From Candidatus Nanoclepta minutus (GTDB lineage: Archaea > Nanobdellota > Nanobdellia > Nanobdellales > Nanobdellaceae): 32,000 nucleotides of DNA. The position numbers and the translations under genes were made by a program. Positions 1 through 32,000 of this stretch are shown here, piece after piece (positions within the stretch are counted from its first letter, which is position 1; every line of letters starts with the position of its first letter). Location of the stretch: NCBI GenBank assembly GCA_003568775.1, contig MWMI01000004.1:43389-75388 (forward strand), given 5' to 3'. The notes under the pieces were generated by a model. That model did no database searches, was not told where the DNA came from, and saw only the letters and a list, made by a program, of their open reading frames with translations.

Positions 1-42
1 TATAGTATAATACCTCATCTCTTATGTTGTAAAAGAAAATTT

Positions 43-576
43 TTAAGGCTCTTCTACGATCCTTACATTATAGGCTTCCTTCAGGAACTCTATAACCTCC
101 TCCTTAGTAGTTCTATGCCTACTGGGTATCTTAGATCTCTTAATCTTTCTATACATGACCCTGTAGCCTGGCCTCCTAACAGAAACGCATACATCCATAC
201 CATACATACCTATCTCTGGATCATACTTCATGCCGGGTATCCAAACGTACTCCTTTATACCAAAGCTGAAGTTCCCATACTTATCAAACTGCTTTGTACT
301 TATAGTATTATTAACAGCTTTTAATAACCATCTTAAAGCTTCTTCAGCTTCTTTTCCCCTTAAGGTAAGCTTAACACCAATTTCTAAACCAGGCCTTACC
401 CCCCACTCTGGTATTCTCTTCTTTCCTTTTGTTCTAACAGGCTTCTTGTTAGGAAACATTTTCATGATCAATTTTTCCGCCTTTTCTAAGGGTTCTCCAG
501 CTTGTCCAACTCCTATGTTTATAGTAACTTTATCTATTACTATCCTTCTCATTGGATTTTTGTCTTTGTTTCCCAT
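43..576 (-). CDS. rpl5: 50S ribosomal protein L5 (uL5)
   Basis: The 177-aa product reads as archaeal uL5 throughout. It sits in the conserved order S17-L14-L24-S4e-L5. The ATG was verified at 574-576, 1 nt after the S4e stop. Confidence 0.95.
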   Translation of the reverse strand: MGNKDKNPMRRIVIDKVTINIGVGQAGEPLEKAEKLIMKMFPNKKPVRTKGKKRIPEWGVRPGLEIGVKLTLRGKEAEEALRWLLKAVNNTISTKQFDKYGNFSFGIKEYVWIPGMKYDPEIGMYGMDVCVSVRRPGYRVMYRKIKRSKIPSRHRTTKEEVIEFLKEAYNVRIVEEP

Positions 577-577
577 T

Positions 578-1306
578 TTATAATGTTATTAGAGGCTTAT
601 CTTTGCCTACAACAATTGCAAATTCTGATAAAGTCTCCCTACTCTCTCCAGTCTCTAGATCTTCATAAACAATGAATCTTGTATGTCCAAAACTCTTCTT
701 CAATACCTTAACTTCCTTAATTCTACCCAATCTTCCTGCACTATTTCCCTTATAGAAGAAGACCAACATTCCAGGCTCCATACCTATTACTTTTTCTATT
801 TTCCCATTAATTAAGTTTATAAATATAGAATCTTCAGTCTTTACGTTATTTTCATTGATAATGAAATTCCTCCCATCAAATCCAGTTATCTGGGTCTTTC
901 CTCCCTTTATATTTTGCTTTCTAATTATCCTTATTACTTTCTTTCCATACTCATCTTCTGGAATTTCAACCAACTTCAATTTTCCTTTTGGATCAACCGA
1001 AACCCTATAACATTTGTTTATATCAACGATTTTCATAGTATCAAACAATCCAACTGGATAGTTAATATCCCTAACTTTCTTTCCATTAACTTCAACAGAA
1101 CCTTTAGATAGTATATACCTTAGCTCCCTTTTATTCTTAACTAACTTTAAGTAATCCCTCAACCATAAAAGTATAGGCATACAGAGCTCAAACGGTATTC
1201 CAGTAGTAATTGGTCTTGCTACCCAATAGGATCCCTTTCTATATATCGGCCAGGTTTTCGGTGCTGATATTCTTCTCAAATGTCTCTTTCCACCTATATG
1301 TGCCAT
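578..1306 (-). CDS. rps4e: 30S ribosomal protein S4e (eS4)
   Basis: The N-terminus MAHIGGKRHLRRISAPKTWPI is typical of eS4. Length is 242 aa and the operon position is conserved. Confidence 0.95.
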   Translation of the reverse strand: MAHIGGKRHLRRISAPKTWPIYRKGSYWVARPITTGIPFELCMPILLWLRDYLKLVKNKRELRYILSKGSVEVNGKKVRDINYPVGLFDTMKIVDINKCYRVSVDPKGKLKLVEIPEDEYGKKVIRIIRKQNIKGGKTQITGFDGRNFIINENNVKTEDSIFINLINGKIEKVIGMEPGMLVFFYKGNSAGRLGRIKEVKVLKKSFGHTRFIVYEDLETGESRETLSEFAIVVGKDKPLITL

Positions 1307-1307
1307 T

Positions 1308-1805
1308 TTATATATTTCTTCCTATATCAATAGCCTTTTTGACATCTTCTTGGCCAACAGAAAATTTCTTTATTATCTCATCTACTCTCTCCCTATCCTT
1401 AACTTTCCTAATCAACGCTTCTATTCTCAACTTATCAGTAAGGTTTAACTTGAGGATCATTAACTTAGAATGGTGAATAGGATAATAAATCTCTTTTCCT
1501 GTCTTTGAGTTATATTTTGCATTTTCTACAAACACCCTATACCTCTTCGCATCAACCTTTACAACCAAACCTTCTGTACCTCTAAACTTTCCCCTTAGTA
1601 TCCTTACATAGTCCCCAACCCTTATCGGGAAACTCTTTATTCTTAATATTTTCCTTATTTCTTCACTAAGAGTGGAGCACATAATTTTCCTCCTTATATG
1701 GATTGGAGCATTAATCAAATACTTCCTCTGTTTTCTTGGCTGTTTAGATTTCTTCCAACCTTTATACCAATTATCGTATTTTATATTTTTGAATTCCAAT
1801 ACCAT
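1308..1805 (-). CDS. rpl24: 50S ribosomal protein L24 (uL24) with N- and C-terminal extensions
   Basis: It has the SKQPRKQRK...AP.H.R motif and a KOW-like segment VGDYVRILRGKFRGTEGLV. The start overlaps the L14 stop as TAATG (1803-1807). At 165 aa it is longer than the roughly 120 aa usual for archaeal uL24. Confidence 0.9.
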   Translation of the reverse strand: MVLEFKNIKYDNWYKGWKKSKQPRKQRKYLINAPIHIRRKIMCSTLSEEIRKILRIKSFPIRVGDYVRILRGKFRGTEGLVVKVDAKRYRVFVENAKYNSKTGKEIYYPIHHSKLMILKLNLTDKLRIEALIRKVKDRERVDEIIKKFSVGQEDVKKAIDIGRNI

Positions 1806-2206
1806 TATACGATTATACTTGCGATTTTTCCAACTTCAGGCCATCTTTCAACTACCTCTCTTGCTACAGGGCCCCTTATAATAGTTCCAGCTAAAGTTCC
1901 CTTTTCATCTTTAACTAACACACATGCGTTATCCTCAAACTTTATTCTGACTCCATCAGGTCTCCTATATTCCTTTCTCTGTCTTATTATAATTGCCTTC
2001 ATTACTTTTCCTACTAAGCTTATATCCCCCTCCTTGACCGTAACAACTACTAAGTCCCCTATTCCTGCCTTTGATAACCTCCTCTTAACCCCTTTATATC
2101 CTATTACCTGAATGATCTGAACTAACTTTGCTTTAGAATTATCCGCTACTTTGAGATAACTTCCCGTATTTAGTGCCCTAACAACCTTTGCAGATATTGC
2201 CTTCAT
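1805..2206 (-). CDS. rpl14: 50S ribosomal protein L14 (uL14)
   Basis: The 133-aa product has uL14-like sequence throughout, in the conserved operon position. Its ATG overlaps the S17 stop as ATGA. Confidence 0.95.
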   Translation of the reverse strand: MKAISAKVVRALNTGSYLKVADNSKAKLVQIIQVIGYKGVKRRLSKAGIGDLVVVTVKEGDISLVGKVMKAIIIRQRKEYRRPDGVRIKFEDNACVLVKDEKGTLAGTIIRGPVAREVVERWPEVGKIASIIV

Positions 2207-2541
2207 TTTTTAGATAAAACAACAAAATGAACTGTCTTAGAAAGTGGCCTAGTTTCCCCAATTATTACGTTATCTCCTGGTTTTATGTTAGATAAGCATT
2301 CTGGTACGTATGCTAAAATCCTACTTATCCTCTTTTCATATCTTTCATATTTCGTTAAATAAACGTATCTTTCTATTTCTACTTTAGCTATTTTACGAGA
2401 ATACTTCAAAACCTTTCCCTCAAATATAAATCCATGTATCCTAACTTTACCATGCCAAGGACATTTTTCTTCATTACATGTCCTTTCCGGTGGCGCTATG
2501 TCCTCTATACCTATGTTTTTAACATAAGTCATCATTTTCAA
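2203..2541 (-). CDS. rps17: 30S ribosomal protein S17 (uS17)
   Basis: The sequence is uS17-like (GKVLKYSRKIAKVEIERYVYLTKYERYEKR...). The track start at 2541 is a TTG. ATG codons at 2535 and 2532 lie at the expected distance from a TATA box at 2558-2565, so the true start may be 2535 on a leaderless mRNA. Confidence 0.9.
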   Translation of the reverse strand: MKMMTYVKNIGIEDIAPPERTCNEEKCPWHGKVRIHGFIFEGKVLKYSRKIAKVEIERYVYLTKYERYEKRISRILAYVPECLSNIKPGDNVIIGETRPLSKTVHFVVLSKK

Positions 2542-2557
2542 AAAATGAGGGATTATA

Positions 2558-2565
2558 TTTATAAA
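2558..2565 (-). promoter_or_regulatory. Palindromic TATA box (TTTATAAA), probable promoter of the S17-L5 operon
   Basis: TTTATAAA lies 23-30 nt upstream of ATG 2535 on the minus strand. That fits the archaeal -26/-27 TATA position for a leaderless transcript. Confidence 0.4.
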
Positions 2566-2567
2566 TT

Positions 2568-2616
2568 ATGAAGAATAATCCCATTGCTGAAACGTGATGA
2601 GAGATGGGCGTGCAGA
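2568..2616 (+). ncRNA. Candidate C/D-box sRNA (2'-O-methylation guide)
   Basis: Layout: AUGAAGA (2568-2574), 12 nt ataatcccattg, CUGA (2587-2590), loop aac, GUGAUGA (2594-2600), 12 nt gagatgggcgtg, CAGA (2613-2616). This is the exact archaeal C-12-D'-3-C'-12-D geometry. The terminal D box is degenerate (CAGA). Confidence 0.45.
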
Positions 2617-2624
2617 TTTATAAG
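2617..2624 (+). promoter_or_regulatory. TATA box (TTTATAAG) for the 5S rRNA gene
   Basis: The box is centred about 27 nt upstream of the first G of the 5S rRNA at 2648. Confidence 0.5.
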
Positions 2625-2647
2625 CTTATCATTATCAATAATAATAA

Positions 2648-2771
2648 GGGTAGGGCGGCCAAAGTGGCCGGGAAACACCCGTTCCCATTTCGAACACGGA
2701 AGTTAAGCCGGCCCACGTCCGCAGGAGTACTGGCGAAGGCCGGGAAACTGCGGAAGCTGCCCGCCCTATCT
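2648..2771 (+). rRNA. rrf: 5S ribosomal RNA
   Basis: This is a GC-rich island in AT-rich DNA. It contains the conserved 5S core CCCGUUCCCAUUUCGAACACGGAAGUUAAGC. The terminal helix pairs tagggcggc with gcccgcccta, and a T-run follows at 2774-2777. No 16S or 23S rRNA is adjacent. Confidence 0.93.
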
Positions 2772-3053
2772 AATTTTAAACCTCTTTACATAACCACAGT
2801 TCAGGCATTTATATATGACTTTTCCCCTCCTAACTCTTATAGATAAAGTCTTTCCAGGTATCCAAACGGTATAACATTTCTTGCAGAATTTATTCCTCAA
2901 TTCTCTTATTAGCTTTATATTTGCCTTCCTCTTTATCTCTAAGAGGATCTTAATATACCTTCTAGAAAGATCCGGATCTTTATCAAAAACTTCTAGCGAT
3001 TTTTTATACAAATATTTTATCCTTTTAATTGCTATCTTTCTATTATTTATCAC
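2766..3053 (-). CDS. rnp4: RNase P protein component 4 (Rpp21/Rpr2 family)
   Basis: The 95-aa basic protein has a C-terminal zinc ribbon, CKKC...17 aa...CLNCG. The start is GTG at 3051-3053, overlapping the upstream stop as GTGA. Confidence 0.8.
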   Translation of the reverse strand: MINNRKIAIKRIKYLYKKSLEVFDKDPDLSRRYIKILLEIKRKANIKLIRELRNKFCKKCYTVWIPGKTLSIRVRRGKVIYKCLNCGYVKRFKIR

Positions 3054-3394
3054 TTTAAATTTATTTCAACCTTCTTACTTTCTTTCTTACTTAAGTTTTC
3101 TATTAGTATTATTATTTTATCAGAATTCCTATAATCTAGGTTAGGTATCTTTATCTCAACTTCTGCTTTTTTATATTTTTCTATATTTAGGATAATCGGA
3201 ATGTTTAAATTATAATACATTCTAAATCTCAAATTTGTTAATTGATCTTCAATCTTTATCTCTTCTGTACTAATTCTAAAGTTCCTTAAAAATGGAGAAT
3301 GATTTTTTATTGTTATTATAACCTTTTTTGAATATTTTTGATCTATTAAAGGTTCAACAATGTATCCAACCTCCCACCTATCCTCTACCTCCAT
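3050..3394 (-). CDS. Hypothetical protein (114 aa)
   Basis: The ORF is packed tightly between pth2 (17-nt overlap) and rnp4 (4-nt overlap). The alternating K/I/E pattern suggests a small beta-rich protein. I recognise no motif. Confidence 0.5.
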   Translation of the reverse strand: MEVEDRWEVGYIVEPLIDQKYSKKVIITIKNHSPFLRNFRISTEEIKIEDQLTNLRFRMYYNLNIPIILNIEKYKKAEVEIKIPNLDYRNSDKIIILIENLSKKESKKVEINLK

Positions 3395-3737
3395 AATAGA
3401 GTCTTAGATTTCCAGTTATTTTATCTATTTTTGTCTCCTCATCAGGACCAATCCCAACACATGTAATAGTCCCTGGAGGGATTTCAGTTAATCCTGCATC
3501 TTTAATTAAAACGCATGTTAAATTATTTTCCTTTGCCATTTTATATATATTTAAGAGTTCTTCTTCATTCTTTACTTTCAATAAAACCTTTTTAGCACCT
3601 TCTTCCCTCCATTTTTTTAGTATTTCTGGATCAGCAGATAAGGCTGCCTCAAGAGATGCATGAGCAACTTGTATACATAGTTTTCCGCAAGAAATGGTAA
3701 GATCCTCCCTTAAAACTATTACTTGCTTGTATTTCAT
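3378..3737 (-). CDS. pth2: Peptidyl-tRNA hydrolase, archaeal/eukaryotic type (Pth2)
   Basis: The 119-aa product has KQVIVLREDL...GKLCIQVAHASL and C-terminal GLTEIPPGTITCVGIGP, both characteristic of PTH2. Confidence 0.9.
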   Translation of the reverse strand: MKYKQVIVLREDLTISCGKLCIQVAHASLEAALSADPEILKKWREEGAKKVLLKVKNEEELLNIYKMAKENNLTCVLIKDAGLTEIPPGTITCVGIGPDEETKIDKITGNLRLYYGGRG

Positions 3738-4117
3738 AAAAGTTTCTTTATTTTTTCCATTAAAAGGCTATATCTTATTTCCATTTCTTTTCTTCTTTTA
3801 TATTCATCCTCATACATCTTTGAGATATTCTTAATATCGTTTTCTAATCTAGATATAATGTTCTTTATATTTTCTATCTCCCCATCTATACCTAAAAACC
3901 TATCCTTAGTAATCTCCTCTCTTCTCTTGTTAAAATTTTCTATTTCTTCTATTTTTCCATCAATAGATTTTATTTTACTATCTATAACGTTAATTCTTTC
4001 TTTTAATTCCCTTATTTCCTTTGAAAGTTCATCTATTTTTGAGATAAGGTTCTCCACATATTTCTTTAAACCATCAATATTTAACAACTCTTCTATAACT
4101 TTCTCATATGGTTCCAT
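3734..4117 (-). CDS. Hypothetical coiled-coil protein (127 aa)
   Basis: The sequence is continuously heptad-like and rich in K/E/I/L/N, with no TM segment or catalytic motif. Confidence 0.55.
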   Translation of the reverse strand: MEPYEKVIEELLNIDGLKKYVENLISKIDELSKEIRELKERINVIDSKIKSIDGKIEEIENFNKRREEITKDRFLGIDGEIENIKNIISRLENDIKNISKMYEDEYKRRKEMEIRYSLLMEKIKKLL

Positions 4118-4146
4118 TATAAATAGTAATACATTAGTCTTTATAT

Positions 4147-4653
4147 ATGATCGGAAGACTGCATTTCTCTACATCCTTACTGCTGTCTTACCTAATATAT
4201 GGCTTTTTAGGGTTTGATAAGGTTTCATCGATAGTTCTATCTATAATTACTGCAAGTATATCTTCCTTACCAGATTTCGATTATAAAATCTTCTCATGGG
4301 CAAATAAAAAGAAAATTCTATTTGAAAAAACAGGATTGAAATATATTTTATTTCCTATATATTTACTAATCTTACTCTTAATTAAATTATTTAGACACAG
4401 AGGAATTACACATTCTATTTTTCCAATAATTATATTCTTTTATCTTTCTATATTCTTTAGACCCTTCCTAATATTATCAATCTCTTTCTTATTGCATTCC
4501 ATTGAAGATTCCTTTACCGTTAGTGGTATATATCCCCTCTATCCAGTAAGAGACATTCAATTGAAGATACCAATACTAAGCAATAAGCAGAGGAGACTTC
4601 AAAGTATCCTATCGTATCTCTTTATATTCATTTTCTTCTTATTGATCCTATGA
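4147..4653 (+). CDS. Membrane-bound metal-dependent hydrolase, YdjM/DUF457 family
   Basis: It is a polytopic membrane protein with the family signatures SSLPDFD and HRGITHS. Confidence 0.7.
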   Translation: MIGRLHFSTSLLLSYLIYGFLGFDKVSSIVLSIITASISSLPDFDYKIFSWANKKKILFEKTGLKYILFPIYLLILLLIKLFRHRGITHSIFPIIIFFYLSIFFRPFLILSISFLLHSIEDSFTVSGIYPLYPVRDIQLKIPILSNKQRRLQSILSYLFIFIFFLLIL

Positions 4654-5180
4654 GAGTTTTTATTGCAATCGATATACCGGAGGAATTAAAGGACAATATA
4701 TATAATGAAATTAAGAAAATAAGGGGGGTTAAAGGAAAGTTCGTAGAAAAAGAAAACTTACACATAACCCTAAAGTTCTTAGGAGAACTACAACCAAATA
4801 TCGTAGAAAAAATAAAGAATGACTTAGAGATAATAAAGTTCCAGAAATTTAAAATAGAAATATATGGGCTTGGTAATTTCAATAATAGAGTCCTATGGTT
4901 TGGGATAAAAAGAGGGGCTGAAAGAATAATTGAACTAAAAAATCAGATAGATGATATACTAAGAAAATATAATCTTCCACCTGATAGGGATTTCCATCCA
5001 CATATAACTATATTAAGGATAAAGGAAATCCTTTCAAGACAAGATTACCAAAATACCCTAGAAAAACTCAGAAACGTTGAAGTTGGAAGGTTTATTGCAG
5101 AAGGCTTCTCCCTAAAGCAAAGTATATTAAGGAGAGAAGGCCCACTATACTTGAATATAAAAGAATACAAATTCATATAA
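4650..5180 (+). CDS. thpR: RNA 2',3'-cyclic phosphodiesterase / 2'-5' RNA ligase (LigT/ThpR, 2H phosphoesterase)
   Basis: Two HxT motifs are present at the expected spacing, HITLKFLG and HPHITILR. Length is 176 aa. Confidence 0.9.
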   Translation: MRVFIAIDIPEELKDNIYNEIKKIRGVKGKFVEKENLHITLKFLGELQPNIVEKIKNDLEIIKFQKFKIEIYGLGNFNNRVLWFGIKRGAERIIELKNQIDDILRKYNLPPDRDFHPHITILRIKEILSRQDYQNTLEKLRNVEVGRFIAEGFSLKQSILRREGPLYLNIKEYKFI

Positions 5181-5215
5181 TCACTTTTTAAGTTTATCAT
5201 AAAACATAATGGTAA

Positions 5216-5419
5216 ATGGGTGCAGGTGACCTACTACCTGAAGTAAAAGCCAGGTTATTTAATAATATATTTATATGTAGGAGATGTAAGGCTAGGATCA
5301 GAGCCGATCCTACTAAAGTAAGGGAAGGTAAAGTTAGGTGCAGGAGATGTGGATCAAAAAATTTGAGACCAAAGAAACAAGTGATATCTTTAGTGGGAGG
5401 CAGTAGTGGAGGCAAATGA
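5216..5419 (+). CDS. rpl40e: 50S ribosomal protein L40e (eL40)
   Basis: The small basic protein has a CRRC...CRRC zinc ribbon (ICRRCKARI...VRCRRCGSKNLRPKK). Confidence 0.9.
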   Translation: MGAGDLLPEVKARLFNNIFICRRCKARIRADPTKVREGKVRCRRCGSKNLRPKKQVISLVGGSSGGK

Positions 5420-6477
5420 ACCTAAACTCAATTTTTCTTTTAATTTATGTCTTCTTCCTATCCTTAACATTCTATATATTAAAGAAGTTTGGAAAAAATG
5501 TAGAGTATAACATACTCTATAGTATATTTAGGATAGGTGATAGGATAGGTTTCTTAGAAAAAATCAGTAAGAGCTTTCTATCAAAGATCTTGGAAATTTT
5601 AGCCATACCTACAGGATTTTTAGCAATGTTTTTTTCGATATACTTTATATTATATGGAATTAAGGCAAAGATACCAACAATAGTTCCAGTAATCCCAGGA
5701 ATTGAGATATATGGAATCCGATTCCCTTTTATAGAAATAATAATAGCAATATTCCTATCTGCCTTGGTCCATGAACTCTCACATGCCCTCCTAGTCCTAA
5801 AGAATAAGCTCAAAATAAAGTCATATGGAATATTCTTCTTAGGTCCCTTTTTAGGTGCATTCGTAGAACCTTCTGAAGATGTATATAGGATAGACAAGAT
5901 AAAGCAGATAGCAATATTTCATGCCGGCATATTAGCAAACCTGTTATTAGCAGTTTTAGTTATCTTGATAGGAAACCTCTTTCATTTCTATTTAGTAAAT
6001 TCGGGAAACATTCAAGTTATAATAGTAGGAAAGGTTCCAAATACTACTGTAGAAAACATTAGTGGTGAGAGACTTCTATACATTAACCAGTTTAAAATAA
6101 ATAGCTTATCCGATATAGAAAAGGCTTTAATGAATTATAGGCCAGGGGATACCATTGAATTGATTACAAATGTCTCTAATTATAGAATAAAATTATCTAA
6201 CAATAATGGAAAGCCTTTTATGGGTCTCTATTTTACTGAAGAAATAAACAATAAATCATACAGATTTATAGTTAATTTACTGTTTTGGATTATGATGATC
6301 AGCTTGGGAATAGGATTGGGAAACGCTCTACCGATCTTTATTTTAGATGGAGGTCAGTCTATGAAAGCCCTTCTAGAGATTATATTTAAAAATGAGGAAG
6401 TTGCCAATAAGCTCTATATCCTCATAAGTTGTCTGGTTATAGCTCTAATAATAGTTAACTTCATTGTTGTATTATGA
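5416..6477 (+). CDS. Site-2 protease family (M50) intramembrane metalloprotease with PDZ-like insert
   Basis: It has HELSHAL (HExxH) in a TM segment and the second motif NALPIFILDGG. A soluble PDZ-like stretch lies between the TM blocks. Confidence 0.85.
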   Translation: MNLNSIFLLIYVFFLSLTFYILKKFGKNVEYNILYSIFRIGDRIGFLEKISKSFLSKILEILAIPTGFLAMFFSIYFILYGIKAKIPTIVPVIPGIEIYGIRFPFIEIIIAIFLSALVHELSHALLVLKNKLKIKSYGIFFLGPFLGAFVEPSEDVYRIDKIKQIAIFHAGILANLLLAVLVILIGNLFHFYLVNSGNIQVIIVGKVPNTTVENISGERLLYINQFKINSLSDIEKALMNYRPGDTIELITNVSNYRIKLSNNNGKPFMGLYFTEEINNKSYRFIVNLLFWIMMISLGIGLGNALPIFILDGGQSMKALLEIIFKNEEVANKLYILISCLVIALIIVNFIVVL

Positions 6478-7614
6478 AAAAAGATGTTTAACTAAGATAG
6501 TTGCATAGCTTCCTTTCTTTAACTTGAAATATATTCTTATTGTTGAATCCTTAATTTCGTATTTAAAGTTTGAGACTTCAGCTATTATCGGCCTATTAAT
6601 GGAATTCAAAGTTAGGGATGGCTTATCCTTAAAATATAATCTGTCTAGCCTTATTTTTTCTTCCATTAATATTTCCTTATAGACTCTCTTAAAATCATCT
6701 TCAATTTTTTCTATATTTAGATCATGTCCAACTGCAGGTAATACTTTACCCCTAATCCTATCAATAAAATCCTTATTTTTTGAAATATACAGATCCTCCA
6801 TTGCAACCTTTATCTTGTATAAGTTATCCCCAAATTCCTTTATATAGTTAGAGAGGACCTTATTCCAAATATAGGATTGATATGAATGTAAGAAGAGCTT
6901 TAAAAGCCTTTTATGAATTACTTTAAAGGCTCTATAATAGTTTCTATCCCTTATAAGATAATTTAAAATACCTAATTCTATATCTAGCCATTTTGGAAAA
7001 TATTTAATTGCTTCTTCAAATTTACCCCAGTTTTCACTTAACCATTTTCTAGCATTTCTTGCAGTAAGGTTTTCGTTTTCTGATTGATATGTCAACAGGA
7101 TTCTTATAGCATTTTCCCAGTTTCTATTTATTATTTCTCTACCAATTAAATGGTTAATATACCTTATATTGCCAAACCTTTGATCATCAAAATAGTTATA
7201 AAAATACTTAGAAAATATGTCCAGGTTTTCCTCAAATTTTTCCATCTCTTCATTCTTTACATCTCTTATAGTTATCTCGAACTCATTTTCGACTATATCC
7301 GATATCCTTAAAGGTTCTTCAAAACTTCCGATATATTTTAGCTTCACGTTACCAAAGTTATATTCATACTTAAAATCCTCCAAACCCTTTATCGCTATAT
7401 ATTGTTCTGAAACAGTTTTCTTATCCTTCTCTCCAGCAAAAAATATCCTTTTCTTTGATATCCTTAAATTCCTTGCAACAAGCCTTATAGCCCTTATTGT
7501 ACTTAAGTTCTTCTTTTTCATTAAAAAATAAGCATATCCTGTTCCAGGAGTCTTAGAATTTAAATCAATTATCTCTCTTACAACAAAATCCTCTGGTCTT
7601 TCTTTTATTTTCAT
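6472..7614 (-). CDS. truD: tRNA pseudouridine synthase TruD/Pus7 family
   Basis: The N-terminus KERPEDFVVREI is the typical TruD opening. Length is 380 aa, and the conserved FGNIRY-type (QRFG) region is present as DDQRFGNIRY. Confidence 0.85.
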   Translation of the reverse strand: MKIKERPEDFVVREIIDLNSKTPGTGYAYFLMKKKNLSTIRAIRLVARNLRISKKRIFFAGEKDKKTVSEQYIAIKGLEDFKYEYNFGNVKLKYIGSFEEPLRISDIVENEFEITIRDVKNEEMEKFEENLDIFSKYFYNYFDDQRFGNIRYINHLIGREIINRNWENAIRILLTYQSENENLTARNARKWLSENWGKFEEAIKYFPKWLDIELGILNYLIRDRNYYRAFKVIHKRLLKLFLHSYQSYIWNKVLSNYIKEFGDNLYKIKVAMEDLYISKNKDFIDRIRGKVLPAVGHDLNIEKIEDDFKRVYKEILMEEKIRLDRLYFKDKPSLTLNSINRPIIAEVSNFKYEIKDSTIRIYFKLKKGSYATILVKHLFS

Positions 7615-8753
7615 ATCTTAAACTCCCAGTTCCACATTTCAGAAGCTAGTTTTCCATCATACATAAACTTATCAAGGTCTATTTTCCTTCTGTTTTCCTG
7701 TATATTTCTTAAGAATTCCCATACCTTCTTTGCAGTATAATCCTTAAGTTCTCCAGTAGTTATTTCTCCTTTTCTATATCCTTCTTCAATTTCCTTTAGC
7801 TTTCTATCATCTTCTTCAAAAAGAACAGATAACCAAAAGAAAGATACATCAATTTCTGGTTTTCCCCCATATTTCTTATGTTCTTCCAAAGTAGCACCAC
7901 CACCGGAAAAGGCATACTTCAATATCTTATACCTTACCGTCTCATAATCGTCGTCTATAAATATAGCGGATTTTGGATCCGACGCAGACATCTTTGTATA
8001 AGGTCCCTGCAATCCCCATACGAACTTTGAGAGTATAGTAATTGCCTTTTTTCTATTGAATTTTTCAGCAATATCCCTTTGTAACCTAAAGTATGGATCC
8101 TGATCTATTCCACAAGGTATTAATGGATAACTTTCTTCAAAAAATGTTGGGACAATTTGTAATGATATATAGAACGGTAAACCGATTGTTGCTGAATCAT
8201 CGAATCCAAATACCTTTTTAGCTTCATGTATGGATATTTCCCTAGCAACATATATCGCTGGTTTATATAGATGTTTTATATATTCTGAATTTATGAAAAT
8301 AAAGGTCCTATCTGGATCTAATCCAACTGATGCAATAGTTCTTGCATCTTCATAAGCATATTGCCTTGTAGCTTCATAATCGTCTGTTTTCTTAGCCCAA
8401 TACTTTTCCTCATCAGGTATCTGTATATATACATTTACCTTAAACTTATCTTGCAACCATTTTACTAAAATAAATGGGATTAAATGTCCTATATGCATCT
8501 TGCTTTTAGAAGGTGCTCTACCCGTATATATGAAGAAACTTTTTCCGTTTTTATATTCCTTTAATAACTCATCAAAACCTCTATGTGCATAAAAGAACCT
8601 CCTCCTCAACAAAACATGTAAATCTCCCGTAATCTCTTTTAATTCGTTTAATAAATTATCATCTATTTCTTTCACACCAAACTCTTCAATTAGTTTCCTG
8701 TAATCTTCTTCAGATTCAATATCAACTTCCCATGGAGTAACCTTTGAGTTCAT
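7611..8753 (-). CDS. trpS: Tryptophanyl-tRNA synthetase
   Basis: YTGRAPSKSKMHIGHLIPFILVKWLQDKFKVNVYIQIPDEEKYW closely parallels the archaeal/eukaryotic TrpRS HIGH region. The KMSAS motif is present. Confidence 0.93.
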   Translation of the reverse strand: MNSKVTPWEVDIESEEDYRKLIEEFGVKEIDDNLLNELKEITGDLHVLLRRRFFYAHRGFDELLKEYKNGKSFFIYTGRAPSKSKMHIGHLIPFILVKWLQDKFKVNVYIQIPDEEKYWAKKTDDYEATRQYAYEDARTIASVGLDPDRTFIFINSEYIKHLYKPAIYVAREISIHEAKKVFGFDDSATIGLPFYISLQIVPTFFEESYPLIPCGIDQDPYFRLQRDIAEKFNRKKAITILSKFVWGLQGPYTKMSASDPKSAIFIDDDYETVRYKILKYAFSGGGATLEEHKKYGGKPEIDVSFFWLSVLFEEDDRKLKEIEEGYRKGEITTGELKDYTAKKVWEFLRNIQENRRKIDLDKFMYDGKLASEMWNWEFKI

Positions 8754-8790
8754 AGGATTTCTTAAGTATATAAAGAATAATAATATTTAT

Positions 8791-8875
8791 GCCGCGGTGC
8801 CCGAGTGGACCAAGGGGTCTGGCTCGAGACCAGATCCCCGATAAGGGGACCGGGGTTCGAATCCCCGCCGCGGCG
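8791..8875 (+). tRNA. tRNA-Ser (anticodon CGA)
   Basis: I folded the cloverleaf by hand. The acceptor pairs GCCGCGG with CCGCGGC, and the anticodon stem pairs TCTGG with CCAGA around the loop CTCGAGA. A long variable arm pairs CCCC-GATA-GGGG, and the T arm is CGGGG-TTCGAAT-CCCCG. It is 85 nt and class II. Confidence 0.92.
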
Positions 8876-9213
8876 TAAGATTAAACCTCTCTATATTTAT
8901 CTATAAACCTTTTATAAAATTCCCATTATTCATTTGTTAACAAATAGAATTCGAATGGAGAATTAAAGAATTCTTTTATTAATATTCCGAAAACTTCTAA
9001 TTTTTTATCCCTATTTTTAAATTCTTCAGATACTATTGCGATGCCTATATTAGACTAAATAATAGTAACAGATATATAAATAAGTCAAATTATCCTTAAC
9101 TCTAACAGAGTCGATATAAATAAATGCAGCGAGATCAATAATCAAATAAACATTTACTTTTATTAATGGTTTTTGATAGCTCGAAATTATAAATACTATA
9201 CTAAATTACAATT

Positions 9214-10110
9214 TTAATCTCCTTTCCTTATAGCATAAATATAGCCTATTTTCATATTAGGATTGGATGCAGAAGGGTTGTAAATATTTTTAGGTTTTGT
9301 ATATTTTACATCAAAACCGTTATCTTCTAAATAATTATATAACTCTTCATAACCATAATGATATTCGATTTGAATTCTTTTGAACCTTTTTATTATATCT
9401 CTATCTTCGCTCAATATGTTATACTCACATCCTTCACAATCCATCTTTAGTACTGCCTCTTTGATATTAAACATCGAAAGTATTGTTTTTAAGGAATACA
9501 AATTTATTAACTTACCCTTCTCATCTTCACTTTCTTTTAGGTCAGATCCGATATCTGGTATAAAGCTTTCATCTATTCTCATTACTCTATCCTTACCATA
9601 TCCCGCATTCAACGGTATTATTTTATCTGTGCAACCATTTATGTTTATATTTTCGGTTAATAACTTAAAAAAGTAAGGATAAGGCTCTAACGCAATAATC
9701 TTTTTGGCTCCCTCAATACAAAAATAGATAGAAGAATCTCCAATGTTTGCTCCAATGTCGATAACTACTTCATTCCTTGGATTTAAAAATTTGTATTCTT
9801 CATTAGCGAAAACTGATACTAAATCTCCTTTCCAAGGTTCGATAAACTTTAGTTTGTGTTCTTTAAATATAAGAATAATTTTGTTATTTTCGATATCAAT
9901 ATCCTTAATATTGGGATATTTAAGTAAAAAAGCATACAAAGATGCCAACTCAGGATTTACTTCACATTTTTTTCCATTACTTCTAAGGATAACCTTTATT
10001 TTATAATTTGATTTACTACTCAATTTTCTAACTCTATATAAATTATATAATATAAATATCCAATTCCGATAAGCTTTTCTGTAACGAGATATTATATCGA
10101 TAAACCTCAT
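9214..10110 (-). CDS. FkbM-family SAM-dependent methyltransferase
   Basis: It has the SAM-binding motif VVIDIGANIGDSSIYF and a downstream LKMDCEGCEY block typical of Methyltransf_21/FkbM. Confidence 0.75.
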   Translation of the reverse strand: MRFIDIISRYRKAYRNWIFILYNLYRVRKLSSKSNYKIKVILRSNGKKCEVNPELASLYAFLLKYPNIKDIDIENNKIILIFKEHKLKFIEPWKGDLVSVFANEEYKFLNPRNEVVIDIGANIGDSSIYFCIEGAKKIIALEPYPYFFKLLTENININGCTDKIIPLNAGYGKDRVMRIDESFIPDIGSDLKESEDEKGKLINLYSLKTILSMFNIKEAVLKMDCEGCEYNILSEDRDIIKRFKRIQIEYHYGYEELYNYLEDNGFDVKYTKPKNIYNPSASNPNMKIGYIYAIRKGD

Positions 10111-10382
10111 ATTTTAATTTATTTTACTCTACAATATTATTAAATATACACTTAATGACTGCGTATTTCATATACCTTAAGCGCTTAACAGATTCGTGAT
10201 TCAAATAAATTAAAGAAACATTGAAAAACATAGATAGAGAAATAATTAACAAATTTAAAAACCAAAAAGCTGATATTATATCATAGATATTAAAAAGAAA
10301 TAGCTAGTTATTTATCAGACTAAGAATTCAATAATTAACTAAAAAGCAAATTCATTTTAATTATTTTAGATTTTCTATATAA

Positions 10383-11507
10383 CTAAGATAAAAATATCTC
10401 TTCAAATTTATCAACTACCTTTTTGATATCAAACAATTCCCTTGCTCTTTTAGCAACGTATTTTCTCTTTTCAAAATAACCTCTTGGATCTTCCTTCCAA
10501 AAGGTATAAATTTCTAATATTTTATTTGCAAAGGCTTCCGGATTATAACTATTTTTGATCCAACCAAAGTTCTTATCATAAATATTTAATAAATCCCTAA
10601 AGGCAACTATATTAGATCCTAAAAACGGGGAACCTGAGACTAGGGCTTCTACAACAGCTATTGGAAATCCTTCAAATCTAGAAGGAATAAAAAATAGAGA
10701 AGATTTTGATAAGATTTCTCTTTTGGTATTTTCATCTACAAATCCAAAATATTTAACGTTTTCTGGATATTTGCTTTCTAATAATCTTAGCATTTCTTCA
10801 TACTTTTTATCTCCAGAACCTGCAACATAAAACTTTATTTCTTTATTTTTATCCAAAACCTTCTTTATAGCTTCTATTAATACATCAAATCCTTTTTGTT
10901 CATGAATCCTACCCATAAACGTTAGTATAAACTCTTTATTATCTTTAGGATAAAGATATTCTTTAGAATTAACAAAATTAGGAACTAAATAAACGTTTTT
11001 AAAACCTAATTTTTCATAAAATTCCTTTTGAGCGGAATTTAAAATATGAATATATATTTTATGCTGATATTTTAACATTTTATTTTCCATTAATTTTATA
11101 ATATGAATTTTATATCTCCATTTTCTGTCATTATAATCTAAAAATGTAGTGTGATTTCCTATAATAATTCTATTTGCCTTTTTTGTATATATAGAGAGGA
11201 TGGGGTGTAAGAAATAGGAAGTAAAATTAACCAGATAAATATAATCTACATCTTTTAAAAGCATTAAGTCGCATAGACCTCTAAAAACCCTAAAGACTCC
11301 ATTAGAGAATTTATTTGATAATATATATCTAAACTTAATTATTTTTCCTAAATCTTTTGGCTTAATCCTAAACAGATCTCCATAATTACTAGAAATAACC
11401 CATACATTATACTTCCTATCAACAAGTTCGTTTCCTATCTTTATAACCCAATTCTCAGTACCTGCATATGTTTCTAGCCTAGTAAAAACAAAGAATACTA
11501 TCTTCAT
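10383..11507 (-). CDS. Glycosyltransferase, GT4 (group 1) family
   Basis: The 374-aa product has a GT-B layout and a C-terminal EX7E motif (FEGFPIAVVEALVSG). Confidence 0.85.
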   Translation of the reverse strand: MKIVFFVFTRLETYAGTENWVIKIGNELVDRKYNVWVISSNYGDLFRIKPKDLGKIIKFRYILSNKFSNGVFRVFRGLCDLMLLKDVDYIYLVNFTSYFLHPILSIYTKKANRIIIGNHTTFLDYNDRKWRYKIHIIKLMENKMLKYQHKIYIHILNSAQKEFYEKLGFKNVYLVPNFVNSKEYLYPKDNKEFILTFMGRIHEQKGFDVLIEAIKKVLDKNKEIKFYVAGSGDKKYEEMLRLLESKYPENVKYFGFVDENTKREILSKSSLFFIPSRFEGFPIAVVEALVSGSPFLGSNIVAFRDLLNIYDKNFGWIKNSYNPEAFANKILEIYTFWKEDPRGYFEKRKYVAKRARELFDIKKVVDKFEEIFLS

Positions 11508-11542
11508 AAAACTTTAAAGTTGGATTTAATATTTAATAGTTT

Positions 11543-12571
11543 ATGAAGCTCGGTATTTATGGCACTATTTATAATAACGCAGATACTGTAAAAACTACGA
11601 TAAAGACATTAGTTAATTCTATTGAGGACCTATTTGATGAAATAATCTTCGTTATAACAGATAATTACTCTGATGATGGAACATACGAAAAACTTTTAGA
11701 GCTGAAAAAAGAATATGAAAACTCTAAAATAAAAATAGAGATAATAAGAGAAAAAAGTACAAGGGGAAAAGGAAGACAAATCGCAATGGAATATCTTATA
11801 AACAATTATGATATAGATTTCGTGACATATACGGATTTCGATATAACATATTACCCATTTCAAAGAGACATCTTCAAAGCAATCATTGATAATATAAAAG
11901 ATTATGAAATATGGGGAGGTGTTGCTGGTCTTGCTACATATAAAACGTATAAAAGAATACTAGAAAGAGGAATCGAATGGCCTGATACAAACTTTTACGA
12001 AGATAACACATTCTTTTATCTTATTTCTACTAAAGCAAAAATACTGATAAAAGATTTATGCACTATTGGACACTCAAATGCTATCGTATATAATATCAAT
12101 AGAGAAAAAAGATATGCAAAAACAACTTTAAGATGGATCAAAAGATATCTAAAGACACAGTTAGATATATTAAGATCTTCTTTAACAATTTGGAGAGACA
12201 TAATAAATATGAAAAATATCGCATTTGGAAGAAAAATTTTTAACTTGGCTAAGGGAATAAATGCTCATTACTTACTAGAAAATATGAGAATTTACATTCT
12301 CCCTGAGGAAGTAGGTTTACCAGAAAACACATTCTATAGGTTCAGTACATATGCTCCTAGAATGTTATTAGCTAAAATAATTGATGATAAAAAAGCTAAA
12401 TTTATAAAAACTAGAGGTTTTCATTTCTTTAGAGACTTAAAGTTTGCTAAAAAATTTATAGAAGATCATGAAAAAGCTATATATAGAAATTTTGACTTTG
12501 ACATAAATAAAGTTGAAATATATAAAATAAGTGAAATATTTGAAAAAGTACCTTATTTAATACACTACTAA
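11543..12571 (+). CDS. Glycosyltransferase, GT2-like
   Basis: The N-terminal GT-A signature is GTIYNNADTV...IIFVITDNYSDDGTYEKL, with a D-x-D-like TDFD. The C-terminal half is not recognisable. Confidence 0.65.
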   Translation: MKLGIYGTIYNNADTVKTTIKTLVNSIEDLFDEIIFVITDNYSDDGTYEKLLELKKEYENSKIKIEIIREKSTRGKGRQIAMEYLINNYDIDFVTYTDFDITYYPFQRDIFKAIIDNIKDYEIWGGVAGLATYKTYKRILERGIEWPDTNFYEDNTFFYLISTKAKILIKDLCTIGHSNAIVYNINREKRYAKTTLRWIKRYLKTQLDILRSSLTIWRDIINMKNIAFGRKIFNLAKGINAHYLLENMRIYILPEEVGLPENTFYRFSTYAPRMLLAKIIDDKKAKFIKTRGFHFFRDLKFAKKFIEDHEKAIYRNFDFDINKVEIYKISEIFEKVPYLIHY

Positions 12572-13761
12572 TGAGGATTTTACTATTTCATCCATGGATA
12601 AAATCAAAAGGAGGTGCAGAGAGGTTAATATTAGAATACATAAGAAGATCTAAACATAAAATAGATATATTAACTTGGGTTTATTTATCAGATAAAAGCT
12701 TTGAAGAATTCAAAAAATACAAAATTATAAGCATATTTCCAGAATATTTAGAATCTGTATCTAGAAGCTTTTTATTAAGGGGAAGTTTTGGAATCCTTTC
12801 TATAATAAAAAATATATTAAAAGAAGGTTTTATTGAGAATTACGATCTCTTATTGATAAGCACTTCCGGTATAGCCGAACTAATCTTATTAAACAAAAAA
12901 ATAAATATACCTGTTGTTTTATACGTTCATACACCCCTAAGAGCAACCTATAAATATGATATCTATTGGAACTTTAAATACAGGTTTAAAAATGTTTTAT
13001 ATAAAGCAGTATATAAACTTGCTCTACATTCTTATAATTATTTAGAGAGAAAAGCATGGAAAAGAGTTAGCTTTGCGATATTTAATTCAGAATTATCCAG
13101 AAAAAGGGCTTTAGATAAAAAACTAATAGATATAGAAAAGACAAAGGTAATATATCCGGGGGTAGATATCAATTTAGAACCCAAAAACCAAGAAAACTAC
13201 TTTCTTTATATAAGTAGAATTGGGATGGCTAAAAGGCAAGAAATACTACTATATACATGGAAAATGTTTTCAAAAAAATATGGGGATTATAAACTAATAT
13301 TAGCCGGAAATCTAGAAAACAAAAAGTATTATAGAAAATTGTTAAGGATAATAAAAGTCTTTAATCTTAGGAATGTAGAAATTCTGACTAATCTACCATC
13401 AGAAAAAATAAAAGGATTACATGAACATTCCCTATGTGAAATACAGGTTCCTTTTATGGAAGATTTTGGAATTGCACCATTAGAATCTGTTGCTGCTGGA
13501 AAATACTTAATAAACGTTTATCCATCTGGAAATTACGAATTGTTAAAAGATTTTCCTGGTATATACTGGATAAAAGAAAGAATAGACAATATAAAAATGG
13601 CAAGGGAAGTCTATAAAGCTATGGAATACTTTATAAAAAATCAGGATAAATTAATAAACCTAGGATCAGAAAACAGAAAAAGATTTAAAAGATTAGATTT
13701 GTCTTGGGATAGATTCGCAAAAGAAATGGATAAAACCTTGGAAAGTCTAATATTTTATTGA
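12571..13761 (+). CDS. Glycosyltransferase, GT4 (group 1) family
   Basis: The N-terminus has KSKGGAERL. The C-terminus has the EX7E-type motif FMEDFGIAPLESVAAG. The start overlaps the upstream stop as TAATG. Confidence 0.8.
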   Translation: MRILLFHPWIKSKGGAERLILEYIRRSKHKIDILTWVYLSDKSFEEFKKYKIISIFPEYLESVSRSFLLRGSFGILSIIKNILKEGFIENYDLLLISTSGIAELILLNKKINIPVVLYVHTPLRATYKYDIYWNFKYRFKNVLYKAVYKLALHSYNYLERKAWKRVSFAIFNSELSRKRALDKKLIDIEKTKVIYPGVDINLEPKNQENYFLYISRIGMAKRQEILLYTWKMFSKKYGDYKLILAGNLENKKYYRKLLRIIKVFNLRNVEILTNLPSEKIKGLHEHSLCEIQVPFMEDFGIAPLESVAAGKYLINVYPSGNYELLKDFPGIYWIKERIDNIKMAREVYKAMEYFIKNQDKLINLGSENRKRFKRLDLSWDRFAKEMDKTLESLIFY

Positions 13762-14799
13762 AGATTCATATATTTCCTTAAGACTCTTATTTCTATTTCC
13801 AATACTAAACTTACCGTATTTTATTTCTTTCCAAGCATTTAAAGAAATCTCTTTAATTAAGTTAGTATTCTCTATTAAGCTACTTATAACATCTGTATAT
13901 TTCTTTATTTCATCTTTATCTCTCTTTATTATATATCCTGTCTTTTCGTTCTCTATTATCTCTCTTCTAGCAAATCCCTCAGAGGTAACAACTACATTAC
14001 CATATGACATCGCTTCCAAAATTGTAAAACCGAAACTATCTGAATAACCTGGATAAACATATATATGAGATTTTCTGTATAAATTCCTTAATCCTTCATC
14101 AGTTAAAGATTCTAACCATTTAATGAAATTATATTTCTTTAAGATCTTATCTGATATCCATTTTTTTGGTGTTACAATAAACATCTCTATATCATACCTC
14201 TTATTTAAATTTTCAAAGACTTTTAATACGGTACTTCCACCTTTAGCATAAAAATATCTTGCTACAAATAATAATCTTATTTTATCAAAATCCTTATCTA
14301 CATATTCTTCGGCAGGTACTGCTGGATAAATTACTTTTAGTTTTTCTCTTATTTTAGGATCTTTTCTTATTTCCTCTGGTATAGTATTATACGCCTCATA
14401 AGTCCATGGTAGTAGATATTTTAGATTCTTTTGCTTAAATAATTTTTTTATAATAATCTTCCCGATCCCGGAATAAGCTGGATAATGCGTAAAAAAGAAG
14501 ATATAATAATGCTCAAAGTCTGTAACATATGGTTTATCTGTAAATAAAAATAAATGAGAAGTATGATATAGATCTAAATCTGAACTAGATACTTTTCTAA
14601 TTTTAAAAATAGGAAATCTACCAATAGAAGAATAAATAATCCTCTTTACTTTTAAATAACTAATAAATTTTCTTGAAGATGTTATAAGAGTATCCTTTAT
14701 TTTATTTAAATAAATAACTCCGTCTGGCGGGTACAAAAATAAGTATTTATAATAAGAAGAATCTAGCTTTCCTAGACTCTCTACTCTAACTTTTATCAT
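13747..14799 (-). CDS. Glycosyltransferase, GT4-like
   Basis: The C-terminal domain has YSDSFGFTILEAMSYGNVVVTSE...EKTGYII. It converges on the previous gene with a 15-nt 3' overlap. Confidence 0.75.
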   Translation of the reverse strand: MIKVRVESLGKLDSSYYKYLFLYPPDGVIYLNKIKDTLITSSRKFISYLKVKRIIYSSIGRFPIFKIRKVSSSDLDLYHTSHLFLFTDKPYVTDFEHYYIFFFTHYPAYSGIGKIIIKKLFKQKNLKYLLPWTYEAYNTIPEEIRKDPKIREKLKVIYPAVPAEEYVDKDFDKIRLLFVARYFYAKGGSTVLKVFENLNKRYDIEMFIVTPKKWISDKILKKYNFIKWLESLTDEGLRNLYRKSHIYVYPGYSDSFGFTILEAMSYGNVVVTSEGFARREIIENEKTGYIIKRDKDEIKKYTDVISSLIENTNLIKEISLNAWKEIKYGKFSIGNRNKSLKEIYESSIKY

Positions 14800-14852
14800 A
14801 TAACAAACACACAGAAGGAAAATTTATAAAAACTTATATTCAAGCTATTTAG

Positions 14853-15668
14853 ATGTCTGGTAAATATATAAATTATATTAAATGGTACATTGGCAGTATA
14901 AATAGCATAAGCGGTATTGGTAAATTAAAATTTGCAGCTACAGCACCAATACTTTTTGTTTATAATAAAATTAAAGGTAAAAGGGATAATATAAAGAATA
15001 TAACCCGTTTCGATCTTACTGTAAAGGTCTATGGGCATAAATTCGAATGTAGGAAAAACACACTTGATATAAGCTACATCATAAATTTCGAACCGGAAAC
15101 CACAGAATTTTTGTTAAATAAAAAAGGAAAAATATTCATAGATGTTGGAGCACATATCGGAAGATATTCTATATTGCTTTCTAAAAACTTCGAAAAAATA
15201 ATTTCCATTGAAGCTGATCCATATAATTATTCTCAATTGATTAGAAACACAAGATTAAATAGTCTATGGAATAAAGTAATACCGCTGAATATTGCCCTAA
15301 CAAATAATGATGGGATACTTAAATTAAACCTTTCAGAAGAAGGAGACGGAACACATTCAATTGTTGTTAATTATGGAAAAGGAAGCATAGAAGTCTTAGG
15401 TCTTAAACTAGATACGGTAATAGATTTATTAGGAATAGATCCAAAGGATATAGATGTAATTAAAATAGATGTAGAAGGGGCAGAATACTTCGTTCTACAG
15501 GGAATGAAAAAGGCTTTGAAAGATGGAAAACCAGTATTGGTTATTGAAATATGGGAAGATTCTAAATATAAAGAAAAAACTATAGAATTATTAAAAAAGT
15601 ATGGATATAAAATGATAAAAGAATTGGATAAAGGTTATGCTACAAATTACATTTTTGTTAAAGAATAA
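14853..15668 (+). CDS. FkbM-family SAM-dependent methyltransferase
   Basis: It has IFIDVGAHIGRYSILL and IKIDVEGAEYFVLQG. It is a paralog of 9214-10110 in the opposite orientation. Confidence 0.8.
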   Translation: MSGKYINYIKWYIGSINSISGIGKLKFAATAPILFVYNKIKGKRDNIKNITRFDLTVKVYGHKFECRKNTLDISYIINFEPETTEFLLNKKGKIFIDVGAHIGRYSILLSKNFEKIISIEADPYNYSQLIRNTRLNSLWNKVIPLNIALTNNDGILKLNLSEEGDGTHSIVVNYGKGSIEVLGLKLDTVIDLLGIDPKDIDVIKIDVEGAEYFVLQGMKKALKDGKPVLVIEIWEDSKYKEKTIELLKKYGYKMIKELDKGYATNYIFVKE

Positions 15669-15671
15669 AAA

Positions 15672-16199
15672 CTATTTATAAACTGATAATAACTCTAGTA
15701 AAGAATCTTCTAAATCATATATAGCATCTCTTCCCTTAGTAGTAATCAGATTTCCATCAACAACGTAAGGTAAATCTGCAAACCTAACCTTTAGCTTTAA
15801 AACAGTTTTTAAATATTCTGGAAACTCGTTAACGTTAAAAGTAATAGTCTTACCCAATAACAAATCCATCTTAGCAAATGCTATCTGTGCTAATGAAGAT
15901 AAGATAACAGGTTTCTTTGCATAATAGAACCTAGCAAAAATACCTGCAGTTTCATTATTAATGAACTCTTTAAAACCTTTATCAGCAATCATAATTAAAC
16001 TATCAAAAAAGGCTTCCTTTAATAGGAATATTTCTTCCGTTGAGAAATCTGGATAAACCTTTGAACCATATTTAGCAACTGCAACTTTCTTAAATGGTGT
16101 CGCAACATAAACCTTCCCATCTAATATGTCTAAAAAGTTAACCAAATCTTCTTCAGAAAAACCTTCAGTAGGTAATATTATTAAGTGGGATCTTATCAT
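15672..16199 (-). CDS. DJ-1/PfpI-like protein (nucleophile Cys replaced by Ser)
   Basis: The overall pattern matches DJ-1/PfpI: LIILPTEGFSEEDL..., KKPVILSSLAQIAFAKMDLLLGK and VVDGNLITTKG. This is my own by-eye alignment. Confidence 0.5.
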   Translation of the reverse strand: MIRSHLIILPTEGFSEEDLVNFLDILDGKVYVATPFKKVAVAKYGSKVYPDFSTEEIFLLKEAFFDSLIMIADKGFKEFINNETAGIFARFYYAKKPVILSSLAQIAFAKMDLLLGKTITFNVNEFPEYLKTVLKLKVRFADLPYVVDGNLITTKGRDAIYDLEDSLLELLSVYK

Positions 16200-16265
16200 A
16201 TTTATTTTTGATATACTTCAGAATATAATATTTTTATCTTCTAAAGTATTGATATTCTATTATCC

Positions 16266-17909
16266 ATGGTTTCACTAGAAGAGCTAAGGAAAGAAAATCT
16301 AGGAGAGAAACATAAGGTATTTGAATCTAAAATAATCTTAGATGATCCAAGATATAGGTTAGAAAGCATATACTTTTGGTTATTAGATTTCTTAAGGGAT
16401 GATTTAAAATTAAATGTTTCAAAAATTTCCGATGAATTTGGAGGATCTTTCGGATCAGTTTTCTATACAGATATAGTTAGAAGGGCTCAAAGCATTTTAA
16501 CTACTGCAAGAGAGATTGGAGGTCTATTAAATACGATAATAAAATCTATTGTAGACGTAAGTAACTCTTATAGAACTCTAGTATTCGAAAGATTACATAA
16601 ATTTGAAGATTTAAAATCCGATAATCCAGAGAAATCTTATACAGCATTAAAGGCTTTAAAATCCCTTTGGCTTGATAACGTAGATTCGAGGAAGGGAACA
16701 TATGCTCTCAGGAACTTGATTAAAGCAGGATATTCAACAGTTATCGATCTATTTTTATTAGCGGAAGATGGAGAAAAACTAAATGAACTTATATCTAAAG
16801 GAATTGCAAACAAAAGTATCCTAAACCATCCATCCTATAGGGAGATATCTTACTATGAAAAGAATAAAATTGTTAATGAAAGAGTTATATCTTTAGTAAA
16901 AACTAGATTAGCGGAGTTCTATGGTTGGCTAGAGGAATCTGAAAAGTATTTTAAGGAGAGAGCAAAATATTTAAAAGCTTACTTATTACATCAAGTAAAT
17001 TCCCTAATTTATTATTTAGAAATTGCTAAACCATACTTCAAAGCTGCAAGAGCTTTAAAACAGAAGGAATATAATATTCCAGATATAGTAAAAGGTTTCG
17101 AATCAGCAATAATTGAGATAACATTATTTGCAACCGATAAAGAGAAAGAATTAACAGAATGGGACAAAGATAAGAAAGATTTTATTAAAAAGAAATATAT
17201 ACCCTTATTCGAAGTAAACATAATAGCGAGGGTTAGACCAACACTACAGGCTATTTCCGTTGAAAGGACAGCCATGTATACATACATAGGAAGGATAGAC
17301 ATAGAGTATAGAGCATACGTCTTAACTAGGGAGGAATATGATGAGCTAGTAGCTAATAAGGAAATAGAGGATATCTTATATATACAAGGGATGACCGAAA
17401 CCTTCTTAGAAGGGATTACAGACGTTATATGCAACGTATACCTATATGAAAAAGTTATTTCTAATAGTAAGTTATTGGAAACTGCGAAGAAATTCCTAAA
17501 TAAGGATGAAATAACTAGTGAGAGGGATATTGTTTGGACTAAAGAACTAGTAAAAGAGCTAGAAAAAGTTGATAAGAATTTTTTAAAGGGATTGGAATGG
17601 ATAAATAAATATTTACCTTCTAAAGAGGAATTAGAAAAAAAGGAAGAAAAGAAAGAGGAAGAGAAAAAGAAAGAAAATACAATAAGCCTTATCTTCCCAA
17701 TAGCTAAACCCGCTGCTGATATATTCAAGAGCCTATTATATAATATATTTGAATTTATAGTAACCTATGGGAAGGATATATCAAACATAAGGTATTCTAC
17801 TTCAAAGAAAAAATTGGAAAAGGAAAGGGGAGATTTCATAGATGATGTAAAGAAAAAAGCTTGGCTAATATTCAATACCTCAAAGAAAAGCTTTGGTCTT
17901 GTAGCTTAA
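16266..17909 (+). CDS. Hypothetical protein, 547 aa, helical with a K/E-rich linker
   Basis: It is a long clean ORF with a verified ATG. I recognise no P-loop, TM segment, signal peptide or known motif. A K/E low-complexity tract is encoded at nt 17624-17678. Its stop lies 1 nt before the next ATG. Confidence 0.7.
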   Translation: MVSLEELRKENLGEKHKVFESKIILDDPRYRLESIYFWLLDFLRDDLKLNVSKISDEFGGSFGSVFYTDIVRRAQSILTTAREIGGLLNTIIKSIVDVSNSYRTLVFERLHKFEDLKSDNPEKSYTALKALKSLWLDNVDSRKGTYALRNLIKAGYSTVIDLFLLAEDGEKLNELISKGIANKSILNHPSYREISYYEKNKIVNERVISLVKTRLAEFYGWLEESEKYFKERAKYLKAYLLHQVNSLIYYLEIAKPYFKAARALKQKEYNIPDIVKGFESAIIEITLFATDKEKELTEWDKDKKDFIKKKYIPLFEVNIIARVRPTLQAISVERTAMYTYIGRIDIEYRAYVLTREEYDELVANKEIEDILYIQGMTETFLEGITDVICNVYLYEKVISNSKLLETAKKFLNKDEITSERDIVWTKELVKELEKVDKNFLKGLEWINKYLPSKEELEKKEEKKEEEKKKENTISLIFPIAKPAADIFKSLLYNIFEFIVTYGKDISNIRYSTSKKKLEKERGDFIDDVKKKAWLIFNTSKKSFGLVA

Positions 17910-17910
17910 A

Positions 17911-19923
17911 ATGGAAGAGGTATTCGGTAGAAAACAAGGTACTTCAACGAACATATCTTTAATAAACCAGTTAAAAGAACTGGAGAATAAGATAAGGCTA
18001 GGTTATCCTGCAGTCGAAATTGGAGTTGCAACTTTCGGACAATGGGAAGCCATACCAAAAGTTATATGGGAAGATATAGCAAGAAAGGCAAGGATAAACA
18101 AAATAGATCTATCCCTACATGCTCCAGTGAGCGTGGAGGGTCAACTATCTACAGCACAGTTTCCAATAATAAGTGGAATAGAATTTAAAGGACAGGCTGC
18201 ATTAATAAGCGAATCTTCGAAGAAAAAAGTATCCCAAGAACTAAAGGAAATATTGGATACTGCTGCAAACTTAGGTAAAATATACGGAGAGAACATAAAA
18301 GTAACTATGCACGTTACATCTGGCTTAGGCGAAACTATATGGAGTAAAGAATATGAAGATCACCTAAAGGATTATCTAAGAAAAAATAATGAAAAATTTG
18401 AAGATTTAAAGAAAAAACTTCTAGATTTAGGAATAATAAATAAAGAAGAATATCAAAAAATTAAGGATCCGGAAGATTTACCTTCATGGGTCTATGCGGT
18501 AAGTAGCGGTATAACAATAGAAGTACCTGGAGGACATGCCTTAATAAACATAGAGGATATTAGGGATAGAAGGTATATAACTCAAAGATTGGAGAGTTTA
18601 AGAGAAAAATTGGGAACAGAAAAATTTGAGGAAACTATCGTAGATAGGATTTATAACTTGAACGAAGATTACTGGAATAAATTTTTTATTGATATAAATA
18701 GAGCCTTTTATTTAATTACGAAGGATGTTACAAACATAGAAAAGACTTTCCCTTTAAAACAAGACTATCAAGCTGGAGAATTCTTAACTTACTTAAAGAG
18801 CCTGAAGGATAAGCTAAACATACTTTCTAACTCTATAGACACTTACCTATACCACGTAAAGGAAAAAGGAAAAATAGACAATATAAAACATACTTTAGAG
18901 CTCTATAATAAGATTAACGATCTAAAGAGTAAGATAGAAAACTTTGAGAAAAATCTGTTTAATTTATATGAAAAATACAAGAGTCTAACGGATTATGACT
19001 TAAGAAAGGAGTTCAGAAACTTGTTAAATGAAAGTAAAGTTTTAGAAGAAGTTAGGGATCTCGTATCGGGAAACGGTAGAATAGTGTTTAACTTAGCTTT
19101 AGAAGAAATGAACAAGAATAAAGTACCGGTAATAAAACCCTTTCAAGAGGTAGCATTAAGTTCTGCTGTAGATGTAGTAAAGAGAGGTATAGAGGCCTTC
19201 TTAGAAGATGTTAAGAAAGATAAAGAGAAATTTGAAAGGATTGAGGAGATATTTCCAAAGCTATTGTTTGAACATATTTATCCAGAAGATATTGGATCTA
19301 GACCAGATATGCTAATAAAGTTTATAGATAAAAGTAGGAAAGCTCTAATAGAAACATTAGAAAAATATCCAGAAATTAAAGAAAAAATTATAAAGAAATA
19401 TGGAAACTTGGAAAAGTTTTCAGATGAGATAATAGGAGTAACCTTAGACATAGCTCACCTGAAGTTATTTGAAAGGTATGGATATAGTAAAGAAGATATA
19501 CTCCAGTGGGAGAGGAAACTGAAACCATACATAAAGCATATCCATGTATCGGAATCCAAGGGAGGAATGGATACCCATATTCCGCTGGGAATGGAAGGTG
19601 ATGAAATAATAAAAGCAGAGATAGAAGAACTAAAAGATCTATTGGCAAAGGAAGGTATATCCGTAATACATGAAGCAGGCGGATGGTATACTGGAAGATT
19701 CTATGAAGAATTGGGATCCGAATATTCTTACTTTATTTATAAAACCCTACCATACAATCTATACTCTATTTCCGATATATATTCTCAGAGCTTCCTACCA
19801 ACATACTATGAGAACATATACTTCTCTGGAATGCCGACCGTCTTTGACTATACAACTGGCTTTCTAGCATTACCATTAGACCTAGGTAGCAGAAGGGAAA
19901 GACAAGAACAGTCTAGTTATTAA
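17911..19923 (+). CDS. Endonuclease IV / xylose-isomerase-like TIM-barrel protein split by a ~300-aa helical insertion
   Basis: Candidate metal-ligand motifs occur in the canonical order. They are LSLHAP (H70), VTMHVTSG (H134), ITIEVPGG (E204) or LLFEH (E454), LDIAH (D513/H516), HIHVSESKG (H545), MDTH (D554/H556) and VIHEAG (E588). A K/E/L/N-rich helical region spans about aa 215-500. The C-terminal tail is rich in Tyr. Confidence 0.65.
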   Translation: MEEVFGRKQGTSTNISLINQLKELENKIRLGYPAVEIGVATFGQWEAIPKVIWEDIARKARINKIDLSLHAPVSVEGQLSTAQFPIISGIEFKGQAALISESSKKKVSQELKEILDTAANLGKIYGENIKVTMHVTSGLGETIWSKEYEDHLKDYLRKNNEKFEDLKKKLLDLGIINKEEYQKIKDPEDLPSWVYAVSSGITIEVPGGHALINIEDIRDRRYITQRLESLREKLGTEKFEETIVDRIYNLNEDYWNKFFIDINRAFYLITKDVTNIEKTFPLKQDYQAGEFLTYLKSLKDKLNILSNSIDTYLYHVKEKGKIDNIKHTLELYNKINDLKSKIENFEKNLFNLYEKYKSLTDYDLRKEFRNLLNESKVLEEVRDLVSGNGRIVFNLALEEMNKNKVPVIKPFQEVALSSAVDVVKRGIEAFLEDVKKDKEKFERIEEIFPKLLFEHIYPEDIGSRPDMLIKFIDKSRKALIETLEKYPEIKEKIIKKYGNLEKFSDEIIGVTLDIAHLKLFERYGYSKEDILQWERKLKPYIKHIHVSESKGGMDTHIPLGMEGDEIIKAEIEELKDLLAKEGISVIHEAGGWYTGRFYEELGSEYSYFIYKTLPYNLYSISDIYSQSFLPTYYENIYFSGMPTVFDYTTGFLALPLDLGSRRERQEQSSY

Positions 19924-19953
19924 GTTTAAAAATATTGCATAAATCTTTTAAAA

Positions 19954-21315
19954 ATGTCATGGATAGATAAGATTCTACAGTATTTACCTTCAGTAAAACC
20001 ACCTTATACACACCTCACTCCGAAGGAAAGACTGAAAAATACGATAATTGTAATTGCTATTTATTCTCTATTGAGTTCCATTCCCATATTTGGGATATCG
20101 CAGAAAGTTAGCCAGAGGTTTATAGAATTCATGTGGATATTTGGGTCCCATCTAGGTACCCTAGCTACAATAGGTGTAACACCTGTAATATTGGCGGGTC
20201 TATTCCTACAGCTCATGATCTTCAGTGGAGTATTGGGATTGGACATATACAGCGAAGAGGGAAGGAAGAAATACGATTCGTACTATAAATTACTTGCGAT
20301 AGTTTTTCTAATACTTCAATCCCTATCCTTTATGCTATCCGGAAACATAATACCTGACTATAATTTACCTATCCCTATTTGGGCTATATATATAATAATA
20401 TTCCTGCAGTTATTTATGGGCGGTTTACTTATAATCTTATTAGACGACTTTTCACTAAAATATGGATTGACTTCAGGTATAAACCTAATTATATTTGTAT
20501 CTATCTCTATGTCCATAGCATTAAGGATATTCAACCCTATCCCATTACCGCAATACATCACATATGGACTATATTTCCCATCCGGTCTAATTCCACAGGC
20601 TATCTTAAGTTTCATCAATGGAAACTTTAGCTTAGCTATGGGTTACACTCTAGTAGTAATATTAACTTTTGCCGTATTAGCCCTAGTTACATACCTACAG
20701 TCTATACAAATAGAGATTCCACTGATTTACATAAACATAGGTGGGAGAGTGATGAAGTATCCCATAAACCTTCTATATACATCCGTTATACCAGCCATAT
20801 TCTTATACGGAATACTGATTTGGATCAGGGGAATATTCGAGAGGAATCCAAACTCTATATTATATAGGATCTTGACTCCACCAAACCTTACCATTAACCT
20901 ATCCCAATATGGCCTTTCCTATTTGTTGGATCCAATAAATATATTACATGTAATCGTTTACCTTTCAATATTCATCTTAGGAGGTATCCTATTCTCATAT
21001 TTATGGGTAATATCCGCTGGAATGGATGCAAAGAGTATTGCAAAGCAGCTCCAATCACTTCCAATACAAACCCTGAGGTATAGGGATCCTAGGATAATAG
21101 AAAGTACCCTAGAAAAGTACATTAATCCTCTATCTTATTTCTCAGGTCTGTTAATAGGACTGATAGCAGCTATTTCCGACATATTCGGTATTGCAATTTC
21201 TGGAATCTCATTGTTACTATTAGTAGTAATTGCCGTACAGATATACAACGATATAGAAAGGAACGGAGCAATTCCATACGTACCTTTGGTAGGTAAATAT
21301 CTCTCAAAGAGATGA
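19954..21315 (+). CDS. secY: Preprotein translocase subunit SecY
   Basis: The 453-aa product is a polytopic protein with roughly 10 TM segments. It has the archaeal SecY N-terminus (LPSVKPP...ERLKNT) and conserved downstream neighbours. Confidence 0.9.
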   Translation: MSWIDKILQYLPSVKPPYTHLTPKERLKNTIIVIAIYSLLSSIPIFGISQKVSQRFIEFMWIFGSHLGTLATIGVTPVILAGLFLQLMIFSGVLGLDIYSEEGRKKYDSYYKLLAIVFLILQSLSFMLSGNIIPDYNLPIPIWAIYIIIFLQLFMGGLLIILLDDFSLKYGLTSGINLIIFVSISMSIALRIFNPIPLPQYITYGLYFPSGLIPQAILSFINGNFSLAMGYTLVVILTFAVLALVTYLQSIQIEIPLIYINIGGRVMKYPINLLYTSVIPAIFLYGILIWIRGIFERNPNSILYRILTPPNLTINLSQYGLSYLLDPINILHVIVYLSIFILGGILFSYLWVISAGMDAKSIAKQLQSLPIQTLRYRDPRIIESTLEKYINPLSYFSGLLIGLIAAISDIFGIAISGISLLLLVVIAVQIYNDIERNGAIPYVPLVGKYLSKR

Positions 21316-21869
21316 TAGAACTTTACGTACTATCCTTTTCTATCCTTATAACTATCGTCAATGAACTATTAAATAGAAAACTGAAGATAAGAGAGACCCA
21401 AAAGGTTATTCAGGAAAAAATAAGGAAAATAGAAAAGATAGATAGAAAAGAGTTACTTGAACTTTATAGGATACAAATGAGGAAGACCCAAATAAGTATG
21501 CTGATAACTTTGTCTCTTTTATTAATATATTTTTTATCCCTACAACCATTTGAAATAACTAAAATAGAGGATAACTCTACAAAGATATACATAAGGAATC
21601 CTTTACTTAGATCCTCAAAATTCTACATACAATCTGAAAACTTTAACGGAATAATAACCCCAAAGGAAGGTATAATAACCTTAAATATAACGGAAAAACC
21701 AAAAATAGATGTAGTTGTACTAACTTTTCCATTTAATATACCAATAATAAACAGGAACTGGATTGGAATTATAGGTTCCTTTATAATCTTTTCAGTAGCC
21801 ATAAACCTGCTTGTATCGATGATAAAAGCTTTAATAAGGTTTCCTAAATTAGAAATTAAGAATGGGTAA
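21312..21869 (+). CDS. DUF106 / archaeal YidC-like (EMC3/TMCO1 family) membrane protein
   Basis: The layout is a TM segment, a charged coiled coil, a second TM segment, then FPFNIPIINRNWIGIIGSFIIFS as a third TM segment. It holds the position next to secY that MJ0480-type proteins occupy in other archaea. Confidence 0.55.
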   Translation: MIELYVLSFSILITIVNELLNRKLKIRETQKVIQEKIRKIEKIDRKELLELYRIQMRKTQISMLITLSLLLIYFLSLQPFEITKIEDNSTKIYIRNPLLRSSKFYIQSENFNGIITPKEGIITLNITEKPKIDVVVLTFPFNIPIINRNWIGIIGSFIIFSVAINLLVSMIKALIRFPKLEIKNG

Positions 21870-22131
21870 AAGGATGATTAAAAGGAAAACTCCTTCAGGA
21901 AAGTTAACGGTCATCGTTAAAAAGAAAAAGGGAAAGCCTATGAAGTGCGCTATTTGTAAGAGAACATTGAACGGTATTGTAAGGGCTCATCCAAGGGATC
22001 TATCAAGGATAAATAAGTCCCAGAAGAGGGTTTCAAGGATATATGGTGGTTACTTGTGTCATAGATGCCTAGAGAGGTTACTAAAAAGGGAAGCTAGAAA
22101 GTCTCTTATGCTTAAAAACATTAGCTATTAA
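21862..22131 (+). CDS. rpl34e: 50S ribosomal protein L34e (eL34)
   Basis: It has [32 protein letters not shown] and a second Cys pair, CHRC. An alternative start exists at ATG 21874. Confidence 0.85.
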
Positions 22132-22139
22132 AAGAAAAA

Positions 22140-22514
22140 ATGGTAATAGAAATCGGAAGATTATGTGTAAAGTTAAGGGGTAGGGAAGCTGGAAGAAGAT
22201 GTGTAGTAGTAGACATACTAGATGAGAACTTCGTGATAATCGATGGAGATATAAAAAGGAGGAGAGCAAATATAAAGCATTTAGAGCCTTTACCAGTTAT
22301 ATTAAATATAAAGCAAGGGGCAAGCACTGAGGAAGTTATAAAAGCTATGTTAGAGAATAAGATACCTGTATCTTATTGGAAACTAAAAAGGGATAACCTA
22401 TTAAACCAGGAAATAATAGAGTTATATAAATCAAGCTTTGGAGAGGACTGGGAAAGAATAGCAAAAGAGCTAGGATCCCCAGGAAAAAGGGCAAAAGTAG
22501 AGATAAAGGTATAA
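22140..22514 (+). CDS. rpl14e: 50S ribosomal protein L14e (eL14) with C-terminal extension
   Basis: It has a KOW-like N-terminus, [34 protein letters not shown]...[12 protein letters not shown]. Confidence 0.85.
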
Positions 22515-22530
22515 CATATTCTATAAAAAC

Positions 22531-22602
22531 TGGACCCGCCGGGATTCGAACCCGGGATCTCCGGCTAGCGAGGCCGGCGTCCTGCCACTAGACTACGGGC
22601 CC
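22531..22602 (-). tRNA. tRNA-Ala (anticodon CGC)
   Basis: The reverse complement folds as a cloverleaf. The acceptor pairs GGGCCCG with CGGGTCC and includes the alanine identity pair G3:U70. The anticodon stem pairs CCGGC with GCCGG around the loop CTCGCTA, and the T loop is TTCGAAT. Position 37 is U, which is unusual. Confidence 0.88.
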
Positions 22603-22605
22603 ATA

Positions 22606-22694
22606 GTTAAGAAAATAAATGCAAAACATTAATTTTTTATAGTTGTTAATGGATATCGTTAAGAAAATAAATAGATAAAAGCATTAATTCTTTT
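22606..22694 (+). repeat. Imperfect direct repeat of a promoter-like segment
   Basis: GTTAAGAAAATAAAT occurs exactly twice (22606-22620 and 22658-22672). Each copy is followed by a related aaaa(g)cattaatt...tttta tail. The second copy ends at ATG 22695, and the first ends at ATA. Confidence 0.6.
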
Positions 22695-23156
22695 ATGAGG
22701 GGGTTTAGTACAATAATAGCCAGTGCAATACTGTTCATTGCAGCAGCAGTTGCAGCATATATATTTGTATCTGGAGCTATGGGTAGCTTATCAAACCTTC
22801 AGGGTGCTATGATAGAAAGAGAAAAACTGATTTCTTCAAGGTTACAGTCTGTAATCGATATAGATGCTTGTTCTTATAACAACGCAACAAATATAGCATC
22901 GTTTTATGTTACTAATAGAGGTACTTATCCCCTAAACGCTTCTATGACAAAGATATTCATAAACGGTATTCTATTCAATTCTACAATAGACTTTATTCAG
23001 AAGATATATAATGATCCTGCATGGAACAGGTATGAAACTATTAGGGTTTCCGTTACTCTACCATCTGGCGTTTATCAGGTAAGGGTTGTCTCATCAGTTG
23101 GTTCGTACGATGAAAAAATAGCATATATAACCAATACTTCCTGTAGCGTTTCATGA
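22695..23156 (+). CDS. FlaF/FlaG (ArlF/ArlG)-like protein with an N-terminal TM/class III-like segment
   Basis: MRGFSTIIASAILFIAAAVAAYIFVSG resembles the MGFS... opening of archaeal FlaF. A beta-sandwich-like block follows (SFYVTNRGTYPLNASMTKIFINGILF). Confidence 0.6.
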   Translation: MRGFSTIIASAILFIAAAVAAYIFVSGAMGSLSNLQGAMIEREKLISSRLQSVIDIDACSYNNATNIASFYVTNRGTYPLNASMTKIFINGILFNSTIDFIQKIYNDPAWNRYETIRVSVTLPSGVYQVRVVSSVGSYDEKIAYITNTSCSVS

Positions 23157-23593
23157 GAGGCGATCTATCACAGATATTCGGTGCTATAACGGGCTTTATA
23201 TTAATAATTGTCGTTATTTTAATATTCTCCTACATAACTTCATATAACGTCCAGAACTTCGATAAAATTTTAGAAAAAAACTATGAATTTTATGAAAAGA
23301 GGAGTTTGGAATTAGTGGATTTTTTAAATAATTCCACAAACATATCAAACCCTCTGATAATTATAAAAAATATTGGAAAGGTTTCCTTGGATCCATCATG
23401 CTTCAGTTTATATATTGAGGGTAATAAAATCAACTTTACATATCAGATTAATGAAGTATACCATGATAACCTGCTAAACCCATCCGAAAATGCTGCCTTA
23501 TACTTTAGTTATCCGAATACAGGATGGAAAAAAGTTGTTTTAATAAGTTGTAATGGAAAAAGGTTTGAAACTTTAATATATTTCTATTCATAA
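23153..23593 (+). CDS. FlaG/FlaF-like protein with an N-terminal TM segment
   Basis: It has an MRG start, a hydrophobic helix and LIIIKNIGKVSLDPSCFSLYIEGNKINF, matching the N.G..L...I.G pattern of FlaF/G domains. Its start overlaps the upstream stop as ATGA. Confidence 0.5.
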   Translation: MRGDLSQIFGAITGFILIIVVILIFSYITSYNVQNFDKILEKNYEFYEKRSLELVDFLNNSTNISNPLIIIKNIGKVSLDPSCFSLYIEGNKINFTYQINEVYHDNLLNPSENAALYFSYPNTGWKKVVLISCNGKRFETLIYFYS

Positions 23594-24984
23594 TGAGAGG
23601 CTTTGAGGAAGTAATGTATGCAGCACTAGCTTTGATGGTTTCTGTAATAGTTACCTATATTTTTATCTCAAATACAAACTTTCCAACTTATTCCGTATCA
23701 AAACCTATTGAATCTATGAAAACATCCCTCGAACTAGTTGATTATGGAATAGTTTACCCAAACACATTAGTAATATATTTAAGACCCACTTCACCAGTAA
23801 ACATCTCAAACGTTATAATCTATATAAACAGACAAAAGGCAATAATAAAAAAGATTGGGAATACACCTGGAGATATTGTAGATCCTAACAAAGGGGATTT
23901 AATGATGGTCTCGTTGGATAACTTTCAAGGCAATAGCGTAGATATATTTGTTTCGGGATATAACCTTCAGTCTAGAAGCTTTAGCATAAACCTGGAAGGA
24001 AAGAAACCCATTACTCCTACAAATATAGCTACATACTTCTATAGAATTCCAATAACAATAAAAGAGAATTCTGGAAATAATTTAACGGATTATCAGGTTA
24101 ATGTAATAGTAAACACCCAGAACTTGATTTTACAAGGAAAAATGAGATATGATTGTGGAGATATTAGGTTTACATACGTTTATCCAAACGGAACAGAGGT
24201 TAAAATAACTTACTGGATAGAATCGGGATGTAATACTCAAAATACAAAGATTTGGGTAAAGGTTCCATCTATTTCAGCAAATGGAAATGCTACTATTTAT
24301 ATTTATTATGGGAATCCTTTTGCAACAAGTGGGAGTAATCCAAATAGCGTATTTATATACTTTGACACTTTTGATGATCTTTCAAAATGGTCAACTTATA
24401 GGGGAAGCTCATGTACCTCAATAAATATATACAACTTTAATGGTAACAATGTTGTGGGTCTTAGTGTCTCTGGGGGAACTTCAGATTCCAGAACGTGGTG
24501 TATAATATATAATCTAACTGTTTCCCTTCCCAGTTCCTTTAAAATTGACGTAGACGTTTATACAGATAATATTGTTGATACTTTACCTTACTTCAACAGC
24601 ATAACTGGTCCTTTCTATGTCTTTAGATTTGATGCAAGAGGTAGCTATTATGATCTCATTGGATATTATCCTGCGGGAGCTACCTCTACACAAGTAATTG
24701 CATCTACATCAATAGTTTCTTCAAAAAACACATGGTATCATATGCAAATTATAAGGTTCCCAAATGGTACATGGTATCTATACAAGGGAGGTGATTTATA
24801 CTCCCTAGGAACTCTCGAAGCAAGCGTTACACATACAACAACAACTTCTGGTTATTTGGGTCTTACCGGAGACGGAGCTACTGGAACAACCTACTTCGAT
24901 AATTTGATTGTCAGAAAGTATACCTCCCCAGAACCTTCTGTTAGTTTAGGAAATGAAGAAACAACTTTCTATTATCCATCCTAA
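23593..24984 (+). CDS. Pilin/FlaF-like N-terminus fused to DUF2341 and a concanavalin/LamG-like domain
   Basis: It has an MRG start and a TM helix. The DUF2341 signature is YRIPITIKENSGNNLTDYQVNV...DIRFTY...ITYWIE...KIWVKVPSISANGNATIYIYYGNP. The C-terminal beta-rich region ends in YFDNLIVRKY. Confidence 0.7.
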   Translation: MRGFEEVMYAALALMVSVIVTYIFISNTNFPTYSVSKPIESMKTSLELVDYGIVYPNTLVIYLRPTSPVNISNVIIYINRQKAIIKKIGNTPGDIVDPNKGDLMMVSLDNFQGNSVDIFVSGYNLQSRSFSINLEGKKPITPTNIATYFYRIPITIKENSGNNLTDYQVNVIVNTQNLILQGKMRYDCGDIRFTYVYPNGTEVKITYWIESGCNTQNTKIWVKVPSISANGNATIYIYYGNPFATSGSNPNSVFIYFDTFDDLSKWSTYRGSSCTSINIYNFNGNNVVGLSVSGGTSDSRTWCIIYNLTVSLPSSFKIDVDVYTDNIVDTLPYFNSITGPFYVFRFDARGSYYDLIGYYPAGATSTQVIASTSIVSSKNTWYHMQIIRFPNGTWYLYKGGDLYSLGTLEASVTHTTTTSGYLGLTGDGATGTTYFDNLIVRKYTSPEPSVSLGNEETTFYYPS

Positions 24985-25033
24985 TCAGTATGGGTAGAAT
25001 TCTTCATTGATCTGTACTCGGCAAATTCATCAT
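24985..25033 (-). ncRNA. Candidate C/D-box sRNA (downstream copy of a tandem pair)
   Basis: Read on the minus strand: (A)UGAUGA (25033-25027), 12 nt auuugccgagua, CAGA (25014-25011), loop uca, AUGAAGA (25007-25001), 12 nt auucuacccaua, CUGA (24988-24985). Confidence 0.6.
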
Positions 25034-25081
25034 CAGTGTTTTGGTCCATCATCACATATCAGATTTTTCGTCCATCTTCAT
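25033..25081 (-). ncRNA. Candidate C/D-box sRNA (upstream copy, overlapping the phosphorylase stop codon)
   Basis: Read on the minus strand: AUGAAGA (25081-25075), 12 nt uggacgaaaaau, CUGA (25062-25059), loop uau, GUGAUGA (25055-25049), 12 nt uggaccaaaaca, CUGA (25036-25033). Confidence 0.6.
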
Positions 25082-26682
25082 TCATACATCCTTCTAATAT
25101 ATTCTCTTAAGGTTCTATAAATATTGAATAGGGGACCAATAGTTTTTATAGCATTCTTACATATCCTCAAATACTCTTTATAATTATATCTATACAAATA
25201 AAATATTTGATCCAACTTTTCATAAAATTCTTTTATATCCTTTTCCTCATCATAGGGCTCATTCGGATCCATTCTATTACTTCCAAACAACCAACCATTA
25301 TATTCATCAATTATTCCCTCTATAACGCTTCCATCCCTAGAAGCTAGTACGGGAACTCCGTTCATAGAAGCCCTCATCCAAGAGGTACCGGAAGCCTCAA
25401 ACGGTGGTCTTGGAATATGCAAGAATAGATCACTTCCAGAAATTATATATTTCTCTATTTCAACACCCCTCTTTAATATCAAAGCTATTGGAACATCTAC
25501 CGTAGACATCACATCCATAATCCATTTTAAAGTATTTCTAACATATTCATCCGCTGGATGGAATGCTCCGGATAATAGGAACTGTATTTTATATTTCTTA
25601 TTGAGCTCTTCTAATTTCTCTAATCTCCATAATGGCATATGGAACCTTTTATATTCTACTAACCTCCTTCTAATAGAGAAGGTAATTCTATCCGAAGTAA
25701 AAGATCTATTTAAATAAGCTTCAGAATTTACGTAGTCCATCAACTCCTCTTTTAGTATTCTCTTTATCCTATAGAATTCTGGATCTGGAATATAATCAGC
25801 ATAGGCCAACATAGAAGGCTCTTTTTTCCATCCCTTTAAATAAATATCGAATAGATTTGCTAATTTTCTATTAATCCATCTATAATGAAGGACTCCATTT
25901 GTTATATAGTCAATCTTATATCCAAATACCTTTTCCGTAACTTTGCTATGTTTCCATGAAACTGCATTCTTCTTACCAGATAGCTCTAACAATATTTTCG
26001 TTAAATTCAACTCATTTTGGGATATCTTTTTAATTTCATCTGGTATATCATAGTATTTTTCTACCAAATCGTATGAAAAGGTATCATGACCTGCCAATAT
26101 TGAATGGGTTGTAAAAACTACCTTATCCCTTACTTCCTCCATGTTATTATACCTCTTCAACAGCTCTATCGCAAGGAAACCTCCATGCGATTCGTTAAGA
26201 TGAAACTTATCTATTTCTATTCCTAATTTGTCAAATATCCTTAGAGCACCTAATCCCAATAGAATATCCTTTACTAACTTTTCTTCCTGATTGTTTTCAA
26301 AGTATAGTTTATCCGTAAGCTTCCTCACCCAAGTAGGATTATCCGGACAGCTTGTATCGATTAAGAATAGCTTTACATTTGGCAAGGAATATCTCCAAAC
26401 CTCAAAGTAAATCTTTAGATTCTTCAGGTCTATAGAAATTTTTTCATCTTCCTTATTAAAATACTCTATGGGATCGTATTCTTCATCCTCCAAAACTATA
26501 TTATTGTTCTCTATCTTGAATCTTGCATATCCCTTCCTGCTTATCAAACATACACCATAAAATGGGACCTCGAGATCGTTTGCAGCATAAAGCATATCCC
26601 CAGCAAGTATCCCTAAACCACCGGCATACGTTGGCAGTTTCCCTATAGAAAACTCCATAGAAACATATACAATTTTCTTCAT
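25078..26682 (-). CDS. Alpha-glucan (glycogen/maltodextrin) phosphorylase family protein, short archaeal type, with PLP-Lys replaced by Arg
   Basis: The N-terminus YAGGLGILAGDMLYAANDLEVPFYGV and the C-terminal EASGTSWMRASMNG match the GT35 phosphorylase signatures. The canonical K is R. Confidence 0.75.
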   Translation of the reverse strand: MKKIVYVSMEFSIGKLPTYAGGLGILAGDMLYAANDLEVPFYGVCLISRKGYARFKIENNNIVLEDEEYDPIEYFNKEDEKISIDLKNLKIYFEVWRYSLPNVKLFLIDTSCPDNPTWVRKLTDKLYFENNQEEKLVKDILLGLGALRIFDKLGIEIDKFHLNESHGGFLAIELLKRYNNMEEVRDKVVFTTHSILAGHDTFSYDLVEKYYDIPDEIKKISQNELNLTKILLELSGKKNAVSWKHSKVTEKVFGYKIDYITNGVLHYRWINRKLANLFDIYLKGWKKEPSMLAYADYIPDPEFYRIKRILKEELMDYVNSEAYLNRSFTSDRITFSIRRRLVEYKRFHMPLWRLEKLEELNKKYKIQFLLSGAFHPADEYVRNTLKWIMDVMSTVDVPIALILKRGVEIEKYIISGSDLFLHIPRPPFEASGTSWMRASMNGVPVLASRDGSVIEGIIDEYNGWLFGSNRMDPNEPYDEEKDIKEFYEKLDQIFYLYRYNYKEYLRICKNAIKTIGPLFNIYRTLREYIRRMYE

Positions 26683-26726
26683 GATATCTAATTCGATCCT
26701 CTATTTTAAAATATAAAGTTTTGTAA

Positions 26727-28388
26727 CTAATTCCTAACAATATCCTCCAAAAAGTATATATTTAACTCCTTTTTTAGGAATTCCTTAATATCGGATACTT
26801 TTATCCTTATTTGTTCCTTCGTATCCCTATATCTTATAGTCACTGTATTGTCTTCAAAGGTTCTTTCATCTATAGTAATGCAAAATGGTGTTCCAATACT
26901 ATCCTGCCTTCTATATCTTTTTCCAATACTTCCAGAATCATCATAATAAACTATAAAGCTTAACCTCAATTCCTCAAATATTTCTCTTGCTTTTTCAACA
27001 TGTTTATCTTTACTTTCCAATAGGGGGAATACTGCTACCTCTATCGGAGCTAGATATGGAGGTAACTTCAAGATTCCAGATCTCTCATCGTATAGAACCC
27101 ATAAAATTGAAAATATATTCCTATCAACTCCAAAAGACAGCTCTAGCTCTATAGGTAGAACCTTCCTATTATTTATATTTACTATAAAGTTCGTATTTTT
27201 TGAATAGATTAAATGCTTCCATAGATCATATCCAACTATTACTTCTTCCTTATCTCCAAAAATTTCTAGAATTTTCTCCCTCAATTCTCTATCCCCTATC
27301 CTTTCCAAATCTTCTCTCCTCAATTTGATAGCCCTGAAGTGAATACCACCAACCTCAATCCATCCTAAACTATCAAGGTAAACTTCTACATCAAAGTGAT
27401 ACATATTATAGAAAGCCTTCTCTTTCTCCGATAGCTCATAGAACCTAAACCTATCCTTAGGTATCCTCAATACATCTAAATAAAACTGCTGTATCTTATA
27501 CATAAAATATAGATAGAATTTTGGAAGATATCCCTCTAAATCTCTCAACTTTACTTTAATAAAATCGTTTCCCCTTTCTCTATCTCTAACTAATAGAACG
27601 TTAATTTCTTTATCCTTAACTCTTTCATAGAGTTCATCGAACTCATTTGAGACAAAAAATATCTGGAGTTCTGCCTGCTTGAATTCTCTCATCCTAATTA
27701 AAGCGTTCCTTGGAGAGATCTCGTTCCTGTAAGCCTTACCTATAATTGCTAGTCCAAGGGGGAGTTTATACCTATTTATTATTATTTCTATAGGGAAATT
27801 AACGTAAGCTCCCTGTGCAGTCTCGGGTCTTAGGAAATACCTATTTTCCTTAAACCTCTTATAGCTCTCCAGAAGCTCCTCTTTATCTATTTTTCCAGAT
27901 TTTAAATAGTCCTCTAATAAGAGGAAGAGATCCTGCTCCGGACCTATCATAGCTGGAACCATCAAGTTGAATAATCTTACCTCAGAAAGTTCGGATTTAC
28001 ATATAGGACATAACATCTTCTTCTCCCTTATTATTTCATTTATTTCCTTTATACTTAAGCCTTCCACTTTTATTTTCAATGTTTCTTCAATTAATTTATC
28101 GGCCCTAAACCTATGTCCATTCTTACATTCAGTAATAGGATCGTTAAATAGTTCCAAATGACCGGAGGCTTTGAAAACAATATCTTTCATAACCTCAGAC
28201 GGTTCTATCTCCCAGAAGTTTGGATATAACTTTAAGAAAAAGTTCCTCCAAAGGTTTTCAAACTTCAATTCCAGAATCTTTCCTAAGCTTCCATAATCAT
28301 AAAATCCTGTCTTTCCTCCATAGATTTCTTCTGAATTATAAAAGAAACCCTTTTCTTCGCAAAACTTGATAAAAGATTCTATATCCAT
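26727..28388 (-). CDS. glyS: Glycyl-tRNA synthetase (archaeal/eukaryotic alpha2 type)
   Basis: It has YGGKTGFYDYGSLG near the N-terminus, class II core motifs (FRNEISPR-like YRNEISPRNALIRMREF) and a C-terminal anticodon-binding domain. Length is 553 aa. Confidence 0.92.
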   Translation of the reverse strand: MDIESFIKFCEEKGFFYNSEEIYGGKTGFYDYGSLGKILELKFENLWRNFFLKLYPNFWEIEPSEVMKDIVFKASGHLELFNDPITECKNGHRFRADKLIEETLKIKVEGLSIKEINEIIREKKMLCPICKSELSEVRLFNLMVPAMIGPEQDLFLLLEDYLKSGKIDKEELLESYKRFKENRYFLRPETAQGAYVNFPIEIIINRYKLPLGLAIIGKAYRNEISPRNALIRMREFKQAELQIFFVSNEFDELYERVKDKEINVLLVRDRERGNDFIKVKLRDLEGYLPKFYLYFMYKIQQFYLDVLRIPKDRFRFYELSEKEKAFYNMYHFDVEVYLDSLGWIEVGGIHFRAIKLRREDLERIGDRELREKILEIFGDKEEVIVGYDLWKHLIYSKNTNFIVNINNRKVLPIELELSFGVDRNIFSILWVLYDERSGILKLPPYLAPIEVAVFPLLESKDKHVEKAREIFEELRLSFIVYYDDSGSIGKRYRRQDSIGTPFCITIDERTFEDNTVTIRYRDTKEQIRIKVSDIKEFLKKELNIYFLEDIVRN

Positions 28389-28424
28389 ATAAGAAATAAA
28401 AAAGGTTTTCTTAAAAATTTAATC

Positions 28425-29756
28425 ATGGAAATAGAAGTGATCGGATTAGGAGGATACTCAAACGTTATCCCAAATATGACAGCTATTAGAATAGATGAGG
28501 ATGTATTGATAATAGATGCCGGAATTGATGTTGATAAAATATCCCAATTTAATGAAAGAGAGGCAATAGGAGAGATATCAATAGATAAACTATATGAAAT
28601 AGAGGCAATTCCAGATGATAGGGTATTAGATAAATATAAAGATAAAATAAGAGCAATTATAGTAAGCCATGGACATTTGGATCATTCCGGTTCTATCCCA
28701 ATAATAGCTAAAAAGTATAATGTACCGATATATTTAACTCCTTTTACTTATGGGATCGTAAAAGATTTGTTTGAAGATTATGAGATAGGTTTATCTAAGA
28801 ACTTGAAGATGATACCACCTAACTATTCTATAAATATAGGTAAAAATTTGGAGATAGAATTCGTTCACTCCACTCATTCCATACCTCATACCGTAATGGT
28901 TAACATAAAAACTGAAAGGGGAAACATACTATTTTCATCCGATTTCAAATTTGATAATTTCCCTATAATTGGAAAGAGACCAAACTATAATAAAATAAGG
29001 GAGATAGGAAAAGAGGGAGTATTATTACTTATAACGGAGACAGTTAGAGCAGATGAAGAATCGAAAACCCCATCAGAAATTGTAGCTAAATATATGTTAT
29101 ATGATGTACTTTTTTCTTTAGATACGGAGGGTATTATCGTAACTACCTTCGCCTCCCATATAAGCAGACTAAAAAGCATAATAGAAATAGCCTATGAGCT
29201 AGGGAGGCAACCTATAATGGTTGGGAGGAGCTTACAGAGGTATACATCAATATCCGAAAACTTGGGAATCTACAAGTTCTCCGAAGCATGTAAGATCTAT
29301 GGAGATTCTAGAGAATTTCCAAAAGTATTAAAGGAAGTATCGAAAAATAAGGAAGATTACCTTCTGATAGTTACTGGACATCAGGGAGAACCAGGTTCTG
29401 TACTAAATAGAATGGCAAAGGATCAATTACCTTTCGACTTTGAAAATACAACAGTAATCTTTTCAAATAACGTTATCCCAACACCAATAAATGAGGCTAA
29501 TAGAAAAATACTAGAAGAGAGACTGAAAAGAAAGAAGGCACATATAATAAAAGACGTACATGTATCCGGTCATGCAAAGACAGAAGATCACAGGATATTA
29601 CTTAAGCTAGTTAATCCTGAATACATAATCCCCTCACATGGCAACGCACTAAAAAAAGCAGCATATTACAACAACGTTGCAGAGGAATTTGGATATACGC
29701 TCGGAGAAGACGTATTTATGTTGGAGGATGGACAGAGCAAAAAAATAATAGTATAA
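28425..29756 (+). CDS. rnj: Ribonuclease J (metallo-beta-lactamase / beta-CASP family)
   Basis: It has the HxHxDH motif SHGHLDHSG and the beta-CASP motif HVSGHA...PSHGN. Length is 443 aa, matching the archaeal RNase J size. Confidence 0.85.
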   Translation: MEIEVIGLGGYSNVIPNMTAIRIDEDVLIIDAGIDVDKISQFNEREAIGEISIDKLYEIEAIPDDRVLDKYKDKIRAIIVSHGHLDHSGSIPIIAKKYNVPIYLTPFTYGIVKDLFEDYEIGLSKNLKMIPPNYSINIGKNLEIEFVHSTHSIPHTVMVNIKTERGNILFSSDFKFDNFPIIGKRPNYNKIREIGKEGVLLLITETVRADEESKTPSEIVAKYMLYDVLFSLDTEGIIVTTFASHISRLKSIIEIAYELGRQPIMVGRSLQRYTSISENLGIYKFSEACKIYGDSREFPKVLKEVSKNKEDYLLIVTGHQGEPGSVLNRMAKDQLPFDFENTTVIFSNNVIPTPINEANRKILEERLKRKKAHIIKDVHVSGHAKTEDHRILLKLVNPEYIIPSHGNALKKAAYYNNVAEEFGYTLGEDVFMLEDGQSKKIIV

Positions 29757-29771
29757 AAACAATTTATTTTT

Positions 29772-30287
29772 ATGAGAGGAATCAACGTTTATATAGAATA
29801 CATATTGCTTACGATCATAACACTCTCTATGCTTTCCTACCTATACTTTTACTACCAAAATAATAAAGAACTATTCTTAAAGTTATTTGAAAATAAAGAA
29901 GAAGAGCTCAGCTTTGAAAAATTGAACAGTATGATAAATTATGCAATCGGATTCTACAGTTCATCTTTCGATTTTAACATAAAGTCTAATGGGGTATGCA
30001 GGAATAACTTCATAGTTTTCTATAGAAACTCTATTTGCTATCCGGACACGTTAAATATCAGCTATTCTGGAGACATAATATATGTAAACGGCTCCTACTA
30101 TCTTTACTCCAATTCAACTAGCTTATATTATTCGATGGACCCAAAGAATCCTATCTCCCTTGAAGGATGTTACGAGGGGAGGTTCAGCTATATAGTCCTC
30201 TCATCTCTTTGCTATGGAATGTGTATAGGAAAATGCTACATTAAAGTTCTGAAAGAAGGAAAAAATATAACAATTTATTTATCATAA
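29772..30287 (+). CDS. Pilin-like/TM-anchored Cys-rich protein (171 aa)
   Basis: It is the fourth gene starting with MRG plus a hydrophobic helix (MRGINVYIEYILLTIITLSMLSYLYF). The remainder is rich in Cys, Tyr, Ser and Asn. It lies upstream of a pilus-type ATPase. Confidence 0.5.
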   Translation: MRGINVYIEYILLTIITLSMLSYLYFYYQNNKELFLKLFENKEEELSFEKLNSMINYAIGFYSSSFDFNIKSNGVCRNNFIVFYRNSICYPDTLNISYSGDIIYVNGSYYLYSNSTSLYYSMDPKNPISLEGCYEGRFSYIVLSSLCYGMCIGKCYIKVLKEGKNITIYLS

Positions 30288-30288
30288 A

Positions 30289-30456
30289 ATGCAACTAACA
30301 ATAGAAAACCTCCTCTATATTCTGTTATCGATCTTAATTATATCTTCCCTCTATATCTTCTACCAAAATGTTATATCTTCTCAACTAAATCAGTTGATTA
30401 TCATAATAAAAGATATAGAAAACTTTTACTACATCCTACTTTCATATAACTATTAA
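30289..30456 (+). CDS. Small hydrophobic protein (55 aa), not in the ORF track
   Basis: I translated it by hand from ATG 30289 to TAA 30454-30456: MQLTIENLLYILLSILIISSLYIFYQN.... It starts 1 nt after the upstream stop, inside the pilus-like sub-locus. Confidence 0.35.
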   Translation: MQLTIENLLYILLSILIISSLYIFYQNVISSQLNQLIIIIKDIENFYYILLSYNY

Positions 30457-30485
30457 AAAATCCGAGAACATATTTCATATATCTT

Positions 30486-32000
30486 ATGGGAAAAATAGAG
30501 ATCTCATCTCTACTGTCCATATTTGATGAATATGTAAGATCCGAAAGGAAAATACCTGAATTTCCTAATGTTAAAAAGAGGGAAAAAGTAAAGGTATCCT
30601 ATCCTCTGATACCTCATTTTGCATATGCACATATCTACTATGATCCTCTATCGGACGACCTATTGTATGAAGTATTAGAACCCGAGCTTTCTTATAAGGA
30701 AATAGAGCTTTTACCTAAAATAAAATCCTATATATTAGACTTCCTATATTCGAATCCAGACGAATTCATAGAAAGATCAAAGGAATACATAATTCTAAAA
30801 ATCTTGGTAGAATATATAAACAAAAACAAAATAAAAATAGATAGTAAGGATGATATATTGAAGATCTATTATTATTTATGGAGGGATCTAATTGGATTGG
30901 AAAGGATAGAACCATTATTTTATGATCCATTTATTGAAGATATATCATGCGATGGATATAATACTTATGTATTCGTCAATCACAGCAAATTTGGTATATT
31001 AAGGACGAACATAGTATTCTCTGAAAAAGAATTAGATGATCTAATCCTAAAAATAGCCCAAAAAACTGGAAGAAACATTTCATATTCAGAACCTCTATTG
31101 GACGCTACCTTACCGGATGGATCAAGAGTTAACGCAACCTATTCAAGGGAAATTACTACTAGAGGTCCAACTTTTACAATAAGGAAGTTTAAGAGAGATC
31201 TGTTAACAATAACGGATTTAATATATAATAATACATTGTCTATAGAAATCGCATCCTACCTTTGGTGGGCAGTAGAAAATAGGGCAAACATATTAATAGC
31301 CGGAGGAACATCATCTGGAAAAACAACCTTATTGAACAATCTATCCCTATTTATACCACCAAACGCAAAGATAGTTTCTATAGAAGATACTAGAGAACTC
31401 CAACTCTATCAAGAGAACTGGATACCTACTCTATCCAGAAAGGGTTTTATGATAGGAGGAAACCTCTATGGGGAGGTTACGCTGTATGATTTATTAAAAG
31501 AAGCTATGAGACAGAGTCCAGATTACTTAATCGTTGGAGAAATAAGAGGTAAAGAGGCCTACGTTATGTTTCAGGCTATGGCATCAGGACATGCAACTTT
31601 ATCAGCAATTCACTCCGATAACCTTGTATCTCTGATAAAGAGGTTAGAGGCAGATCCTATAAGGATACCGAGGGAATACCTACATCTAATAGACGTTGTA
31701 GTTTTTATAACAAAGGCTCCAACGATCTCTTCTTCTGCAAGGAGGATAAGGGAGATAATAGAAATAGGGAAACCGGAAAAGGAAAGTGAGCTGAATACCT
31801 ATGAAGTATGTAAATGGAATCCTTTCCTAGACGATTTCCATACAAACATAGAGGGAAGCATTCTAATAGAGAAGATGAAGGGTAAAATTAGTATTAATGA
31901 AAAGGATTTTATTAAAAATATAAAAGAGAAGGAAAGAGTCTTGAAATATATTGTTAAGAAAAGATATAGGGATTTCAAAAAGCTTTCCGAAATATTAAAG
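30486..32000 (+). CDS. Type IV pilus/archaellum assembly ATPase (FlaI/ArlI-GspE-VirB11 superfamily), 3' end outside the window
   Basis: The frame is open from ATG 30486 to the window end (505 codons), which is why it is absent from the ORF track. Motifs are Walker A GGTSSGKTTLLN (about 31302-31337), Asp box VSIEDTRELQL, Walker B DYLIVGEIRG and His box GHATLSAIHS. Confidence 0.88.
   Translation, partial: MGKIEISSLLSIFDEYVRSERKIPEFPNVKKREKVKVSYPLIPHFAYAHIYYDPLSDDLLYEVLEPELSYKEIELLPKIKSYILDFLYSNPDEFIERSKEYIILKILVEYINKNKIKIDSKDDILKIYYYLWRDLIGLERIEPLFYDPFIEDISCDGYNTYVFVNHSKFGILRTNIVFSEKELDDLILKIAQKTGRNISYSEPLLDATLPDGSRVNATYSREITTRGPTFTIRKFKRDLLTITDLIYNNTLSIEIASYLWWAVENRANILIAGGTSSGKTTLLNNLSLFIPPNAKIVSIEDTRELQLYQENWIPTLSRKGFMIGGNLYGEVTLYDLLKEAMRQSPDYLIVGEIRGKEAYVMFQAMASGHATLSAIHSDNLVSLIKRLEADPIRIPREYLHLIDVVVFITKAPTISSSARRIREIIEIGKPEKESELNTYEVCKWNPFLDDFHTNIEGSILIEKMKGKISINEKDFIKNIKEKERVLKYIVKKRYRDFKKLSEILK

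Follow-up and report, generated by a model that had tools for sequence, protein, structure and literature searches.

Gene pair and genomic setting

The window analysed here (32,000 nt of contig MWMI01000004.1 of Ca. Nanoclepta minutus, a minute archaeal symbiont) carries two long plus-strand genes, here called P1 and P2, whose translations are identical to BXU00_02845 (RIB35239.1) and BXU00_02850 (RIB35240.1) of this organism. The ORF listing of the window gives an ATG start for both. The locus is organised as follows.

16200..16265, no strand: A+T-rich spacer of 66 nt separating P1 from the divergent DJ-1/PfpI gene, presumed to serve as promoter region
16266..17909, plus strand: P1, 547 aa, BXU00_02845, member of a Nanoarchaeota-wide family
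17907..17913, plus strand: P1/P2 junction, gtagcTTAaATGgaag, with TAA (17907-17909), a single a and the ATG at 17911
17911..19923, plus strand: P2, 670 aa

P1 and P2 are confirmed as real genes and are not chance open reading frames. The G+C content of the window is 31%, equal to that of the P1/P2 region. At this composition about 0.078 of random codons are stops, and by our own arithmetic the probability that 547 codons stay open by chance is then about 1e-19. The existence of homologs for both proteins further supports this. The 1-nt gap, already described in an earlier note on this DNA and found again here, is consistent with translational coupling. At L004 and L005, the closest Nanopusillaceae loci, the genes are likewise 1 nt apart; in Nanobdella and its relatives the spacing is 22-25 nt. 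Profile matches identify the flanking genes as DJ-1/PfpI (PF01965, E 5e-9), on the minus strand, and SecY (PF00344, E 4e-47), which bears out the neighbours and the divergent spacer reported before. A TATA-like sequence, aatataatattttta, is located about 30-44 nt 5' of the P1 ATG, and three glycosyltransferase genes and an FkbM methyltransferase gene stand upstream of the pair.

The P1 protein and its family

The following segments were distinguished in P1.

16359..16391, plus strand: residues 32-42, most conserved motif, LE(P/S)IYFWLLDF
16656..16697, plus strand: residues 131-144, second motif, LKxxWLDNVDxKRG
17625..17678, plus strand: residues 454-471, linker of Lys and Glu only, EELEKKEEKKEEEKKKEN
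17682..17762, plus strand: residues 473-499, amphipathic, moderately hydrophobic segment after the linker

P1 is without a match in Pfam, NCBIfam, PDB sequences, PDB folds and viral folds, and neither an enzyme family nor a catalytic signature was found for it, in agreement with the earlier statement that it has no recognisable motif. The AF2 model (pLDDT 83) predicts an alpha/beta fold in which two helices of 50-60 residues (65-116 and 205-263) are combined with N-terminal beta-hairpins and a long-stranded beta-sheet at residues 281-354. The description of P1 as largely alpha-helical thus holds for the long helices but not for the hairpins and the sheet. Weak Foldseek neighbours were adaptor, pore-former and BAR-like helical proteins, all of them non-significant with TM-scores of about 0.1-0.17. 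In the family alignments E33, Y36, W38, L40 and D41 of the first motif are invariant or nearly so, and L131, W135, V139, D140 and G144 of the second are invariant. The Lys/Glu linker is present as described, except that it starts at 17625 instead of 17624. A K/E-rich segment of low confidence occurs at this position throughout the family, with pLDDT below 50 at residues 467-481 of the model. The segment that follows has the family consensus NPFxAL..GF and does not have the character of a transmembrane helix. Kyte-Doolittle hydropathy, the basis on which the earlier claim that P1 has no transmembrane segment or signal is supported, showed neither a transmembrane segment nor a hydrophobic N-terminal stretch (best 19-residue mean 1.28).

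The family to which P1 belongs comprises 922 clusters at 50% identity, and a genome scan seeded on the motif LE(P/S)IYFWLLDF recovered relatives from no fewer than 292 species genomes. The label 'orphan', in the sense of rare, therefore does not apply. Columns that are invariant number 29 in a 16-sequence alignment (A5) and 14 in a 36-sequence alignment (A1); the sequences thus show a large family that is under constraint. All members apparently come from Nanoarchaeota-type DPANN, the record names of lineages bearing P1 and P2 being Nanopusillaceae, Woesearchaeota and Pacearchaeota.

The P2 barrel, its insert and its tail

P2 can be divided into four parts.

17911..18330, plus strand: residues 1-140, N-terminal half of the barrel, with beta1 (34-38), beta2 (66-70, H70) and beta3 (130-134, H134)
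18331..19245, plus strand: about residues 141-445, helical insert in the beta3-alpha3 loop
19246..19680, plus strand: residues 446-590, C-terminal half of the barrel, with E454, D513, H516, H545, D554, H556 and E588
19681..19923, plus strand: residues 591-670, C-terminal tail rich in Tyr, Phe, Gly and Pro

Profile comparisons indicate that P2 is a divergent TIM barrel of the xylose-isomerase-like (PF01261)/AP-endonuclease-2 type with a long helical insert, which agrees with the interrupted TIM-barrel enzyme recognised earlier and places the interruption in the beta3-alpha3 loop. PF01261 was matched by 48 of 50 family members (best E 9.6e-16); the window protein itself, with 28.8 bits, stays below the cut-off of 31.1, a match at superfamily level only. 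When the family profile was compared with the PDB, only MJ1311 (3WQO) was found, with E-values of 4e-11 to 6e-11. Residues 446-590 are the part that matches PF01261 and MJ1311. The best Foldseek matches of the model were D-tagatose and D-psicose 3-epimerases, which remained non-significant (E at least 0.09, probabilities 0.8-0.96). With the insert spliced out, the barrels gave weak NCBIfam matches, the best of them to fructoselysine 3-epimerase (10 of 14 members, 3.5e-8), psicose epimerase, hydroxypyruvate isomerase, IolE and IolO; this set of sugar epimerases, isomerases and dehydratases also included one phosphodiesterase, CbiR. Profile and structure searches for a characterised family with a partner-independent role thus gave no confident match for either protein, beyond the superfamily-level PF01261 match of P2.

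Measured by the alignment columns that separate residue 142 from residue 405 of the window protein, the insert is 188-284 aa long across the family and 263 aa in the window protein, and it is little conserved except for N251 and W255. The tail is predicted to be disordered (pLDDT below 50) yet is conserved in the family at Y618, Y637, F651, P655 and G659, and is a candidate docking segment. The AF2 model of P2 is poor at residues 548-563 and 587-670. Hydropathy detected no transmembrane segment or hydrophobic N-terminal stretch in P2 either (best 19-residue Kyte-Doolittle mean 1.09), and since both proteins lack these features a cytoplasmic location is likely.

Conservation of the operon

Linkage of P1 and P2 was found in related genomes in both search directions. 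Starting from P1, 80 species-genome loci were inspected, 11 of which had contigs too short to judge; a P2-like gene lies downstream in 55 of the 69 informative genomes (7 adjacent, 41 with one gene for about 160-250 aa in between, 6 farther away and 1 inverted). At the other 14 loci no P2 was found, although 3 kb or more of sequence follows P1. About 20% of P1 loci lack P2 within 6 kb, also by HMM search. Starting from P2, P1 was found nearby in 47 of 53 informative metagenome loci, in 46 cases upstream on the same strand and in 1 divergently. Synteny in the two directions is thus 80-89% and persists while identity drops to 26-30% for P1 and 18-24% for P2. Such two-way linkage across very deep divergence supports the earlier proposal that P1 and P2 act as a functional unit.

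In most relatives the gene between P1 and P2 encodes an acidic, disordered product of about 200 aa, and in 40 loci a MNT-type nucleotidyltransferase gene stands immediately 3' of P2. The nucleotidyltransferase and other conserved neighbours were not found in this window. Intergenic distances within the cluster are short, with frequent overlaps of 4 and 8 nt. Foreign genes (R-M system, peptidase U32, TrmB) intrude between P1 and the middle gene and never separate the latter from P2; at locus L079 an R-M system is inserted inside the cluster. The neighbouring genes, namely RNA polymerase, L7Ae, GluRS, SecY and L34e, belong to information processing and housekeeping. P1 and P2 are the constant part of an operon that hundreds of related nanoarchaeal genomes have retained, and the two-gene form is a reduced Nanopusillaceae state. 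The earlier view that the pair belongs to no conserved archaeal operon has to be revised, as the pair itself is one in Nanoarchaeota, and 'two-component system' is too narrow a term for a cluster that usually has a middle gene and often a nucleotidyltransferase. A literature search found no paper naming the P1 or P2 genes.

Predicted metal site of P2

Seven residues of the barrel do not vary in any of the 50 family members: H70, H134, E454, D513, H516, H545 and E588. The pair D554-x-H556 occurs in 37 members; 12-13 have a swapped pair of ligands, H-x-E, in its place. In type, order and local motif these nine residues correspond to H69, H109, E145, D179, H182, H216, D229, H231 and E261 of E. 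coli Nfo, the sequence of which was validated against 1QTW, and in the model they are predicted at the C-terminal ends of strands beta2 to beta7. Conservation of the ligand set across the 50-member family suggests that catalysis is under selection. The D-tagatose and D-psicose 3-epimerases use a single metal with four ligands (Glu, Asp, His, Glu), and additional His/Asp ligands are typical of trinuclear phosphoesterases. Because the complete endonuclease-IV-type set of nine ligands is retained, a phosphoesterase with a multinuclear metal site is the most likely identity of P2, ahead of a sugar isomerase. This is compatible with the original guess of a scaffold plus a phosphoesterase or isomerase.

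Possible functions

Conversion of a sugar or sugar phosphate by isomerisation, epimerisation or dehydration is the commonest chemistry among PF01261 proteins, and P2 could serve carbohydrate or envelope metabolism in this way; P1 would then be an unrelated partner with a structural or regulatory task. The PF01261 match, the sugar enzymes that head the NCBIfam and Foldseek results, and the glycosyltransferase and FkbM genes upstream in the window would fit. However, these matches are weak and confined to the C-terminal half of the barrel, P2 keeps five extra invariant or co-varying His/Asp ligands, and other lineages do not share the glycosyltransferase and DJ-1 surroundings but have GluRS, LspA, RNA polymerase and MNT as neighbours instead. 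The context thus gives no support to the cell-surface sugar role suggested earlier, and we regard a sugar enzyme as unlikely. Somewhat less probable still is that P2 is the endonuclease IV of the lineage, an Nfo orthologue with an insert, and P1 a mechanistically unconnected operon neighbour. All nine Nfo ligands are conserved, and the Nanobdella orthologue of P2 is labelled 'AP endonuclease' in its GenBank record. At the level of profiles there is no similarity, with an hhalign probability of 1.3% for the spliced P2 barrel against Nfo and no match to the NCBIfam nfo models. Y72 and L73 of Nfo are its DNA-intercalating residues, and in a manual motif alignment the corresponding positions of P2 (P72 and V73 in the window) are not conserved. 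Moreover, the 188-284 aa insert occupies the DNA-binding face of the barrel, and the two-way synteny speaks against an unrelated P1. MJ1311, the closest solved relative, counts on both sides: Table 1 of PMC2770678 gives it as the EndoIV homologue predicted for M. jannaschii, but it is deposited as uncharacterised.

A mainly structural role, cytoskeletal, membrane-associated or in host contact, would have the long helices polymerise and the barrel be accessory or degenerate. Cultured Nanoarchaeota-type DPANN are ectosymbionts, and the apparent limitation of the family to this group would suit such a role, as would the very long helices of P1 and of the P2 insert, the resemblance of the amphipathic segment behind the flexible linker to membrane-targeting tails, and the adaptor, pore-former and BAR-like neighbours. 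Yet those P1 fold matches are non-significant, the barrel ligands are conserved, no transmembrane segment or signal-like N-terminus was detected by hydropathy, and the context is one of housekeeping and not of surface genes, which makes this explanation improbable. Fortuitous adjacency, or a mobile, viral or defence cassette such as one related to the HEPN-MNT toxin-antitoxin genes that adjoin the cluster in some cases, is disfavoured most strongly and has very little probability. It could draw on the nucleotidyltransferase after P2, which matches generic PADLOC candidate models at up to 5.8e-10, and on the R-M system in L079. Linkage in both search directions, a single P1 match per locus, the housekeeping context, the G+C content equal to that of the window and the absence of the MNT gene from the window argue against it. 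Since P1 has no relative in IMG/VR and neither P1, P2 nor the middle protein has a match in PADLOC or PHROG, the module does not appear to be viral or defence-related.

We give about an even chance to a lineage-specific complex in which a multinuclear-metal phosphoesterase, P2, is joined by a non-catalytic partner, P1, possibly acting on nucleic acid. P1 and P2 would be the constant subunits of a cytoplasmic complex found only in Nanoarchaeota-type DPANN and encoded in one operon. P2 would be the catalytic subunit, and its helical arm, which leaves the catalytic side of the barrel just behind the beta3 ligand, could function in substrate gating or recognition, or in docking of the partner. P1 would be a targeting or regulatory subunit, possibly contacting P2 via this arm or the conserved aromatic tail. 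In most lineages the acidic, disordered middle protein would join P1 and P2; Nanopusillaceae have lost the middle gene, and their P2 inserts are longer. The likeliest class of substrate would be nucleic acid, such as AP sites or damaged ends in DNA, or the ends of RNA. Counted against this explanation are the non-significant epimerase Foldseek matches, the weak sugar-enzyme matches in NCBIfam, the missing Nfo profile similarity, the unconserved positions of the Nfo intercalating residues, the poorly modelled parts of P2, the P1 loci without P2 and the absence of the nucleotidyltransferase and other conserved neighbours from this window.

Comparison with known systems

The closest structure, 3WQO, is the xylose-isomerase-like TIM barrel MJ1311 of Methanocaldococcus jannaschii, deposited as 'uncharacterized protein'. 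It shares with P2 the motifs HAP, vvHpG, D-x-G-H and H-x-H-x-x-D-N-x-G-x-x-D-x-H-L-x-x-G-x-G, but has only 293 aa and lacks both the helical insert and the aromatic tail. The significant alignment covers only about 90 residues, and because MJ1311 is itself uncharacterised the match transfers no function to P2. Endonuclease IV (Nfo/Apn1; PDB 1QTW) is a trinuclear-Zn AP endonuclease and, like P2, an AP_endonuc_2 superfamily TIM barrel with the nine matched metal-ligand residues. P2 differs from it in the large insert after beta3, the 80-aa tail and an obligatory-looking partner gene, whereas Nfo has no partner. The PF01261 sugar epimerases and isomerases (fructoselysine 3-epimerase, IolE/IolO and others) share with P2 the core ligands Glu, Asp, His and Glu. 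With about 290 aa, these enzymes bind a single metal and have no counterpart of the additional His/Asp ligands, and unlike P2 they have neither an insert nor a P1-like partner.

By description only, two published clusters related to N. equitans fit P1, in being restricted to DPANN, helical and set among housekeeping genes, and the nucleotidyltransferase that follows P2 in 40 loci; the paper on these clusters describes no link between them or to a TIM-barrel gene. CbiR (NF041277) was weakly matched by 3 of 14 P2 barrels (1.5e-4), far below the family threshold. It is a cobamide-remodelling phosphodiesterase of the AP_endonuc_2 type that does not act on DNA. Unlike P2 it has no insert and no partner, and the P1/P2 locus has no cobamide context, but CbiR illustrates that AP_endonuc_2 barrels can hydrolyse phosphodiesters other than DNA.

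The gene pair and its arrangement in related genomes

Two long open reading frames lie on the same strand of the window with a single nucleotide between them, the junction reading TAA-a-ATG in the sequence.

16266..17909, + strand: P1, a protein of 547 aa
nt 17625-17678: K/E linker of P1 (residues 454-471)
P1 residues 473-499: amphipathic segment following the linker
17911..19923, + strand: P2, a protein of 670 aa

Stop codons are frequent in the window because its G+C content is 31%, and by our own arithmetic the probability of open frames of this length arising by chance is about 1e-19. The translations are exact matches to the deposited Candidatus Nanoclepta minutus proteins BXU00_02845 (RIB35239.1, P1) and BXU00_02850 (RIB35240.1, P2), which together with the ORF layout and the junction bears out the two adjacent same-strand frames described earlier. 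In Nanoarchaeota archaeon NZ13-N, BA065_01195 is 100% identical to P1 over its full length, and the entry for P2, BA065_01200, shares a 90%-identity cluster with P2. Neither P1 nor P2 contains a hydrophobic stretch of transmembrane grade. The composition of the P1-P2 region equals that of the window, and the pair is flanked by a DJ-1/PfpI gene and by genes for SecY, L34e and a KOW-domain (L14e-like) protein.

Linkage was surveyed from both sides, starting from P1 in 80 species-genome loci (69 informative) and from P2 in 80 metagenome loci (53 informative).

Position of the partner gene in the two linkage surveys
P1 side, P2-like gene within 150 nt: 7 loci
P1 side, one ORF of ~160-250 aa separating P1 and P2: 41 loci
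P1 side, P2 further downstream: 6 loci
P1 side, P2 inverted: 1 locus
P1 side, P2 lacking in 3 kb or more of downstream sequence and not found by HMM: 14 loci
P1 side, contig too short to tell: 11 loci
P2 side, P1 upstream on the same strand: 46 loci
P2 side, P1 divergent: 1 locus
P2 side, no P1 in the available upstream sequence: 6 loci

P2 was thus found in 55 of the 69 informative P1 loci (80%), and an HMM search of the 14 loci lacking it recovered no divergent P2. Genes of the operon are closely spaced and often overlap, by 4 or 8 nt. The earlier note had placed the pair in no conserved operon, which does not hold in view of linkage in 55/69 and 47/53 informative loci. Its term "two-component" needs correcting, since a middle ORF separates P1 and P2 in 41 of the 80 P1 loci; the arrangement with two genes only was seen in all five informative Nanopusillaceae loci. 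The idea of an undescribed system is largely upheld: the pair is conserved and more widespread than was assumed, and its function is one that we infer. A literature search found no paper naming the locus tags, the accessions or the structure 3WQO discussed below.

The middle gene and other neighbors

Where present, as in most genomes outside the Nanopusillaceae, the middle gene is always directly upstream of P2. Examples are the following, from the loci of two relatives:

L001, 7339-8004: middle ORF
L002, 9526-10131: middle ORF

The encoded protein is acidic and highly charged, rich in Glu (15%) and Lys (11%), with no Cys (0%) and a family median pI of 5.2. Little of its sequence is conserved beyond an LE motif in the interior, some scattered Tyr residues and a basic patch, K-K-Y, at the C-terminus, and the protein is apparently disordered. 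An HMM built from 47 middle proteins found no counterpart, hidden or fused, in a six-frame translation of the window, by which a fusion of the middle gene into the Nanoclepta genes was rejected.

Genes that intrude into the operon sit between P1 and the middle gene, which itself stays beside P2. They are heterogeneous (a restriction-modification system, peptidase U32, TrmB, a methyltransferase) and give no functional clue. In L079, the locus of the single-cell Nanoarchaeota genome SCGC AAA011-G17, an NgoPII-type restriction endonuclease and a C5 cytosine methylase (5382-7294) separate P1 from the middle gene/P2, which shows that the operon tolerates insertions only at the junction of P1 and the middle gene.

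Downstream of P2, 40 loci have a nucleotidyltransferase of ~285 aa of the MNT/Pol-beta type (PF01909/PF18765), the C-terminal half of which is helical. Frequent divergent genes upstream encode a ~126-aa protein (30 loci), signal peptidase II (PF01252, 26 loci) and GluRS (28 loci).

L002, 12586-13401: nucleotidyltransferase
L072 (locus of another relative), 5416-5796, - strand: ~126-aa protein, directly upstream of P1 and divergent

No Pfam family matches the ~126-aa protein, whose gene often has those for signal peptidase II and GluRS beside it. Its N-terminus is basic, its middle part is of low complexity and its C-terminal segment, RIDxxxxRxExIERKIDRIE, is heptad-like. The nucleotidyltransferase may represent the DPANN cluster "MNT fused to HEPN" (NEQ050; PMC6393860), whose description it fits, the comparison being one of descriptions only. 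The MNT nucleotidyltransferase, the 126-aa protein, signal peptidase II (LspA) and GluRS are all absent from the 32-kb window. There, the DJ-1/PfpI gene (15672-16199, - strand) shares a 66-nt spacer with P1. Counterparts alike in size and orientation adjoin P1 in other Nanopusillaceae loci (6 loci), and none was found in the Woesearchaeota or Pacearchaeota loci.

The P1 family

As a single sequence P1 gave no significant match in Pfam, NCBIfam or PDB sequences. A Pfam scan of all 36 members of the P1 alignment at E up to 1 recovered no family common to more than three of them, and the P1 profile had 0 matches to PDB sequences at E up to 10. Relatives are nevertheless numerous. A word-indexed search yielded 40, and an HMM search of 1.84 billion cluster representatives found 922 clusters at E 1e-3 or better, 359 of them at 1e-30 or better, with representatives mostly of 450-560 aa. 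When one genome per species was scanned with a motif as seed, 292 species genomes had relatives. P1 can therefore not be called an orphan, as the earlier note had it. The carriers listed belong to the Nanopusillaceae, Woesearchaeota, Pacearchaeota and unclassified Nanoarchaeota, and include the cultured Nanobdella aerobiophila and strain YN1. With ~900 clusters that lack a family, PDB or fold match, P1 is among the larger uncharacterized families in these organisms.

The AlphaFold2 (AF2) model of P1 (pLDDT 83, pTM 0.64) has four parts:

part 1: N-terminal beta-hairpins
part 2: two helices of 50-60 residues
part 3: a sheet, its strands up to 23 residues long
part 4: a C-terminal helical region behind the disordered K/E linker

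No significant structural neighbor of this model was found in the PDB or in BFVD. Conserved motifs of the family include LEPIYFWLLDF and LKxIWLDNVDxKRG. The Nanopusillaceae proteins carry two lineage-specific insertions, which account for the length of 547 aa compared to ~470-500 aa elsewhere. One relative of 688 aa (P0061) has an N-terminal extension of 235 aa with several Cys and no Pfam match, which may be an informative domain fusion. P1 was likened to cls.004340 (NEQ484) of Makarova et al. 2019 (PMC6393860) by verbal description only; the table in that paper is the sole place where NEQ484 appeared in the literature search.

Relationship to mobile or defense elements was also considered. 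IMG/VR contained no relative of P1, and PADLOC and PHROG gave no matches for P1 and P2 of the window or for P2 and the middle protein of L002. The sole PHROG match, that of the L002 P1 relative to phrog_25091, is borderline (E 0.0094) and concerns a family of unknown function. These results and the window-like composition rule against a viral, phage or anti-phage defense identity.

Fold and family of P2

No new relatives came from a repeat word-indexed search that used the P2 alignment as query, so P2 homologs were gathered through synteny and the family alignment of 50 members was built from syntenic loci. P2 itself matches PF01261 (AP_endonuc_2, xylose isomerase-like TIM barrel) just below the cut-off (28.8 bits against 31.1, E 1.3e-6) and over residues 500-580 only. 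At the family level 48 of the 50 orthologs have a PF01261 match with E no higher than 0.01 (lowest 9.6e-16), and precomputed Pfam annotation places PF01261 in 8 of the 9 P2 homologs found. In the AF2 model of P2 (pLDDT 72), helices alternate with seven strands of the barrel:

residues 34-38
residues 66-70
residues 130-134
residues 450-454
residues 508-513
residues 541-546
residues 584-587

The eighth strand falls within the tail, the final 80 residues being of low confidence.

The one solved structure found with the P2 profile is that of MJ1311 from M. jannaschii (3WQO; E 4.4e-11 and 5.9e-11), with a significant stretch confined to chain residues 180-268 and a second, weak stretch at 72-122. 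This nearest solved protein is itself uncharacterized; it has been listed as a predicted EndoIV homolog (PMC2770678). The weak NCBIfam matches of P2 are to sugar epimerases, isomerases, dehydratases and the CbiR phosphodiesterase. Membership of the endonuclease IV (Nfo) family was rejected: no nfo model appeared among these matches at E up to 1, hhalign of the insert-spliced P2 barrel profile against E. coli Nfo gave a probability of 1.3%, and the top Foldseek matches of the P2 model in the PDB were PF01261 epimerases, none of them significant (E at least 0.09). Also rejected was a DUF692/MNIO enzyme with a partner, as in MbnB-MbnC. Pfam scans of the 50 P2 members recovered only PF01261 and no DUF692, the middle proteins, which would be the Cys-containing precursor, lack Cys, and P1, which would be the MbnC/TglI-type partner, matches nothing in the Pfam scan. 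A presumably anaerobic way of life in many of these lineages counted against this idea as well.

The putative metal site and the helical insert of P2

Seven potential metal ligands, His70, His134, Glu454, Asp513, His516, His545 and Glu588, are invariant in 50/50 members. The core PF01261 ligands Glu454 (β4), Asp513 (β5), His545 (β6) and Glu588 (β7) are at the C-terminal ends of the predicted strands. A further motif, Asp554-x-His556, is kept in 37 of the 50 members and is H-x-E instead in 12-13, where the family alignment has FGMEHTELPMG in place of FGFEDSHLPPG. The two positions are swapped in a coordinated way, so that two side chains able to bind metal are retained.

The trinuclear site of Nfo is formed by His69, His109, Glu145, Asp179, His182, His216, Asp229, His231 and Glu261 (1QTW); the Nfo sequence used for the comparison matched 1QTW at 650 bits, which validated it. 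The nine positions of P2 match these nine zinc ligands in residue type, order and similar local motifs, by a manual motif alignment and not by a significant one. The DNA-intercalating residues of the E. coli enzyme are presumably Tyr72 and Leu73, next to the first ligand. At this place P2 has His70-Ala71-Pro72-Val73 and the family consensus is H-A/G-P-x-x-D, with no aromatic/Leu pair. Our conclusion is to place P2 in the AP_endonuc_2 superfamily, as a divergent member whose ligand set resembles that of endonuclease IV.

Residues ~140 to 445 of the P2 model are a helical insert in the β3-α3 loop. Because it starts directly after a ligand-bearing strand, the insert lies on the catalytic face of the barrel. 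Counted as alignment columns between residues 142 and 405 of the window protein, its length is 188-284 aa across the family and 263 aa in the window protein, and conservation is poor except for Asn251 and Trp255. Inserts are 250-284 aa long in all seven genomes without the middle gene, versus at least 250 aa in only 3 of the 43 others (Mann-Whitney p 6e-5, with probably only about two independent events behind the difference). These lengths suggest that the insert makes up for the missing middle protein or has taken over its function. P1 and P2 are unrelated to one another: hhalign of P1 and the P2 insert gave a probability of 0.3%, on which a shared origin was rejected.

Other features of the window

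5S rRNA and tRNA genes and several protein genes were located:

2651-2765, + strand: 5S rRNA
8790-8876, + strand: tRNA-Ser(CGA), 87 nt, called by ARAGORN and not reported by the Rfam tRNA model at its gathering score
21312-21869, + strand: ORF of 185 aa between SecY and L34e
22530-22603, - strand: tRNA-Ala(CGC)
22695-24984, + strand: archaellin-family gene (PF01917, 153 aa), unannotated ORF of 146 aa and DUF2341 protein (463 aa)

The 185-aa ORF encodes hydrophobic segments and a helical stretch rich in K/E/R and has no Pfam match at E 0.001 or better; in archaeal spc-type clusters the position between SecY and L34e is presumably often taken by a DUF106/Oxa1-like membrane protein. The archaellin gene, the 146-aa ORF and the DUF2341 gene, just downstream of ribosomal protein genes, resemble a small cluster for surface filaments, here within a reduced genome.

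Possible function of the P1-P2 operon

The comparisons show a tightly packed, conserved operon and a catalytic-looking P2 barrel with an invariant multi-ligand site. P2 is an unusual architectural variant of a metalloenzyme fold that is well understood, in that a complete set of endonuclease-IV-type ligands is combined with an insert of 200-280 aa and a conserved, disordered aromatic tail. We classify it as a metalloenzyme of the AP_endonuc_2 type whose insertion is unique and whose partner, of no recognized fold, looks obligatory.

In the mechanism that we propose, P1 and P2, together with the acidic middle protein where present, would form a complex in which P2 acts as a multinuclear-metal phosphoesterase, while its helical arm and aromatic tail could mediate recognition of the substrate or of a partner. 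The substrate would be a nucleic acid, a choice made because of the endonuclease-IV-type site, the information-processing neighborhood and the adjoining nucleotidyltransferase. The main rival is that P2 is a sugar isomerase or epimerase, as the weak family and fold matches would have it. Against such an activity stand the five additional conserved ligands and the absence of a conserved carbohydrate context at the loci.

The block of 3.6-4.5 kb is found from Nanopusillaceae symbionts, several of them from hot springs, to Woesearchaeota and Pacearchaeota metagenome-assembled genomes from groundwater and other environments. Genomes of the Nanoarchaeota type of DPANN are very small, and since the block is kept in operon form despite this, a core lineage-specific task is likely. 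A cultured carrier, Nanobdella aerobiophila (MJ1_0680 / BBL45824.1), makes the hypothesis directly testable, and knowledge of the P2 substrate could make clearer how nucleic acids, or other molecules that contain phosphodiesters, are maintained or scavenged by these symbionts.

As a minority possibility, the assembly may be an entirely new type of machine. In its most explicit form, which we consider improbable, P1 and P2 with or without the middle protein would be an undescribed machine that defines the Nanoarchaeota lineage: an endonuclease-IV-like trinuclear-metal nuclease or phosphoesterase with a helical arm that works only with a novel-fold partner, on DNA or RNA. The organisms being unable to make nucleotides, this nucleic acid might belong to the cell itself or be scavenged from its host. 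Such a machine would be comparable to Mre11-Rad50 in its logic of a nuclease joined to a coiled coil, but with unrelated parts.

What the first reader, a model, noticed from the sequence alone, without database searches (positions are those of the whole stretch)
17911..19923. Endonuclease IV-like metal-ligand set preserved across a ~300-aa coiled-coil-like insertion (split TIM barrel)
**Ligand motifs.** Reading the 670-aa product against the AP-endonuclease-2 / xylose-isomerase-like barrel, every ligand motif appears in the canonical order:
- HAP (H70)
- MHVTSG (H134)
- IEVPGG (E204) or LLFEH (E454)
- LDIAH with D+3=H (D513/H516)
- HVSESKG, compare HLNDSKG (H545)
- MDTH with D+2=H (D554/H556)
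- IHEAG (E588)

From memory, this mirrors the nine ligands of E. coli Nfo: H69, H109, E145, D179, H182, H216, D229, H231 and E261.

**Insertion.** The N-terminal and C-terminal halves of the barrel are separated by about 285-310 residues of K/E/L/N-rich, heptad-like sequence (roughly aa 215-500, nt 18553-19410). A Tyr-rich tail follows the barrel (aa ~600-650). A catalytic barrel split by a long helical arm recalls the head/coiled-coil layout of SMC/Rad50 proteins. I know of no described example for this fold.
Basis: partly seen in the sequence, partly recalled or inferred. Interest (0 to 1): 0.75.

Follow-up and report, generated by a model that had tools for sequence, protein, structure and literature searches.

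The report
Nanoarchaeal TIM-barrel metalloenzyme with helical insert
This gene from the tiny symbiotic archaeon Candidatus Nanoclepta minutus encodes a barrel-shaped metal enzyme that keeps the full nine-residue metal site of the DNA-repair enzyme endonuclease IV, yet is interrupted by a ~315-residue helical domain and always travels with an unknown partner gene; the pair is conserved across the phylum Nanoarchaeota and has never been studied.

Summary
ORF 17911-19923 (+) encodes a 670-aa protein. Nine His/Asp/Glu residues (H70, H134, E454, D513, H516, H545, D554, H556, E588) are the only invariant acidic or His residues across homologs down to ~20% identity. Seven of them align column for column with E. 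coli Nfo ligands. E204 is not conserved; E454 is the β4 Glu. The insert is therefore aa ~135-449, not 215-500.

With the insert excised in silico, the protein passes Pfam PF01261, and the family profile hits PDB 3WQO (MJ1311) at E=3e-11 across the junction. The two halves are one xylose-isomerase-like barrel.

AlphaFold predicts the insert as a β-hairpin plus helices of 26-42 aa, a bundle rather than an SMC/Rad50-type arm.

No curated EndoIV model matches, and N. equitans, a member of the same phylum, has a separate canonical EndoIV.

The architecture is common: at least 226 sequence clusters and at least 472 species genomes, almost all Nanoarchaeota and all annotated "hypothetical".

An orphan 547-aa gene (16266-17909) abuts it with a 1-nt spacer. 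It lies upstream in 49 of 57 informative loci.

Best reading: a capped, probably trinuclear-metal phosphoesterase that works with this partner; its substrate is unknown. This is a new variant of a known fold.

The parts
17911..19923 (+). BARREL gene. 670-aa protein, identical to RIB35240.1, 'hypothetical protein BXU00_02850' of Candidatus Nanoclepta minutus.
17911..18312 (+). N-terminal part of the barrel (aa 1-134). Contains the conserved N-terminal motif (T13, Q20, E23), β1 at 34-38, β2 at 66-70 ending in H70 (HAP), and β3 at 130-134 ending in H134.
   Evidence: AF2 strands. Invariant columns. PF01261 alignment across the junction.
18313..19257 (+). Insertion between β3 and β4 (aa 135-449, ~315 aa). 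Only N251 and W255 are conserved across the family.
   Evidence: Pairwise identity is 18-21%, against 36-39% in the barrel halves.
19258..19710 (+). C-terminal part of the barrel (aa 450-600). β4 ends in E454, β5 carries D513/H516, β6 carries H543/H545, the β7 loop carries D554/H556 (followed by P-L-G-M-E-G), and β8 ends in E588.
19711..19920 (+). Tyr-rich, low-confidence C-terminal tail (aa 601-670). It ends in a conserved linear motif, ...F-x-x-L-P-x-x-L-G-(G/S)..., which in other lineages continues ...SRFSGxP.
18118..18120 (+). Codon for H70, aligned with Nfo H69.
18310..18312 (+). Codon for H134, aligned with Nfo H109.
19270..19272 (+). Codon for E454, the inferred equivalent of Nfo E145. 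It is invariant and lies at the end of predicted β4.
   Evidence: MAFFT misregisters this column.
19447..19458 (+). Codons for D513..H516, aligned with Nfo D179/H182.
19543..19545 (+). Codon for H545, aligned with Nfo H216.
19570..19578 (+). Codons for D554..H556, aligned with Nfo D229/H231.
19672..19674 (+). Codon for E588, the inferred equivalent of Nfo E261. It is invariant and follows predicted β8 (584-587).
   Evidence: MAFFT misregisters this column.
16266..17909 (+). PARTNER gene. 547-aa orphan protein, 100% identical to BA065_01195 of Nanoarchaeota archaeon NZ13-N. Its stop codon (TAA, 17907-17909) is one base from the BARREL ATG. Predicted structure: two very long helices (65-116 and 205-263) plus a sheet of long β-strands (281-354).

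Best explanation
The gene encodes a single xylose-isomerase-like (β/α)8 barrel. Its β3-to-β4 connection has been expanded into a ~315-residue, mostly helical cap domain. Because the insert leaves the barrel directly after the β3 ligand H134, the cap should sit on the catalytic face.

The barrel keeps the complete nine-residue His/Asp/Glu set that binds three metal ions in endonuclease IV. I therefore infer a tri-metal (Zn/Mn) hydrolase that cleaves a phosphoester bond.

It is made from the same transcript as, and most likely acts in a complex with, the orphan PARTNER protein encoded immediately upstream. In most other Nanoarchaeota a fast-evolving ~200-aa coiled-coil protein is encoded between the two.

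The substrate is not established. A nucleic-acid end or lesion is the most likely guess. The protein is not the lineage's ordinary EndoIV.

Shown: the ORF, the one-barrel topology by homology, ligand invariance, family size and distribution, and gene linkage.

Inferred: metal content, phosphoesterase chemistry, cap position, and physical complex with PARTNER.
For: One barrel:
- The spliced protein passes PF01261 with one alignment spanning the junction.
- The barrel-only profile hits 3WQO/MJ1311 at E=3e-11, profile 70-261 against chain 72-253.
- AF2 (pLDDT 72, pTM 0.72) places strands at 34-38, 66-70, 130-134, 450-454, 508-513, 541-546 and 584-587, with each ligand at a strand end.

Ligands:
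- Nine of 17 invariant columns are the predicted ligands, and they are the only invariant H/D/E residues of 124.
- Seven of nine columns are in register with Nfo and MJ1311.
- MJ1311 aligns with Nfo through the same motifs (E=9e-7).

Family and selection:
- 226 cluster representatives score E<=1e-30, and the top 150 are all 586-721 aa.
- At least 472 species genomes carry it, and the top hits are nearly all Nanoarchaeota.
- The insert is present at the same site in all 22 sampled members.

Linkage:
- PARTNER and BARREL are separated by 1 nt.
- The PARTNER homolog is 29% identical (E=2e-43) next to a distant barrel homolog.
- PARTNER is upstream on the same strand in 49 of 57 loci with enough flank.

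Chemistry: from my own knowledge (Hosfield et al. 1999, Cell 98:397), trinuclear sites built from this ligand set catalyse phosphodiester hydrolysis in EndoIV. A phosphodiesterase of the same superfamily (CbiR, NF041277) is among the weak NCBIfam hits.
Against: - No metal content or activity has been measured.
- The β7 loop carrying D554/H556 and everything after residue 587 are low-confidence in the model. I could not inspect coordinates, so ligand geometry is unverified.
- Foldseek matches of the full model are weak (best E=0.09) and are to ketose 3-epimerases, not EndoIV.
- The most frequent weak NCBIfam hit is fructoselysine 3-epimerase (17 of 22 members).
- The closest solved relative, MJ1311p, has the same nine residues but no known function, and its fragment is at least as close by sequence to IolI and psicose epimerases as to EndoIV.
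- PARTNER is absent within 6 kb upstream in 8 of 57 loci.
- The physical interaction is inferred only from gene order.
Confidence: 0.55

Rival explanations
1. It is a bona fide DNA AP endonuclease / 3'-repair diesterase, an EndoIV orthologue that has gained an accessory domain, and it does base-excision repair in Nanoarchaeota.
For: The full nine-ligand set is present and seven columns are in register with Nfo. The closest solved relative, MJ1311, was listed as the predicted EndoIV homolog of M. jannaschii (PMC2770678 Table 1).
Against: - No curated EndoIV model matches any of 22 barrel-only sequences at E<=1.
- hhalign against Nfo gives 1.6% probability.
- 3WQO is not among Nfo's PDB relatives.
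- The positions of Nfo Tyr72/Leu73 are not conserved.
- N. equitans has a separate, abundant canonical 293-aa EndoIV, NEQ368 (PMC3149612).
- A conserved partner and a 315-aa cap are unnecessary for EndoIV chemistry.
Confidence: 0.15
2. It is a sugar or ketose isomerase/epimerase, or another non-hydrolytic one- or two-metal enzyme of the superfamily. The extra His/Asp residues would serve structure or a second metal rather than phosphoester cleavage.
For: - The best Foldseek hits are D-tagatose and D-psicose 3-epimerases.
- 17 of 22 members weakly hit fructoselysine 3-epimerase NF007360 (best 7.7e-10).
- The MJ1311 fragment is closest by sequence to IolI and psicose epimerases.
- The E-D-H-E subset used by those enzymes is contained within the nine.
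Against: - All hits lie far below the curated cut-offs (305 bits for NF007360).
- Five residues beyond the epimerase E-D-H-E set are invariant down to 20% identity. From my own knowledge, single-metal epimerases do not require them.
- Nanoarchaeota have very reduced sugar metabolism (my own knowledge), yet the gene is near-universal in the phylum.
- The 1-nt linkage to a non-metabolic orphan protein also argues against this reading.
Confidence: 0.15
3. It is a phosphodiesterase for a non-nucleic-acid substrate, such as a lipid head group, a glycerophosphodiester or a cofactor nucleotide loop as in CbiR. Such an enzyme could help a lipid- and cofactor-scavenging symbiont process host-derived molecules.
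For: - Five members weakly hit the cobamide-remodelling phosphodiesterase CbiR (6.8e-7).
- The cap domain over the active site would suit a small or amphipathic substrate.
- PARTNER's β-sheet region gives low-probability Foldseek hits to START/Ups1/Bet v1-type lipid binders.
- The EndoIV DNA-binding residues are not conserved.
Against: - The CbiR and START hits are weak (probability <=0.28 for the latter).
- Neither protein has a membrane segment or signal peptide.
- There are no lipid or cofactor genes in the conserved neighbourhood.
Confidence: 0.15
4. It is mainly a structural or scaffold protein whose helical insert and Tyr-rich tail mediate assembly, with a vestigial metal site.
For: More than half of the protein is non-barrel (insert plus tail). 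The partner is rich in long helices. The C-terminal linear motif is conserved.
Against: The nine ligands are the most conserved residues in the whole protein, while the insert is the least conserved part. That is the opposite of what a vestigial active site would show.
Confidence: 0.05

Closest known systems
MJ1311p of Methanocaldococcus jannaschii (PDB 3WQO). Deposited as 'Uncharacterized protein MJ1311'; published, from my memory, as a D-tagatose 3-epimerase-like protein (Uechi et al. 2014, Acta Cryst F). The paper could not be retrieved here.
   Same: It is the only PDB sequence hit by the barrel-only family profile (E=3e-11, across the excision junction). The motifs match: HAP, VHxG, FD-x-GH, H-x-H-x-x-DN and D-x-HL-x-x-G-x-G. 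It keeps the EndoIV-type ligands, and its function is also unknown.
   Different: It is ~293 aa with no insert, no Tyr-rich tail and no known partner gene. From memory, its β3-α3 loop (Glu125-Leu126-Trp127) covers the neighbouring subunit's metal site. That is exactly the loop where the Nanoarchaeota family carries its 315-aa insertion.
Endonuclease IV (E. coli Nfo, PDB 1QTW; yeast Apn1).
   Same: Both are TIM barrels of the same Pfam family (PF01261). All nine metal-ligand positions are present in the same order, and seven are in register in an automated alignment.
   Different: - There is no detectable profile similarity (hhalign 1.6%; no curated EndoIV model hit).
- The size is 670 aa against ~285 aa.
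- The DNA-inserting Tyr72/Leu73 positions are not conserved.
- N. equitans has a separate canonical EndoIV.
Ketose 3-epimerases and IolI-like enzymes: D-tagatose/D-psicose 3-epimerase, fructoselysine 3-epimerase FrlC, IolI.
   Same: These give the best, though weak, structural and NCBIfam matches. They share the E-D-H-E core of the metal site.
   Different: From my own knowledge these enzymes use one metal and lack the additional invariant His/Asp set. All scores lie far below the curated cut-offs. None has a β3-β4 insertion.
SMC/Rad50 head-plus-coiled-coil proteins
   Same: A catalytic globular domain is interrupted by a long helical segment.
   Different: The head is a TIM barrel, not an ABC ATPase. 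The predicted helices are 26-42 aa and form a bundle rather than two helices of 150 aa or more with a hinge or hook.

Membership tests
Xylose isomerase-like TIM barrel (Pfam PF01261, AP_endonuc_2) | Scores above Pfam's gathering threshold with an alignment that covers most of the profile. | tested here: met
   Full-length protein: 28.8 bits against a cut-off of 31.1, C-terminal part only. With aa 141-442 excised: 31.6 bits, spliced residues 30-278 against profile 7-218/249. 21 of 22 members match, best E=1.5e-16. All 10 close homologs hit the family when scanned full-length.
Xylose isomerase-like TIM barrel (Pfam PF01261, AP_endonuc_2) | A closed (β/α)8 barrel in three dimensions, formed by both halves. 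| tested here: inconclusive
Endonuclease IV (Nfo/Apn1) | Nine ligands of the trinuclear metal cluster (Nfo H69, H109, E145, D179, H182, H216, D229, H231, E261). | tested here: met
   All nine equivalents are invariant in 22 sequences. Seven columns coincide with Nfo in MAFFT L-INS-i. The two Glu are assigned by invariance, order and predicted strand ends.
Endonuclease IV (Nfo/Apn1) | Recognised by curated EndoIV sequence models, or by profile similarity to Nfo. | tested here: not met
   No EndoIV model appears among the NCBIfam hits at E<=1 for 22 barrel-only sequences. hhalign of the family against Nfo gives 1.6% probability. A PDB search with the family profile finds no EndoIV entry.
Endonuclease IV (Nfo/Apn1) | DNA-recognition residues that insert at the lesion (Nfo Arg37, Tyr72, Leu73; from my own knowledge of Hosfield et al. 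1999). | tested here: not met
   In the alignment, the column under Nfo Tyr72 is variable and aliphatic in the family, and the Arg37 region does not align. The alignment is of low identity, so this result is indicative only.
Endonuclease IV (Nfo/Apn1) | AP-endonuclease / 3'-diesterase activity and three bound Zn/Mn ions. | not testable with these tools
   This needs recombinant protein, activity assays and metal analysis.
MJ1311p-like orphan barrels (PDB 3WQO) | Significant sequence similarity over the barrel, with the same ligand motifs. | tested here: met
   E=3e-11, profile 70-261 against chain 72-253. tblastn with the MJ1311 fragment hits the barrel gene in most loci at 1e-10 to 1e-5.
MJ1311p-like orphan barrels (PDB 3WQO) | A compact ~290-aa single-domain architecture. 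| tested here: not met
   The window protein is 670 aa, with 240-339 aa inserted after β3 in every member and a ~70-aa tail.
SMC/Rad50-type head-coiled-coil proteins | An ABC-ATPase head, and two long continuous antiparallel helices joined by a hinge or hook. | tested here: not met
   No ATPase or SMC domain is detected. The longest predicted helical stretch is 42 aa, and the insert contains five or six helices plus a β-hairpin. Its structural matches are four-helix bundles.
Ketose 3-epimerase / FrlC | Score above the curated model cut-off (NF007360, 305 bits). | tested here: not met
   The best E-value is 7.7e-10 among 22 members, and the window member scores 11.8 bits.
Known anti-phage defence systems (PADLOC) | A match to any defence-protein model. 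| tested here: not met
   There are no hits for BARREL or PARTNER.

The most novel reading that the evidence does not exclude
BARREL, PARTNER and, in most lineages, the small coiled-coil protein form a previously unrecognised multi-subunit machine specific to Nanoarchaeota. A tri-metal phosphoesterase active site would be gated by helical domains contributed by both large subunits. It would do an essential job peculiar to these genome-reduced symbionts, for example processing host-derived nucleic acids or phospholipids, or a lineage-specific nucleic-acid maturation or repair step. PARTNER would represent a new fold.
Probability: 0.2. Interest if true: 0.8.

Novelty: new variant of a known kind. 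Interest (0 to 1): 0.55.

Why it matters
Nanoarchaeota have some of the smallest cellular genomes, so a ~650-aa protein plus a ~500-aa partner kept across the phylum is very likely important. Neither has a name, a paper or a solved structure.

The barrel shows that the EndoIV-type nine-ligand site exists in at least one large lineage outside the EndoIV family. That adds to the single orphan example, MJ1311p.

It is also a clear natural case of a TIM barrel that tolerates a 240-339-residue domain inserted between β3 and β4. This is of interest for enzyme evolution and design.

Working out the substrate could reveal a missing step in how these obligate symbionts maintain or acquire nucleic acids or lipids.

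Tried and rejected
- **E204 as the β4 ligand.** Rejected because it is not conserved.
- **SMC/Rad50-like arm.** Rejected on the predicted helix lengths and the absence of an ATPase head.
- **Full-length sequence or profile against PDB.** Only coiled-coil noise. The barrel had to be spliced in silico before it became visible.
- **hhalign of the barrel-only profile against a single Nfo sequence.** Failed, 1.6% probability.
- **Homolog search on Nfo to build a diverse EndoIV profile.** It returned only enterobacterial sequences at least 85% identical, so it added no depth.
- **PARTNER.** No hit in Pfam, NCBIfam, PADLOC or PDB sequences. No significant fold match in PDB or BFVD.
- **Other module genes.** The ~200-aa middle gene and the downstream nucleotidyltransferase found in Woese/Pacearchaeota loci have no copy in this window.
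- **Literature.** Searches for MJ1311/3WQO, Nanoarchaeota plus TIM barrel/PF01261, and Nanoclepta found nothing on this family.
- **Middle-gene profile hits to PARTNER.** A weak hit (E~1e-5) was judged to be coiled-coil or low-complexity similarity and was not pursued.
Full report
**1. What is there**

The window is archaeal and AT-rich, at 25-37% GC. ORF 17911-19923 (+) is intact, starts with ATG and encodes 670 aa. The exact sequence is in public databases. NCBI lists it as RIB35240.1, 'hypothetical protein BXU00_02850 [Candidatus Nanoclepta minutus]'. UniRef auto-names it 'Xylose isomerase-like TIM barrel domain-containing protein'. The upstream gene product is 100% identical to a hypothetical protein of 'Nanoarchaeota archaeon NZ13-N'. 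The window therefore comes from a hot-spring nanoarchaeon of the family Nanopusillaceae.

**2. Checking the ligand observation**

On the full-length protein, Pfam sees only a sub-threshold AP_endonuc_2 match on residues 500-580 (28.8 bits against a cut-off of 31.1). Neither the protein nor its family profile finds any barrel in PDB sequences.

A word-indexed search found nine homologs. An exhaustive profile search found 628 cluster representatives, 226 of them at E<=1e-30. The best 150 are all 586-721 aa, and many match end to end.

In a 22-sequence alignment reaching ~20% identity, only 17 columns are invariant. Nine of these are H70, H134, E454, D513, H516, H545, D554, H556 and E588. They are the only invariant residues among the protein's 124 His/Asp/Glu. 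The probability that nine pre-named residues all fall into the invariant set is about 3e-16.

**3. Are the two halves one barrel?**

I excised aa 141-442 and the tail from all 22 sequences and re-aligned them. Three lines of evidence follow.

- The spliced window protein passes the Pfam threshold as a single alignment: spliced residues 30-278 against profile positions 7-218 of 249, 31.6 bits. 21 of 22 members match, the best at 1.5e-16.
- The barrel-only profile hits one PDB barrel, 3WQO ('Uncharacterized protein MJ1311'), at E=3e-11. Profile positions 70-261 align with chain residues 72-253, straight across the excision junction.
- AlphaFold2 on the full-length protein (10-sequence alignment, pLDDT 72, pTM 0.72) predicts strands at 34-38, 66-70, 130-134, 450-454, 508-513, 541-546 and 584-587. 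Each predicted ligand lies at or just after a strand end.

**4. Mapping to endonuclease IV**

I took E. coli Nfo from NC_000913. That these residues bind the three Zn ions is my own knowledge (Hosfield et al. 1999).

Direct profile-to-sequence comparison with Nfo fails (hhalign 1.6%). A bridge works, however:

- The MJ1311 fragment printed aligns with Nfo at E=9e-7 through HPG, xEN, D-x-x-HA, H-x-xD and D-x-H-x-x-GEGN.
- The family aligns with MJ1311 through the same motifs.
- In one MAFFT L-INS-i alignment of the 22 family members, MJ1311 and Nfo, seven ligand columns coincide: H70=H69, H134=H109, D513=D179, H516=H182, H545=H216, D554=D229 and H556=H231.

The two Glu columns are misregistered, because the helices around β4 and β8 differ in length. 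I assign E454 and E588 by invariance, order and predicted strand ends.

**5. The insert and the tail**

With E454 as the β4 Glu, the insertion is aa ~135-449 (nt 18313-19257). Homologs carry 240-339 aa at the same place.

The model shows, in order:

- short helices at 146-195;
- helices at 243-279, 288-318, 326-354 and 361-402 (the last one kinked), with high confidence (pLDDT ~90);
- a return helix at 411-447.

The best local structural matches are four-helix bundles: a designed bundle with TM 0.75, and the FAT domain. The composition is K/L/E/I-rich. Heptad-type periodicity is significant in only two helices.

The insert is the least conserved part of the protein, at 18-21% pairwise identity against 36-39% for the barrel halves. 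The exceptions are N251 (invariant) and W255 (90% conserved) at the start of the first long helix. This is a bundle-like cap domain, not an SMC/Rad50-type arm. Because it leaves the barrel directly after a β-strand-end ligand, it should lie on the catalytic face; this is inference.

The tail (aa 601-670) is 15.7% Tyr and is predicted to be disordered. It ends in a conserved linear motif, F-x-x-L-P-x-x-L-G-G, extended in other lineages to ...SRFSGxP. Neither protein has a transmembrane segment.

**6. Family membership**

The protein belongs to the PF01261 superfamily. It is not a member of the EndoIV family by any curated test:

- No EndoIV model is among the NCBIfam hits of the 22 barrel-only sequences. 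The hits are weak and generic: fructoselysine 3-epimerase in 17 of 22, CbiR phosphodiesterase in 5, and hydroxypyruvate isomerase in 4, all far below their cut-offs.
- 3WQO is not among Nfo's PDB relatives.
- The MJ1311 fragment is about equally distant from IolI and psicose epimerases (1e-7 to 1e-5) and from EndoIV entries (~1e-4).
- Kiyonari et al. 2009 listed MJ1311 as the predicted EndoIV homolog of M. jannaschii (PMC2770678).

From memory, the 3WQO paper (Uechi et al. 2014) reported that MJ1311p keeps the nine EndoIV residues but lacks a DNA-binding groove. It also reported that its β3-α3 loop, from the neighbouring subunit, covers the metal site. I could not retrieve that paper. If the recollection is right, the Nanoarchaeota insert sits in exactly that lid-forming loop.

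N. equitans has a separate, abundant, canonical 293-aa EndoIV, NEQ368 (PMC3149612). That argues against the 670-aa protein being the housekeeping AP endonuclease of the lineage.

**7. Distribution and gene context**

A scan of one genome per species found at least 472 genomes that encode a relative. The best 80 are Nanopusillaceae, Nanobsidianus stetteri, Woesearchaeota, Pacearchaeota and unclassified 'Nanoarchaeota' or 'archaeon' MAGs. There are single MAGs labelled Aenigmarchaeum, Patescibacteria and Bacillota. The last two carry archaeal-looking neighbours and are probably mis-binned.

The 547-aa gene at 16266-17909 ends one base before the BARREL start codon. Its homolog sits upstream of a barrel homolog that is only ~26-31% identical (29% identity between the partners, E=2e-43). 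Across the fetched loci it is upstream on the same strand in 49 of the 57 that have more than 3.5 kb of flank, with a median gap of 656 nt.

In Woese/Pacearchaeota the gap holds a fast-evolving ~200-aa coiled-coil protein (37 loci). A nucleotidyltransferase (PF01909) follows the barrel in 57 loci. Both are absent from this window, where SecY follows with its own TATA-like element.

PARTNER has no hit in Pfam, NCBIfam, PADLOC or PDB sequences. A confident model (pLDDT 83) shows two ~55-aa helices plus a sheet of long strands. It has no significant fold match in PDB or BFVD.

**8. Interpretation**

The most economical reading is a cap-domain-bearing metallohydrolase, probably trinuclear, of the xylose-isomerase-like barrel superfamily. 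It is co-expressed with an orphan partner and probably complexed with it.

Phosphoester hydrolysis is inferred from the ligand set alone. The substrate is unknown.

Rivals are a true AP endonuclease, a sugar isomerase/epimerase, a non-nucleic-acid phosphodiesterase and a scaffold. Each is weighed in its own section of this report.

**9. Verdict**

The split-barrel and ligand interpretation is supported, with corrected boundaries. The SMC/Rad50 analogy and EndoIV membership are not supported.

It is a new variant of a known fold: a large, phylum-wide, wholly uncharacterised family with a conserved orphan partner. I score interest at 0.55. It is a solid lead that can be tested directly at the bench, but it does not overturn any current view.

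Noticed in passing
window 16266-17909 (+): An orphan 547-aa protein conserved across Nanoarchaeota. It has no match in any family library and no significant fold match (two ~55-aa helices plus a sheet of long β-strands). Weak Foldseek hits to START/Ups1/Bet v1-like lipid binders and to ClyA/EmrA-type helical hairpins are unverified.
   Followed up: partly
L015-L083 (for example L032:7853-8707), immediately downstream of the barrel gene: In 57 Woese/Pacearchaeota loci a ~284-aa nucleotidyltransferase (PF01909/Polbeta) follows the barrel gene on the same strand. Its C-terminal helical domain contains an R-x4-H string (RRSPLH). It is absent from the Nanopusillaceae arrangement and from this window.
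   Followed up: partly
L001:5339-6004, L036:4157-4783 and 35 other loci, between PARTNER and BARREL: A fast-evolving 139-252-aa acidic coiled-coil protein occupies the gap between the two conserved genes in most non-Nanopusillaceae lineages. Only 16 of 37 cluster together at phmmer E<1e-3.
   Followed up: partly
window 19711-19920 (aa 601-670 of the barrel protein): The C-terminal tail ends in a family-wide linear motif (F-S-x-L-P-x-x-L-G-G...SRFSGxP). It superficially resembles LPxTG or docking peptides, but there is no TM segment after it. A subset of homologs has P-Q-Q-H-F-x-L-Y-G, loosely like a PCNA-binding PIP box. Its function is unknown.
   Followed up: no
window 22695-23156, 23153-23593 and 23593-24984 (+): The cluster comprises a 153-aa protein with a hydrophobic pilin/archaellin-like N-terminus (its syntenic L002 homolog hits PF01917, Flagellin_arch-type), a 146-aa ORF, and a 463-aa DUF2341 protein. 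It may be a type IV pilus-like surface structure in a symbiont.
   Followed up: no
window 9214-10110 (-) and 14853-15668 (+): Two FkbM-type methyltransferase paralogs flank a block of glycosyltransferase genes (10383-14799). This looks like a surface-glycan island.
   Followed up: no
L057 (JAHYJW010000002.1, 'Patescibacteria group bacterium') and L043 (DATKUW010000032.1, 'Bacillota bacterium'): MAGs labelled bacterial carry the barrel-partner module plus neighbours shared with Woese/Pacearchaeota loci: clusters c5 and c7, which by my own reading look like archaeal ribosomal proteins (not tested against any family library), and the GluRS-like c9. They are probably mis-binned or mislabelled contigs. 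Similarly, some members of a Nanopusillaceae 90% cluster are labelled Aenigmatarchaeota.
   Followed up: no
window 17012-17728 (-): A 238-aa TTG-start antisense ORF inside PARTNER is Ser/Phe-rich low-complexity sequence. It mirrors the K/E-rich sense strand and is almost certainly not a gene.
   Followed up: no
window 8790-8876 (+) and 22530-22603 (-): tRNA-Ser(CGA) and tRNA-Ala(CGC) genes. The window also encodes TruD, Trp/Tyr-type and class II aminoacyl-tRNA synthetases, RNase J-like β-CASP, an M50 protease and a glycogen-phosphorylase/synthase-like protein.
   Followed up: no

What the first reader, a model, noticed from the sequence alone, without database searches (positions are those of the whole stretch)
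24985..25081. Two abutting C/D-box sRNA candidates fill the entire convergent intergenic gap
**Pattern.** On the minus strand, the 93-nt gap between the DUF2341 gene stop (24984) and the phosphorylase stop (25078-25080), plus that stop codon, parses completely as four units of [7-nt C-like box][exactly 12 nt][4-nt D-like box]. The linkers between units are 3, 0 and 3 nt:
- AUGAAGA-12-CUGA-uau-GUGAUGA-12-CUGA
- UGAUGA-12-CAGA-uca-AUGAAGA-12-CUGA

This is the canonical archaeal C-guide-D'-loop-C'-guide-D architecture, twice, at about 49 nt each.

**Further details.**
- The first C box overlaps the phosphorylase stop codon, which suggests processing from its 3' UTR.
- The two guides of the upstream sRNA are near-duplicates (uggacgaaaaau and uggaccaaaaca; the two half-units match at 18 of 23 positions). 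This implies origin by internal duplication.
- The guide auuugccgagua is complementary to UACUCGGCAAAU. From memory, this resembles the conserved 23S rRNA domain IV stretch ...GGAACUCGGCAAAU....
Basis: partly seen in the sequence, partly recalled or inferred. Interest (0 to 1): 0.65.

Follow-up and report, generated by a model that had tools for sequence, protein, structure and literature searches.

The report
Two back-to-back methylation guide RNAs
The gap after a sugar-phosphorylase gene in this tiny hot-spring archaeon holds two adjoining box C/D guide RNA genes, a well-known kind of small RNA that directs methylation of ribosomal and transfer RNA, so the finding is correct but ordinary.

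Summary
On the minus strand, 25081-24985 reads as two 48-nt archaeal box C/D sRNA genes with no spacer between them.

- **Independent model:** a profile built only from RNA-seq-verified Nanoarchaeum equitans sRNAs ranks them first and second in the window (E about 3e-5, exact boundaries).
- **Organism:** a member of Nanopusillaceae (Nanoarchaeota).
- **Downstream sRNA (sRNA2):** it sits at the phosphorylase stop codon in seven related lineages. It is 85% conserved, against 56% for third codon positions and 26% just after the D box.
- **Its D' guide:** it pairs with 23S rRNA at the C aligned to E. coli position 1672. N. equitans sRNA21 (Cm1790) and guides of at least four other archaea target the same site.
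- **Upstream sRNA (sRNA1):** it occurs only in the window's own clade. Its two near-duplicate guides most likely direct methylation of wobble U34 in tRNA-Glu(UUC) and tRNA-Gln(UUG). This rests on analogy with Pyrobaculum sR51 and sR27 and is not verified on this organism's tRNAs.
- **Fourth guide:** its target is unresolved.

A stop codon inside the C box and clusters of sRNA genes are both documented for archaea. These are new members of a known kind, of modest interest.

The parts
25033..25081 (-). sRNA1 (upstream C/D box sRNA). C box aUGAAGA 25081-25075 contains the phosphorylase stop codon. D' guide 25074-25063, D' box CUGA 25062-25059, loop uau 25058-25056, C' box GUGAUGA 25055-25049, D guide 25048-25037, D box CUGA 25036-25033.
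   Evidence: 19.5 bits, E = 2.5e-5. Present in the window, L002 and L003/L004 only.
24985..25032 (-). sRNA2 (downstream C/D box sRNA). C box UGAUGA 25032-25027; its 5' purine is A25033, the last base of sRNA1's D box. D' guide 25026-25015, D' box CAGA 25014-25011, loop uca 25010-25008, C' box AUGAAGA 25007-25001, D guide 25000-24989, D box CUGA 24988-24985.
   Evidence: 19.3 bits, E = 3e-5. Conserved in seven lineages.
25015..25026 (-). Guide 3 (sRNA2 D' guide, AUUUGCCGAGUA). It pairs with 23S rRNA ...AACUCGGCAAAU.... The N+5 nucleotide is the C aligned to E. coli 23S position 1672, equivalent to N. equitans Cm1790.
24989..25000 (-). Guide 4 (sRNA2 D guide, AUUCUACCCAUA). The predicted target is 5'-AUGGGUAGRR-3'. 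Its location is unresolved; 16S near E. coli position 690 is the best candidate.
25063..25074 (-). Guide 1 (sRNA1 D' guide, UGGACGAAAAAU). The inferred target is the tRNA-Glu(UUC) anticodon arm, with the methyl on U34.
   Evidence: This is an inference by analogy.
25037..25048 (-). Guide 2 (sRNA1 D guide, UGGACCAAAACA). The inferred target is the tRNA-Gln(UUG) anticodon arm, with the methyl on U34. It has the same core and register as the N. equitans sRNA1 D' guide and the P. calidifontis sR27 D guide.
25078..26682 (-). Alpha-glucan phosphorylase gene. Its TGA stop (25078-25080) lies in the C box, and it is the probable source of the precursor transcript.
23593..24984 (+). Convergent DUF2341 gene. 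Its stop codon abuts the D box of sRNA2. It is not part of the RNA unit; the neighbour at this position differs in relatives.

Best explanation
The 97 nt are two adjoining genes for archaeal box C/D sRNAs, each about 48 nt. These are the guide RNAs of the L7Ae-Nop5-fibrillarin 2'-O-methyltransferase.

**Expression.** They are most likely transcribed as the 3' tail of the phosphorylase mRNA, whose UGA stop lies inside the first C box. They would then be released when the proteins assemble on the C/D and C'/D' kink-turns and nucleases remove the unprotected RNA. This step is inferred from the published archaeal model.

**sRNA2.** This is an old resident of the position in Nanopusillaceae. Its D' guide pairs with 23S rRNA and places a methyl on the C aligned to E. 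coli position 1672 (helix 61 region, N. equitans Cm1790). The pairing is shown; the methylation is inferred. The target of its D guide is constrained (AUGGGUAGRR) but has not been located.

**sRNA1.** This is a precise 48-nt cassette added in the window's clade between the stop codon and sRNA2. Its two similar guides most likely methylate wobble U34 of tRNA-Glu(UUC) and tRNA-Gln(UUG). This is inferred by analogy.
For: **Architecture and statistics.**. The independent N. equitans profile gives E about 3e-5 for both, with exact ends. All 22 sub-threshold Rfam hits are C/D-box families on the minus strand, in two registers.

**Conservation.** An sRNA2 homologue lies at the phosphorylase stop in L002, L003, L005 (Nanobdella aerobiophila), L006, L007 and L009, while the downstream gene varies between DUF2341, FEN1 and tRNA-His. 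Mean identity is 85%, against 72% for the coding DNA, 56% for third codon positions and 26% for the 30 nt after the D box. Box changes are confined to UGA(U/A)GA and C(U/A)GA, and guide changes lie mostly at guide ends.

**Guide 3 target.**
- The N. equitans sRNA21 D' guide GTTTGCCGATTA is assigned to 23S Cm1790, AAATCmGGCAAATTG.
- The site is annotated for guides M5, P38, N21, T51, I114 and I169.
- P. calidifontis sR38 carries ATTTGCCGAGTG.
- 23S genes 81-84% identical to N. equitans read AACTCGGCAAAT, giving 11 Watson-Crick pairs.
- Guide position 3 is G where the rRNA has C, and U in N. equitans where the rRNA has A.

**Guides 1 and 2.**
- Pyrobaculum sR27 targets U34 of tRNA-Gln.
- Its D guide GGATCCAAAGCG has CCAAA in the same register as guide 2 and as the N. 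equitans sRNA1 D' guide.
- The sR51 D guide reads the tRNA-Glu(CUC) loop in the same register.
- The L003 form of guide 1 pairs with 10 of 12 nt of the relatives' tRNA-Glu(CUC) arm. The failures are at C34 and A37 only.
- No rRNA site for guides 1 or 2 exists in the N. equitans 16S, the 5' 1.9 kb of its 23S, or L294/L296.

**Arrangement.** Published as common in archaea.
Against: - There are no expression data. Neither the RNAs nor the methylations were observed.
- No curated Rfam family reaches its gathering score.
- I could not obtain the 16S, tRNA-Glu(UUC) or tRNA-Gln(UUG) of any Nanopusillaceae. The targets of three of the four guides are therefore unverified.
- The relatives' tRNA-Glu(CUC) has A37, whereas guide 1 expects G37.
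- L294 and L296 are nanoarchaeal-like by 23S identity only. They are not shown to come from the same lineages as the sRNA loci.
- The zero-nucleotide junction leaves no room for flanks. Release of two separate RNAs from one precursor would need an exact cut.
- One relative (L008) lacks the sRNA at this position.
Confidence: 0.85

Rival explanations
1. The four units make one stable four-guide RNA of about 97 nt (a double C/D sRNA carrying two RNPs) rather than two separate sRNAs. The reason would be that the D box of the first unit and the C box of the second share a base and leave no linker to cut.
For: The zero-nt junction CUGA|UGAUGA (CAGA|UGAUGA in L003) is kept in all three lineages that have both units. 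In the published maturation model, termini are trimmed back to the protein-protected body. That model alone would not separate two abutting bodies.
Against: - sRNA2 exists alone in four lineages, so it is a self-sufficient unit.
- Mature N. equitans sRNAs can start exactly at the C box or end exactly at the D box, as in sRNA5, 15, 16, 22 and 23. Two flank-less products are therefore possible.
- Each unit scores as a full-length single sRNA.
Confidence: 0.12
2. sRNA1 is a recently inserted copy whose guides are orphans with no methylation target. It might act at most as an RNA chaperone or as an L7Ae-binding element in the phosphorylase 3' UTR.
For: - In Pyrobaculum, 61% of guides that overlap the 3' end of a gene have no predicted target.
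- No rRNA target was found for guides 1 or 2.
- The N. equitans sRNA1 D' guide had no Plexy target.
- L7Ae binding to mRNA k-turns has been reported (title of PMC5539422).
Against: - The guide cores GGACGAAAA and TGGACCAAAAC are kept between the window and L003, whose phosphorylases are 73% identical.
- The guide-2 core TGGACCAAA is shared in the same register with N. equitans, a different family.
- Both guides read as anticodon loops, with U33 and a purine at 37, in the N+5 = 34 register used by known tRNA guides.
Confidence: 0.25
3. The box-like motifs are chance products of AT-rich intergenic DNA, or they are only a transcription-termination or 3'-UTR signal. No guide RNA is made.
For: No curated Rfam family reaches its threshold. 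UGA-rich motifs arise easily next to a UGA stop codon.
Against: - 0 of 200 random windows contain even one full pattern.
- E is about 3e-5 with an independent profile.
- Conservation is 85% and stops at the D box.
- Guide 3 is exactly complementary to a known, phylogenetically conserved methylation site.
Confidence: 0.02

Closest known systems
Nanoarchaeum equitans C/D box sRNA21 (Randau 2012, PMC3491384)
   Same: It has the same compact 48-nt architecture and the same box variants (AUGAAGA, CAGA). Its D' guide GUUUGCCGAUUA is in the same register and points to the same 23S nucleotide (Cm1790) as the window's AUUUGCCGAGUA.
   Different: - Its second guide (AACCAGGCGCUG) is unrelated.
- It lies in another genomic context and is reported to have its own promoter.
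- Guide position 3 differs in step with the rRNA: U with A in N. equitans, G with C here.
P. calidifontis sR38, T. tenax sR151 and other guides on the same 23S site (Dennis et al. 2015, PMC4644070)
   Same: Their guides ATTTGCCGAGTG and GTTTTGCCGAGTG are nearly identical to guide 3. The site is annotated for sRNAs of at least five of the seven species.
   Different: In those species it is the D guide rather than the D' guide. The partner guides differ, and the organisms belong to another phylum.
Pyrobaculum sR27 (tRNA-Gln U34) and sR51 (tRNA-Glu, listed as C24, probably C34) (Lui et al. 2018, PMC6009581)
   Same: The guide core pairs with nt 33-37 of the anticodon loop in the same register. 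The core is CCAAA for Gln(UUG) and CGAGA for Glu(CUC); here it is CCAAA and CGAAA.
   Different: In Pyrobaculum the two functions sit on two separate sRNAs and the Glu target is the CUC isoacceptor. Here both guides would sit on one sRNA and the Glu target would be UUC. The assignment here is not verified.
N. equitans sRNA1
   Same: Its D' guide UGGACCAAAUUA shares 9 nt with guide 2, in the same register relative to the box.
   Different: There it is the D' guide, partnered with a 23S-504 guide. No target had been predicted for it.
Archaeal C/D sRNA genes that overlap the 3' end of an ORF, and clusters of two or three sRNA genes (Tripp et al. 2017 as reviewed in PMC7994747)
   Same: The stop codon lies inside the C box, there is no promoter of its own, and transcription is probably polycistronic.
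   Different: Here the two genes share a base, with zero spacer. Whether such exact abutment is described elsewhere I could not check, because Tripp et al. 2017 is not in the library.

Membership tests
Archaeal box C/D sRNA (2'-O-methylation guide) | A terminal C box (RUGAUGA-like) and a terminal D box (CUGA) | tested here: met
   sRNA1 has aUGAAGA ... CUGA and sRNA2 has (a)UGAUGA ... CUGA. The UGAAGA and CAGA variants are frequent in verified N. equitans sRNAs.
Archaeal box C/D sRNA (2'-O-methylation guide) | Internal D' and C' boxes separated by a short loop | tested here: met
   CUGA-uau-GUGAUGA and CAGA-uca-AUGAAGA. N. equitans sRNAs have the same 3-nt loop plus purine.
Archaeal box C/D sRNA (2'-O-methylation guide) | Guide spacers of about 12 nt between the boxes | tested here: met
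   All four spacers are exactly 12 nt. This is the modal 12/4/12 layout of N. equitans sRNAs.
Archaeal box C/D sRNA (2'-O-methylation guide) | At least one guide complementary to rRNA or tRNA, with a Watson-Crick pair at N+5 | tested here: met
   Guide 3 forms 11 Watson-Crick pairs with the 23S of L294 and L296, with G:C at N+5. It is the same site as N. equitans Cm1790.
Archaeal box C/D sRNA (2'-O-methylation guide) | Targets for the other three guides | tested here: inconclusive
   Guides 1 and 2 have no rRNA site, and their tRNA assignment rests on analogy. For guide 4 there are several GGGUAGG sites but none is verified.
Archaeal box C/D sRNA (2'-O-methylation guide) | Boxes, spacing and guide cores conserved in related genomes | tested here: met
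   Seven lineages for sRNA2 and three for sRNA1.
Archaeal box C/D sRNA (2'-O-methylation guide) | A stable RNA of about 50 nt bound by L7Ae, Nop5 and fibrillarin, with a kink-turn fold | not testable with these tools
   No transcriptome or protein-binding data are available. The tandem G.A dinucleotides needed for a k-turn are present in the sequence.
Curated Rfam C/D families (sR14, sR2, sR47 and others) | A score at or above the family's gathering threshold | tested here: not met
   The best scores are 23.9 bits against 38 (sR14) and 20.1 against 40 (sR47). The RNAs resemble these families through the boxes only and belong to none of them.
Orthologue of N. equitans sRNA21 | Both guides shared | tested here: not met
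   Only the D' guide is shared; the D guides are unrelated. It is a functional equivalent for one site, not a full orthologue.
TIGR-Tas tandem guide arrays (considered because of the four-unit periodicity) | An adjacent Tas protein with a Nop domain | tested here: not met
   The neighbouring genes are phosphorylase, prolyl-tRNA synthetase type, DUF2341 and archaellin. None has a Nop domain. The boxes are canonical C/D boxes and guide 3 matches rRNA.

The most novel reading that the evidence does not exclude
The spacer-less pair is not cut apart. It works as a single four-guide RNA of about 97 nt that carries two methylation RNPs side by side. One half would serve the ribosome (23S) and the other the wobble U34 of tRNA-Glu(UUC) and tRNA-Gln(UUG). 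It would have been created when a flank-less 48-nt sRNA cassette was inserted by box microhomology.
Probability: 0.12. Interest if true: 0.55.

Novelty: new member of a known kind. Interest (0 to 1): 0.3.

Why it matters
**Annotation.** It adds two unannotated guide RNA genes in this window, plus a third next to the 5S gene, to a family (Nanopusillaceae) for which no paper in the searched library describes C/D sRNAs.

**Conservation of a methylation site.** A 23S methylation site known from N. equitans and several Crenarchaeota and Euryarchaeota is kept in these reduced-genome symbionts.

**Evolution of sRNA genes.** The locus gives a clean example of how such genes move. One sRNA stays glued to the stop codon of a metabolic gene across a family. 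A second, exactly 48-nt cassette was later slotted in between, and the stop codon remained inside a C box.

**If the tRNA assignment holds.** One small RNA would look after the wobble base of two related tRNAs.

None of this changes the current view of C/D sRNAs.

Tried and rejected
1. **Genome scan for neighbouring 23S targets.** I tested whether the guide-4 target lies 20-50 nt upstream of the guide-3 target in 23S. The pattern ATGGGTARN{20,50}CTCGGCAAATN{3,12}GTAACTTCGG gave 44 hits, all bacterial 23S. The test was also uninformative for Nanoarchaeota, because N. equitans has GUAUCUUCGGUAG there.
2. **Metagenome scan with the N. equitans-type motif.** The best archaeal loci are only about 73% identical to the N. 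equitans 23S, so no Nanopusillaceae rRNA was recovered.
3. **Spurious-ORF route to rRNA contigs.** It worked for 23S (loci L294-L296). It found nothing for 16S.
4. **tRNAs in the DNA I hold.** Window and loci together (over 150 kb) contain Ser, Ala, Glu-CUC, His, Leu and Gly, but no tRNA-Gln(UUG) or tRNA-Glu(UUC).
5. **Literature full-text search for the target strings and for N. equitans tRNA half sequences.** Nothing usable.
6. **Scan of all Nanopusillaceae DNA in hand for guide complements.** It found only each gene's own opposite strand and chance-level near-matches in coding regions.
7. **23S sites with GGGUAGG as the guide-4 target.** No acceptable pairing in L294 or L296.
8. **TIGR-type array.** Rejected (see the membership test).
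9. **Own promoter.** There is no box A (TTTAAA) at about -26 of the first C box. This comes from reading against the criterion. The promoter tool covers only bacterial sigma-70 sites, so I did not use it.

Full report
**1. The observation.** The minus strand from 25081 to 24985 reads aUGAAGA-uggacgaaaaau-CUGA-uau-GUGAUGA-uggaccaaaaca-CUGA|UGAUGA-auuugccgagua-CAGA-uca-AUGAAGA-auucuacccaua-CUGA. The flanking ORFs are 23593..24984 (+; DUF2341) and 25078..26682 (-; alpha-glucan phosphorylase). The gap is therefore 93 nt. The TGA stop at 25078-25080 lies inside the first C box, and the last D box abuts the stop codon of the convergent gene.

**2. Not chance.**
- A regular expression for the full C-12-D'-loop-C'-12-D layout finds three places in the window: these two and one at 2569-2616 (+). 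It finds none in 200 Markov-1 random windows.
- Half-units occur 7 times against 0.25 expected.
- Rfam has no match at gathering score. At a permissive threshold, all 22 hits in the gap are C/D-box families on the minus strand, in two registers that coincide with the two units.
I left out the two whose guides resemble the window's.
- Scanning the whole window with filters off, the two best hits are 25080-25033 (19.5 bits, E = 2.5e-5) and 25032-24985 (19.3 bits, E = 3e-5). Both are full length with exactly the predicted ends. The third locus comes next.
- The box variants UGAAGA and CAGA and the 48-nt layout are the modal form in N. equitans.

**3. Organism and relatives.** The phosphorylase is 73% identical to proteins of Nanopusillaceae MAGs and 61% identical to that of Nanobdella aerobiophila. 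The window has about 32% G+C. I fetched the same locus from graded relatives.
- An sRNA2 homologue lies at the phosphorylase stop codon, with the stop inside its own C box, in N. aerobiophila (L005), L006, L007 and L009.
- The window, L002 and L003/L004 have sRNA1 as well, between the stop codon and sRNA2.
- L008 has neither.
- The downstream neighbour differs between lineages: DUF2341, FEN1, or a tRNA-His on the other strand. The RNA therefore travels with the phosphorylase 3' end.
- Across seven lineages, sRNA2 is 85% identical on average. The phosphorylase coding DNA is 72% identical, third codon positions 56%, and the 30 nt after the D box 26%.
- 10 of 12 C-box positions and 6 of 8 D-box positions never vary, and the variable ones are the tolerated UGA(U/A)GA and C(U/A)GA positions. 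Guide changes lie mostly at the guide ends.

**4. Guide 3 (sRNA2 D' guide).**
- The N. equitans sRNA21 D' guide GTTTGCCGATTA was assigned to 23S Cm1790, AAATCmGGCAAATTG.
- In the seven-species 23S alignment of Dennis et al. 2015, this site carries the labels M5, P38, N21, T51, I114 and I169. N. equitans reads GGGAAAUCGGCAAAU where most archaea read GGGAACUCGGCAAAU.
- P. calidifontis sR38 (ATTTGCCGAGTG) and T. tenax sR151 (GTTTTGCCGAGTG) carry almost the same guide.
- I recovered nanoarchaeal-like 23S genes through spurious ORFs called on their antisense strand. L296 is 84% identical to N. equitans and L294 is 81% identical.
- Both read cgagggAACTCGGCAAAT, which gives 11 Watson-Crick pairs with the window's guide and G:C at N+5.
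- Guide position 3 is G in all seven lineages, matching rRNA C. It is U in N. equitans, matching rRNA A.
- The methylated C aligns with E. coli 23S position 1672. This lies in the helix 61 region named as a methylation hotspot.

**5. Guides 1 and 2 (sRNA1).**
- Neither has a site in the N. equitans 16S, the 5' 1.9 kb of its 23S, or L294/L296.
- Their predicted targets, A-UUUU-UUC-G-UCCA and UG-UU-UUG-G-UCCA, have the form of anticodon loops: U33, the anticodon, then a purine at 37. The N+5 nucleotide falls on position 34.
- The only core difference between the two guides, G versus C at position 7, corresponds to C36 of UUC (Glu) versus G36 of UUG (Gln).
- Lui et al. 2018 report that a third of Pyrobaculum sRNAs target tRNAs, including sR27 on U34 of tRNA-Gln and sR51 on tRNA-Glu.
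- The P. calidifontis sR27 D guide GGATCCAAAGCG has CCAAA in exactly the register of guide 2 and of the N. equitans sRNA1 D' guide TGGACCAAATTA. The sR51 D guide reads U33-C34-U35-C36-G37.
- Neither tRNA is in the DNA I hold. The tRNA-Glu(CUC) genes of L008 and L009 have the arm GGGGG-UUCUCAU-CCCCC. The L003 form of guide 1 pairs with 10 of 12 of its positions and fails only at C34 (the isoacceptor difference) and A37.
- I rate this assignment at roughly even odds or a little better. It also offers another reason for the near-duplicate guides: similar targets, not only internal duplication.

**6. Guide 4.**
- Within its core (positions 3-10 from the D box), the differences among the seven lineages are all transitions. 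They are compatible with a target 5'-AUGGGUAGRR-3' through G.U pairs.
- T. tenax sR128 and P. calidifontis sR20 share CTACCCA, one nucleotide out of register.
- P20, T28 and S19 are annotated on 16S GGGGUAGGGGCGAAAUCC near E. coli position 690.
- N. equitans reads GGGGGAGCGG there, and other GGGUAGG sites exist.
- I could not obtain a Nanopusillaceae 16S, so this target is unresolved.

**7. How it most likely works.**
- No box A element lies at about -26 of the first C box (reading; criterion).
- The published picture is that about 25% of archaeal C/D genes carry the upstream gene's stop codon, and in almost half of those cases it lies in the C box. [quoted passage not shown] Maturation needs only the box motifs in a transcribed context.
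- Co-transcription with the phosphorylase mRNA, followed by RNP assembly and trimming, is therefore the best-supported mechanism. It is inferred, not shown.
- The zero-nucleotide junction is the one unusual feature. Flank-less mature sRNAs do exist in N. equitans. A single four-guide RNA of about 97 nt is not excluded.
- sRNA1 is a precise 48-nt unit running from C box to D box. It was inserted ahead of sRNA2's C box in such a way that a C box still holds the stop codon. This fits the reported mobility of these genes; the insertion mechanism is inference.

**8. Verdict.** They are new, unannotated members of a well-known RNA class, in a documented type of genomic arrangement. Interest is modest.

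Noticed in passing
window 2569-2616 (+): A third C/D box sRNA gene: UGAAGA-AUAAUCCCAUUG-CUGA-aacg-UGAUGA-GAGAUGGGCGUG-CAGA. It ends 35 nt before the 5S rRNA gene (2651-2765), and a TTTATAAG element directly after its D box lies about 27-34 nt upstream of the 5S start. Its D guide is in the same register as the N. equitans sRNA5 D' guide (16S-28). Its D' guide best matches the 16S sequence GAACGGGAUUAG.
   Followed up: partly
window 10906-10917 (- strand), inside ORF 10383..11507 (-): The sense strand of a GT4 glycosyltransferase mRNA contains UAUGGGUAGGAU. This pairs with guide 4 at all 12 positions (11 Watson-Crick pairs and one G.U). It could be chance or an mRNA interaction.
   Followed up: partly
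window 23075-23096 (-): An isolated half-unit, TGATGA-12-CTGA, lies antisense to the archaellin ORF 22695..23156. The N. equitans profile gives it only 3.8 bits, so it is probably chance.
   Followed up: partly
window 8790-8876 (+), tRNA-Ser(CGA): The D-loop region GAGUGGACCAAGG has the same-sense 8-mer UGGACCAA as guide 2. Being the same sense, it cannot be a target. The meaning, if any, is unknown.
   Followed up: no
L009 9918-10051: In this relative, a tRNA-His gene on the opposite strand begins only about 14 nt after the D box of the single sRNA. The sRNA is wedged between the phosphorylase stop codon and a convergent tRNA.
   Followed up: no
L008 6998-7186: This relative (phosphorylase 64% identical) has a TAA stop, no C/D boxes after the gene and a different neighbour (phosphoglycerate mutase type). 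The sRNA was lost or moved in this lineage.
   Followed up: no
L294 1-3727 (-): The 23S gene spans 3727 nt for 2942 model positions. This suggests about 780 nt of extra sequence, such as an intron or expansion, in this nanoarchaeal-like 23S.
   Followed up: no
window 26727-28388 (-) compared with L005, L006 and L007: The class II aminoacyl-tRNA synthetase upstream of the phosphorylase is 553-554 aa in the window's clade. It is 645-647 aa in N. aerobiophila and its nearer relatives.
   Followed up: no
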